From: Clostridia bacterium
Lineage (GTDB): Bacteria > Bacillota > Clostridia > Oscillospirales > CAG-272
Direction: 5' to 3'
DNA: 43,050 nt
Assembly: GCA_017958705.1 (NCBI GenBank)
Contig: JAGDCE010000030.1
Coordinates: 1-43,050 of the forward strand
Shown: piece by piece, positions 1 to 43,050 of the stretch
Layout: each line of letters opens with the position of its first letter
Position numbering within the stretch: the stretch's first letter is position 1
Made by a program: the position numbers and the translations under genes
The notes under the pieces: generated by a model
Seen by the model: only the letters and a program-made list of their open reading frames with translations
Told to the model about the DNA's origin: nothing
Database searches by the model: none

Positions 1-1829
1 AAAAAGCGATAGTCATAATTTCAGTCATCGCTGTAATTGCGCTTTTTGCGTTTTTCCTTAAATCAATTCTAGTACCGTTCGTTAAATTCGAGATAAACAA
101 CGACGTCGAAGGCGCAAGGGAACTGCTGCGCTCGAAAGGCGTGCTCGGATTTTTAGCCGTCTCGCTCGTCGAGGCGCTGCAGATGGTCGTCGTGTTCATA
201 CCAGCCGAATTCATTCAGATCTCGAGCGGTCTCAGTTATCCGTTCCCGATAGCGCTGCTTCTGTGCGATCTCGGCGTATGCCTCGGCGCGACTATCATAT
301 TCATCCTCGTACGCACGTTCAAATACAGCACGCCGGCGTACGAGAAAAACAAAGTCAAGATAGACAAGCTGTCGACCCGAAAGGGCTCCGATAAAAGCGT
401 TATACTGTTTTTATATTTTCTGTTTTTCATGCCGCTGATACCGTTCGGCGCCATTTGCTATTACGGAAGCGGCACGAAGCTCAAATACGGAAAATACATC
501 CTGACCGTCGCTACGGGCGTCATCCCGTCTATCATCACGTCAAACCTCATGGGCGCGGCAGGGAAAGCCTTTATTAAGAATTCCATACCGATACCGCTTC
601 TGATACTGATAATCGTACTGCTCGCAGCGCTGTTGTTTTTCATTATTTATCTGTTCCTTGACAAGATATATTTCAAGGAAAACGAGGGAACGCCGGATTC
701 CGTGTTATACTCGGCTTTCTGTTCCGTCGTGCGTTTCCTGCGCCGCGGAAGACAGAAGCTGCAAGTCAACGCCGACCTTCTTTCGGAGGCGGAGGCGCCT
801 TATTTCATACTTGCAAATCACGAATCGTTCTACGATTTTTACTATATGATGGAGCTTGACCGCGATCTGCGCGCAACGCTCGTCGCAAACGAATACTATA
901 TAAAAAAGCCGGTCTTAAGGACTATCGCAAAAAAGATCGGCGTTATACCGAAAAAGCTCTTCACGCGCGATATCCACACCATCGGTGGGATCATGTCCAT
1001 GACAAAGAAAGGATATCCGGTTCTCGTATTCCCTGAAGGGCGCATGTCGCCCGACGGTCGTATAAATCCGATAGCGGAGAAGAGCGGCGGATTTTATAAG
1101 AAGCTGGGCAAGGATCTCGTGTTTGTTAAGATCACCGGCGCGTATCTTTCTAAGCCGAAATGGAGAAAGCGCTTTTACCGCTCAAATATAAACGTCTCGG
1201 TCGTCAGGGTGATAAAGAAGGACGAACTTCCGGATTACACCGAAGATGAGCTTAACACGCTGATATACGACACGCTCAGCTACGACGAGCCTTACGACGA
1301 GTCGAACGAAAACGTTTATAAGCAGAAGGGAAAAGCGGAGGGATTGCAAAACATACTTTACCGCTGCCCGGATTGCGGAGAGTTGTATACGACCTACGGA
1401 AGAAAATGCGAGTTCGGCTGCACCGCCTGCGGCAAAGTGCGCACGTTCAACGACAGATACGTATTTGACGACGGAGCGAAGATTTCAGATCTGTATTCAA
1501 AGATCGCCGCGCTTGAGCGCGAACAGGCTGATTCGACAGTGCTTAACACCGCCGTCAAAGTAAAGATATTCGGGAAAGACGGCAAAACAAGGAAACAGAC
1601 GGGCGTCTGCACGTTTGATAAAAACGAATTCAAATACGAATCCGAGCAGGAAAGCTTCAGCATAAAAACGGAAAATATCCCCGCGCTCGCGTTTTCCTGC
1701 AACGAGGAATTCGAGCTTTATCATAACGAGGAACTTCATTATTTCTACCCGGTCGAAAACAGACGGCAGACCGCCCGCTGGGGCTTGCTTGCCGACATTT
1801 ACGCGGAGGCGCGCGATGAAAAAAGATAA
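1..1829 (+). CDS. Fusion protein, 5' partial: TVP38/TMEM64 (DedA-superfamily, VTT domain) membrane module + PlsC-type acyltransferase + C-terminal CxxC..CxxC zinc-ribbon region
   Basis: The frame of the 141..1829 ORF stays open to the window edge (codons from nt 3 read KAIVIISVIAVIALFAFFLKSILVPF..., a TM helix), so the true start lies upstream. The N-terminal half has multi-TM VTT-like segments (FIPAEFIQISSGLSYPFP..., FMPLIPFGAICYYGSG). The middle has acyltransferase motifs ANHESFYDF (HxxxxD) and VFPEGRMSPDG (FPEG). The C-terminus has YRCPDCGE...CEFGCTACGK. Confidence 0.75.
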   Translation, partial: KAIVIISVIAVIALFAFFLKSILVPFVKFEINNDVEGARELLRSKGVLGFLAVSLVEALQMVVVFIPAEFIQISSGLSYPFPIALLLCDLGVCLGATIIFILVRTFKYSTPAYEKNKVKIDKLSTRKGSDKSVILFLYFLFFMPLIPFGAICYYGSGTKLKYGKYILTVATGVIPSIITSNLMGAAGKAFIKNSIPIPLLILIIVLLAALLFFIIYLFLDKIYFKENEGTPDSVLYSAFCSVVRFLRRGRQKLQVNADLLSEAEAPYFILANHESFYDFYYMMELDRDLRATLVANEYYIKKPVLRTIAKKIGVIPKKLFTRDIHTIGGIMSMTKKGYPVLVFPEGRMSPDGRINPIAEKSGGFYKKLGKDLVFVKITGAYLSKPKWRKRFYRSNINVSVVRVIKKDELPDYTEDELNTLIYDTLSYDEPYDESNENVYKQKGKAEGLQNILYRCPDCGELYTTYGRKCEFGCTACGKVRTFNDRYVFDDGAKISDLYSKIAALEREQADSTVLNTAVKVKIFGKDGKTRKQTGVCTFDKNEFKYESEQESFSIKTENIPALAFSCNEEFELYHNEELHYFYPVENRRQTARWGLLADIYAEARDEKR

Positions 1830-3243
1830 CGGCAAAGCACTGATCAACATTTCAAAAAAGACCTTTATTCAGGTGACGGCGCTGCTTCTGGCGCTCGTCG
1901 CACTGTCTGTCGTTCTGACGTACGTGATCCCCGGCGGACAGTTCGGCACGACGGAGAACGGGGAAGTCGACTATTCTCAGTACATCCGGCGCGACGACAT
2001 CAAGGGGATCAACGTGCTGAAAGGCGTTTTCTCGCCGGTCCTCGTGTTCTTCTCGTCAAACGGCCTGTCGCTTATAATGCTGTCGCTGTTTTTGCTGATC
2101 ATCTCGTCGTCCTTTCAGGTGATGAACGACGTTGGCGGCATCGAAGCGCTGATCGGCACCGTATCCGACAAGTTCAGGAACAGAAAAACACTGCTTACAA
2201 TCGTCGTATCGTTCTTCTTCATGTGCTTCGGCGCATTCCTCGGGCTGTTTGAGGAAATGCTTACGATGCTGCCGATAATGACGATGCTTTGCATAGCGAT
2301 AGGCTACGATTCTTTCACGGGATTCCTTATATCTATCGTCGCCTGCGGGTTCGGATTTGCCAGCGCGATAACAAATCCGTTCACGGTACTGCTCGCATCC
2401 GAGATAATAGACGTTAACCCGATGGAGCACGTTTACTACAGATTCATCGTGTTTTTCGTGATGTACGCGCTGCTGATCGGTTTTATCCTTCTGTATACGC
2501 GCAAAATAACAAAAGACCCGTTAAAGAGTCTTACATATGAGCACGACGAGCGTATCAAAGCCGCCAAAAACGAAACGGAAACCGAGCAGAGAACTGACAA
2601 AAAGAGAATTGCGACAGTCTATTCCGTATTTCTGCTCGCGGCGCTTGCGTTGATCATAATCTGCTCGTCGCTGTCCGCACTGAGAGATTATACGGTCCCG
2701 ATCCTCATCGCGTATTTCCTTATATTTGGTATATTAGCCGGCATAATCTGCGGAAACAAGCCAAAATTCGTTTTTAAAAGCTTCCTCAAGGGTCTTGTCG
2801 GGGCGCTGCCGACGCTCGCATTCATAGCGCTTGCCGCAGCCGTCAAATACGTATTCGACGAAGGCGCGATAATGCCGACGATCGTATGGCAGATTAACAA
2901 TCTGACGGCAGGAAAGAACATATTCGTCATGGCGCTCGTCATATATCTCATAATCCTTTTGCTCGAATTCTTTATCTCCTCGTCCACGGCAAAGGCGATC
3001 CTCGTCATGGGCATACTCGCCGCGACGTCCGTAGGGCTGAGCAAATCTATGCTCGTGCTTATATACACGTTTGCGGACGGTTATACGAACGTGATCTTTC
3101 CGACGTCACCGGTCCTTCTGATATCTCTTTCGATGATCGAGGTTGATTATTTCAAGTGGGTAAAAAAGAGTCTGCCGCTGTTTGCGGTAAACGTGATCGT
3201 CGTTCTGGCACTGATCGCGCTCGGTATCATAATCGGATACTGA
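1816..3243 (+). CDS. YfcC-family integral membrane transporter (putative anion/amino-acid permease)
   Basis: Recalled similarity to E. coli YfcC, e.g. GYDSFTGFLISIVACGFGFASAITNPFTV and FADGYTNVIFPTSPVLL. Many TM segments. Preferred start is ATG 1816 (MKKDNGK...), overlapping the upstream stop by 14 nt. TGA stop at 3241-3243. Confidence 0.85.
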   Translation: MKKDNGKALINISKKTFIQVTALLLALVALSVVLTYVIPGGQFGTTENGEVDYSQYIRRDDIKGINVLKGVFSPVLVFFSSNGLSLIMLSLFLLIISSSFQVMNDVGGIEALIGTVSDKFRNRKTLLTIVVSFFFMCFGAFLGLFEEMLTMLPIMTMLCIAIGYDSFTGFLISIVACGFGFASAITNPFTVLLASEIIDVNPMEHVYYRFIVFFVMYALLIGFILLYTRKITKDPLKSLTYEHDERIKAAKNETETEQRTDKKRIATVYSVFLLAALALIIICSSLSALRDYTVPILIAYFLIFGILAGIICGNKPKFVFKSFLKGLVGALPTLAFIALAAAVKYVFDEGAIMPTIVWQINNLTAGKNIFVMALVIYLIILLLEFFISSSTAKAILVMGILAATSVGLSKSMLVLIYTFADGYTNVIFPTSPVLLISLSMIEVDYFKWVKKSLPLFAVNVIVVLALIALGIIIGY

Positions 3244-3306
3244 AATCAGGAAAACATCCGTCATGTTTTTTCAGGCGGATGGTCCGGCGGGGAATTATTT
3301 ACGTTT

Positions 3307-3333
3307 TTGTACAAAATACAAATTTTGTATAAT
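3307..3333 (+). promoter_or_regulatory. Candidate sigma-A-like promoter (TTGTAC-15 nt-TATAAT) in an intergenic island
   Basis: TTGTAC at 3307-3312 and TATAAT at 3328-3333. The 15 nt spacer is suboptimal. No ORF follows; an intrinsic terminator lies about 70 nt downstream. Confidence 0.25.
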
Positions 3334-3402
3334 TTTATACCCCTTTTTTACCGAAAACACGCGTTTTGCGCCTTTTGTGCCTGAAATCGCTCCTATTACG
3401 CA

Positions 3403-3436
3403 ACACGGCTATTTACAGCCGTGTTTTTTATTTTTT
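3403..3436 (+). terminator. Rho-independent terminator (+ strand)
   Basis: Perfect 8 bp stem ACACGGCT (3403-3410) / AGCCGTGT (3417-3424), 6 nt loop, then TTTTTTATTTTTT (3425-3436). It lies about 160 nt after the yfcC-like stop, so it could end that mRNA or a small independent transcript. Confidence 0.6.
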
Positions 3437-3461
3437 CCTGTGATTCCGATCGTCTGTCAGT

Positions 3462-3800
3462 TTGCAAAATTTCTTTTGCAGTATCTTTTACAGTCTCGCA
3501 TTTTTCTGCAAGTTGTTTTTCCGTCAGCTTGTAGGATTTTGTCAAACGTATCTTATATCGTCCCGCTTGTTTCTGCAGGCTGTTTTTCTGTTCTTATAAC
3601 TTGCAGAAATTCCTTCGACATATCGTACGTCATTTCTGATAATTCTGCAGTCTGTTTTTTCTGTTCTCGCAGCCTGTAGAATTTCCTCCGACGTATCATA
3701 CGTCGTTTCTTATAATTCTACAGGTTATTTTTTTCTCCTGTCAGCCGGCAGAACTTTACGCGACGTATCTTTCATCGTTCCGCTGTCTCACACAGGCTGA
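3462..3800. repeat. Degenerate tandem repeat array, period about 67-73 bp, at least 4 units
   Basis: Units start at 3506 (67 bp), 3573 (72 bp), 3645 (73 bp) and 3718 (about 72 bp), with partial units on both sides. Shared blocks are CTGCAGnCTGTTTTT, cYTGyAGAAwTT, CGACrTATCrTACGTC and TTCTkATAATT. Units 3573 and 3645 look about 75-80% identical by eye. Unit lengths do not preserve a reading frame. Confidence 0.7.
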
Positions 3801-3930
3801 TATGTTCACGCCGGGTCATGTTTTTGCCGTGATCCGGGTGTCTGTCGATCCGTGCTGTGCCGGTACACTTTTTTATATTTCCTTATGACCATACGCCGCC
3901 GGCGTCTTTTGTCCGCCGTTAGCTTATAAG

Positions 3931-3959
3931 CAAAAACCGCGCGTTCTGTCGCCGCGCGG
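3931..3959 (-). terminator. Rho-independent terminator for polC (possibly bidirectional)
   Basis: Stem CCGCGCG (3937-3943) / CGCGCGG (3953-3959). On the minus strand the hairpin is followed by TTTTTG (complement of 3931-3936). It lies about 90 nt downstream of the polC stop. Confidence 0.65.
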
Positions 3960-4050
3960 CTTTAAACTGATATTCTGTTGCGAAATTCACTAATTATTCA
4001 TAATATTCACATAATATTCATTTTAGCGGTATTTTACGCGTTTTGTATAA

Positions 4051-7000
4051 TTAATTGTCGTCTTCATCGTCGTTGAAGCCTGAGATCATGCTGAACATCG
4101 TTATCTGATTCGTCTCGTCAAGCCCTTTGAGCACGCCGTCGCTCCGTAAAAGCTCAATAACGCTGTTTGAGAGCTTCGCGTACTGTTTGAGGTCCTGCAC
4201 TGAATTGATCTGGTGCGTCCGGCAGGCGTTCGCAATGTTTTCTGCGGCGCTTTCGCCGAGTCCCGGCAGGCTTGCGTACGGTATCCTGATCTTGCCGGAC
4301 TCCGGCAGAAACAGCTTTGCGTCCGATTTATTGAGCGCCACCGGCAGGAATTTTATACCGCGGCACATCGCCTCGAGTATCAGCTGACACGCCGAATAGA
4401 TCGCGTCGTCGCGCTGCGTCCGAGCATTGTTGTGGTTATATGCGATCATCCATTCTTTGACGGCGCTCTTCCCTTTCGCGACGAGCGACGCATCGAATCC
4501 GTCCGGCGCCGCCGAGAAATAAGCGGCGTAGAATTCAAGCGGATTATAGATCTTATGATATCCGAGCCTTATCGCCGAGATAACGTACGCCGCGGCGTGC
4601 GCCTTCGGGAACATGTATTTGATCTTAAGACAGGATTGTATATACCATTCCGGCACGTTATGCTCGCGCATCGCCCGGAAATGCTCTTCATTGAGCACCT
4701 TCGGCGGTTTGTTGCCTTTACGAACGATCTCCATGATCTTGAACGCCATATCGGGCTCAAGACCCTTGTGCATCAGATACACCATTATACTGTCGCGTGT
4801 TCCGATGACGCCGGAAATGTCGCAGATGCCTTCCTTTATAAGCGACTGCGCGTTGCCGAGCCACACGCCCTGCCCGTGCGAAAGTCCCGAGATCTGAAGC
4901 ATATCCGCGAAATTCTTCGGTTGAGCGTCCTCAAGCATCTGACGCACGAACTTCGTGCCGAGCTCCGGAAGACCGAACGTACCGCTCGACAGCGGCTTTT
5001 CGGAGCCGGTCTCGTCTATATCCTGCGGCATTATGCCGAGCGGTTCGGTCGACGTGAACAGCTTATATACCTGAGGATCTGTAAGCGGCGTATCGAGTAT
5101 GTTCGTGCCGGTATACTTTTCGATCATCTTGTATTTCGTCGGAACATCGTGCCCGAGTATGTCGAGCTTCAATATGGTGTCGTGCAGATATTCAAACGCG
5201 AAGTGGGTCGTTATAATATCGGATTTCGGATCGTCCGCGGGGTGCTGGATCGGCGTAAAATCGTATACTTCGTATTCTCTCGGTACGACTATGATTCCGC
5301 CGGGATGCTGACCGGTCGTCCGTTTACAGCCCGCGATCATATAAACGAGATGCTGGATCTCAGCACTTCGCAGATTAAGCCCCGTATCCTCGATGAATTT
5401 GCAGACGTGGAACGTGTGCGCCGACTTCGGCTGTATGCCGCCTATCGTGCCCGCGCGGAAAACGTTTTCAGCGCCGAACAGGACTTCGGTGTATTTATGC
5501 GCGTCGCCCTGGACGTCGCCTGAGAAGTTCAGGTCGATATCCGGCGATTTGTTTCCTTTGAATCCGAGAAACGTCTCAAACGGTATATCGTGACCGTCGC
5601 GCACCATAAGCGTGCCGCATATCGGGCAGTTCTTTTCCGGCAGATCGAAACCGGAGCCGATCGAGCCGTCTGTTATGAATTCCGAATGCTTGCATTCAGG
5701 GCATCTGTAATGCGGAGGCAGCGGATTTACCTCGGTTATATTCGCCATCGTAGCGACGAACGACGAGCCGACGGATCCCCGGGAGCCGACCTGATATCCC
5801 TTTGAAACGCTGTTTTCGACGAGCTTTTTCGCTATAACGTATAAGACTCCGAAGCCTTCCTTTATTATCGGGTTCAGTTCCCTTTCCAGTCTGTCTTTGA
5901 CGATCGCCGGCGGATCGTCTCCGTACAGTCGGTGCATGTTCTTATAACAGATGTCTTTTAGTTCATCGTCCGCGCCTTCGATGCTCGGCTGATATTTACC
6001 CTCCGGGATCGGTCTGACTTGTTCGATCATGTCAGCGACGGCGTTCGGGTTCCTTATGACGACGTCGTATCTGTCATCGTCATCAAGATACGAGAACTCT
6101 TCGAGCATCTCTTCGGTGGTATAGAAATGCACCGCCGTGTCGTCATCGTCGATCTTGACCTTTTTGCCCAGATAAAGCAGGTGTTTGCCGATCTCGTCGC
6201 TCTTGTCGAGCACGTTGCAGCCGGTCGTGGCGCATACGGGCTTGTTGTTCTTTTTTCCGAGCTCTACGATCCTTTTGTTAATATTCCTGATCTGTTCCTC
6301 GTCCGCGACGGTAGCGCGCTTTACAAGATCGGCGCTGCATTCTACCGGCTGTATCTCGAGAAAATCGTAATACTCTATCAGATCGTTAAGTTCGTCGTCG
6401 GATTTGCCGTCGAGAATCGCCTGGAACAGCTCGCCCTTGTAGTTGCCGGTACCGACGATCAGACCGTCGCGCATTTCGCTCAACACGGATTTCGGTATCT
6501 GCGGGTTTCTGTAGAAAAATTCAAGGTTCGATCTTGAGATCAGCTTGTAAAGATTTTTAAGTCCGGCTCTGTTTTTCACAAGCAGGACGATCCTGCGGTT
6601 CTTCTGACGCAGAAAATCGGTGCCGCCCGCCATCGCCGCGTTCAGGTCGTCTATCGATTCAATTCCGTCGTTTCTGAGCTTGTCGCACATCTTGAAAAAG
6701 ATCATCGCGAGCATTTCCGCGTCGGCGTACGCTCTGTGGTGTTCAAAATCGCCAAGGCCGTAATGCGCCGCGACGACGTCGAGCTTGTGGCGTTTCAGCT
6801 CGGGATTCAGATACCGCGAAAGCGGCACGGTATCGATGAAATTCGGATCGAACGGTATATTGTGACGTTTTGCCGCCGCCGAAATAAAGTTCGTGTCAAA
6901 CGGCGCGTTGTGCGCAATGAGCGTGCGGTCGCCTATGAATTCTATGAATTTTCTGACCGCTTCCTCTTCCTTCGGCGCGCCCTCAACCATATCCTGTGAT

Positions 7001-8520
7001 ATTCCGGTGAGCTTCGTTATTTCAGCGGGGATTTCGACCTCGGGATCGACGAAAGTCTCGAATATCTCTTTGATCTCGCCGCCCTGCACTCGCGCGGCGC
7101 CGATCTCTATGATCCTGTTGGACAGCGCGGAAAGACCCGTGGTCTCGGTATCGAACACGATGAATTCACTGTCGAGCGTGCCCAGATTATCACCGTACGC
7201 CGCTTTATGCGTATCGTCGACGAAATATCCGTCGATACCGTATATGACCTTTATATTCTTTCCTTCTTTTGCAAGCGATTCCTGCGCGATCATCGCCTTC
7301 GGATAGCCCTGCGCGTTTCCGCTGTCCGTTATCGCAACGGCTTTATGCCCCCACGACGCGGCGACTTTTACCGCTGTGTCCGGCGGGATCGTAGCTTCGA
7401 GCTGTGACATCTGCGTATGCAGATGAAGCTCGACGCGCTTCTCTGTCGCGTTGTCTTTGCGGTATAAGCGTTTGATCTTTGAAACGGACGTCGGGACAAG
7501 CTGATAATCGCGTTCGTACGTGTCTATCTTAACACTGCCTTTGACGGCAACGGAGGTGCCGTCCTTTATCTCGAACGATTCCGCCTCTTCCGCGGGTACA
7601 ACGGCTCTGACTTTGATGGTAGAGTCTCCATCGGTCACGTAAAAGCTTACGGAGCACTTCTCTTTTCCGCGCAGCTCTTTCATTTCGTAGCCGAAAGTTT
7701 CGCCGACAACGCAGATCTTCGATATCTGACCGTTAATCGTGCGGATCGGCACGGGATCTATATCGAAATCCTCGCCGTAGATCTTCTTCGGCGATGAAAT
7801 ATCGAAATAATGGCAGCCTACCGCGATATATTCGGGATCAGACAGATCGTCCCACGGGTCGTCCTCGTTCAAAGAGCTGAGCTTGCCGCGCAGTTCCTTC
7901 TGTACCTGCTCTCTGTCCGGGCGGTCCTGTTCCGCCGCTCTCTGCTCGTGCTCGCGCAGCTGCTGGAGCGCACGCTCCGCGTATTCTTTTTCCGCGGCCG
8001 CCTGCATCTGAAGCAGCGAATCTATGTTGCTGTATTCGTCCTCGACGCGCCGCAGCTCTACGTTCCGCTTGATCCCGAATTCATCGTTTATGACCGAGCT
8101 TATCGCCGCGGCGGAATTCGTGTTCTCGATCAGCGACATCCCGGCCTCAGTCATCGAGATATTCAGTATGATCGTGTCGCCGTCGTATTCTACCGTGTAT
8201 CTCGGGATCATTCCGCGGGTCATCCCCTTTTTATAACTCGCCTCCGTAAAGATCTCGTTGAAATACTCGTCGTTTAACAAAGCGGGATCGTATTTCGGCG
8301 ATATGCGGATAGACTCCATTTTATAAAACACACGCAGATTTTCTTCGAGCTTGTACAGATCCGCTTTCTGACGCAGACGGGAAAAACGCGTCTCGGCAAT
8401 GAAACGCTTTTTATCCTCGCTTATAACACTGTGTACGACTTCTCCGTCGTTCATTATCTTTTCCTCGCGAGGCGAGGCGGGAGTGTATTTTTTGAAAATT
8501 TCAGAAAGCTTTTTTCCCAT
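4051..8520 (-). CDS. polC: DNA polymerase III PolC-type (Gram-positive replicative polymerase with built-in 3'-5' exonuclease)
   Basis: 1489 aa. PHP motif HLHTQMS, exonuclease motif FDTETTGLS, zinc-finger HYRCPECKH...CPICG, conserved polymerase core. The ATG overlaps the ispG TAA (TAATG). Confidence 0.97.
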   Translation of the reverse strand: MGKKLSEIFKKYTPASPREEKIMNDGEVVHSVISEDKKRFIAETRFSRLRQKADLYKLEENLRVFYKMESIRISPKYDPALLNDEYFNEIFTEASYKKGMTRGMIPRYTVEYDGDTIILNISMTEAGMSLIENTNSAAAISSVINDEFGIKRNVELRRVEDEYSNIDSLLQMQAAAEKEYAERALQQLREHEQRAAEQDRPDREQVQKELRGKLSSLNEDDPWDDLSDPEYIAVGCHYFDISSPKKIYGEDFDIDPVPIRTINGQISKICVVGETFGYEMKELRGKEKCSVSFYVTDGDSTIKVRAVVPAEEAESFEIKDGTSVAVKGSVKIDTYERDYQLVPTSVSKIKRLYRKDNATEKRVELHLHTQMSQLEATIPPDTAVKVAASWGHKAVAITDSGNAQGYPKAMIAQESLAKEGKNIKVIYGIDGYFVDDTHKAAYGDNLGTLDSEFIVFDTETTGLSALSNRIIEIGAARVQGGEIKEIFETFVDPEVEIPAEITKLTGISQDMVEGAPKEEEAVRKFIEFIGDRTLIAHNAPFDTNFISAAAKRHNIPFDPNFIDTVPLSRYLNPELKRHKLDVVAAHYGLGDFEHHRAYADAEMLAMIFFKMCDKLRNDGIESIDDLNAAMAGGTDFLRQKNRRIVLLVKNRAGLKNLYKLISRSNLEFFYRNPQIPKSVLSEMRDGLIVGTGNYKGELFQAILDGKSDDELNDLIEYYDFLEIQPVECSADLVKRATVADEEQIRNINKRIVELGKKNNKPVCATTGCNVLDKSDEIGKHLLYLGKKVKIDDDDTAVHFYTTEEMLEEFSYLDDDDRYDVVIRNPNAVADMIEQVRPIPEGKYQPSIEGADDELKDICYKNMHRLYGDDPPAIVKDRLERELNPIIKEGFGVLYVIAKKLVENSVSKGYQVGSRGSVGSSFVATMANITEVNPLPPHYRCPECKHSEFITDGSIGSGFDLPEKNCPICGTLMVRDGHDIPFETFLGFKGNKSPDIDLNFSGDVQGDAHKYTEVLFGAENVFRAGTIGGIQPKSAHTFHVCKFIEDTGLNLRSAEIQHLVYMIAGCKRTTGQHPGGIIVVPREYEVYDFTPIQHPADDPKSDIITTHFAFEYLHDTILKLDILGHDVPTKYKMIEKYTGTNILDTPLTDPQVYKLFTSTEPLGIMPQDIDETGSEKPLSSGTFGLPELGTKFVRQMLEDAQPKNFADMLQISGLSHGQGVWLGNAQSLIKEGICDISGVIGTRDSIMVYLMHKGLEPDMAFKIMEIVRKGNKPPKVLNEEHFRAMREHNVPEWYIQSCLKIKYMFPKAHAAAYVISAIRLGYHKIYNPLEFYAAYFSAAPDGFDASLVAKGKSAVKEWMIAYNHNNARTQRDDAIYSACQLILEAMCRGIKFLPVALNKSDAKLFLPESGKIRIPYASLPGLGESAAENIANACRTHQINSVQDLKQYAKLSNSVIELLRSDGVLKGLDETNQITMFSMISGFNDDEDDN

Positions 8521-9575
8521 TACAGTTTTTCTATCTCTTCCTTAAGCGTTTGCAGTATGTTCTCGTAACTGATCTTTCTGACCGGTTCACCGTGCATGAA
8601 AAGAAGCGCCTCGCCCTTTCCCGCGGCGATTCCTATATCGCATTCGCGCGCCTCGCCGGGACCGTTCACGACGCAGCCCATCAGCGCGACCTTGACGGGG
8701 CGAGACGGCTTTATCGTGCCCTTTATCTCGTCGAACTGACGGCAAAGCCCGATAAGATCTATCCCGGTCCTGCCGCACGTCGGGCAGGATACGGTGCTTA
8801 TCAGGCTGTCTGACATGCCGAGCGCGTCGAGCAGCCGTTTTGCGGCGTACACCTCGTTTGCGGGATCGTCCGTCAGTGATACGCGTATCGTGTCGCCTAT
8901 GCCGTCGCACAGAAGCGCTCCGATCCCGACGGCGCTCTTTATCGTTCCGGTCGACGCCGTGCCCGCCTCGGTCACTCCGAGATGGAGCGGATAATCACAC
9001 CTTGCCGCTATAATCCTGTTCGCCTCGATCATTGTTTTCACGTCGGACGATTTGACGGATATAACTATATCCGAAAAATCGTATTTTTCAAGCAGCGACG
9101 CGTGATAAAACGCACTTTCGGCTATCGCCTCCGGCGTCGGTCTGCCGTATTTGCTCAGTATATGACGCTCGAGCGAACCGCTGTTTACGCCGATCCTTAT
9201 CGGTATGCCTTTGGCTCTTGCCGCCGCGGCTACCGCTTTCACGCCGCTCTCGTCGCCTATGTTTCCCGGGTTGATCCTGATCTTGTCGATCCCCGCCTCG
9301 ATGCAGGCGAGCGCTATTTTGTGATCGAAATGGATATCCGCGACGAAAGGCACGTCGGGATAACGGCTTTTATATTCATACACCGTGCGGGCGCACTGTA
9401 CGTCCGGCACGGTAAAGCGTACGATATCACAGCCGGCAGACAAAAGTTGGTCTATCTGCCGGCAGCTCGATTCAATATCATCCGTCTTCGTATTCAGCAT
9501 AGACTGGACTGTGACCGGCGAGCCGCCGCCTATCTGTATGCCGTTTACGTATACGGTCCTCGTAATTCTTCTCAT
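8520..9575 (-). CDS. ispG: 4-hydroxy-3-methylbut-2-en-1-yl diphosphate synthase (IspG/GcpE), MEP pathway
   Basis: 351 aa. The N-terminus RRITRTVYVNGIQIGGGSPVTVQSM and the C-terminal Cys ligands (SCPTCGRT ... GCVVNGPGE) are typical of GcpE. Confidence 0.93.
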   Translation of the reverse strand: MRRITRTVYVNGIQIGGGSPVTVQSMLNTKTDDIESSCRQIDQLLSAGCDIVRFTVPDVQCARTVYEYKSRYPDVPFVADIHFDHKIALACIEAGIDKIRINPGNIGDESGVKAVAAAARAKGIPIRIGVNSGSLERHILSKYGRPTPEAIAESAFYHASLLEKYDFSDIVISVKSSDVKTMIEANRIIAARCDYPLHLGVTEAGTASTGTIKSAVGIGALLCDGIGDTIRVSLTDDPANEVYAAKRLLDALGMSDSLISTVSCPTCGRTGIDLIGLCRQFDEIKGTIKPSRPVKVALMGCVVNGPGEARECDIGIAAGKGEALLFMHGEPVRKISYENILQTLKEEIEKL

Positions 9576-10621
9576 GCTATCAGTTTTATAATATCCTTGA
9601 ACGTTATGGCGATCATCAGTATGAACAGCAGTATGATGCCGACGAAGTGGACATATCCCTCGTATTTCGGGTTTATCGGCTTGCCGCGCACCATCTCTAT
9701 AAGTACGAAAAGGATCCTCGATCCGTCAAGCGACGGTATCGGCAGAAGATTGAACACGCCGAGATTCATCGTGATGAATATGCTGACGTAAACGAGGCTT
9801 GCTACGCCGGCTCTCGCGCTTTCCGCGACCGTCTTCGTTACGCCGACAGGCCCCGAAAGACTGCTTAAGCCGAACCGTCCCGTTATCAGAGATATCAGCG
9901 AATCCCAGATCATTTTGATCGTCGAGAACGATGAATACAGCGAATACGAAACGACATTGCCGAAATTCTTTTCAAGCGCTCTGACCTTGAAGAACAGATC
10001 GCCGAACTTCACTCCACTGTCCTCGATCGTCGGGAAAACGACTGACTTAAGCGTTATCGTCTCGCCGTTGCGGACGACCGTGAGATCCGTGGGCTCGTAG
10101 CCCTGATTCATTATCTCGTAAGAAAGCTCCTGATAATAATGGACGCGCGTCTTTCCGACTTTTATGATCCTGTCGCCGACGAGAAGCTCTGAGCTCTGTA
10201 TCTGCTCATAGCCTTCGTCTATCTCGGCGACCGTCGTGCCTCCAATCCTCATTGCGGGCGACGCAACGAGGATAAGCATCGCGATCACACCGACGGAGAT
10301 GTTCATGACGGCGCCGGCCGCCATGATTATCAGCCTCTTCCACGGCTTTTTCTTGTTCAGCGCGTTCGGGTCTTCCGTGTCCTCGTCTTCCCCGACCATG
10401 CTGACGAAGCCTCCTATCGGAAATATCCGGAGCGAATAAGCAATATTCGTTTTTTTGCTCGTATACGATATAAGCCTCGGGCCCATACCTATCGAAAATT
10501 CTTTGATCGTCACCTTGAAGATACGCGCGGCGAGGTAATGACCGAGCTCGTGTATCAGTATCAGCAGTCCGAAAATAAATATGGCGACAATGATGTATAA
10601 TACGGTCTTAAGTATTTCCAT
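9572..10621 (-). CDS. rseP: RIP site-2 metalloprotease RseP/RasP family (M50, PDZ domain)
   Basis: HELGHY (HExxH) in the first TM, a PDZ-like middle region, and C-terminal NLLPIPSLDG. Preferred start is ATG 10621 (MEILKTV...), preceded by AAGGAG. The longer track ORF to 10690 overlaps dxr. Confidence 0.88.
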   Translation of the reverse strand: MEILKTVLYIIVAIFIFGLLILIHELGHYLAARIFKVTIKEFSIGMGPRLISYTSKKTNIAYSLRIFPIGGFVSMVGEDEDTEDPNALNKKKPWKRLIIMAAGAVMNISVGVIAMLILVASPAMRIGGTTVAEIDEGYEQIQSSELLVGDRIIKVGKTRVHYYQELSYEIMNQGYEPTDLTVVRNGETITLKSVVFPTIEDSGVKFGDLFFKVRALEKNFGNVVSYSLYSSFSTIKMIWDSLISLITGRFGLSSLSGPVGVTKTVAESARAGVASLVYVSIFITMNLGVFNLLPIPSLDGSRILFVLIEMVRGKPINPKYEGYVHFVGIILLFILMIAITFKDIIKLIA

Positions 10622-11786
10622 CGGATATTGAGGTCTCCTTATATGAATAAGCCGCGCGTCTCGCGAGCTTATCGCATTCAAGTATTTCACCGATATCTGG
10701 ATCGGCTTTGTTTTCTGTTTTTTGTACGGTCGACTCCGTTATGCGGTATATATCGTTGAAACCGATCTGCCCTCGCAGATACATATCGACCGCGGCTTCG
10801 TTTGCGGCGTTATACGCGCAAGGCAGAAGTCCGCCTTCTTTCGCACAGTGACGCGCGAGCGAAAGCATCGGGAAAGCGCGGCAGTCCGGCTCGGAAAACG
10901 TAAGCGGAGCGGCAGTCAGATCAAGCTCCGGGATCACCGCGTCGTATCTTTCCGGATACGTCAGCGCGTATTGTCCCGGCAGTCTCATGTCCGGCACGGA
11001 TAACTGCGCTATGACAGAATTGTCTATATATTCGACCATGGAATGGACCACGCTCTGCCTGTGGATCAGCACCTTGATCATATCATAGCCGACGCCGAAA
11101 AGATGCATCGCCTCGATTATCTCAAGGCCTTTGTTCGCAAGCGTGGCACTGTCCACCGTTATTTTTCTGCCCATGCTCCACGTCGGATGATCGAGCGTCG
11201 CGGCGACCGTGACGCCCTCGAGTTCTTCAAAGCTGCGGCCAAAGAACGGCCCGCCCGAGCACGTCAGGATTATTCTCTTCACTTCGCTCTTTCTGCCGTT
11301 TTTAAGGCACTGAAAGATCGCGCAGTGCTCCGAATCGACCGGCAGGATCATCGCGCCGTTTTCTTTTGCGGTTCGGTTGACGATCTTTCCGGCGAGGACC
11401 ATGCTTTCCTTGTTGGCAAGCGCGAGAGTCTTGCCCGCGCCGAGCACGGCAAGCGTCGGCATCAGGCCGTTTTTGCCCGATACCGCGTTATATACAAGGT
11501 CCGCATCGCATCCCGCGGCTTCCTCGCACATCCGTCCGTAACCGGGCACTACCTTTGTGTCCGTGTCTGCTACGGCGACGGATAAAAGCGACGCCGCGGC
11601 TTCGTCTTCGACCGCGCAGATGCCCGGCTTGAAGCGTCTTATCTGCTTCTCGAGCAGACTTATATTGTTTTTTGCGGCTATTAACGTAACGCGGGCTCCG
11701 AGCTTTTCACAGACGTCAAGCACCTGTGTGCCGACGGAACCTGTGGAGCCGAGCACCGCGATCTTTTTATTTATCATTTTGTCCAT
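10608..11786 (-). CDS. dxr: 1-deoxy-D-xylulose 5-phosphate reductoisomerase
   Basis: 392 aa. KIAVLGSTGSVG NADPH-binding motif, LANKE, DSEHCAIFQC. Confidence 0.95.
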   Translation of the reverse strand: MDKMINKKIAVLGSTGSVGTQVLDVCEKLGARVTLIAAKNNISLLEKQIRRFKPGICAVEDEAAASLLSVAVADTDTKVVPGYGRMCEEAAGCDADLVYNAVSGKNGLMPTLAVLGAGKTLALANKESMVLAGKIVNRTAKENGAMILPVDSEHCAIFQCLKNGRKSEVKRIILTCSGGPFFGRSFEELEGVTVAATLDHPTWSMGRKITVDSATLANKGLEIIEAMHLFGVGYDMIKVLIHRQSVVHSMVEYIDNSVIAQLSVPDMRLPGQYALTYPERYDAVIPELDLTAAPLTFSEPDCRAFPMLSLARHCAKEGGLLPCAYNAANEAAVDMYLRGQIGFNDIYRITESTVQKTENKADPDIGEILECDKLARRAAYSYKETSISDGNT

Positions 11787-12637
11787 TTTACTGCTTCTAT
11801 GACAGTGTACGTTATGTAAATGGCGACTGAAACGGCGGTTATACTGTCGAATCTGTCAAGCACGCCGCCGTGACCGGGGATGATCTTTCCGAAATCCTTG
11901 ATCCCGAATCTGCGTTTGACGAGAGACAGGATCAGATCCCCGAGCTGGGAAATAACGGACAGGATGACGGCGGTCACGATGAGAACGGGATACGACGCGA
12001 CGGATCTGTTGAAAGCGAACGTTATAACGAGCGCGTATATTATAAATCCGATTATATTGCCGAATACTCCGCCGATCGCGCCTTCGACCGATTTTTTCGG
12101 TGAGACCGTCGGGCAAAGCTTGTGTTTGCCGAATTTCATGCCGATGATATACGCGAAAAGATCCGTCATCCACGCCGATATGAATATGAGCGGGAACAGG
12201 AATTCTCCGTTTGTTTTCTCGGTCAGAAGCGTAGCCGCGAGCGTGCCCGAAACGATATACACGCACATCAGCGAGCCGAAGCCGCTCGTTTCGATATTGA
12301 ATTTATCCGGGATGAAAACGCAGAGTCCGAAAAGATAAAACGTGAAGCACACGATCATACAGATGAATATGAAGGCGAATTTCTTAAGCCCTATATCCGT
12401 GCCGCCGAACAGACGCAGACGCACCAGAACGTGAGATGCGACCGTCAGGCATTCCGCGGGCACGATCACGTACCATTTATCGAGCTTCAGACAGCGCAGA
12501 AGCTCGAAAACGCCTACCGTTGCCACGAACAGCATATACACGGTCAGCGCGAGCGTATGCGTGAAAAACAGCAGCGGGAACGTTATTACAACGATAATGA
12601 TCCCGGATATTATCCTTTTCGTTTTCTCGTTTTTCAA
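11774..12637 (-). CDS. cdsA: Phosphatidate cytidylyltransferase (CDP-diglyceride synthase)
   Basis: Multi-TM protein with the CTP-transferase signature SLVKRRFGIKDFGKIIPGHGGVLDRFDS. TGA stop. Confidence 0.92.
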   Translation of the reverse strand: MKNEKTKRIISGIIIVVITFPLLFFTHTLALTVYMLFVATVGVFELLRCLKLDKWYVIVPAECLTVASHVLVRLRLFGGTDIGLKKFAFIFICMIVCFTFYLFGLCVFIPDKFNIETSGFGSLMCVYIVSGTLAATLLTEKTNGEFLFPLIFISAWMTDLFAYIIGMKFGKHKLCPTVSPKKSVEGAIGGVFGNIIGFIIYALVITFAFNRSVASYPVLIVTAVILSVISQLGDLILSLVKRRFGIKDFGKIIPGHGGVLDRFDSITAVSVAIYITYTVIEAVKWTK

Positions 12638-12659
12638 AACAACCGTTCACGGCGACGGA

Positions 12660-13343
12660 TCAGAGCCCGCCGAACCGTCTGTTTCTCCTTTTGAATTCGT
12701 TAAGAGCCCGGTCCACGTCTTCGTTCGTCATATCGGGCCAGAGAGTATCGGTAACGTAAATCTCGGAATAAGCCGACTGCCAGAGAAGAAAATTCGACAG
12801 TCTGTACTCCCCGCCGGTCCTTACTATCAGATCGGGATCCGGCGCGAGCTTTGTGTACATGTGAGCGGTGATATCCTCTTCACTCACCTCCGTCGCGCCT
12901 TCCGCGATCAGTTCGTTCACGGCGTGACAGATCTCACTGCGCCCGCCGTAGTTTATCGCGACGAACAGCAGTTTTTCGTTATTTATCGTCTTATTTTCGA
13001 CGGCTTCCATACGCTTTCTCAGATCCGGGGAAAACACGCTCCGGTCACCGATAAACACAAGACGTACGTTTTTCTTCATCAGCGTCTCGGTCCTGTTGTC
13101 GATATAATCGGAAAACAGACCGAAGATCGCTTCAATCTCGTGCTTCGGTCTTTTCCAGTTTTCCGTTGAAAAAGCGTAGACGGTCACGGCGTTTATGCCG
13201 ATATCGCTGCAGTACCCTACTATCTTCTCGAATACCTCGGCGCCGACTTTGTGGCCGTATTCGCGCGGCAAAAGGCGCTTTTTTGCCCATCTGCCGTTAC
13301 CGTCCATTATAAAGGCGATATGCCTGACCGGGCAGTCCTCCAT
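12660..13343 (-). CDS. uppS: Isoprenyl transferase / undecaprenyl diphosphate synthase
   Basis: FIMDGNGRWA and RTGGEYRLSNFLLWQSAYSE motifs. Confidence 0.95.
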   Translation of the reverse strand: MEDCPVRHIAFIMDGNGRWAKKRLLPREYGHKVGAEVFEKIVGYCSDIGINAVTVYAFSTENWKRPKHEIEAIFGLFSDYIDNRTETLMKKNVRLVFIGDRSVFSPDLRKRMEAVENKTINNEKLLFVAINYGGRSEICHAVNELIAEGATEVSEEDITAHMYTKLAPDPDLIVRTGGEYRLSNFLLWQSAYSEIYVTDTLWPDMTNEDVDRALNEFKRRNRRFGGL

Positions 13344-13897
13344 CAGACTTCCATTATCTCCGCGCTGCGCTTTGCGGTGGCGGCGTCGATATCCTTGATG
13401 AATCTGTCGGTGAGCTCCTGGATCGACTTATCGGACTGCTTTTGCTCGTCCTCGGTCATCTCGGAATTCTTTTTCATCGCCTTGCTCTTGTCGTTCGCAT
13501 CGCGGCGGATGTTTCTCACTGCGACTTTCGCTTCCTCGCCCATCTTGGAGATCTGCTTCGTCAGCTGTTTTCTCGTCTCCTCGGTGACTTGCGGGAATAC
13601 AAGGCGGAGCACTTTACCGTCGTTTGACGGGTTGATGCCTATATCCGACGTCTGTATCGCCTTCTCGATCTTCTTGAGCATAGATCCGTCCCAGGGAGAT
13701 ATCGCTATCGTACGCGCGTCTGTGACCGTGACAGTCGCCAGCTGAGATATCTTCGTGGGTGCGCCGTAATAATCGACCGTTACTTTATCGAGCACGGCGG
13801 GATTGGCTCTGCCGGCTCTTATCGTCGACAGCTCGTACTGGAGCTGCGCCAGGGTCTTGCCCATTTTTTCCTCATAAGGTTTGTTGTCAAGTTTCAT
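13343..13897 (-). CDS. frr: Ribosome recycling factor
   Basis: 184 aa, typical RRF sequence (LSTIRAGRANPAVLD..., TEETRKQLTKQ...). The stop overlaps the uppS start. Confidence 0.95.
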   Translation of the reverse strand: MKLDNKPYEEKMGKTLAQLQYELSTIRAGRANPAVLDKVTVDYYGAPTKISQLATVTVTDARTIAISPWDGSMLKKIEKAIQTSDIGINPSNDGKVLRLVFPQVTEETRKQLTKQISKMGEEAKVAVRNIRRDANDKSKAMKKNSEMTEDEQKQSDKSIQELTDRFIKDIDAATAKRSAEIMEV

Positions 13898-13910
13898 TTC
13901 TTTATCTCCT

Positions 13911-14645
13911 TTACTCTGTTGTTATCGTTGTGCCGACGGGTTCTCCGCGTGCGGCTTTGAGTATATTGTCCGGATCTTTCAGCGAGAACAGCACCATCGG
14001 CATCTTTGCGTTAAGCGCTATCATCGAAGCCGTCAGATCTATCGCGCCGAGCATATCGTCGACAAGCCTGTGGCAGCTTATCTCGGTGTATCTTACGGCG
14101 TCGGGGACCTTTATGGGATCGGCGTTGTAGACCGCGTCGACGTTCTTCGCGAGGAACACCGCGTCGGCGTTGACCTCGCAGGCGCGGAGCACCGCCGCCG
14201 TATCCGTTGAGAAATACGGGTTTCCGGTACCGCCGCCGATTATAACGACGTATCCCTTTGAGAAGTACTCCTCGGCGCGCTCTTTCGTGAACAGCTGCGC
14301 GACCTTGTTCATTTCAACGGCGGAAAGCGTTACGGCCTTCACGCCTTCTTTGTTGAGCAGGTTTTCGACCGCAAGGCTGTTGAGCATAGTGACGAGCATG
14401 CCCATGTCGTCGGCACGCGCACGCGTGAACTCTTTTGCCGACGCGCCTCTGAATACGTTTCCGCCGCCGGTCACGACACCGACCTGGACACCGTCTTCAA
14501 CAAGCTTTCCGATGACCGATACCATCGTGTGCAGAAACTGCGTGTCAAACGGATTGACGATCTCTCCGCCGCGCTTTTCGGACATCGCCTCGCCCGATAA
14601 TTTCAATATGATCCTTTTGTACTTATACTCCATTTTCAGCTGCAC
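13911..14645 (-). CDS. pyrH: UMP kinase
   Basis: YKRIILKLSGEA and VTGGGNVFRG motifs. GTG start at 14645 with AGGA about 7 nt upstream; ATG 14633 is an alternative. Confidence 0.93.
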   Translation of the reverse strand: MQLKMEYKYKRIILKLSGEAMSEKRGGEIVNPFDTQFLHTMVSVIGKLVEDGVQVGVVTGGGNVFRGASAKEFTRARADDMGMLVTMLNSLAVENLLNKEGVKAVTLSAVEMNKVAQLFTKERAEEYFSKGYVVIIGGGTGNPYFSTDTAAVLRACEVNADAVFLAKNVDAVYNADPIKVPDAVRYTEISCHRLVDDMLGAIDLTASMIALNAKMPMVLFSLKDPDNILKAARGEPVGTTITTE

Positions 14646-14671
14646 CGTCCTGTCCTATTTATACATAATAT

Positions 14672-14700
14672 ATATTAAACTCATTTTATGAATTTGTAAA
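14672..14700 (-). promoter_or_regulatory. Candidate sigma-A promoter for pyrH-frr-uppS...
   Basis: The minus strand reads TTTACA (14700-14695), a 17 nt spacer, then TAATAT (14677-14672). It lies between the tsf terminator and the pyrH start. Confidence 0.4.
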
Positions 14701-14741
14701 GACCTTAGTGTAAAAACAATGGACCGGCGTCATAAAACATG

Positions 14742-14775
14742 AAAAAAGTATCCCGCTCGACGTCGAACGGGATAC
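14742..14775 (-). terminator. Rho-independent terminator after tsf
   Basis: 8 bp stem GTATCCCG (14748-14755) / CGGGATAC (14768-14775), 12 nt loop. On the minus strand it is followed by TTTTTT (complement of 14742-14747). Confidence 0.7.
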
Positions 14776-14785
14776 TTTTACAAGG

Positions 14786-15712
14786 TCAGTCCTTCTTGAC
14801 GAGCTTTTCGATCTCTGCTGCGAAATCGTCCTCTCTCTTCTGCAGGCCTTCGCCCTTGTCGTACTTTACGAAGCTTGCTATCTTCATAGCCTTGCCCTGC
14901 TCCTTTGCAGCGCTCTCAACGTATTTCGCAACGGTGAGATCGTCGTCCTTTACGTAGGACTGGAGGTTGAGGCAGTTGGTATCGTAGTACTTCTCTATTC
15001 TGCCGGGGATCATCTTTTCTCTGATGATGTTCTCGGGCTTGTTGGCGTTCTTCGGATCGTTCTTTATCTGAGCGACGATGATCTCGGTCTCAGCCTCGAT
15101 GACGGAGGCGGGAACGTCGGCTTTGTCAAGATAAAGCGGGTTCATCGAAGCTACCTGGAGGCATACGTTGTGTCCGACTTCCGCGTAATCAGCGCCGTCT
15201 TCGCAGTCCATGCTGACGATAACGCCGGTGACGCCGCCGCCGTGGATGTAGGTGCTGACGTTGCCGTCGACTATCACGAAGCGGCGGATGTTCATGTTCT
15301 CGCCTATCGTGTAGATCTTGTCCTTAAGGGTCGCTTCGACCGTGAACTCGGAACCGGCGAGCGGGAGCTTGAGAAGCTCTTCGACGGACGCGGGTCTGTT
15401 TTCGAGAATGGTCTTTTCTATATCTTTTACAAATTCGCGGAACGATGCGTTCTTCGCGACGAAGTCGGTCTCGGAGTTGACTTCGATCATAACGGCCGTC
15501 TTCCCGTCGTCGGAGACGAGTATGTCAACGACGCCTTCCGCCGCTATTCTGTCAGCCTTTTTGACCGCGGCCGCAAGTCCTTTTTCACGAAGGATCTTTA
15601 TGGCTTCATCGAAATCGCCTTCGGCGTCTACGAGAGCCTTTTTGCAGTCCATCATGCCGCAGCCGGTCTTGGCGCGGAGATTCGCAACGTCTTTAGCTGT
15701 GAAATTAGCCAT
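14786..15712 (-). CDS. tsf: Translation elongation factor Ts
   Basis: 308 aa, N-terminal LRAKTGCGMMDCKKAL motif. Lies 18 nt downstream of rpsB, the classic rpsB-tsf pair. Confidence 0.96.
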   Translation of the reverse strand: MANFTAKDVANLRAKTGCGMMDCKKALVDAEGDFDEAIKILREKGLAAAVKKADRIAAEGVVDILVSDDGKTAVMIEVNSETDFVAKNASFREFVKDIEKTILENRPASVEELLKLPLAGSEFTVEATLKDKIYTIGENMNIRRFVIVDGNVSTYIHGGGVTGVIVSMDCEDGADYAEVGHNVCLQVASMNPLYLDKADVPASVIEAETEIIVAQIKNDPKNANKPENIIREKMIPGRIEKYYDTNCLNLQSYVKDDDLTVAKYVESAAKEQGKAMKIASFVKYDKGEGLQKREDDFAAEIEKLVKKD

Positions 15713-15730
15713 TTTACTATCCTGCCTTTC

Positions 15731-16477
15731 TTATTCTTCTGCCTGCTCGGGAGCCTCAGCCTCGGGCTTGACTTCCTCTGCCTCGGCGTTCTGCTCGCCC
15801 TGTCTGCCTTCGATAACGGCGTCGGCCAGTACGGAGCTGATGAGTTTGATCGCTCTGATGGCGTCGTCGTTGCCGGGGATGACGTAATCGGCGTCATCGG
15901 GGTCGCAGTTGGTATCGATGATGGCGATCACCGGGATACCGAGTTTCTTCGCTTCGAGAACGGCGTTTCTTTCCTTCTTCGGGTCGACTATGAATATAGC
16001 GGACGGAAGCTCGGTCATGTTCTTGATACCGCCGTAGTTCTTCTGCAGTTCGTCGATCTCTTTGGAGATCTTGGCGGCTTCTTTCTTCGGGAGAAGATTG
16101 ATGGTGCCGTCGGCCTGCATCTGTTCGAGCTTTTCAAGTCTTGCGATGCTCTTCTTTATCGTCTTGTAGTTGGTGAGCATGCCGCCCGGCCAGCGTACGT
16201 TGACGTGGAACATGTTGCATCTGGTGGCTTCTTCTTTAATGGCGTCGGCCGCCTGCTTCTTGGTGCCGACGAAAAGGAGCGTGCCGCCGTTTTCGGAAAG
16301 CTCTCTGACGAACATATAAGCTTCCTCGAATTTCTTAACGGTCTTTGCAAGGTCTATGATGTAAATACCGTTTCTTTCCGTGAAGATGTATTCCTTCATT
16401 TTGGGGTTCCATCTTCTGGTCTGATGTCCGAAATGGACGCCTGCTTCAAGCAGCTGCTTGATGGTTACTACTGCCAT
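15731..16477 (-). CDS. rpsB: 30S ribosomal protein S2
   Basis: [19 protein letters not shown] near the N-terminus; acidic C-terminal tail. Confidence 0.97.
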
Positions 16478-16611
16478 TTTTTTATTCCTCCTCAGGTTTT
16501 TTTCCTCCGCGGCGTCTGTTTGACCGTAAAACGGACCTGATGCATGACGTTGTCCCGCGTGCGGATTTTTTATTTTCAGCCGGCGGGTGCAGTTTCCGCC
16601 AAAGCCGAAAC

Positions 16612-16640
16612 ACTATACCATATTTTTTATTATTTTTCAA
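16612..16640 (-). promoter_or_regulatory. Candidate sigma-A promoter of rpsB-tsf, giving a leader of about 130 nt
   Basis: The minus strand reads TTGAAA (16640-16635), a 17 nt spacer, then TATAGT (16617-16612). Confidence 0.5.
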
Positions 16641-16677
16641 TAGGTTTTTATAATAAAAACCCGTATTTACATAAAAT

Positions 16678-16965
16678 TTACAATTTGAAGAGCCTCTTCT
16701 TCTGCCTCGGACATTTGATATACTCGCCGTCGCACCGAACGAGTATGATATCCGGCCCGATCCTCTCGATACAACCCCACGGGATCAGTATATCGTCGCC
16801 TTTGCTTATTCCGAGAAAATTGCATTCTCCCGGCACGATCAGTGCGGTCAGTCTGCCAGTGTCGAGGTCAAGCCGCGCGTCGCTGACGTTTCCGAGCCGT
16901 CTGCCGTCACAAACGTTTATCACTTCCCTTTCCTTTAACTGATCGAGCGTAGTAAAATCCGGCAT
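16678..16965 (-). CDS. YlmC/YmxH-family sporulation protein (PRC-barrel)
   Basis: 95 aa. LKEREVINVCDGRRLGNVSDARLDLDTGRLTALIVPG is characteristic of the YlmC/YmxH family. Confidence 0.85.
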   Translation of the reverse strand: MPDFTTLDQLKEREVINVCDGRRLGNVSDARLDLDTGRLTALIVPGECNFLGISKGDDILIPWGCIERIGPDIILVRCDGEYIKCPRQKKRLFKL

Positions 16966-17006
16966 AATATACCTCCATACAATTCATACGGTATATATTA
17001 TGCCGG
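16959..17006 (-). promoter_or_regulatory. Long hairpin covering the ylmC/ymxH SD and start codon (possible tyrS terminator and/or translational occlusion)
   Basis: Inverted repeat CCGGCATAATATACC (16959-16973) / GGTATATATTATGCCGG (16990-17006). In the minus-strand RNA the 3' arm holds part of the SD (GGAGGT) and the ATG (16965-16963), and is followed by ATTTTAC. Confidence 0.5.
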
Positions 17007-17050
17007 ATAATTCTTTTTATTACCTTGTATCCTACGGGATCCGGATCTTA

Positions 17051-18268
17051 TCAAACGGTGAATTTCTGGAATATTTTCTTTCCTTTTTTGAGTATCACGC
17101 CGGCTTTGACCTCGTCAAGCATTACGGACTTATATACGTCCGTCACCTTGTCGTCGCCGATCATCACGCCGCCCTGCTGTATCAGACGTCTCGCCTCGCC
17201 TTTAGACGGCGCAAGGCCCGATTTTACGAGCATATCTATGACGGTGATGCAGCCGTTTGCGAAATCGGCTTCGGTAAGCTCGGTCGTTGGCATATCCGCC
17301 GCCGCGCCGCCGGCGAAAACGGATCTTGCCGCTTCAAGCGCTTTGTCGGCTTCTTCTTTGCCGTGGACCATCTCGGTCAGATGATACGCCAAAACTTCCT
17401 TGACTTTATTCAATTCGCTTCCTTCGCACTTCTCGTACTCCGCTATCTGATCGAGCGGTATGAAGGTGAGCATCTTCATGCATTTTATGACGTCCGCGTC
17501 GTCGACGTTTCTCCAGTACTGGAAGAAGTCGTAAGGCGACGTCTTTTCGGGATCGAGCCATACGGCGTTGCCCGCGGTCTTGCCCATCTTTTTGCCGTTT
17601 GAATCGGTCAGAAGCGTGATCGTCATGCAGTGAGCGTCAGCTCCGAGTTTCTTTCTTATAAGCTCGGTGCCGCCCAGCATATTGCTCCACTGGTCGTCGC
17701 CGCCGAACTGCATATTGCAGTTGTAATTCTTGAACAGGTAGTAGAAGTCGTACGACTGCATTATCATGTAGTTGAATTCAAAGAAGCTCAGGCCGCGCTC
17801 CATCCTCTGCTTGTAGCATTCCGCGCGGAGCATGTTGTTGACGGAAAAGCACGCGCCAACCTCACGCAAAAGCTCCACGTAATTCAGATCGAGCAGCCAG
17901 TCGGCGTTGTTTACCATCGTCGCCTTGCCCTCGCCGAATTCTATGAAACGCTCCATCTGACGCCTGAAGCATTCGGCGTTGTGATCTATGTCCTGTCGCG
18001 TGAGCATTTTACGCATATCGGTACGGCCTGACGGGTCGCCTATCATCGTCGTGCCGCCGCCTATCAGCGCGATCGGCTTGTTGCCCGCGAGCTGGAGCCT
18101 TTTCATCAGAGTCAGTGCCATGAAATGTCCGGCGGTAAGGCTGTCCGCAGTGCAGTCGAAACCGATGTAGAACGTCGCCTTCCCCTCGTTTATCATGTTT
18201 TTGATCTCTTCCTCGTTCGTCACCTGGGCTATCAGTCCGCGGGCGACGAGTTCTTCGTATAAAGTCAT
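17051..18268 (-). CDS. tyrS: Tyrosine--tRNA ligase
   Basis: 405 aa. Class I motifs (TAGHFMAL for HIGH, KMGKT for KMSKS) and a C-terminal S4-like domain. The start lies 1 nt after the recN stop. Confidence 0.95.
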   Translation of the reverse strand: MTLYEELVARGLIAQVTNEEEIKNMINEGKATFYIGFDCTADSLTAGHFMALTLMKRLQLAGNKPIALIGGGTTMIGDPSGRTDMRKMLTRQDIDHNAECFRRQMERFIEFGEGKATMVNNADWLLDLNYVELLREVGACFSVNNMLRAECYKQRMERGLSFFEFNYMIMQSYDFYYLFKNYNCNMQFGGDDQWSNMLGGTELIRKKLGADAHCMTITLLTDSNGKKMGKTAGNAVWLDPEKTSPYDFFQYWRNVDDADVIKCMKMLTFIPLDQIAEYEKCEGSELNKVKEVLAYHLTEMVHGKEEADKALEAARSVFAGGAAADMPTTELTEADFANGCITVIDMLVKSGLAPSKGEARRLIQQGGVMIGDDKVTDVYKSVMLDEVKAGVILKKGKKIFQKFTV

Positions 18269-18269
18269 A

Positions 18270-19964
18270 TCATTGTATTCCTTTCGGTTTGTTATCTTTA
18301 TCCTTGATCATTTCTGCGGCCGTTTCCATGACATTCCGCGTTATCTGAACGCCGCCGATGATACGCGCAAGCTCGTTTATGCGCTCTTCTCTGTCAAGTG
18401 TCCGGCAGAACGTCTGCGTCCTTCCGCCGACGTCAGCCTTGTATATGAGTATGTGGCTGTCGGCACACGACGCGACCTGTGCGGAATGCGTCACGGCTAT
18501 GACCTGGCATCCATCGGCAGACTTGTGTAGTCTGTCGCCGATCCGCTCGGACGTGGCGCCGGAAATGCCGGCGTCGACTTCGTCGTATATGACGGTATCT
18601 ATATCGTCCTTGCCGGCGAAAACACTTTTTATCGCGAGCATTATGCGCGACATCTCGCCGCCCGACGCGATACGGTCGATCGGCTTCATCTCGTCGCCGG
18701 TGTTCGTCGCCGCCATGAATACGACGCTGTCCGCGCCGTCCGATGAAAGCTGTTTTTTCAGCGCCACCGATATTTCGAATCTGACTTTCTGCAGATCGAG
18801 ATATTTCAGCTCATCCGAAACGGCTTTTCCGAGCGCTGCCGCGGCCGTTTTTCTCGCCTCCGTCAGGATTGCCGCTTTTGCGAGCGCCTCCGCCTTTTTC
18901 TTCTTTATTATATCGGACAGCTCGGCGATCCTGCCGTCGGCTTCCTTTATGCTTTTCAATTTATCTTTCAGCTGTGCGTGATACGCCAGTATTTCCGCGA
19001 TATCCGCGCCGTATTTGCGTTTCAGGCGGTTTATCAGGGTAAGTCTCGTCTCGATCGCGTCGAGCGTTTCCGCGGGATCCTCGCCGATACCGTCGAGCAG
19101 TTCGCGCGTCGTCTCGGCTATATCCTCTATCTCGTATCTGAAACCGTCGAGCTTTGTGATCTGCGAAGCGATCTTTTCGCTCTGCTCCGTTTCGTTTAAC
19201 GAAGTCAGCGCGTTAATCGCGGCATCGATACGTTCGCACGCCGACGGCGATTTTTCGCTGTGATAAAGATTTCTGTAAACGGACTTGACGTATTTCGCCG
19301 TCTGCTCAAGGTTCTTTATCCTCGTCTTTGCGGCGAGCAGCTCGTCCTCTTCTCCGTCTTTCAGCGAAGCATCTTCGATCTCGCCGATCTGACGGTTCAG
19401 ATCGTCCGTCAGGCGCTGTTTCTCACGCTCGTCCATTATAAGCGATCTCTGTTCGTTCACGGCGTCGTTCAACTCGTCGAAGCTCTTCCGGTAATCGGTG
19501 AGCAGTGCTTCGTCTTCCGCGTATGAATCGAGAAGTTCGAGATGCGTATCCTCGTCGAGCAGCGACGACGAAGAATTCTGACCGTGTATCGTGATCAGTT
19601 CCTTCATGATCGCACGGAGCGAGTACGCCGGCACGCTCCTGCCGTTGCATTTGATGAGGCTCCTGCCGTTCACGCCTATCTCGCGGTAAACGGAAAGCTC
19701 GCCGTCGCATGGGATGCCGTTCTCCTCGATCATTCTGATCTTCTTATCCGACAAAGCCGTAAAGACAGCGGTCACGGAAGCTGTCGTCTCGCCTGACCTG
19801 ATAAGGTCGCGGTTCGACTTGTCCCCGAGAAGAAGATTGACCGAGTCTATGATTATTGATTTACCGGCGCCCGTTTCTCCGGACAATACGGTAAAGCCGT
19901 AGTCGAATTCGATATCTACGGCTTTTATCGTCGCTACGTTTTCAATATGAAGCGAAACGAGCAT
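18270..19964 (-). CDS. recN: DNA repair protein RecN (SMC-like ATPase)
   Basis: 564 aa. Walker A GETGAGKS, long coiled-coil middle, C-terminal SGGE signature and YDEVDAGISG. Confidence 0.95.
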   Translation of the reverse strand: MLVSLHIENVATIKAVDIEFDYGFTVLSGETGAGKSIIIDSVNLLLGDKSNRDLIRSGETTASVTAVFTALSDKKIRMIEENGIPCDGELSVYREIGVNGRSLIKCNGRSVPAYSLRAIMKELITIHGQNSSSSLLDEDTHLELLDSYAEDEALLTDYRKSFDELNDAVNEQRSLIMDEREKQRLTDDLNRQIGEIEDASLKDGEEDELLAAKTRIKNLEQTAKYVKSVYRNLYHSEKSPSACERIDAAINALTSLNETEQSEKIASQITKLDGFRYEIEDIAETTRELLDGIGEDPAETLDAIETRLTLINRLKRKYGADIAEILAYHAQLKDKLKSIKEADGRIAELSDIIKKKKAEALAKAAILTEARKTAAAALGKAVSDELKYLDLQKVRFEISVALKKQLSSDGADSVVFMAATNTGDEMKPIDRIASGGEMSRIMLAIKSVFAGKDDIDTVIYDEVDAGISGATSERIGDRLHKSADGCQVIAVTHSAQVASCADSHILIYKADVGGRTQTFCRTLDREERINELARIIGGVQITRNVMETAAEMIKDKDNKPKGIQ

Positions 19965-19976
19965 ATCGGTCTCCCG

Positions 19977-20450
19977 TCATTGTGTTATGATTTCTTTCAG
20001 TATTCCCGACAATTCGACTGCATCGTCCTGCGACGGGCAGGCGATGAATATCGTGTCGTCACCGGCGATAGAGCCCACGACCTGCGGCCACCCCATAGTG
20101 TCGATCGCGGCGCAGGCGGCGTTCGCCATTCCGGCGTAAGTCCTGATCACGAGCAGGTTCGAGGCGATCGCGGTCCCGGTGACCGCGTCCGCGAGGACTC
20201 TTGCGTATTTGCTTCCCGCGGCGCTCGATCCGACGTCAGGCGCGGTATAAACGTATTCGCCGTTACCGTCGGCGGATTTGAGCAGCTGGAGTTCTCTTAT
20301 ATCGCGCGAGACCGTCGCCTGTGTTGATTCAAAGCCTTCGCGGCGCAGATGCTCCGCAAGCTCGTCCTGCGTCGATATGCGGTATTTTCCGATTATTTCA
20401 AGGATTTTCGCCTGTCTTACCTTTTTTGTTTTGATACCATTATTGTTCAT
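19977..20450 (-). CDS. argR: Arginine repressor ArgR/AhrC
   Basis: 157 aa. N-terminal wHTH (RQAKILEII...TQDELAEHLRREGFESTQATVSRDIREL) and a C-terminal oligomerisation domain (GDDTIFI). Confidence 0.92.
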   Translation of the reverse strand: MNNNGIKTKKVRQAKILEIIGKYRISTQDELAEHLRREGFESTQATVSRDIRELQLLKSADGNGEYVYTAPDVGSSAAGSKYARVLADAVTGTAIASNLLVIRTYAGMANAACAAIDTMGWPQVVGSIAGDDTIFIACPSQDDAVELSGILKEIITQ

Positions 20451-20463
20451 TTGCGGCTCCGGA

Positions 20464-21258
20464 TCATATTTTCATTTTTCTAAGCAGTGTTTTTGTGAAC
20501 GGCTCGTCGTCGAATCTGATGAGCCTGACTTTATATGGGCTCTTGCGCACGGTGACCGTTTCGCCCAGCGAAAACGGCAGATCGAGCGCTCCGTCGGATG
20601 AGATCATCACCGTCTTGTCGGGCGACGAGGCGTTTGTCAGCGCGAATTCCGTTTCGCCTCCGTATACGAAGCTGCATGACGCGCCGGTATGCGGACACAC
20701 GGGCGTCACGACCGTGCAATGCAGCTCGGGATCGAGCACCGGACCGCCGGCGGATACGTTGTAGCCGCTGCTGCCGGTAGGCGTGGAGAATATCAGCGCC
20801 GTGCAGCAGTACTCGTACGCGGGAAGCCCGTGCGCTTTGACGTCGACGGAGATCATACGCGCGGCTCGCGCTTCGGAGACGACAAAGTCGTTTAAGGCGG
20901 TATACTCTTCGCCGCGATATAAAAGCGAGAGCATCATGCGTTCGCTGTAGTGGCTGCCGTCGCCTATCTCGAGCAGTTTTTCTATGCCGTCAGGCTCGAC
21001 GGACGACAGATAGCCGACTCTGCCGAGGTTGATCCCCGCGACAGGAACGCCGCAGACCGCGGCTTTTTTCGCGACGTCGAGGATCGTTCCGTCGCCGCCG
21101 AGGACGACGGCGCAGTCGTATCCCTTGAGTCTGTCGGTGCCGTATTCCGCGATAACGTCCGCGCCGATCCCGCCGGACGCCAGCGTCTTTTTTATTTTTT
21201 CGGTTATTTTCAGATCCGGATCTTTATACAGATTCGGGATCACGGCAAATCTTTTCAA
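20464..21258 (-). CDS. nadK: NAD(+) kinase
   Basis: 264 aa. VVLGGDGTILD motif, NLGRVGYL and TPTGSSGY motifs. Confidence 0.93.
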   Translation of the reverse strand: MKRFAVIPNLYKDPDLKITEKIKKTLASGGIGADVIAEYGTDRLKGYDCAVVLGGDGTILDVAKKAAVCGVPVAGINLGRVGYLSSVEPDGIEKLLEIGDGSHYSERMMLSLLYRGEEYTALNDFVVSEARAARMISVDVKAHGLPAYEYCCTALIFSTPTGSSGYNVSAGGPVLDPELHCTVVTPVCPHTGASCSFVYGGETEFALTNASSPDKTVMISSDGALDLPFSLGETVTVRKSPYKVRLIRFDDEPFTKTLLRKMKI

Positions 21259-21283
21259 ATCCGCCTCCGTGATATATAAAAAT

Positions 21284-22015
21284 TCAGGACTGTTCCCGTT
21301 TGATGAAATACGCGATGAACTCGACGTTTCCGTCGCCGCCTTTGATCGGCGAACCGGTCGTGCCGATATGCTCGAAGCCGCACGCGGCGGCTGACGCGAC
21401 GACTTTATTTATAACGTCGTCACGGCAAGCCGGGTCGGCGATACCGTGCTTTCCGATATTTTCACGCCCCGCTTCGAACTGGGGCTTTATCAGCGATATG
21501 AATTTGCCGCCGTCCTTCAGGATCGCGTAAACGTTTTTATGAAGCAGCGTCTGCGAGATGAACGATACGTCCATGACGGCCGTGTCGCACCGCTCGCCCA
21601 AAATGCCGCCGTCCAGCGTGCGCGCGTTAAAGCCTTCGATATTGACGACTCTGGCGTCGTTTATGAGTTTTTGATCGAGCTGGCCGTGGCCGCTGTCGAT
21701 GCAGTAGACTTTTACGGCGCCGTGCTGAAGCAAACAGTCGGTAAAGCCTCCGGTCGACGCGCCTACGTCGGCGCAGACGTCTCCTGATACGTCGATGCCG
21801 AAATGATCGAGCGCGTGAGCCAGTTTGAGTCCGCCGCGGCTTACGTATCTCGGGATCTCTGTGACTGTAAGCTCGCAATCCTCCGGCAAAAGCTCCGACG
21901 GCTTGTAAACGCGGCGTCCGGATGCGAACACATTTCCCTCCGCTATGAGCGACTGAGCCGCGCTGCGGCTTTTGGCAAGCCCTTTTTCAAACAGCAGTTT
22001 GTCTGCTCTCTGCAT
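21284..22015 (-). CDS. tlyA: TlyA-family rRNA 2'-O-methyltransferase (S4 + FtsJ domains)
   Basis: 243 aa. N-terminal S4-like domain (RADKLLFEKGLAKSRSAAQSLI), YVSRGGLKL, and SAM motif DVGASTGGFTDCLL. Confidence 0.9.
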   Translation of the reverse strand: MQRADKLLFEKGLAKSRSAAQSLIAEGNVFASGRRVYKPSELLPEDCELTVTEIPRYVSRGGLKLAHALDHFGIDVSGDVCADVGASTGGFTDCLLQHGAVKVYCIDSGHGQLDQKLINDARVVNIEGFNARTLDGGILGERCDTAVMDVSFISQTLLHKNVYAILKDGGKFISLIKPQFEAGRENIGKHGIADPACRDDVINKVVASAAACGFEHIGTTGSPIKGGDGNVEFIAYFIKREQS

Positions 22016-22662
22016 TATTTCGTATCCTTGTGTTCGTTCGATTTGCGGCGGGAGAAGATGCTCAGCACTTTTGCCGCGCCGTAAACGATATTGTAGCTGT
22101 AATTCATCCCGATGGATTTACCGAGCGCCTTGCCGCCGACGGTAATGCCGGCGATCAGCGAGGTTATGATGAGGTTTCCGAAAAACTCCGAATCGGGGTC
22201 GGTAAACAACTTGACTATTATCGCCGTGCCGGTCGCACCGGAAACGACGCCCGCGATATCACCGATTACGTCGGCGCAGATATTCGTCATCTTTTCGGCG
22301 TTTTTGATGAGATAAACCCCCATGTTGCCGGCCTTCAAGCGGCGCGCCGACATCGAAACGAACGGTTTAATATCCGCTGTCGTGATCGATATCGCGACTA
22401 TATCGAACAGGATGTTTATAAGTACGAAAAGAAAAAGAATAACGAAAGCGACCGCCAGATTGAGCTTTTCGAGCACTTCCGTCGACAGAAGCGTCATAAG
22501 TACCGAGATGGCGATGCTTATCAGCGCCGCCTTGAAAGCCCATTTCCAGTTCAACGCGCCTTTCGGCTTGTTCTTTTTCTTTTTTATTCTTTTTTCCTGT
22601 TTTACTTCCTGCTCTGTCTGTTCCTGCGTACTTCGCGGAGGTGTATCTTCACGTTTATCCAA
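22015..22662 (-). CDS. oapA: 4-TM membrane protein with a Lys-rich N-terminal tail; proposed OLE-associated protein A (OapA; distant CNNM/DUF21-like look)
   Basis: 215 aa, TTG start with GAAAGG SD 8 nt upstream. Four predicted TM helices, with ADVIGDIAG in TM3. It sits immediately downstream of the long noncoding segment and upstream of tlyA-nadK-argR-recN, the position occupied by oapA in OLE loci. Confidence 0.6.
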   Translation of the reverse strand: MDKREDTPPRSTQEQTEQEVKQEKRIKKKKNKPKGALNWKWAFKAALISIAISVLMTLLSTEVLEKLNLAVAFVILFLFVLINILFDIVAISITTADIKPFVSMSARRLKAGNMGVYLIKNAEKMTNICADVIGDIAGVVSGATGTAIIVKLFTDPDSEFFGNLIITSLIAGITVGGKALGKSIGMNYSYNIVYGAAKVLSIFSRRKSNEHKDTK

Positions 22663-22689
22663 AACAAATTCCTTTCAAATACAGGGACG

Positions 22690-23285
22690 GTAACAGACTG
22701 CGTAAACCTTGCGGTATGAGGTCGAGTACGATTTCCGCATCTCCCACCTCTCGTTACCGATCGGCGGTTTCCCTTTACGGGAGAAGACCGTGCGTCGCCG
22801 TCACGGGGACTCGATTGCCTTGTGATTTCCGCACTGCAATCCGCAGTCTGCCATATTTAATTAAAAATAAACAGCCTAGGGGATTTCCCCGATCGAGAGG
22901 TCAGCCGTTTTAGCCTCTTTTGCAGCGACGGTTTCATCAGGCGATAACAGAAGGCGCCCGGCCAAGGCACCGCTGCTTTGTTCCCGAATTCGCCGGAACC
23001 ACTCAAGGCAGGCTACGCTATCCACAGCAACACGCACCGCGTGATAGGTTTAATCCTCTGCCCGTAATATGTCTTCGCATGTACGTCAATACCACAAGCA
23101 AAGGCCTCCATGGTAAGAGGGTCGCCACCGCATGCCGTTGCGGCACGCCCTCAGACCTATCTCCCAGCACCCACCCCAAACTGGGCGTAAGAAGCAAGCA
23201 CAAGGAGCTTCATCGATATGCCCTTTGACGGATTTTTAGGCCCGTCCTCAAACGGCTTCTCTCAAACTAGGATACTGCACCGTCT
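22690..23285 (-). ncRNA. ole: Probable OLE (ornate, large, extremophilic) RNA, about 600 nt; ends approximate
   Basis: The 699 nt gap between the ispA stop (23362) and the oapA-like start (22662) has no credible ORF. It holds many strong local hairpins on the minus strand (e.g. GCGTGCCG-caa-CGGCATGC, GGGG-aaat-CCCC, ACTGC-ggatt-GCAGT, TCCC-gtaaa-GGGA) and an internal AU-rich tract. The synteny nusB..xseA-xseB-ispA-[RNA]-4TM protein-tlyA-nadK-argR-recN matches the published OLE neighbourhood. No covariance-model search was possible. Confidence 0.6.
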
Positions 23286-23290
23286 TTTAT

Positions 23291-23318
23291 ATTATACAAC
23301 ACTTTTCAGTAAATGCAA
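23291..23318 (-). promoter_or_regulatory. Candidate sigma-A promoter in front of the OLE-like RNA
   Basis: The minus strand reads TTGCAT (23318-23313), a 16 nt spacer, then TATAAT (23296-23291). It lies 44 nt after the ispA stop, with no hairpin terminator between, so read-through from ispA is also possible. Confidence 0.4.
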
Positions 23319-23361
23319 GATAAAAATGCAAAAAAACGAATAAATTTTCAAAAAATAAGTC

Positions 23362-24249
23362 TTATTTCCGTCTATGAAGCAGAAAATCCGCAAGCTCGCA
23401 CAGTTCCGCTGCGCGTCTGCCGAACTTTTCAAGCGCCGATTTCGCCTTATTCGTCAGCTGTGCGGCGAGATTCTGGGCTTCCTCGAGCGTCATATACGAT
23501 AAAACCGTCGTCTTGCCGTTTTTTTCGTCCGAGCCGACAGGCTTTCCGAATTCGCTCTGATCCGCTATGACGTCAAGTATGTCGTCTCTGATCTGGAACG
23601 CCCAGCCCACGCACGCGCAATATTCATCGCAAAGACGGTAAGTCTCCGCGTCTTCGCATCCGGCGGCGGAAAGTCCGAGCCTCGCCGTGCAGCGCAGCAG
23701 CGCGCCGGTCTTCAGTGCGTTCATTTTCTCGTATTCGCGACGGTCGAGCGGCTTGCTCTCACCGATCATATCCATGACCTGACCGCCGACCATGCCTTTG
23801 TAGCCGGCAAGCTCCGACAGAGCCTTAATGGCTGAGACTTTGGCTTTATCCGTCGCGCCGGAATCGGCGATTATCTCAAAAGCGTACGTCAGAAGTCCGT
23901 CGCCGGCGAGCGTCGCCGTCGCTTCACCGAATACCTTATGGTTCGTCGGTTTTCCGCGCCTCAGATCGTCGTTGTCCATGCACGGCAGATCGTCATGTAT
24001 GAGCGAGTACGTATGTACGCATTCGAGCGCGCACGCGAAATCGAGGGCGCGGCTGTCAAAACGGTCCGCGCCGCAAAGCTCGGAAAACAGCAGCGTCATA
24101 AAAGGTCTGATCCTTTTGCCGCCGTTTTTCACGCTGTATCCCATCGCCTCGGTTATGACCGGGTAATCGGGATCGTAATTTGAAAGGAGCTCGCCGAGAC
24201 GCGCGTTGACTTTTACGTTATATTCCTTCAGTTTTTCTTCGATGCTCAT
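23362..24249 (-). CDS. ispA: Farnesyl/geranyl diphosphate synthase (polyprenyl synthetase family)
   Basis: 295 aa. First Asp-rich motif LIHDDLPCMDNDDLRRG and second Asp-rich motif FQIRDDILD. Confidence 0.92.
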   Translation of the reverse strand: MSIEEKLKEYNVKVNARLGELLSNYDPDYPVITEAMGYSVKNGGKRIRPFMTLLFSELCGADRFDSRALDFACALECVHTYSLIHDDLPCMDNDDLRRGKPTNHKVFGEATATLAGDGLLTYAFEIIADSGATDKAKVSAIKALSELAGYKGMVGGQVMDMIGESKPLDRREYEKMNALKTGALLRCTARLGLSAAGCEDAETYRLCDEYCACVGWAFQIRDDILDVIADQSEFGKPVGSDEKNGKTTVLSYMTLEEAQNLAAQLTNKAKSALEKFGRRAAELCELADFLLHRRK

Positions 24250-24446
24250 TTCACTTCTTCCTCTGTCAGCATCTTTACTTTCTTCTGCGCGTCGTCGAGT
24301 ATCCCGTTCGCTTTTTTGATAAGCGTCACGCCTTCTTCAAAAAGCGAGAGCGACTTGTCGAGCGGAGTATTCGTGTTTTCGAGCAGCGCGACAATCTCGT
24401 TGATGCGCGCGGTCATTTCTTCAAAACTCATCTCATCATTTTTCAT
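24246..24446 (-). CDS. xseB: Exodeoxyribonuclease VII small subunit
   Basis: 66 aa, FEEMTARINEIVALLEN...LSLFEEGVTLIKKANGIL is typical XseB. Overlaps xseA and ispA. Confidence 0.9.
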   Translation of the reverse strand: MKNDEMSFEEMTARINEIVALLENTNTPLDKSLSLFEEGVTLIKKANGILDDAQKKVKMLTEEEVK

Positions 24447-25647
24447 TCAAAAACACCTCGTCTACGGTCGAGCTGACCGTGCCGTCCTTCATCGTAATCT
24501 TTATCCTGTCGCCTGCGGAAAGCTCCGCGGCGCACGTTCCGCGCCTGCCGTCCTTCTCAACGTATGCATATCCGTTTGCCAGAACGCGAAGTGGGCTCGA
24601 CGCCTGAAGCTTTGCCGCCGCCGTCTCGAAATCCTTTTTCCGCCTCAGCCGTATTATATTCAGTTTATCTGCGATACGCGTGCTCACCGAATCGAGTGAA
24701 ACGCGTCTGTCCGCTATGAAGTTGTCAAGCGACGTCAGCGCGCGCGACGTCCGCATGCGCTCGAGCTTCGTCCTCTGCGCCGTCAGCGTCTTGTTGACCG
24801 ACGCGATCATCGCGTCACGCTGTGCTGAAAGTTTATGCTTCAGCGCGGCTTTGTCAGGCGTCGACAATTCGGCGGCGTGAGAGGGCGTGGACGCGCGCAC
24901 GTCCGCGGCAAAGTCGCAGACGGTGAAATCCGTCTCGTGCCCTACCGCTGAGATCACCGGTATCTGCGAGCCGCGCACGGCGTAGGCGACCTCCTCGGTA
25001 TTGAACGGCTGCAGATCCTCTATCGATCCGCCGCCGCGGCCGATTATGATCACGTCGACGTGTTCTTTCGTATTGAAATACGAGATGCCGTCGACGAGCG
25101 TTTTGACCGCCGCCGCTCCCTGCACTGACGCGGGATAGACCGAAAGCTCGCAAAGCGGATAGCGGCTCGTCGCAATGTTGATTATGTCCCTCACCGCGGC
25201 GCCGGTCTGCGAGGTTATCACGCCGATCTTCTGCGGATACTGCGGCAGAGGTCTTTTCAGTTTTTCCGAAAACAGCCCTTCCGCTTCAAGCTTTTTCCTT
25301 ATCCGCTCGGCTTCTATATACAGCGCGCCGATCCCGTCCGGGATGATGTCGCTGACGTACAACTGATATCTGCCGTCCTGCGGATATACGCTTATCCTTC
25401 CGGTGCACAGCACCTTCATGCCGTTTTCCGGCTTCATCCGCAGATTGACGTTCTGGAATCTGAACATCACGCATTTGAGCTGCGCGCCGGCGTCCTTCAG
25501 CGTGAAGTACATATGCCCGCTCGCGAAATGGTGATTGAAGTTCGAGATCTCTCCGCTTACCGCGACGCTGCCGAGATACGGCGAGTTGTCTATCGTCAAT
25601 TTGATTATTTCCGTAAGCTCAGTTACGGTCATCGTTCTTTTATCCAT
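24436..25647 (-). CDS. xseA: Exodeoxyribonuclease VII large subunit
   Basis: 403 aa. N-terminal OB fold (VSGEISNFNHHFASGHMYFTLKD) and catalytic core (IIGRGGGSIEDL, ISAVGHETDFT). Confidence 0.93.
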   Translation of the reverse strand: MDKRTMTVTELTEIIKLTIDNSPYLGSVAVSGEISNFNHHFASGHMYFTLKDAGAQLKCVMFRFQNVNLRMKPENGMKVLCTGRISVYPQDGRYQLYVSDIIPDGIGALYIEAERIRKKLEAEGLFSEKLKRPLPQYPQKIGVITSQTGAAVRDIINIATSRYPLCELSVYPASVQGAAAVKTLVDGISYFNTKEHVDVIIIGRGGGSIEDLQPFNTEEVAYAVRGSQIPVISAVGHETDFTVCDFAADVRASTPSHAAELSTPDKAALKHKLSAQRDAMIASVNKTLTAQRTKLERMRTSRALTSLDNFIADRRVSLDSVSTRIADKLNIIRLRRKKDFETAAAKLQASSPLRVLANGYAYVEKDGRRGTCAAELSAGDRIKITMKDGTVSSTVDEVFLNEK

Positions 25648-26566
25648 TTATAAACCTGTCGTAAGTTATGAGAGCCGTCCCCGCGGCGTTGTCCGCCGAG
25701 AACGCCGGCTCCGCGAAATACGCGCCGTATTTTTCAGTAAAATACTTTCTCAGCATAGAGTTAGACGATACTCCGCCGGAAAACAGGACCGGCAGATTTT
25801 CATCGTGTAAAGCGTTATCTGTCATCGCGGCGACGGTCCGTTTTATGTATTCGATTATATACGCGGCAACGAATTCGGGCGGCTCTTTGCCGTCGATCAG
25901 CTTCTTCGCCTTGTTCTCCACCCCGGAAAGATTGCATCTGCAGCCGTTAACACTGATCTTAATCTGCGGCATCTTTCCAGTGAAGCCCGCCGCAAGTTCG
26001 TCGATGCGCCTGCCGCACGGGAACGGGAGCCCGAGCATGACGCCGACGCGGTCGATTATCTGACCGGCCGTAACGTCAAGCGTTCCGCCCTTGATCTCGC
26101 AGTCGTAGGATGCGCCGTTTTTTGTAACTTTCAGAAGTTCAAACGTGCCGCCGGACAGATGATACGCGTAAAACCGCCCGGTATCGGGCATTTTTGACGA
26201 ATAGACCGCCGCTTTTATATGTCCTTCCTGATGCGATGAGGTATAGACCGGGACTTTCAGCGCCCGGCCGACCGCCGCGGCTGACGCTTCTCCGCACAGA
26301 AAGCACGGCATGTACGAGCCTTCAACGTTTCTCGGCCTGTCGCTGTATCCGACCGCAGAAACCGTCGACAGATCGGTCGTAAGCCGCTCATACGCGCGCG
26401 GCAGATTTACCGTGTGGGCAAACACCGCGTCGCTCTGACGCAGACCGACGCCGCCGTCTTTTACAGGCAGCGGCAGTTTGATATTCTCGATTATCACGCC
26501 GTCGCGGCAGACGGCCAGTGACGTCGTATAATTGCTCGTATCGATGCCGAGCACGGTCACGCTCAT
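25640..26566 (-). CDS. Kae1/TsaD (glycoprotease, peptidase M22) family paralog
   Basis: 308 aa. It aligns by eye to TsaD: GIDTSNYTTS (vs GIETSCDET), SHQEGH (HxxxH metal site), YHLSGGTFELL, GQIIDRVGVMLGLPFPCG, FSGGVSSNSMLR, SADNAAG. It is shorter and more divergent than canonical TsaD. Confidence 0.7.
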   Translation of the reverse strand: MSVTVLGIDTSNYTTSLAVCRDGVIIENIKLPLPVKDGGVGLRQSDAVFAHTVNLPRAYERLTTDLSTVSAVGYSDRPRNVEGSYMPCFLCGEASAAAVGRALKVPVYTSSHQEGHIKAAVYSSKMPDTGRFYAYHLSGGTFELLKVTKNGASYDCEIKGGTLDVTAGQIIDRVGVMLGLPFPCGRRIDELAAGFTGKMPQIKISVNGCRCNLSGVENKAKKLIDGKEPPEFVAAYIIEYIKRTVAAMTDNALHDENLPVLFSGGVSSNSMLRKYFTEKYGAYFAEPAFSADNAAGTALITYDRFING

Positions 26567-27006
26567 TCCGTTTTTTCCTTGTCTTTCAGCGCGGCGTTAA
26601 GGATGCCGTTGATGAACGCCGGCGCGGCTTCCGTGTCGTACTTTTTCGCCAGCTCAACCGCCTCGTTTATCGCGACCGCGACCGGGACGTCGTCGATATG
26701 CTCCGCCTCGTATAAGCAAAGCCGCATGATCGAAAGAGACATGCGCGATATCCTGCCGAGTTTCCAGCCGACGGCGTATTCGGAAATCGTGCCGTCAAGC
26801 TGCTGCACGTCGTGTACGACGCCGAAGAACACGGTACGCACGTACGGATCGTCCTCGTATCCGACAGATTGAAGCGCCGCGTTGTAATAATCCTCAAGCG
26901 CCTCCCCGTCGTTCTCGGTGTTGAAAGTGTAACCGAACAGCAGACGGAGCGCGATCTCGCGCAGCGCGGTCCTGGTGACCTTCTTCTTTTCTTCTTTCAT
27001 TGACAT
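26563..27006 (-). CDS. nusB: Transcription antitermination factor NusB
   Basis: 147 aa. TRTALREIALRLLF..., RMSLSIMRLCLYE, AINEAVELAKKY and FINGILN are typical NusB. ATG 27000 is an alternative start. Confidence 0.9.
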   Translation of the reverse strand: MSMKEEKKKVTRTALREIALRLLFGYTFNTENDGEALEDYYNAALQSVGYEDDPYVRTVFFGVVHDVQQLDGTISEYAVGWKLGRISRMSLSIMRLCLYEAEHIDDVPVAVAINEAVELAKKYDTEAAPAFINGILNAALKDKEKTE

Positions 27007-27025
27007 TTCGTCTCCTGATATAACT

Positions 27026-27063
27026 CAAAACAAGCCCGGGCGGTATTCATACCGTCCGAGCTT
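27026..27063 (-). terminator. Intrinsic-terminator-like hairpin between the lipoprotein gene and nusB
   Basis: 14 bp imperfect stem AAGCTCGGACGGTA / TACCGCCCGGGCTT (minus-strand reading; 27063-27050 / 27045-27032), tetraloop TGAA, followed by GTTTTG. It ends about 20 nt before the nusB start. Confidence 0.55.
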
Positions 27064-27079
27064 TGTTTGCTTGCCTTTA

Positions 27080-28027
27080 TTATTCGGCGGGCTGCTCTTC
27101 GGCGGTCATCGCCTCATCCGTGTCGGTGCTCTCGCTCTTGAACTCGCGGTAATCGAAGGTTATAACGTCCTTCTCGCTTATCAGAGTGTCGCTCAGATCG
27201 TTGATTATGATCTCGATCGCCTCTTCGTCCTCTTCGTCACCGTACTCCTCGCCCATGATGCAGACCCAGCGGTGCTCTTCGTCGTTTTCAAGATTACCGA
27301 TCTTGACCACGCGGCGGCCGTCTTCCGACAGAGTCATGTTGAATTCGTCCAGCAGAGGTTTGACTTCCTCATCTTTTTCGTTGATGTATTTTGTCTGCAG
27401 GCACTTTGCTATCGTGAGCTCGGGTTTGTTGCCGAATACGTTGTACTGCGTTTCCGACAGTATCGTGTCGGCGCCGTTGGAAATGGCGAACTTTACGAAG
27501 AAGTTGCGCTCCGTCTTTTCCAGAAGCTGGAATTTGAGCAGGTCGTAGTTGTGAAGATCCGCGGTGAACGGATCGGCTACTTCGCCGTTGATGGTGAATA
27601 CCCATTCATATATATCGTTTGAAGTGGAGAGCTTGCCGGCGGTGTTTCCGTTCACGCTGTCAAGCGTGTATTCGATCTCTCCGTTGAACTGCGAAATGAC
27701 AACGGTGGGGAGCTCCGCGTTTTTGTCCTTGTTCCTGACGACGACTTCAAGCGCGAGCATGCCGGTGGGCTTTGTGCGGTAGCGCTGACGCGCGGCTTCC
27801 TCGGTGAGAAGTCCGCCCGCGGTCGTCTCCTCTTCCTCGTACGGATCCTGCGGCGCAACTCTTACGCCGTCCGCGCTGTAAAGCGTTTTATTGTTCATAC
27901 CGTACACGTACACTGATACGTACGCGTTAGCATCGCTGTAATTGCTTCCGTTGCCGACGCATGACGTGATCGATATCATCACCATGACGGCCGCAAGCAA
28001 CGTCGTTACGATTCTTTTGATTTTCAT
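27080..28027 (-). CDS. Hypothetical secreted lipoprotein with acidic C-terminus (possible DUF4430-like beta-grasp repeats)
   Basis: Preferred start is ATG 28027 (MKIKRIVTTLLAAVMVMISITSC, lipobox ITSC), preceded by AGGAGGAG. Motif WVFTINGEVADPF...DLLKF and a weaker second copy RWVCIMGEE...DVITFDY. I recognise no enzymatic motif. Confidence 0.6.
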   Translation of the reverse strand: MKIKRIVTTLLAAVMVMISITSCVGNGSNYSDANAYVSVYVYGMNNKTLYSADGVRVAPQDPYEEEETTAGGLLTEEAARQRYRTKPTGMLALEVVVRNKDKNAELPTVVISQFNGEIEYTLDSVNGNTAGKLSTSNDIYEWVFTINGEVADPFTADLHNYDLLKFQLLEKTERNFFVKFAISNGADTILSETQYNVFGNKPELTIAKCLQTKYINEKDEEVKPLLDEFNMTLSEDGRRVVKIGNLENDEEHRWVCIMGEEYGDEEDEEAIEIIINDLSDTLISEKDVITFDYREFKSESTDTDEAMTAEEQPAE

Positions 28028-28073
28028 ACGGGAAATACTCCTCCTGATCAGCACAATATGCAATTCTTTTTTA

Positions 28074-28102
28074 ATTATACAACATTATTTACAAAATGTC
28101 AA
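28074..28102 (-). promoter_or_regulatory. Consensus sigma-A promoter for the lipoprotein gene
   Basis: The minus strand reads TTGACA (28102-28097), a 17 nt spacer, then TATAAT (28079-28074). Both hexamers are perfect. It starts 9 nt after the PBP1A stop. Confidence 0.65.
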
Positions 28103-28110
28103 GTACTTTT

Positions 28111-30585
28111 TTAATAAGGTTCGCCTTCCGGATCGTACGGCGGCTCATACAGCTCGTTGTGGATCTGACAGTACGACAAGACCGAAGGCCGCACGACGTA
28201 ATAATAATCCTCCACGTCGTACGTCAGGCTGTAATCCCTTTCCGCGTTGAGCACGCGGCAGACCTCGTACGTGTGCGGGCAGTACTCGTTTGCGAGTTTC
28301 TTCGAATCCGAGCAGTACGTCAGTATCACGTGGCTGCTGCAGTACGTCGTCGGCTGCGTGCCGTTCACGTAGTAGCCGACCTCGGATCTGCCGCCGCGCT
28401 CGTCTCTGCCGCAGGTCTCGGGATTATAGAGCTGTCCGGAATCCTTGCAGATCAGACACGTCACGATGTCGCCCGCCTGCTCGAAGTTCTGTATCAGCTG
28501 TGTCCCCTCGGCTTTCGCCTTGTCGTAAAGATCCTGATGCAACCGTACCATGATCCTGTCAAATACGAACATGCTCGGGTTCGGTCCTCCATCCAGCGGC
28601 GCGTTCTCAACGTAGCCGTACCAGACCGCTCCGACGTAGTACGGCGTGAATCCGCAGAACCATCTGTCGAACTCGTACATCGACGTACCGGTCTTGCCGG
28701 CGCACGCGGTGTAATCCGTGATGTCCATCTCGTTTCTTCTGACGTGATACTGGACGACCTCTTCCATCAGCTTCGTCATCAGCGTGCAGGTCGAAGCGCT
28801 GAATACGAGCGTTCCCTGAAGTTTGTTGTCGATGACGACGTTGCCCTGCGAGTCGAGGACCTTCGTATACGTCCTGCTCTTGTTGTGGATACCGCCGTTG
28901 GTAAAAGTGGTATACGCGCTCGCCATCTCGCGCACCGTAAGACCTATCGTCGTGGCGCCGAGCGCAAGAGGCGCTATATTGATGTCGGACATCGTCATGC
29001 CTCTGGAATTCGTATACGATTCAACGAGGTTCTTGATGCCGAGCTTCAGCAGATACTGATACGACCGCTCGACCGTGACCTTCATCATGACCTTGACTGC
29101 GACCGTGTTAAGCGACTGTTCGACCGCGTATCTGATGTTGACTAAGCCCTGATTGTCGAAGTTGACGTTCTGCGGCCATGCCTTTCCGTTGACCTTTGAG
29201 ACCGGCATATCGTCGTAAACCGAGCCCCAGGTTATGAGCCCGAGATCGAGCGCCGGACCGTAAGTCGACAGCGGTTTGATCGACGAACCGGGCGATCTCT
29301 TCGCCTGCGTCGCAAGGCACAGGATCCTGCTCTGCGTCTTTTCTCCGCGGCGTCCGATGATGCCGAGGCAGTCGCCGGTGTACGGGTCGCATACGACCAT
29401 CGCGGACTGAGGCTGTATTACCGAATTCTTTTTCTGTTTCGGGAATATGCTGTCGTCTTTATAGCATTCTTCAAGTATGCTCTGCACTTTATGATCCATG
29501 CAGATATACACGCGGTAGCCGCTCGAGAACACGAGGTTGGAGGCGATCTCGCGCGTTACGTGATTCATCTCCATTATATCGGCGATGAGGTCTTCGATGA
29601 CCGCGTCGATATAGTCTGACGATACGTGCGCCGTCGATTTCTCTTCCTCCGTGTTTTTGGGAGGCGTATAGATGTCAAGCGGTTCGTCCCACGCTTCCTC
29701 GAACTCCTCCTCGGTTATCTTGCCGTACTGGAGCATCGTTTTAAGAACGGTGTTGCGGCGTTCGAGGTTGTATTCCGGGTTCTGGATCGGGTCGTATTTC
29801 GTGGGATATTTGATTATCGAAGCCAATGCCGCGCCTTCGACGAGCGTCAGCTCCTGTACCTCCTTGTTGAAATACGTTTTCGCCGCGGTCTTAATGCCGT
29901 AGCACCCCTGCGACAGATATATCGTATTCAGATAATATTCAAGTATCTCCGTTTTATCGAGTTTCTGTTCGAGATACAGCGCGCGGAACATCTCCTGTAC
30001 TTTTCGCTGTATCGAATACTCGTCGTCTCCCGTGATGTTCTTGACGAGCTGCTGCGTTATAGTCGAGCCGCCGAATGATCCGGACGAAAACAGGAAGTTC
30101 TGTACGGCGCCGAGCGTTCTGTACCAGTCGACGCCCTGATGATCCCAGAATCTGTGGTCCTCGATCGCGACGAACGCGTCGATCACGTGTTTGGGCACGT
30201 CGTGCACGGATACCCAGATGCGGTTTTCACCGCCGTGGATGCGCTCGTCTTCGAGCTCGACTTCGTTCCCTTCCTCGTCGATATAGAAGAACATCGTCGT
30301 GCCGTCCTGCTCGGTTCTCAGAATATCGACGTCGAGCGTCGGATCGATGTTGTTCTTGAGATAAAACACGAAAACGATCCCGCAGATCATCGCGGTGATT
30401 ATACCGATGACGAGCACGGTGATTATTATATTCAATATATAGGACAGGAGCCTCGCGGCAAAATGCAGCGACAGCGACAGCGCGCGTCTCAGCGCTTTGC
30501 CCCAGTAGATATGATATCCGCGCTTCTCGTCGCGCTTCGCGCGTCTTTCCGCGGCTTTACGGCGCGCATCCTTTATTCTCTGCAC
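28111..30585 (-). CDS. Class A penicillin-binding protein (PBP1A family: GT51 transglycosylase + transpeptidase) with a Cys-rich C-terminal extension
   Basis: GT51 motifs EDHRFWDHQGVD and GGSTITQQLVKN. Transpeptidase motifs SPGSSIKP (SxxK), SLN and KTGTS. The start is uncertain: GTG 30585 lacks an SD, the frame stays open upstream to about 30696, and GGAGGTGAT at 30663-30655 is followed only by ATT/ATA codons. Confidence 0.9.
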   Translation of the reverse strand: MQRIKDARRKAAERRAKRDEKRGYHIYWGKALRRALSLSLHFAARLLSYILNIIITVLVIGIITAMICGIVFVFYLKNNIDPTLDVDILRTEQDGTTMFFYIDEEGNEVELEDERIHGGENRIWVSVHDVPKHVIDAFVAIEDHRFWDHQGVDWYRTLGAVQNFLFSSGSFGGSTITQQLVKNITGDDEYSIQRKVQEMFRALYLEQKLDKTEILEYYLNTIYLSQGCYGIKTAAKTYFNKEVQELTLVEGAALASIIKYPTKYDPIQNPEYNLERRNTVLKTMLQYGKITEEEFEEAWDEPLDIYTPPKNTEEEKSTAHVSSDYIDAVIEDLIADIMEMNHVTREIASNLVFSSGYRVYICMDHKVQSILEECYKDDSIFPKQKKNSVIQPQSAMVVCDPYTGDCLGIIGRRGEKTQSRILCLATQAKRSPGSSIKPLSTYGPALDLGLITWGSVYDDMPVSKVNGKAWPQNVNFDNQGLVNIRYAVEQSLNTVAVKVMMKVTVERSYQYLLKLGIKNLVESYTNSRGMTMSDINIAPLALGATTIGLTVREMASAYTTFTNGGIHNKSRTYTKVLDSQGNVVIDNKLQGTLVFSASTCTLMTKLMEEVVQYHVRRNEMDITDYTACAGKTGTSMYEFDRWFCGFTPYYVGAVWYGYVENAPLDGGPNPSMFVFDRIMVRLHQDLYDKAKAEGTQLIQNFEQAGDIVTCLICKDSGQLYNPETCGRDERGGRSEVGYYVNGTQPTTYCSSHVILTYCSDSKKLANEYCPHTYEVCRVLNAERDYSLTYDVEDYYYVVRPSVLSYCQIHNELYEPPYDPEGEPY

Positions 30586-30759
30586 CGTTTTTTTGAAAAA
30601 TGAGCCGATCGCAGAAAATACTTTTCCCGCGCCCTCAAAAAACTTGTTTATAATATCACCTCCGAAAAAAGTGAAAACGTCATTTGTCTTGTTCTGTTAT
30701 TCTAACACCGTACCTGCGGTTTTTCTATATAGTATTTTAAATTTTATATGAATTCGGGC

Positions 30760-33700
30760 TCAGCGCACGTTGTCTGCCCCGCATATATCGCACAGGGCTT
30801 TACGCAATCCTTCCGTGATCTCGACAGGCGCCGGATGGCGGAAATATTCGCCGCGCTCCGCGTCGTAAAGATACGCTGCCTCTGCCGCGCCGTCGCCCTC
30901 GTATACCGAGAACAGCGCCTTGATCCTTGTCAGCGGAGGATATTTCGCCTCGTCGGTCGACGGGACGCGGACGAATATTCGCCCGCCTTTTCTCTGCTTC
31001 TGAGGCTGAGGCTCCGGTCTGCGCTCTTCGTATCTTCCGTCCGGGATCAGCGGCAGAAGCGAATCGCAGAGCAGCTTCGCCGTCTCCTCCTCGCGGCGGC
31101 TGACAGTGCCGACCGCCCACACCGGCATATCCTTTGAAAGTATCCCGGCGCATTTTTCGTACACCTTCGGGAACAGGATAAGCTCCATTTCGGCATATCT
31201 GTCCTCGACCGTCACGAACGCCATGTCGTCGCCTTTTTTCGTGTTCTTGACGGTGACGCGGGTGATTATGCCGCAGACCGTGACTTTTTTGCCGTCGTAT
31301 TCCGATTCACATTCCTCGCCGTCGGCGTCCGAGAACGACGATACTATCGTCGATATATCGGCAGGCGACAGAACCTCGCAGTGCTTTTTGTAACCGTCGA
31401 GCAGATGACCGGTAAAGTAATATCCGGTCGCCTCTTTTTCAAGGCTGAGCAGATCGGCAAACGAAAATTCCGGTATATCCGGGTAATCGGTCTCGCCCCT
31501 TATCTCCTCGCCGCCCGACATCGAGAACATGTCTATCTGACCGGTCATGCTCTTTCTCGCGGCGGCTTGCTCCTTTTCCAGCAGTTCCGCGTAAACGGCG
31601 AGCATTTTGCTTCGGTATACGCCGAAGCAATCGAACGCGCCGCTCTTGATCAGCGCTTCGATCTGCTTGCGGTTGCTGTCGTATGGCGCCATCCTGCGTA
31701 TGAAATCGGACAGCGACGCGAATTTTCCGTTCTCTCTTTCTTCAATGATCTTCGAGACGAAAACGCCGCCGACGTTTTTAATCGCGAGAAGTCCGAATCT
31801 TATATTCTTCGTATTTGTATTTTCGTTTCTGACGACGTGGTAGTTGACGCCGCTCTCGTTGATATCCGGCGGCAGGACTTTTATGCCGCGCTTCGCGCAT
31901 TCGCTTATATATTCGGACGTCTTCTCCACGCTGCCGAGCACGTTCGTCAGAAGTGCGGACATGTATTCGGCGAAATAGTGGCATTTCAGATACGCCGTGC
32001 GGTACGTCAGAAAAGCGTACGACGCCGCGTGCGACTTGTTGTAGGCGTATCCGGAGAAGGATTCCATCTGCGAGAACAGCTCGTCGGCGTCATCCGCCTT
32101 CATCCCGAGCCTAACGGCGCCGGGGATAACGATCTTTCCGTCCTCTACCTCGCCGTTGACGAATATGTCGCGCTGCTGTTTCATTTTCTCGGCGTCGGCT
32201 TTCTTCATAAGACGTCTGACGACGTCGGCGCGGCCGAACGAATAACCGGCGACCGTGCGGAAAAGCTGGAGCACCTGCTCCTGATAGACTATGACGCCGT
32301 AAGTCACGTCGAGTATCGGTCCGAGCTTGTCCGAAACGTACGAGATACGCGAAGGGTCGTGGCGGTTCTCGATGAACGTCGGTATGTTCTTCATCGGACC
32401 GGGACGGTATAGCGCGATGACGGCGATCACGTCATCGAAGCAGTTGGGGCGCAGCTGCATGAGCACGCGCCTCATACCCTCGCGCTCAAGCTGGAAAACG
32501 CCGCCGGTATCGCCGGAGCTTATAAGCTCGAAAGTCTTTTTGTCGTCGAGCGGCACGCGCGAAACGTCGAAGCCGGGATCGTATTCGCGGATCTGACGCT
32601 CAGTTTCGGCGATCAATGAAAGATAGCTTATGCCGAGGATATCGAACTTCACGAGCCCGACTTTCTCCGACATATCTTTGTCGTACTGCGTAAGCGTCAC
32701 ATCGCCGCTGACGGCGAGAGGAACATATTCCCACACCGGTTTTTCGGTTATGATAACGCCTGCGGCGTGTGTCGAGATATTTCTCGGTTTGCCCTCGACC
32801 GACATGGCGTTGTCGATAAGCGTTCTGACCTTCGGATCTTCCTCGTAGCGGGCGCGCAGCTCCGCGCCCTCCTTTGATTTCAGCACGTCCGCGATCGAGC
32901 GCGCCCAGACGAGCTCCTCGTCCGGATCCCCGTTTTCATCTTCGGTTTCCGATGTGATTCGGCGAGGTATCAGCTTTGCGACCGCGTCGGTATCCGCGAC
33001 GGACATTCCCATCGCGCGCCCGACGTCCTTCACCGCGGCGCGCGCGGCGAGCGTACCGAACGTGACTATCTGGCTGACTCTGTCGCGCCCGTATTTGTCG
33101 GTTATATAATCTATCACGCGGTGTCTGTCCGTGTCGGCGAAGTCCACGTCGAAATCGGGCATCCCTTTGCGTTCTGGGTGCAGGAACCTCTCGAACATAA
33201 GTCCGTAGCGGATCGAATCCACGTCTGTGATTCCGATCAGAAACGCAACTATGCTGCCGGCGCCGGAGCCTCTTCCGGGACCGGTCGTTATGCCGTGAGT
33301 CTTCGCGTATCCTACGTAGTCTCCGACGATCAGATAGTATTCGTTGAAGCCCATCCTGTCGATCACGGACAATTCGTACTCTATGCGTTCCAGATATTCT
33401 TTTTCGTCGTGTTCTTCCGTATAAACGAGCGTTTCGTCGCCGAGACGCCTTTTTAATCCCTCGTACGTCAGTCTGCGCAGGCAGGTCTTCGGATCTTCGC
33501 CCGTCTGCGGCGTATATCTCGGCAGATGCAGACGGCTGAAATCCATTTCAAACGTGCACATATCCGCGATCTTCTGAGTGTTCGCCACGGCCTCGCTGTT
33601 CTTGCCGAATATCCGCTGCATCTCCTGTTCGGATTTCAGATAATACTCGTCGGTGTCGAATCCTATCGGGCGGCCGTCCTGGATGACGCTTTTAGTCTGT

Positions 33701-34362
33701 ATGCAGAGCAGGATCGCCTGCGCGTCGGCGTCGCGGCGGCTGATGTAATGCGCGTCGTTCGTCGCCGCCGTCGGTATCCCGGTGTCCTCGGAAAGTCTGA
33801 TGAGCTCTCTCATCGCGTTCTCTTCATCCTCGGAGCCGTGGTCCTGCAGCTCAAGATAGAAATTCCCTTCGCCGAACAGACGGTTCAGCCACAGCGCGTA
33901 TTCTTTCGCTCTTGCGTAATCGCCGCGCAGAAGCATTCTCGGGATGAAGCCGGCGATGCAGCCTGACAGGCAGATAAGCCCCTCCGCGTGCTCGGACAAA
34001 AGCTCGTTGTCGATCCTCGGCTTCACGTAAAAACCTTCCGTATATCCTTTTGAAACGAGGTAGATCAGGTTTTTATATCCGGTCTCGTTTTTGCACAGCA
34101 GGATCAGATGATTGTACGCGTCGTCGCGCTTGCGGTCGAATCGCGTTTCCGGCGCAACGTACACTTCACAGCCGATGATCGGTTTTATCCCCTCCGCCTT
34201 GCAGGCGCAGAAAAACTCCCCGGCGCCGAACATGGCGCCGTGATCGGTTATCGCGACCGCGGTCTGCCCGAGAGCCTTGACGGCTTTCGGTATATCGGCG
34301 ACGCCGCACGCGCCGTCGAGCAGACTGTATTCGCTGTGTACGTGCAGATGGACGAAACTCAC
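30760..34362 (-). CDS. dnaE: DNA polymerase III alpha subunit, DnaE type
   Basis: 1200 aa. N-terminal PHP motif FVHLHVHSEYSLLDG, conserved palm/fingers (PDFDVDF, GLVKFDILG) and a C-terminal OB-fold region. Confidence 0.96.
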   Translation of the reverse strand: MSFVHLHVHSEYSLLDGACGVADIPKAVKALGQTAVAITDHGAMFGAGEFFCACKAEGIKPIIGCEVYVAPETRFDRKRDDAYNHLILLCKNETGYKNLIYLVSKGYTEGFYVKPRIDNELLSEHAEGLICLSGCIAGFIPRMLLRGDYARAKEYALWLNRLFGEGNFYLELQDHGSEDEENAMRELIRLSEDTGIPTAATNDAHYISRRDADAQAILLCIQTKSVIQDGRPIGFDTDEYYLKSEQEMQRIFGKNSEAVANTQKIADMCTFEMDFSRLHLPRYTPQTGEDPKTCLRRLTYEGLKRRLGDETLVYTEEHDEKEYLERIEYELSVIDRMGFNEYYLIVGDYVGYAKTHGITTGPGRGSGAGSIVAFLIGITDVDSIRYGLMFERFLHPERKGMPDFDVDFADTDRHRVIDYITDKYGRDRVSQIVTFGTLAARAAVKDVGRAMGMSVADTDAVAKLIPRRITSETEDENGDPDEELVWARSIADVLKSKEGAELRARYEEDPKVRTLIDNAMSVEGKPRNISTHAAGVIITEKPVWEYVPLAVSGDVTLTQYDKDMSEKVGLVKFDILGISYLSLIAETERQIREYDPGFDVSRVPLDDKKTFELISSGDTGGVFQLEREGMRRVLMQLRPNCFDDVIAVIALYRPGPMKNIPTFIENRHDPSRISYVSDKLGPILDVTYGVIVYQEQVLQLFRTVAGYSFGRADVVRRLMKKADAEKMKQQRDIFVNGEVEDGKIVIPGAVRLGMKADDADELFSQMESFSGYAYNKSHAASYAFLTYRTAYLKCHYFAEYMSALLTNVLGSVEKTSEYISECAKRGIKVLPPDINESGVNYHVVRNENTNTKNIRFGLLAIKNVGGVFVSKIIEERENGKFASLSDFIRRMAPYDSNRKQIEALIKSGAFDCFGVYRSKMLAVYAELLEKEQAAARKSMTGQIDMFSMSGGEEIRGETDYPDIPEFSFADLLSLEKEATGYYFTGHLLDGYKKHCEVLSPADISTIVSSFSDADGEECESEYDGKKVTVCGIITRVTVKNTKKGDDMAFVTVEDRYAEMELILFPKVYEKCAGILSKDMPVWAVGTVSRREEETAKLLCDSLLPLIPDGRYEERRPEPQPQKQRKGGRIFVRVPSTDEAKYPPLTRIKALFSVYEGDGAAEAAYLYDAERGEYFRHPAPVEITEGLRKALCDICGADNVR

Positions 34363-35309
34363 GCTTTTATACCCCGTTTGTATTTATCGGCGATCTCGAC
34401 GATCCTCTTTAGTCTGTGGTTGATCCCGGATTTCGTCAGTTTGGGAACGGAAAGCTCCGCGAGCTCCGCAAGCGACGCCTGCGGGTTTTCAAGCCGCAGA
34501 TCCGCGGTCTTTTTCATATCCTCGGGCAGATCTTTCAGCAATCCGTTGTTCTTCAGATATTCCACCGCGCTCATGACTTCCGCTGCGGCGCTGACGGTCT
34601 TTTTGATATTCGCGGTATCGCAGTTGACAGCACGGTTCGCCAGCCCTCTGTTCTCACGGATTATTGACTCGTTGATATAGTCGAATCCGGCGGAGTTCGC
34701 GCCGATATAAGCAAGAAAATCCGCAATATCGCTGTTCTTTTTATAGTAGATCACGTAATTCGATCCGCGAACGGTCAGGCGCGGCGCGATGCCGGCCTTC
34801 GTGCAGAGATCGACGGTGTCGGCTCCGAGATTCTTATAAGGCGTCGATATTTCAAGGTGGAAAGAGCTGTCAGGACGGCTGACCGTGCCGGCGGCGATGA
34901 ACGCGCCGCGCAGATAATAAGAACGGCACTTCTCACATCTTCCGTCCGTGATATTTTTATTTACTCTGTACAGAGATATCGAGCCGCGGGGCATGTCCGC
35001 AGACATTTTGGCGATCTCTTTTCTGTCGGACACGGTTATTTTATAACTGTTCACCGCGCTCGTGCTCTCATCGTCCTCGCGGCTGTTCTTGCGCTCGGAC
35101 ACGTACAGATTGCACTTGATCCCGTATAACTCGGACAAAAGCTCTGTAACGTCGTTCGCGGCGGGCTCTATTTCCGTGATAAGCTTTATCTTTTCGCGGC
35201 TGAATATCCCGGCGTACGTAAGTATTCCCATAAGAAACGCTTTTTTGCAGCAGCGTTTTACGGGAAGCTCCTCCGATAAGGATTTTTTCGTTTCACTTGA
35301 GAAAGACAT
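34359..35309 (-). CDS. whiA: DNA-binding protein WhiA (sporulation/cell-division regulator)
   Basis: 316 aa. N-terminal SFSSETKKSL..., LAGLIDADG-like middle (YLRGAFIAAGTVS) and C-terminal HTH (SLAELAELS...TKSGINHRLKRI). Confidence 0.9.
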   Translation of the reverse strand: MSFSSETKKSLSEELPVKRCCKKAFLMGILTYAGIFSREKIKLITEIEPAANDVTELLSELYGIKCNLYVSERKNSREDDESTSAVNSYKITVSDRKEIAKMSADMPRGSISLYRVNKNITDGRCEKCRSYYLRGAFIAAGTVSRPDSSFHLEISTPYKNLGADTVDLCTKAGIAPRLTVRGSNYVIYYKKNSDIADFLAYIGANSAGFDYINESIIRENRGLANRAVNCDTANIKKTVSAAAEVMSAVEYLKNNGLLKDLPEDMKKTADLRLENPQASLAELAELSVPKLTKSGINHRLKRIVEIADKYKRGIKA

Positions 35310-36199
35310 CAGTCGATCACCCTTATTTCACACTCTATTTCAATGCCTTCGCGTTCTTTTATGACTTTTTTGATATGGTCGACGAGTTTGAGCACGTCGT
35401 CCGCGGTCGCGCCGCCTTTGTTTATAACGAATCCCGCGTGCTTTTCCGACACGGCGGCGCCGCCCACGGTATATCCTTTCAGCCCCGCCTCCTCGATCAT
35501 CTGACCGGTGTATCTGCCGGGATAACGCTTGAACGTTGAGCCGGCGCTCGGATAATTAAGAGGCTGCTTGCTCTTTCTGCGATCGATCAAATCGTCCATT
35601 TTCGCTTTTATAACGTCTTTGTCGTCGGGCGTAAGCTCCATAACGGCTGAAAGGATGATATATCCGTTATCTTCAAATATGCTGTGCCTGTAGCCGAAAT
35701 CACATTCTTCCGCGGATAACACGACGATCTTGCCGATACCCGGAGAAAAAGCCGTGACGGATCTGACTATATCTTTCATCTCTCCGCCGTACGCACCGGC
35801 GTTCATGAATACCGCGCCGCCGACGGAACCGGGTATTCCGTACGCGAATTCGGCGCCCGATCATCCTGCGTTATACGCCGCGCGGCAAACGGTATGAAGC
35901 GGCGCGCCGCAGCAGGCGTAGACCGTTTTTCCCTCGACCCTGACGGAGTTCAGCGATTGCGTAAGTATCACCGCACCGTCGTATCCACTGTCGGAAAACA
36001 GAACGTTCGACCCGCAGCCGAGGACTGTATATCTTATCCCGAGCGAAATGCATTCGTTCACGGTGTTTATAAGCTCTCTTTCGCTTCCGGGATAAACCGC
36101 GGTACACGGACCGCCGATCCTGAAAGTCGTGAATTCCGAGGCGTTTTTGTTAGCGTAAGGTATCCTGTTGACGTTGAGAAACTCGATCAGTTTTTCCAT
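35309..36199 (-). pseudogene. murB: UDP-N-acetylenolpyruvoylglucosamine reductase MurB, interrupted by one in-frame TGA (35863-35861)
   Basis: The two track ORFs (35861..36235 and 35309..35806) are in the same frame. Reading through the TGA gives ...[34 protein letters not shown]..., collinear with B. subtilis MurB ...[27 protein letters not shown]... The stop sits at the conserved Leu (TTA to TGA is one change). Preferred start is ATG 36199 (MEKLIEF) with GAGGAAG SD. Confidence 0.85.
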
Positions 36200-36233
36200 A
36201 TCTTCCTCACGGTATAATATCGGTATTATAATC

Positions 36234-36262
36234 ATATTACTACAAAAAAACGATTATTTCAA
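36234..36262 (-). promoter_or_regulatory. Candidate sigma-A promoter for murB-whiA-dnaE
   Basis: The minus strand reads TTGAAA (36262-36257), a 17 nt spacer, then TAATAT (36239-36234). A second TATAAT-like box lies just downstream. Confidence 0.4.
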
Positions 36263-36373
36263 GAGTTTTTATTAAATATTTTTGCCTTCATACTCCGCAT
36301 AAATATCCACCATGTTCGTTAAATTGCATAAACCGCGTTTATACCGTTCGCATTTTGCGAATTATGAGGGTAT

Positions 36374-36395
36374 AAAAAAGGGCGTTTTCACGCCC
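36374..36395 (-). terminator. Rho-independent terminator after spoIVA
   Basis: The minus strand reads GGGCG-tgaaaa-CGCCC followed by TTTTTT (complement of 36374-36379). It lies 8 nt after the spoIVA stop. Confidence 0.7.
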
Positions 36396-36402
36396 GCTGT
36401 GC

Positions 36403-37881
36403 TCAGAGTATGATGCATATCATACCGCTGCTGCCCTCATTAATGACGCGCTGCAGCGTCTCGGCAAACTTTTGTCTCGTCTGCTCCGACAGCCGCTCCG
36501 TCTTCTGCGAAAGCCCCTCGTCAGCCAGTTCTTTCAAGGTCTTTCCGAACATGTTCGTATTCCAGAGATTTTCCGGCGCGCGGTCGAATTCGTCCGACAG
36601 ATACTTCACAAGATCGCTTGATTGCTGCTCCGTGCCGACGACCGGATTTATCTCCGTCATTACGTCGACGCCGATCATGTGCGTCGTATGCGCCGTTACT
36701 GAAAGCTTTACGCCGTATCCGCCGGTCTGCTTGACTACCTTAGGCGCCTCGATCGTCATGTCGGTCAGCTCCGGCCCGGCGATTCCGTAGCCCGTTTCCT
36801 CCGTCTGCTTCAGTGCCTTCGCGTACTTTCCGTATATCAGCTCGTTCTGCCTCATTCTCTTCACTGCTGTGAAAAGATCCGCGTCGTTTTTTATATCGCA
36901 GCCGGATATCTCCGACACCGACGCGTAATACAGCCCCGGATCGGTCGCCGCCGTCACAGTCACGCGTCCCGTTCCGTAGTCCGTTCCGTCTATCGTGACA
37001 GATGCGACGTTCTCGTCGTCCGTCATGTGCGACAGCGCGTCCGCCGCGTCTTTTATCTTATCCACACGCGAGCAGATTTTCAGCGCCGTTTCCCTTATCG
37101 ATCTGTTGACCGCATGCCCGTATCCGAGCGCCGAAAGATAATCCGGCAGCATTATGTCGAATTCCGTGACCGGAAACTGCGGCAAAATCATTTCAAGTAT
37201 CCGCACGATATCGTCGCCGTCGAGCTGCGTGCAGTTGACGAGCGCGACCGGCGCCCCGTATTTTTCCTCAAGCTCATACGCGAGCGCGTTGCTTTGCGGA
37301 TCGCGGGTGTCCGCGCAGTTGAGTATCACGACGAACGGTTTGCCGTACTTTTTAAGCTCCGCCGCCGTCTTTTCCTCCGCTGTGACGTAGTTTTCGCGCG
37401 GTATTTCTCCGATCGTACCGTCCGTCGTCACGAGCATTGCGATAGTGCAGTGCTCCGATATGACTTTACGCGTCCCGAACTCGGCCGCCTCGTCGAAGCT
37501 CATCGCATCCTGCGACCACGGCGTATGTACCATTCTCGGCTTGCCGTCCTCCGTCAGTCCTTCCGCGCCTTCCACGATGAAGCCCACGCAATCTATCATC
37601 CGCAAAAGAAACGAAGACGTGCCGTCAACTTTGACCGTAACGGCCTTTTCCGGTATGAATTTCGGTTCGGTCGTCATCACGGTCTTTCCCTGCGAGCTCT
37701 GAGGCAGCTCGTCTCTCGCACGGCGTCTTTCCGCATCGTCTTCTATGTTCGGCAGAACGAGCGTTTCCATAAAGCGTTTTATAAACGTGGATTTTCCGCT
37801 CCTCACGGGTCCCACGACGCCTACGTATATCTGCCCGTCCGTCCTTTTTGCGATATTTTCGTATATTTCGTTGCCGTTCAT
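36403..37881 (-). CDS. spoIVA: Stage IV sporulation protein A (spore coat morphogenetic ATPase)
   Basis: Preferred start is ATG 37881 (MNGNEIYENIAKRTDGQIYVGVVGPVRSGKSTFIKRFME, Walker A), preceded by GGAGGG. Collinear with SpoIVA throughout. A sigma-E-type promoter is expected in 37882-37952 but I could not place it confidently. Confidence 0.93.
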   Translation of the reverse strand: MNGNEIYENIAKRTDGQIYVGVVGPVRSGKSTFIKRFMETLVLPNIEDDAERRRARDELPQSSQGKTVMTTEPKFIPEKAVTVKVDGTSSFLLRMIDCVGFIVEGAEGLTEDGKPRMVHTPWSQDAMSFDEAAEFGTRKVISEHCTIAMLVTTDGTIGEIPRENYVTAEEKTAAELKKYGKPFVVILNCADTRDPQSNALAYELEEKYGAPVALVNCTQLDGDDIVRILEMILPQFPVTEFDIMLPDYLSALGYGHAVNRSIRETALKICSRVDKIKDAADALSHMTDDENVASVTIDGTDYGTGRVTVTAATDPGLYYASVSEISGCDIKNDADLFTAVKRMRQNELIYGKYAKALKQTEETGYGIAGPELTDMTIEAPKVVKQTGGYGVKLSVTAHTTHMIGVDVMTEINPVVGTEQQSSDLVKYLSDEFDRAPENLWNTNMFGKTLKELADEGLSQKTERLSEQTRQKFAETLQRVINEGSSGMICIIL

Positions 37882-37952
37882 ATCATCCCTCCGCTGTATA
37901 CGTTTCGATATATGTATATTCACGGTTTGCGGGATTATGCGCGGCGCGCCGA

Positions 37953-38696
37953 TTATTTCACCGGCGAATAAAGCACGGCCTTACCGTCACGTCCCGTTTC
38001 TTTTATGACGCCCATATATTCGAGCAACTTCAGCGTACGCCAGGCGTTTGCGCCTTCTCTCATTTTCAGGATATTATAAATCTGCTTCGCCCTGTACTCG
38101 CCGTCCGGGATTTCGGGACACATCTGTTTCATATCAGAAATTCCGCTGAATTCGCTGATCCCGACGAGAGCGGCGGGCACTTTGTCATACTTGGCGGCGC
38201 GGATCTTTCTGTCCGCGCCGTATCCGTTGAGCAGACGCACGTCATCGCATTCAACATATGCGACCGTCAGCGTAAGTGAAGGATCGTCAAGATATTCCCG
38301 CACGGCGTAAAGCTGAGGCAAAAAATCAGAATAAGTCCCGCGTTTACCCGAAAGCCTGCGGGATACGGATTCGCCCGTCTCCGGATCGATCCAGACGACG
38401 TATCTTTTGACAATAAGCGGGTATATAACGTTTACTTTATAATGCGGCAAAAACACAGCGAGCTTGTCCTTAAGATGTGAAAAGTTTCCCGTCTGTATCT
38501 CGTATACGGTCTCACCGTCGAACGCATCGCAGATTTTTCCGCAAAGCTGTTTCTCATGCATCGATTCGTCCGGGCAGAAATAATACTTGAGAGTTTTATG
38601 AAGAGTTTTTTCTTTATAAGTTCCGATATCTCCCCCGTCTACGCGCGCTTCGAGCGCTGTTTGGAATCGCATACCGTCCGCTTTGATTTCCGTCAT
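37953..38696 (-). CDS. Hypothetical protein: PD-(D/E)XK-like (CoiA-like EIQ motif) N-domain + probable C-terminal winged helix
   Basis: Preferred start is ATG 38696 (MTEIKADG), preceded by GAGGTGA. Motif string TLHKTLK...HEKQL...ICDAF..ETVYEIQTGNF..LKDK resembles restriction-endonuclease-fold cores. The C-terminus YNILKMREGANAWRTLKLLEYMGVIKETGRDGKAVLY looks wHTH-like. The assignment is tentative. Confidence 0.45.
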   Translation of the reverse strand: MTEIKADGMRFQTALEARVDGGDIGTYKEKTLHKTLKYYFCPDESMHEKQLCGKICDAFDGETVYEIQTGNFSHLKDKLAVFLPHYKVNVIYPLIVKRYVVWIDPETGESVSRRLSGKRGTYSDFLPQLYAVREYLDDPSLTLTVAYVECDDVRLLNGYGADRKIRAAKYDKVPAALVGISEFSGISDMKQMCPEIPDGEYRAKQIYNILKMREGANAWRTLKLLEYMGVIKETGRDGKAVLYSPVK

Positions 38697-38787
38697 ATCA
38701 TCACCTCGCGGATATGATATCATATATGCGCCGTTCAATCAAGCCCCCGGCGCGATAAAAAAACAAATATTCTTTGAAATTTATGCA

Positions 38788-38816
38788 TTGATTTTTTCAT
38801 CATCGCGATATACAAT
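38788..38816 (+). promoter_or_regulatory. Candidate sigma-A promoter for the HPr-like gene and the carboxypeptidase gene
   Basis: TTGATT (38788-38793), a 17 nt spacer, then TACAAT (38811-38816). SD AAAGGAAGG precedes ATG 38849. Confidence 0.4.
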
Positions 38817-38848
38817 ATAAATATACTGAATGAAAGGAAGGTAACAAA

Positions 38849-39076
38849 ATGAAAAATCTTGTTATAAGACTCAGGGAGATCAAGGACGTGTATGATTTCG
38901 TGGGTATAGTTACCTCGTATCCCGGAGATATAGACATCGTCAGCGGACGTTACAGAGTCAACGCAAAGAGCATAATGGGTATATTCGCGCTCGACCTCAC
39001 CCAGCCTCTCGATCTTGAGATATACGGCGACGATCCCGATTCGGTGACTGATAAACTCAGCCGTTTCCTTGCGTAA
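38849..39076 (+). CDS. HPr-fold protein lacking the catalytic His15 region (HPr/Crh-like)
   Basis: 75 aa. RVNAKSIMGIFALDL matches the Ser46 region of HPr/Crh (KVNAKSIMGLMSL). The N-terminal GxHARPA motif is absent (replaced by DVYDFVGIV). Confidence 0.65.
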   Translation: MKNLVIRLREIKDVYDFVGIVTSYPGDIDIVSGRYRVNAKSIMGIFALDLTQPLDLEIYGDDPDSVTDKLSRFLA

Positions 39077-39136
39077 TCCCGCATAAGTCTATCCGCCTTT
39101 TTCATATACTGTACAAACCATAAAGGAGTACGGTTT

Positions 39137-40276
39137 ATGAAAAAGGCTTTTTCTTTGTTTTTGATCACATCTCTGCTCTTTTCCATTGCCGCGCCGTGCC
39201 GCGCGGTCGAGTTTACGGAAGAGCTGAACTGCCGCTCGGCTATACTGATCGAGGCGGGCTCCGGCGCCGTGCTGTATGAAAAGAACGCCGATCAGCCGCT
39301 GCCGCCGGCGTCCGTCACGAAGATCATGACGCTGCTGCTTGTCTGCGAGGCGCTCGACTCCGGTAAAGTCGGGCTCGGCGATGTTGTACCGGTATCCGAG
39401 AACGCGTCGAAGATGGGCGGATCTCAGGTGTATCTGAAGGTCGGCGAGCAGATGACGCTTCAGGATATGTTGAAATCCGTCGTCGTGTCAAGCGCGAACG
39501 ACTGCGCCGTCGCGCTCGCCGAATATATCGCCGGGAGTGAGACCGCGTTCGTCTCGATGATGAACGAACACGCCGAAAAGCTCGGCATGAAGAACACGAA
39601 TTTTGAAAACGTGACGGGGCTTGACGACACCGTGAAAAATCACGTCTGCTCCGCTCGCGATATCGCGATAATGTCGGCGGAGCTATTAAAGCACGCTTAT
39701 ATCACGCAGTACACGACGATATGGATGGATACGATTAGAGACGGTCAGTTCGGTTTAACGAACACAAACCGGCTCATACGCTTCTATAAAGGCTGCAACG
39801 GCCTTAAAACGGGCATGACGGCGAAGGCGGGCTACTGCGTATCCGCGACCGCTGAGCGCGGCGGGATGCAGCTGATAGCCGTCATAATGGGTTCGCCGAG
39901 CCGTGATATAAGAAACGAAGCCGCTTCGAAACTGCTCGATTTCGGCTTTGCAAATTACGGCGTTTATTCCGTACCCGGCGAGGAGCTTCCGCCGCTTAAG
40001 CTTACCGGCTCGCTCGGGCCGGAGCTGAAGATCAGGCACGGCGATTTCAGCGTCCTTCTGCCGTCGTCGGACCTGCGCGAGGTCATCTATGAAACGCATC
40101 TGCCCGATCACGCCGAGGCGCCGCTGAAAGAAGGTGACGAGATCGGAAGGATTGAATTTTTCTGCCGCGGAAAGCCGGTCGGCGAGACCGCGATAACCGC
40201 ATGCGAGGACGCGCCGCGCATCGGATACGGCGCCATGCTCGCGCGTATGCTGTCACATTTTCTGATGTTAAAATAA
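39137..40276 (+). CDS. D-alanyl-D-alanine carboxypeptidase (peptidase S11, DacB/DacF-like low-MW PBP)
   Basis: Signal peptide [23 protein letters not shown]. Motifs SVTK (SxxK), SSAND (SxN) and KTGMT (KTG). C-terminal PBP5-type beta domain. Confidence 0.9.
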
Positions 40277-40292
40277 ATGTTAATTTTAAGAC

Positions 40293-40321
40293 TTGCAATA
40301 TCTCAACTTACGGTTTACAAT
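40293..40321 (+). promoter_or_regulatory. Candidate sigma-A promoter for pgi
   Basis: TTGCAA (40293-40298), a 17 nt spacer, then TACAAT (40316-40321). Confidence 0.5.
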
Positions 40322-40350
40322 TAAAGAAAAACCGAAAGGGATATTGTGTT

Positions 40351-41691
40351 ATGGCGATCAGTTTGAAAACAGGCTTCTGCGAAGGATTCGTATCCGGAAA
40401 AGACGTTGAGCTCATTAAGCCGGAAGTCATCGCGGCGAGAAAAACGCTTGAAGAAGGTACGGGAAAAGGCTCCGACTTCACCGGATGGGTCAGACTTCCG
40501 TACAACTATGACAGAGAGGAATACGCTCGGATCCTGGAGGCGGCGAAACGCATCCAAAAGGACTGCGACGTGTTCATCGTTATAGGCATAGGCGGTTCTT
40601 ATCTCGGAGCGCGCGCGGCGATCGAATTCGTAAAAAGCCCGCTTTACAATTCGCTTGAAAAGGATACTCCCGATATATATTTCGCGGGCAACAGCATAAG
40701 CCCGACGGCGCTTTCAGAACTTTTGCAGATCTGCGAAGGCAAGGACGTCTGCGTCAACGTGATAAGCAAATCCGGCACTACGACCGAGCCCGCCGTCGCT
40801 TTCCGCATCTTCCGCGAGCTTCTCGTAAACAGATACGGCAAGGAAGAAGCCGTAAAACGCATCTACGTTACGACGGACAAGGCGCGCGGCGCGCTCAAAA
40901 AACTTGCCGACGCCGAAGGCTGCGAGACTTTCGTCGTTCCGGACGACATAGGCGGCAGATATTCAGTACTTACGGCTGTCGGTCTGCTTCCGATAGCGGT
41001 CGCCGGTATAGACACCGACGAAATGCTTCGCGGAGCGTATGACGCCGCCGAAAAGTTCAGGGGATCGGATTTTGAAGAAAACGACGCGATGAAATACGCG
41101 GCGTACAGGAATATTCTTTACAGATCCGGAAAGACCACGGAGATCATGGCGTCGTACGAGGCCGGATACGCGATGATGAACGAATGGTGGAAACAGCTCT
41201 ACGGCGAAAGCGAAGGCAAGGACGGCAAAGGCCTGTTCCCCGCCTCGGTCATTTTCTCGACGGATCTCCATTCGCTCGGTCAGTACATCCAGGACGGCAG
41301 AAGAAATCTGTTCGAAACCGTCATCAGCTTCAAGACGCCCACGGTCGACGTTGAGATACCGTTCGACGCCGAAAATTCCGACGGGCTGAACTTCCTCGCC
41401 GGTAAAACGCTTTTTGAAGCCAACGCCAAAGCGGAAGCGGCGACGATACTCGCGCACTGCGACGGCGGCGTGCCGAATCTCGTGCTGCAGTTTGACAAAA
41501 AAGATGCGTACAACTTCGGTTACGCGGTGTATTTCTTCGAATACGCCTGCGGCATATCCGGTTACACTCTCGGCGTGAATCCGTTCGATCAGCCCGGCGT
41601 CGAAGCGTATAAAAAGAATATGTACGCGCTTCTCGGCAAGCCCGGATTCGAAGAACGCGCCGCGGAGCTTCGCGCAAGGATCGGAGAATGA
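40351..41691 (+). CDS. pgi: Glucose-6-phosphate isomerase (Firmicute ~450 aa type)
   Basis: Preferred start is ATG 40351 (MAISLKTGF...) with GAAAGGG SD. The longer track ORF from 40201 overlaps the upstream gene. Motifs [34 protein letters not shown]. Confidence 0.93.
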
Positions 41692-41692
41692 G

Positions 41693-41711
41693 CCTAAATT
41701 TGAATTTTAGG
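41693..41711 (+). terminator. Weak AT-rich hairpin after pgi (possible terminator)
   Basis: CCTAAA (41693-41698) / TTTAGG (41706-41711), a 6 bp stem with no clear T-run. Low confidence. Confidence 0.2.
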
Positions 41712-41741
41712 TAAATTCCGCGCAAAAATCACAAAAATCAC

Positions 41742-41770
41742 TTGCATTTTCCACATACATACTGTATAAT
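41742..41770 (+). promoter_or_regulatory. Candidate sigma-A promoter for the small P-loop-like gene
   Basis: TTGCAT (41742-41747), a 17 nt spacer, then TATAAT (41765-41770). SD GGAGG lies 7-8 nt before ATG 41802. Confidence 0.55.
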
Positions 41771-41801
41771 GGAATCAGATACAGCAAACGGAGGTTTTAA
41801 T

Positions 41802-42218
41802 ATGTTATCACTTATTGTCGGCGTAAAAGGTACCGGTAACACAAAGCACCTGATCGACTTGACCAACAAGGCTCTTGCAGAATCGAAAGGCAACGTCGTA
41901 TGTCTTGAAAAAGGAAACAAACTCAGGTATGATATCAAGCATCAGGCAAGGCTGATCGACACGAGCGAGTATTTCATTGAGGACGGTCAGTCGCTTTACG
42001 GTTTTATCGCCGGCATCCTCGCAAGCGACCACGATATCACGCACATCTTTATCGACTCCGCGCTGAAGATCTGCGGTAACGATACGGAGACGTTTGACAG
42101 ATTCCTTGACGAATGCGGCAAGCTCGTCGCGCTGCGTGACGGACTCGAGGTCGTCGCCACCGCTTCGATCGCCGTTGAGAACGTCACCGAAACGATGAAA
42201 AAATACATAGAAAAATAA
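41802..42218 (+). CDS. Hypothetical small protein with degenerate Walker A/B-like motifs
   Basis: 138 aa from ATG 41802. GVKGTGNTK (GxxGxGNT; Asn where the Walker Lys is expected) and HIFIDSA (hhhhD). I recognise no family. Confidence 0.55.
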   Translation: MLSLIVGVKGTGNTKHLIDLTNKALAESKGNVVCLEKGNKLRYDIKHQARLIDTSEYFIEDGQSLYGFIAGILASDHDITHIFIDSALKICGNDTETFDRFLDECGKLVALRDGLEVVATASIAVENVTETMKKYIEK

Positions 42219-42220
42219 AA

Positions 42221-42244
42221 AAACGGGCAAACGCCCGTTTTTTT
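42221..42244. terminator. Bidirectional rho-independent terminator between convergent genes
   Basis: AAACGGGC (42221-42228) / GCCCGTTT (42233-42240), loop AAAC, flanked by an A-run upstream and a T-run downstream. It works on both strands. Confidence 0.75.
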
Positions 42245-42584
42245 ATCCGCGCCGCTCATCTGTCAGCGGCCTGTCCCAGAAGATCTTTCCGCCGTGCTCG
42301 GATGCTGTCGCATCGGCAGTTTCACGGAGGCCGTCAAGATACACGGCCTCTTTTTTCTTTGATCTTCTGCCCTTCCCCTCGAAAACGGTCTTTGAAAAAT
42401 ACGCGTCGTACGACACCGCGAAATCCTCCTCGTCTCTGTGCGGGAAGAAGTTGACCGAGACGTCGTATCTGATCATCCCGCAATCGGATTCCGCCGTCAG
42501 TTTCACAGCCGCCGCGCGGCGCGGTACGCCGTTGTGCTCGCATTCGCCTTCAAAATATCTTTCGTAAACGTCCGTCGTTTTCAT
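42243..42584 (-). CDS. Hypothetical protein (113 aa)
   Basis: ORF with normal composition ending at the bidirectional terminator. No recognisable motif. Confidence 0.5.
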   Translation of the reverse strand: MKTTDVYERYFEGECEHNGVPRRAAAVKLTAESDCGMIRYDVSVNFFPHRDEEDFAVSYDAYFSKTVFEGKGRRSKKKEAVYLDGLRETADATASEHGGKIFWDRPLTDERRG

Positions 42585-42616
42585 TATCGCTCCCCCGATC
42601 GTTTTTTATCACGGTC

Positions 42617-42955
42617 TCAGCGCATCTGCAGCACGACGTTTTTGATCGTGTCGAGAAACGCTTCCTCACCGACCGTGTTGATTTTGTAAAACATTGCCTG
42701 ACTTCCGCCCGAGGTTATCGCGCAAAGACGGATCACGCCGTCTTCGCCCTCGAACATCGTAACGTTCATGCTGACGCGGTTCCCGCCGAACCAGCTGTAT
42801 CTTTCGAATACGCGAACCGCGCAGCGCGTTTGCCCGGACGTGAAGTCGCAGCCGTCCTCAAGCGTCGCGGACGTGCTTGCGGACAGCACTCCCTCCTCGA
42901 TCGCTTTTACGGTGCCGTCAAAATCGCCTCTCAGATCCGCCGTAAATTTTGCCAT
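42617..42955 (-). CDS. Hypothetical protein (112 aa), small conserved-looking alpha/beta protein
   Basis: ATG 42955 preceded by GGCAGGGAG. Sequence MAKFTADLRGDFDG...SWFGGNRVSMNVTMFEG. It may belong to a DUF family of Firmicutes, which I cannot verify. Confidence 0.5.
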   Translation of the reverse strand: MAKFTADLRGDFDGTVKAIEEGVLSASTSATLEDGCDFTSGQTRCAVRVFERYSWFGGNRVSMNVTMFEGEDGVIRLCAITSGGSQAMFYKINTVGEEAFLDTIKNVVLQMR

Positions 42956-42964
42956 CTCCCTGCC

Positions 42965-43050
42965 TCACTTTCCGTTCGTTATGATATTGTACACTTTTGC
43001 CGGATCCTTGACGTTAGAGATCACGATACTTCCCTGATTCTGCCCCGGCA
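42965..43050 (-). CDS. Possible 3' end of a further minus-strand gene (window-truncated)
   Basis: Open frame from the window edge reads ...PGQNQGSIVISNVKDPAKVYNIITNGK, with a TGA stop at 42967-42965. Only 28 codons are visible. Confidence 0.3.
   Translation of the reverse strand, partial: PGQNQGSIVISNVKDPAKVYNIITNGK

Follow-up and report, generated by a model that had tools for sequence, protein, structure and literature searches.

The locus described here raises the question of what occupies the 699 nt (22663..23361) that separate ispA from the gene that follows it on the minus strand, where the ispA reading frame ends at 23362 and the next one starts at 22662. The surrounding window, that is, the whole stretch of DNA that was analyzed, is 43,050 nt long. 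Protein gene callers again leave the roughly 700 nt blank, although no other element of the locus is as well conserved. An initial annotation, made from the sequence without database searches, had given the same length for the gap and had proposed that it encodes an OLE RNA on the minus strand, followed by the gene for its OapA protein partner. OLE RNAs are among the largest and best-conserved bacterial noncoding RNAs without a known biochemical function, and annotated copies are useful for comparison; leading proposals see them either as a "bTOR" hub that integrates stress signals or as RNAs that span the membrane. The main features of the locus are as follows.

21284..22015, minus strand: tlyA, rRNA 2'-O-methyltransferase (TIGR00478, 215 bits versus a cut-off of 185.8)
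22015..22662, minus strand: assigned oapA, 215-aa membrane protein, with a conserved TTG start 8 nt downstream of the ole match
22671..23299, minus strand: OLE RNA gene, as matched by RF01071, short flanks included
about 23284..22686, minus strand: base-paired core of the OLE RNA from P1 5' to P1 3', ~600 nt
23362..24249, minus strand: ispA, farnesyl diphosphate synthase (NF045485, 319.8 bits versus a cut-off of 275)

An OLE family RNA downstream of ispA

The gap contains a member of the OLE RNA family. Using cmscan, the Rfam OLE model RF01071 was matched to 22671..23299 on the minus strand with 413 bits, far above the gathering threshold of 50 (E value of 4.5e-118), and the match covered model positions 1 to 616 of 616 with no large deletions relative to the model. 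No Rfam family other than OLE, riboswitch and leader families included, was matched in the whole window. The proposal of an OLE RNA at this position was therefore borne out by the covariance model. OLE matches of 421 to 427 bits were found at the equivalent position in three related contigs (L121, L123, and L124). The score of the window is about 100 bits lower than those of Bacillaceae OLEs, which together with those of Thermosediminibacteraceae range from 465 to 528 bits, but it is similar to the 398 to 444 bits of OLEs from Oscillospiraceae and Christensenella. A pattern search of genome contigs returned at least 120 loci, with no close relative of the window among the matches listed. Eighteen of the pattern-match loci were scanned with Rfam, and three of them (L013, Bacteroidales; L024, Chloroflexota; L066, Caldivirga) had no OLE match and were discarded as chance pattern matches.

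We put the probability that the minus strand carries a genuine, full-length ole gene at 22671..23299, and that the reading frame at 22015..22662 is oapA, at about 0.96. The locus is a textbook example of an already known class and not something new. The initial annotation had likewise stated that the class is known and that only the locus and its context are specific, and this stands, except that the variants in context are not unique to the locus. It opens no new question on OLE, nor does it make an existing one more testable; what it adds is one more OLE/OapA pair, of full length, in a spore-forming lineage of mesophilic Clostridia that apparently inhabits the ruminant gut.

Fold and conservation of the RNA

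The fold of the RNA is supported by covariation. An RNAalifold analysis of 16 OLEs from 16 species, the window's included, gave 160 consensus pairs, 103 of them with compensatory double changes, and such changes also occur within the clade formed by the window and its three relatives (C-G to U-A in the P6.1 stem of L121). The RNA is also under strong purifying selection: across the four related contigs its identity is 93 to 95%, compared to 70 to 80% for oapA and 72 to 77% for ispA. The 70 variable RNA columns are divided 24/24/22 by codon phase, showing no codon periodicity.

Helices P1 to P15 are present, P7, P8, and a long P9 among them, which corresponds to the full-length OLE architecture. 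The presence of P7, P8, and a long P9 sets the RNA apart from OLE variant 1 (TANB77) and variant 2 (RF39), as defined in PMC11332333. Together with the complete model match, the conserved loops, and the GNRA loop and bulge of P13, this likens the RNA to full-length OLE (RF01071; Fernando & Breaker 2024). The near-invariant blocks GGUGCAGUAU.CUAGU, CCUAAAAAUCC, GUAGCCUGCCUUGAG, GCAAAAGAGGCUA, and UAAAGGGAAACC are all present, at columns that do not vary among the 16 aligned sequences. An AU-rich small hairpin, in which the RNA differs from other OLEs, fills the variable helix around 22862..22880. Individual structural elements were located as follows.

23230..23240, minus strand: P4 A-rich loop CCUAAAAAUCC, near-invariant in the 16-sequence alignment
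23208..23216, minus strand: k-turn 5' strand UCGAUGAAG in J4a/5, identical to the consensus
23180..23188, minus strand: P5.1 loop ACGCCCAGU, with GCCC invariant in the 16-sequence alignment
23156..23165, minus strand: k-turn region 3' strand GGGAGAUAGG, placed by alignment
23131..23140, minus strand: P6.1 loop CAACGGCAUG, complementary to the P5.1 loop, with GGCAU invariant in the 16-sequence alignment
22958..22965, minus strand: P9 terminal loop UUGGCCGG, with palindromic GGCC
22788..22806, minus strand: P13 hairpin CCGUG-A-CG[GCGA]CG-CACGG, capped by a GNRA tetraloop and bearing a one-nucleotide bulge, predicted OapB site
22752..22759, minus strand: P14.1 GNRA tetraloop CG-GUAA-CG, predicted weak secondary OapB site

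Several of these elements have counterparts of described function. The P4 A-rich loop is a dimerization contact in cryo-EM structures (PMC12265935, PMC12286853), the P5.1 loop kisses the P6.1 loop of the second RNA in the OLE dimer, and the palindromic P9 loop forms a self-kissing dimer contact (PMC12265935). OapB binding requires both the GNRA loop and the one-nucleotide bulge, and the GNRA loop of P14.1 is a weak secondary OapB site (PMC7936274).

The putative OapC k-turn deviates in one strand

The OapC k-turn is formed by J4a/5 and J5/6, with a C helix that includes a C-G pair, a 3-nt bulge, and tandem sheared pairs (PMC9723947). In the window and its relatives, the 3' strand of this element reads AUAGG, versus U(U)AAGG and related forms in all 12 aligned OLEs from outside the clade. 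Conserved in the window are the 5' strand and the GG partner of U and C, and manual pairing would place A-U instead of A-A at the 2b-2n position. No KOW (OapB) or L7Ae (OapC) domain was matched among the small open reading frames scanned in the 43-kb window, which has essentially no unassigned coding space. The genes oapB (YbzG, KOW) and oapC (YbxF, L7Ae-like) are normally unlinked to ole, and from published phylogenetic profiling the genome would be expected to carry both and to lack mpfA.

The downstream gene encodes an OapA-like protein

By sequence comparison, the 215-aa protein encoded at 22015..22662 is an OapA ortholog, as the initial annotation had supposed. In BLASTP, it showed 35% identity (E value of 7e-38) to a Lederbergia lenta protein encoded 3' of OLE, and over its whole membrane domain it aligned with the product of the gene just 3' of OLE from each of 15 other species, Bacillaceae included. 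The comparison used Bacillaceae orthologs other than the Halalkalibacterium halodurans protein. Alignment of 11 OapAs contained 20 invariant columns, which include D87, PF100-101, NA121-122, D131, G134, D135, SG141-142, and TVxGKxxGK at 174-182. The DxxxD motif described for OapA (PMC11332333) is present in the third helix as D131-V-I-G-D135 and is invariant in both OapA alignments.

An AF2 model (pLDDT of 78.7) contains long helices at residues 39-66, 69-95, 122-153, and 161-187. A strict Kyte-Doolittle threshold finds the first three of the four; the fourth contains Gly and Lys, as in all OapAs. The protein had earlier been described as having four transmembrane segments, an ADVIGD motif, and a Lys-rich tail. 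The four helices and the motif, at residues 130-135, were recovered, while the lysine-rich segment proved to lie near the N terminus, as a basic arm with the sequence KRIKKKKNKPK at residues 24-34, and the C terminus is only mildly basic. In this the protein differs from Bacillaceae OapAs, which have a long C-terminal Lys-rich tail, and agrees with several from Clostridia. We do not regard the arm as unusual, as OapAs from Christensenella, Congzhengia, Thermosediminibacteraceae, and other Clostridia are also basic at the N terminus. The OapAs of the clade also differ in carrying CAD, ahead of the DxxxD motif, and PFV where the others carry CND and PFH. In other respects, the protein is like H. 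halodurans OapA and its orthologs, being encoded directly after ole, with four long helices, DxxxD in helix 3, the PF, NA, SG, and TVGGKAxGK blocks, a basic cytoplasmic cluster, and a remote CNNM-like similarity.

That similarity was seen at two levels. Pfam CNNM (PF01595) scored 20.4 bits, below its cut-off of 28.4, with no other domain (CBS-pair and CorC_HlyC included) matched. The top two Foldseek matches were both MtCorB (7m1t) with a probability of 1.00 and a modest E value of 0.013, and CorB/CNNM was the only meaningful structural match. Both a subthreshold CNNM similarity and a structural match to CorB have been reported for OapA (PMC11332333). A sequence search of the PDB with the 215-aa protein returned nothing even at an E value of 10, from which it appears that no OapA structure has been solved. 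Cooperative OLE binding and membrane tethering by OapA have been reported for H. halodurans only (cited in PMC12265935). OapA itself may have a transport-related role, which is a question of mechanism more than of identity.

Putative promoter and transcription unit

Two elements relevant to expression were read near the ends of the RNA.

23291..23318, minus strand: promoter-like element, with -35 TTGCAT at 23318..23313, a 16-nt spacer, and -10 TATAAT at 23296..23291
22670..22676, minus strand: putative ribosome-binding site GAAAGGA of oapA, situated at the 3' end of the Rfam match and separated from the TTG start by 7 nt

The TTGCAT-16-TATAAT box had been noted by the initial annotation and is indeed present, placing the predicted RNA start near 23284. 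It is kept in L121, L123, and L124 as TTGCAT or TTGAAA followed by TGGTAAAAT (an extended -10), while the remaining upstream spacer diverges. A sigma-70 consensus scan of 21900..23500 called no promoter, because TTGCAT matches TTGACA at only three of six positions, and the promoter assignment therefore comes from direct reading and conservation. In H. halodurans, OLE is transcribed from a proximal promoter of its own, and one RNA species of ~600 nt accumulates that is very stable (PMC3413148). By analogy, the box probably functions as a promoter and the transcript of the window may have similar ends and stability.

The genes downstream of the promoter-like box are packed in an operon-like manner. 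No terminator was found between ole and oapA in a scan of 21900..23500, which flagged three terminator-like sites, each either a hairpin within OLE or part of tlyA; one of the flagged hairpins, 22971..22953, is P9, inside the RNA. The ribosome-binding site and TTG start of oapA are conserved in L121, L123, and L124, and the tlyA ATG shares one base with the stop codon of oapA (TAATG), which places tlyA in the same transcription unit as oapA.

Gene neighborhood

Pfam and NCBIfam assignments gave the order nusB, a TsaD-like gene, xseA, xseB, ispA, the RNA, the 215-aa protein, tlyA, nadK, argR, and recN, in agreement with the order read earlier from the sequence, and the same arrangement was found in the related contigs. 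The canonical neighborhood is nusB-folD-xseA-xseB-ispA-ole-oapA-dxs-tlyA-nadK/argR-recN. As in other OLE loci, ole lies between ispA and oapA in the nusB to recN cluster of a Bacillota host, and nusB, xseA, xseB, ispA, ole, oapA, tlyA, nadK, argR, and recN have the same order and strand as in the canonical array. Unlike that array, the window lacks dxs, usually found between oapA and tlyA, and carries a TsaD/Kae1-like gene instead of folD.

These departures had been put forward as local differences. They were observed, but both recur: dxs is likewise absent from 9 of the 55 other OLE loci surveyed for it, and folD is likewise replaced by a TsaD/Kae1-like gene in 5 of 42 surveyed loci. For comparison, ispA is directly upstream of OLE in 63 of 97 surveyed loci. 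Neither the lack of dxs nor the presence of a TsaD-like gene therefore makes the locus unusual. Its variant gene context is a recurrent minority arrangement and not a novelty, and the window serves to document the recurrence of dxs-less and TsaD-like-containing OLE neighborhoods.

Alternative explanations for the locus

Some of the same data could be read without a functional OLE RNA. If the gap were a cis-acting 5' leader (a riboswitch or attenuator) controlling oapA-tlyA-nadK-argR-recN, with no stable RNA that has a function of its own, the lack of a terminator before oapA would be expected. Moreover, the oapA ribosome-binding site lies within the Rfam match and TTG follows 8 nt after it, so that at least some transcripts must be ole-oapA fusions. 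However, the match is to OLE from end to end and to no riboswitch or leader family, the H. halodurans RNA is a single stable species (PMC3413148), and a structure of ~600 nt, with about 25 helices and dimerization loops that act in trans, goes far beyond any known leader; we consider a leader highly improbable. A hidden protein-coding gene is more improbable still. Open reading frames of 61 to 102 aa do exist in the region, one of 61 aa on the minus strand and the following two on the plus strand.

22641..22913, plus strand: open reading frame of 90 aa
22920..23228, plus strand: open reading frame of 102 aa

Every frame of the RNA region nevertheless contains at least three stops, and the longest open frame shifts in frame and length between relatives, in keeping with the earlier view that the gap holds no credible open reading frame. 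Variation in the RNA also lacks 3-base periodicity, its identity among relatives exceeds that of the real coding neighbors, and changes in its stems are compensatory.

Two further alternatives accept the OLE match. In one, the 215-aa protein is a stand-alone Mg2+ transporter of the CNNM/CorB/MpfA type that sits beside OLE by chance and is not an RNA-binding OapA. The weak Pfam CNNM match and MtCorB as sole meaningful structural match speak for it, and a remote homology between OapA and MpfA, with related physiology, has been suggested (PMC11332333). The similarity is nonetheless one of transmembrane-domain fold. Unlike CNNM/CorB/MpfA proteins (PF01595), this one scores below the cut-off, has no CBS-pair or CorC domain in only 215 aa, has four and not three transmembrane helices, and carries the DxxxD that CNNM domains lack; together with its alignment to proteins directly after OLE in 15 other species, this makes a chance neighbor very unlikely. 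In the other, the locus is a decaying, nonfunctional remnant in a gut organism for which OLE has become dispensable. This would fit a score below those of Bacillaceae and Thermosediminibacteraceae, and also the differences from the other OLE loci under comparison in the k-turn 3' strand and at a few residues of OapA. Against decay, no feature of the locus is better conserved than the RNA across the four relatives, none of the stems or functional loops is disrupted, oapA is complete and retains its conserved start and ribosome-binding site, and OLEs from Oscillospiraceae and Christensenella score similarly. There is very little probability that the locus is such a remnant.

Proposed function and a possible variant particle

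For a functional full-length OLE RNA, a mechanism can be proposed by analogy with OLE RNAs of H. halodurans and Clostridium (PMC3413148, PMC7936274, PMC9723947, PMC11332333, PMC12265935, PMC12286853). Transcription of the RNA would start from the promoter-like box (23318..23291), and transcripts reading through from nusB-xseAB-ispA would probably contribute as well. The RNA would fold into about 25 helices and may dimerize via the P4 A-rich loops, P5.1/P6.1 kissing, and the palindromic P9 loops. An OapA dimer would hold the RNA at the cell membrane, and OapB, at the P13 hairpin with its GNRA loop and bulge, and OapC, at the k-turn flanking P5, would be expected to bind it as well. The OLE RNP may then help the cell to withstand stresses, among them cold, short-chain alcohols, an excess of Mg2+, and poor carbon sources.

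It is conceivable, if unlikely, that the clade of the window, L121, L123, and L124 assembles a slightly different OLE particle, in which dependence on OapC is changed or lost and the link to rRNA methylation is tighter than that to isoprenoid synthesis. This idea derives from the AUAGG k-turn strand, the N-terminal basic arm, which would face the RNA, the CAD and PFV residues, and the fusion of ole-oapA to tlyA without dxs.

Host organism

In addition to its k-turn strand and AU-rich hairpin, the RNA stands apart from other OLEs in its host, a mesophilic gut anaerobe represented by a MAG only. RpsB of the window is 100% identical to a protein from an NCBI MAG of a Clostridia bacterium. Near-identical contigs come from samples labeled XIEF21-1, which we take to denote a ruminant gut study, and spoIVA is present in the window. 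The host is apparently an uncultured spore-forming Clostridia bacterium of ruminant gut metagenomes, an anaerobe rather than an extremophile.

Identification of an OLE RNA between ispA and oapA

The whole window was scanned against Rfam 15 at gathering thresholds, and the sole match was OLE (RF01071), at 22671..23299 on the minus strand, with 413 bits against a gathering threshold of 50 (E 4.5e-118) and spanning model positions 1-616 of 616. The initial annotation had proposed OLE RNA with its OapA partner from sequence alone and had named this covariance-model comparison as a check; the evidence supports that interpretation. The RNA belongs to a class already known and can be detected with a standard Rfam scan. 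Three related metagenomic contigs each have an OLE match (421-427 bits) at the corresponding intergenic position.

Upstream, a TTGCAT-16 nt-TATAAT box reads at 23318..23291, directly 5' of the structured region, as had been noted from sequence alone. This box was not reported by a generic promoter scan because its -35 fits only three of six consensus positions. Three related contigs retain it with an extended -10, TGGTAAAAT, while the adjacent spacer is divergent.

Comparison loci, at least 120 in number, were pulled from GTDB genomes by a conserved OLE 16-mer, and Rfam confirmed OLE in 15 of 18 scanned loci among the 16-mer matches listed. Matches in Bacteroidales (L013), Chloroflexota (L024) and Caldivirga (L066) were without OLE by Rfam and were rejected as chance. 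In one MAG labelled Desulfovibrionaceae (L047), a strong OLE (482 bits) lies on a contig that is probably mis-binned, since the surrounding xseA-xseB-ispA-ole-oapA-dxs-tlyA order is typical of Bacillota. The window copy was aligned with 15 other OLE RNAs by MAFFT; from this alignment RNAalifold predicted 160 pairs, 103 of which keep pairing through changes on both sides.

The possibility that the gap instead hides an ORF is disfavoured. As the initial annotation had it, the 699 nt between ispA (minus strand, 23362..24249) and the ORF that follows it on that strand (22015..22662) are poor in ORFs: the only ones are short, with 90 and 102 aa in plus-strand frames and 61 aa in a minus-strand frame. 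No frame has fewer than three stops, and related contigs do not share the same longest open frame. Within the clade (the window and related contigs L121, L123 and L124), nucleotide identity is 93-95% for the RNA versus 70-80% for oapA and 72-77% for ispA, and the 70 variable columns of the RNA fall 24/24/22 by codon phase. This pattern is that of a structured, non-coding RNA under strong purifying selection. Readings of the region as a mere mRNA leader, or of the locus as a decaying relic, are likewise disfavoured; family membership, fold, purifying selection, partner gene and operon packing are all established here.

RNA anatomy and partner-binding sites

The window RNA is of the "full-length" type defined by Fernando and Breaker (PMC11332333), with P7, P8 and a long P9 all present. 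The loops of P4, P5.1/P6.1 and P9 form RNA-RNA dimer contacts in cryo-EM structures (PMC12265935, PMC12286853), and all matching loops are intact.

Elements of the window OLE RNA
23240..23230, minus strand: P4 A-rich loop, CCUAAAAAUCC
23188..23180, minus strand: P5.1 loop, ACGCCCAGU, complementary to the P6.1 loop
23156..23165, minus strand: OapC k-turn 3' strand, AUAGG
23140..23131, minus strand: P6.1 loop, CAACGGCAUG, complementary to the P5.1 loop
22965..22958, minus strand: P9 loop, palindromic GGCC
22806..22788, minus strand: P13 hairpin, CCGUG-A-CG[GCGA]CG-CACGG, with a GNRA tetraloop and one bulged base two pairs below

OapB requires a GNRA tetraloop with a single-base bulge (PMC7936274), the architecture that P13 presents; the P14.1 loop, GUAA, is likewise GNRA. 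At the OapC site, the k-turn flanking P5, the 5' strand UCGAUGAAG equals the consensus exactly. The 3' strand AUAGG also occurs in L121 and L124 (16-OLE alignment) and L123 (clade alignment), whereas the 12 aligned out-of-clade OLEs mostly have UAAGG or UUAAGG. With L011 included, these 13 other RNAs read mostly UAAGG, UUAAGG or UAAAGG, with other deviations in L062, L061 and L011. By manual pairing after PMC9723947, AUAGG would put A-U in place of A-A at the 2b-2n position.

A terminator scan flagged the P9 hairpin (22953..22971, minus strand; GGUGCCUUGGCCGGGCGCC, then a U-rich run), which was rejected as a terminator because it sits mid-RNA as a structural stem. Some Oscillospiraceae OLEs have extra hairpins: L011 has a ~28-nt insertion between P5 and P6 (around 2890..2925), and L080 and L044 have long P7/P8 insertions, which account for OLE lengths of 670-680 nt in these three loci.

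The 215-aa protein is an OapA orthologue

The partner gene begins 8 nt past the Rfam match, at a TTG preceded by GAAAGGA, both conserved in relatives.

22015..22662, minus strand: oapA ORF, TTG start at 22662

The first ORF 3' of OLE was compared in 15 other species (Bacillaceae, Alkaliphilus, Thermosediminibacteraceae, Christensenella, Congzhengia and Oscillospiraceae) and was homologous to the window protein in 15/15; the Lederbergia lenta protein matched by BLASTP with 35% identity (E 7e-38). Positions invariant in 11 sequences include D87, P100-F101, N121-A122, D131/G134/D135, S141-G142 and TVxGKxxGK (174-182). Of these, D131/G134/D135 constitutes the DxxxD motif that separates OapA from CNNM domains (PMC11332333). 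An AlphaFold2 model from 47 homologues (mean pLDDT 78.7) has four long helices.

A stand-alone CNNM transporter was considered, as the sole Pfam signal is CNNM (20.4 bits, below the 28.4 threshold) and the model's only meaningful PDB matches are to MtCorB, an archaeal CNNM protein (both chains of 7m1t; prob 1.00, E 0.013 and 0.17). Both a sub-threshold CNNM match and, for H. halodurans OapA, a match to MtCorB have been reported (PMC11332333), in parallel with the results here. No CBS or CorC domains were found in the 215-aa protein; it is therefore an OapA orthologue and not a CNNM transporter. Homology to post-OLE proteins, the DxxxD motif and the CorB-like fold thus bear out the original assignment, except that the Lys-rich stretch, first described as a tail, is N-terminal (KRIKKKKNKPK, residues 24-34). 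A basic cluster ahead of TM1 is shared with several other Clostridia OapAs, whereas Bacillaceae OapAs have a long C-terminal tail. Clade OapAs carry CAD and PFV motifs versus CND and PFH in others.

By analogy with model systems, the OLE RNA would dimerise, OapA dimers would tether it to the membrane or insert it there, OapB and OapC would organise it, and the particle would help cells to withstand alcohols, cold, Mg2+ and poor carbon sources. The locus is only mildly unusual, in its k-turn 3'-strand variant and clade-specific OapA substitutions; that these two features make for a modestly different particle in the clade seems to us improbable.

Gene neighbourhood

Pfam and NCBIfam confirmed the order given in the initial annotation: nusB, TsaD-like gene, xseA, xseB, ispA, gap, 215-aa protein, tlyA, nadK, argR, recN. 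At 22015 the oapA stop and tlyA start share one base (TAATG), suggesting that translation of OapA and of the rRNA 2'-O-methyltransferase TlyA is coupled in this dxs-less arrangement; in relatives the overlap is 1 or 4 bases. Given this overlap, and since the scan found no terminator separating ole from oapA, the genes ole-oapA-tlyA-nadK-argR-recN appear to form a single transcription unit. The unit carries a promoter-like box of its own and possibly receives upstream read-through, as in H. halodurans, where ole has its own promoter and is also reached from upstream genes (PMC3413148, PMC12265935).

The canonical nusB-folD-xseA-xseB-ispA-ole-oapA-dxs-tlyA order was checked in Lederbergia lenta and Salisediminibacterium, and neighbourhoods were surveyed by tblastn over at least 120 pattern loci. 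Among the matches listed, oapA was followed by dxs (40 loci), tlyA (9) or another gene (6); a TsaD-like gene lay between nusB and xseA in 5/42, including Alkaliphilus transvaalensis (L062), and ispA was immediately 5' of OLE in 63/97. The window arrangement, shared exactly by L121, L123, L124 and L126, is therefore a recurrent minority variant: the missing dxs and the TsaD-like gene are real, as first described, but not specific to this locus. Both dxr and ispG lie in the window (assigned by Pfam on L126, a near-identical contig). The organism thus has the MEP pathway, and its dxs must lie at some other genomic site. In an Ammoniphilus MAG (L008) and a Bacillota MAG (L028), dxs directly follows the OLE pattern, ~0.8 kb downstream, and OapA tblastn gave no match at either, although the L008 contig extends several kb further downstream; oapA may be missing next to OLE at these two loci, or be very divergent there.

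Host and other genes in the window

The window encodes spoIVA and whiA, in line with a published correlation between OLE and sporulation genes (PMC11332333). The host is an anaerobe, not an extremophile, and lies inside the known OLE host range. Near-identical contigs occur in ENA assemblies labelled XIEF21-1, presumably, from the label, a ruminant gastrointestinal MAG study.

25640..26566, minus strand: TsaD/Kae1-family protein, 308 aa, between nusB and xseA, the folD position of Bacillaceae
27080..28063, minus strand: protein without Pfam match, 327 aa, with an N-terminal hydrophobic segment then Cys (…MISITSCVGNG…)
35861..35863, minus strand: in-frame TGA at murB codon 125, splitting murB (35309..36235; …RAAYNAG*SGAEF…)

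The 308-aa protein matches Pfam TsaD with 66 bits and falls far under the NCBIfam TsaD and Kae1 cut-offs (94 vs 296); it retains the HxxxH metal-site motif (HQEGH, residues 112-116), and its gene is conserved in position in relatives. The 327-aa protein looks lipoprotein-like, and its position between the PBP1 gene and nusB is conserved in all relatives (307-325 aa, no Pfam match). Recoding of the murB TGA was rejected: codon 125 is TTA (Leu) in same-organism contigs of other samples, and in contig L129 murB was called as a single intact gene (294 aa), so the TGA is a single T-to-G difference, either an assembly/consensus error or a strain-level nonsense variant.
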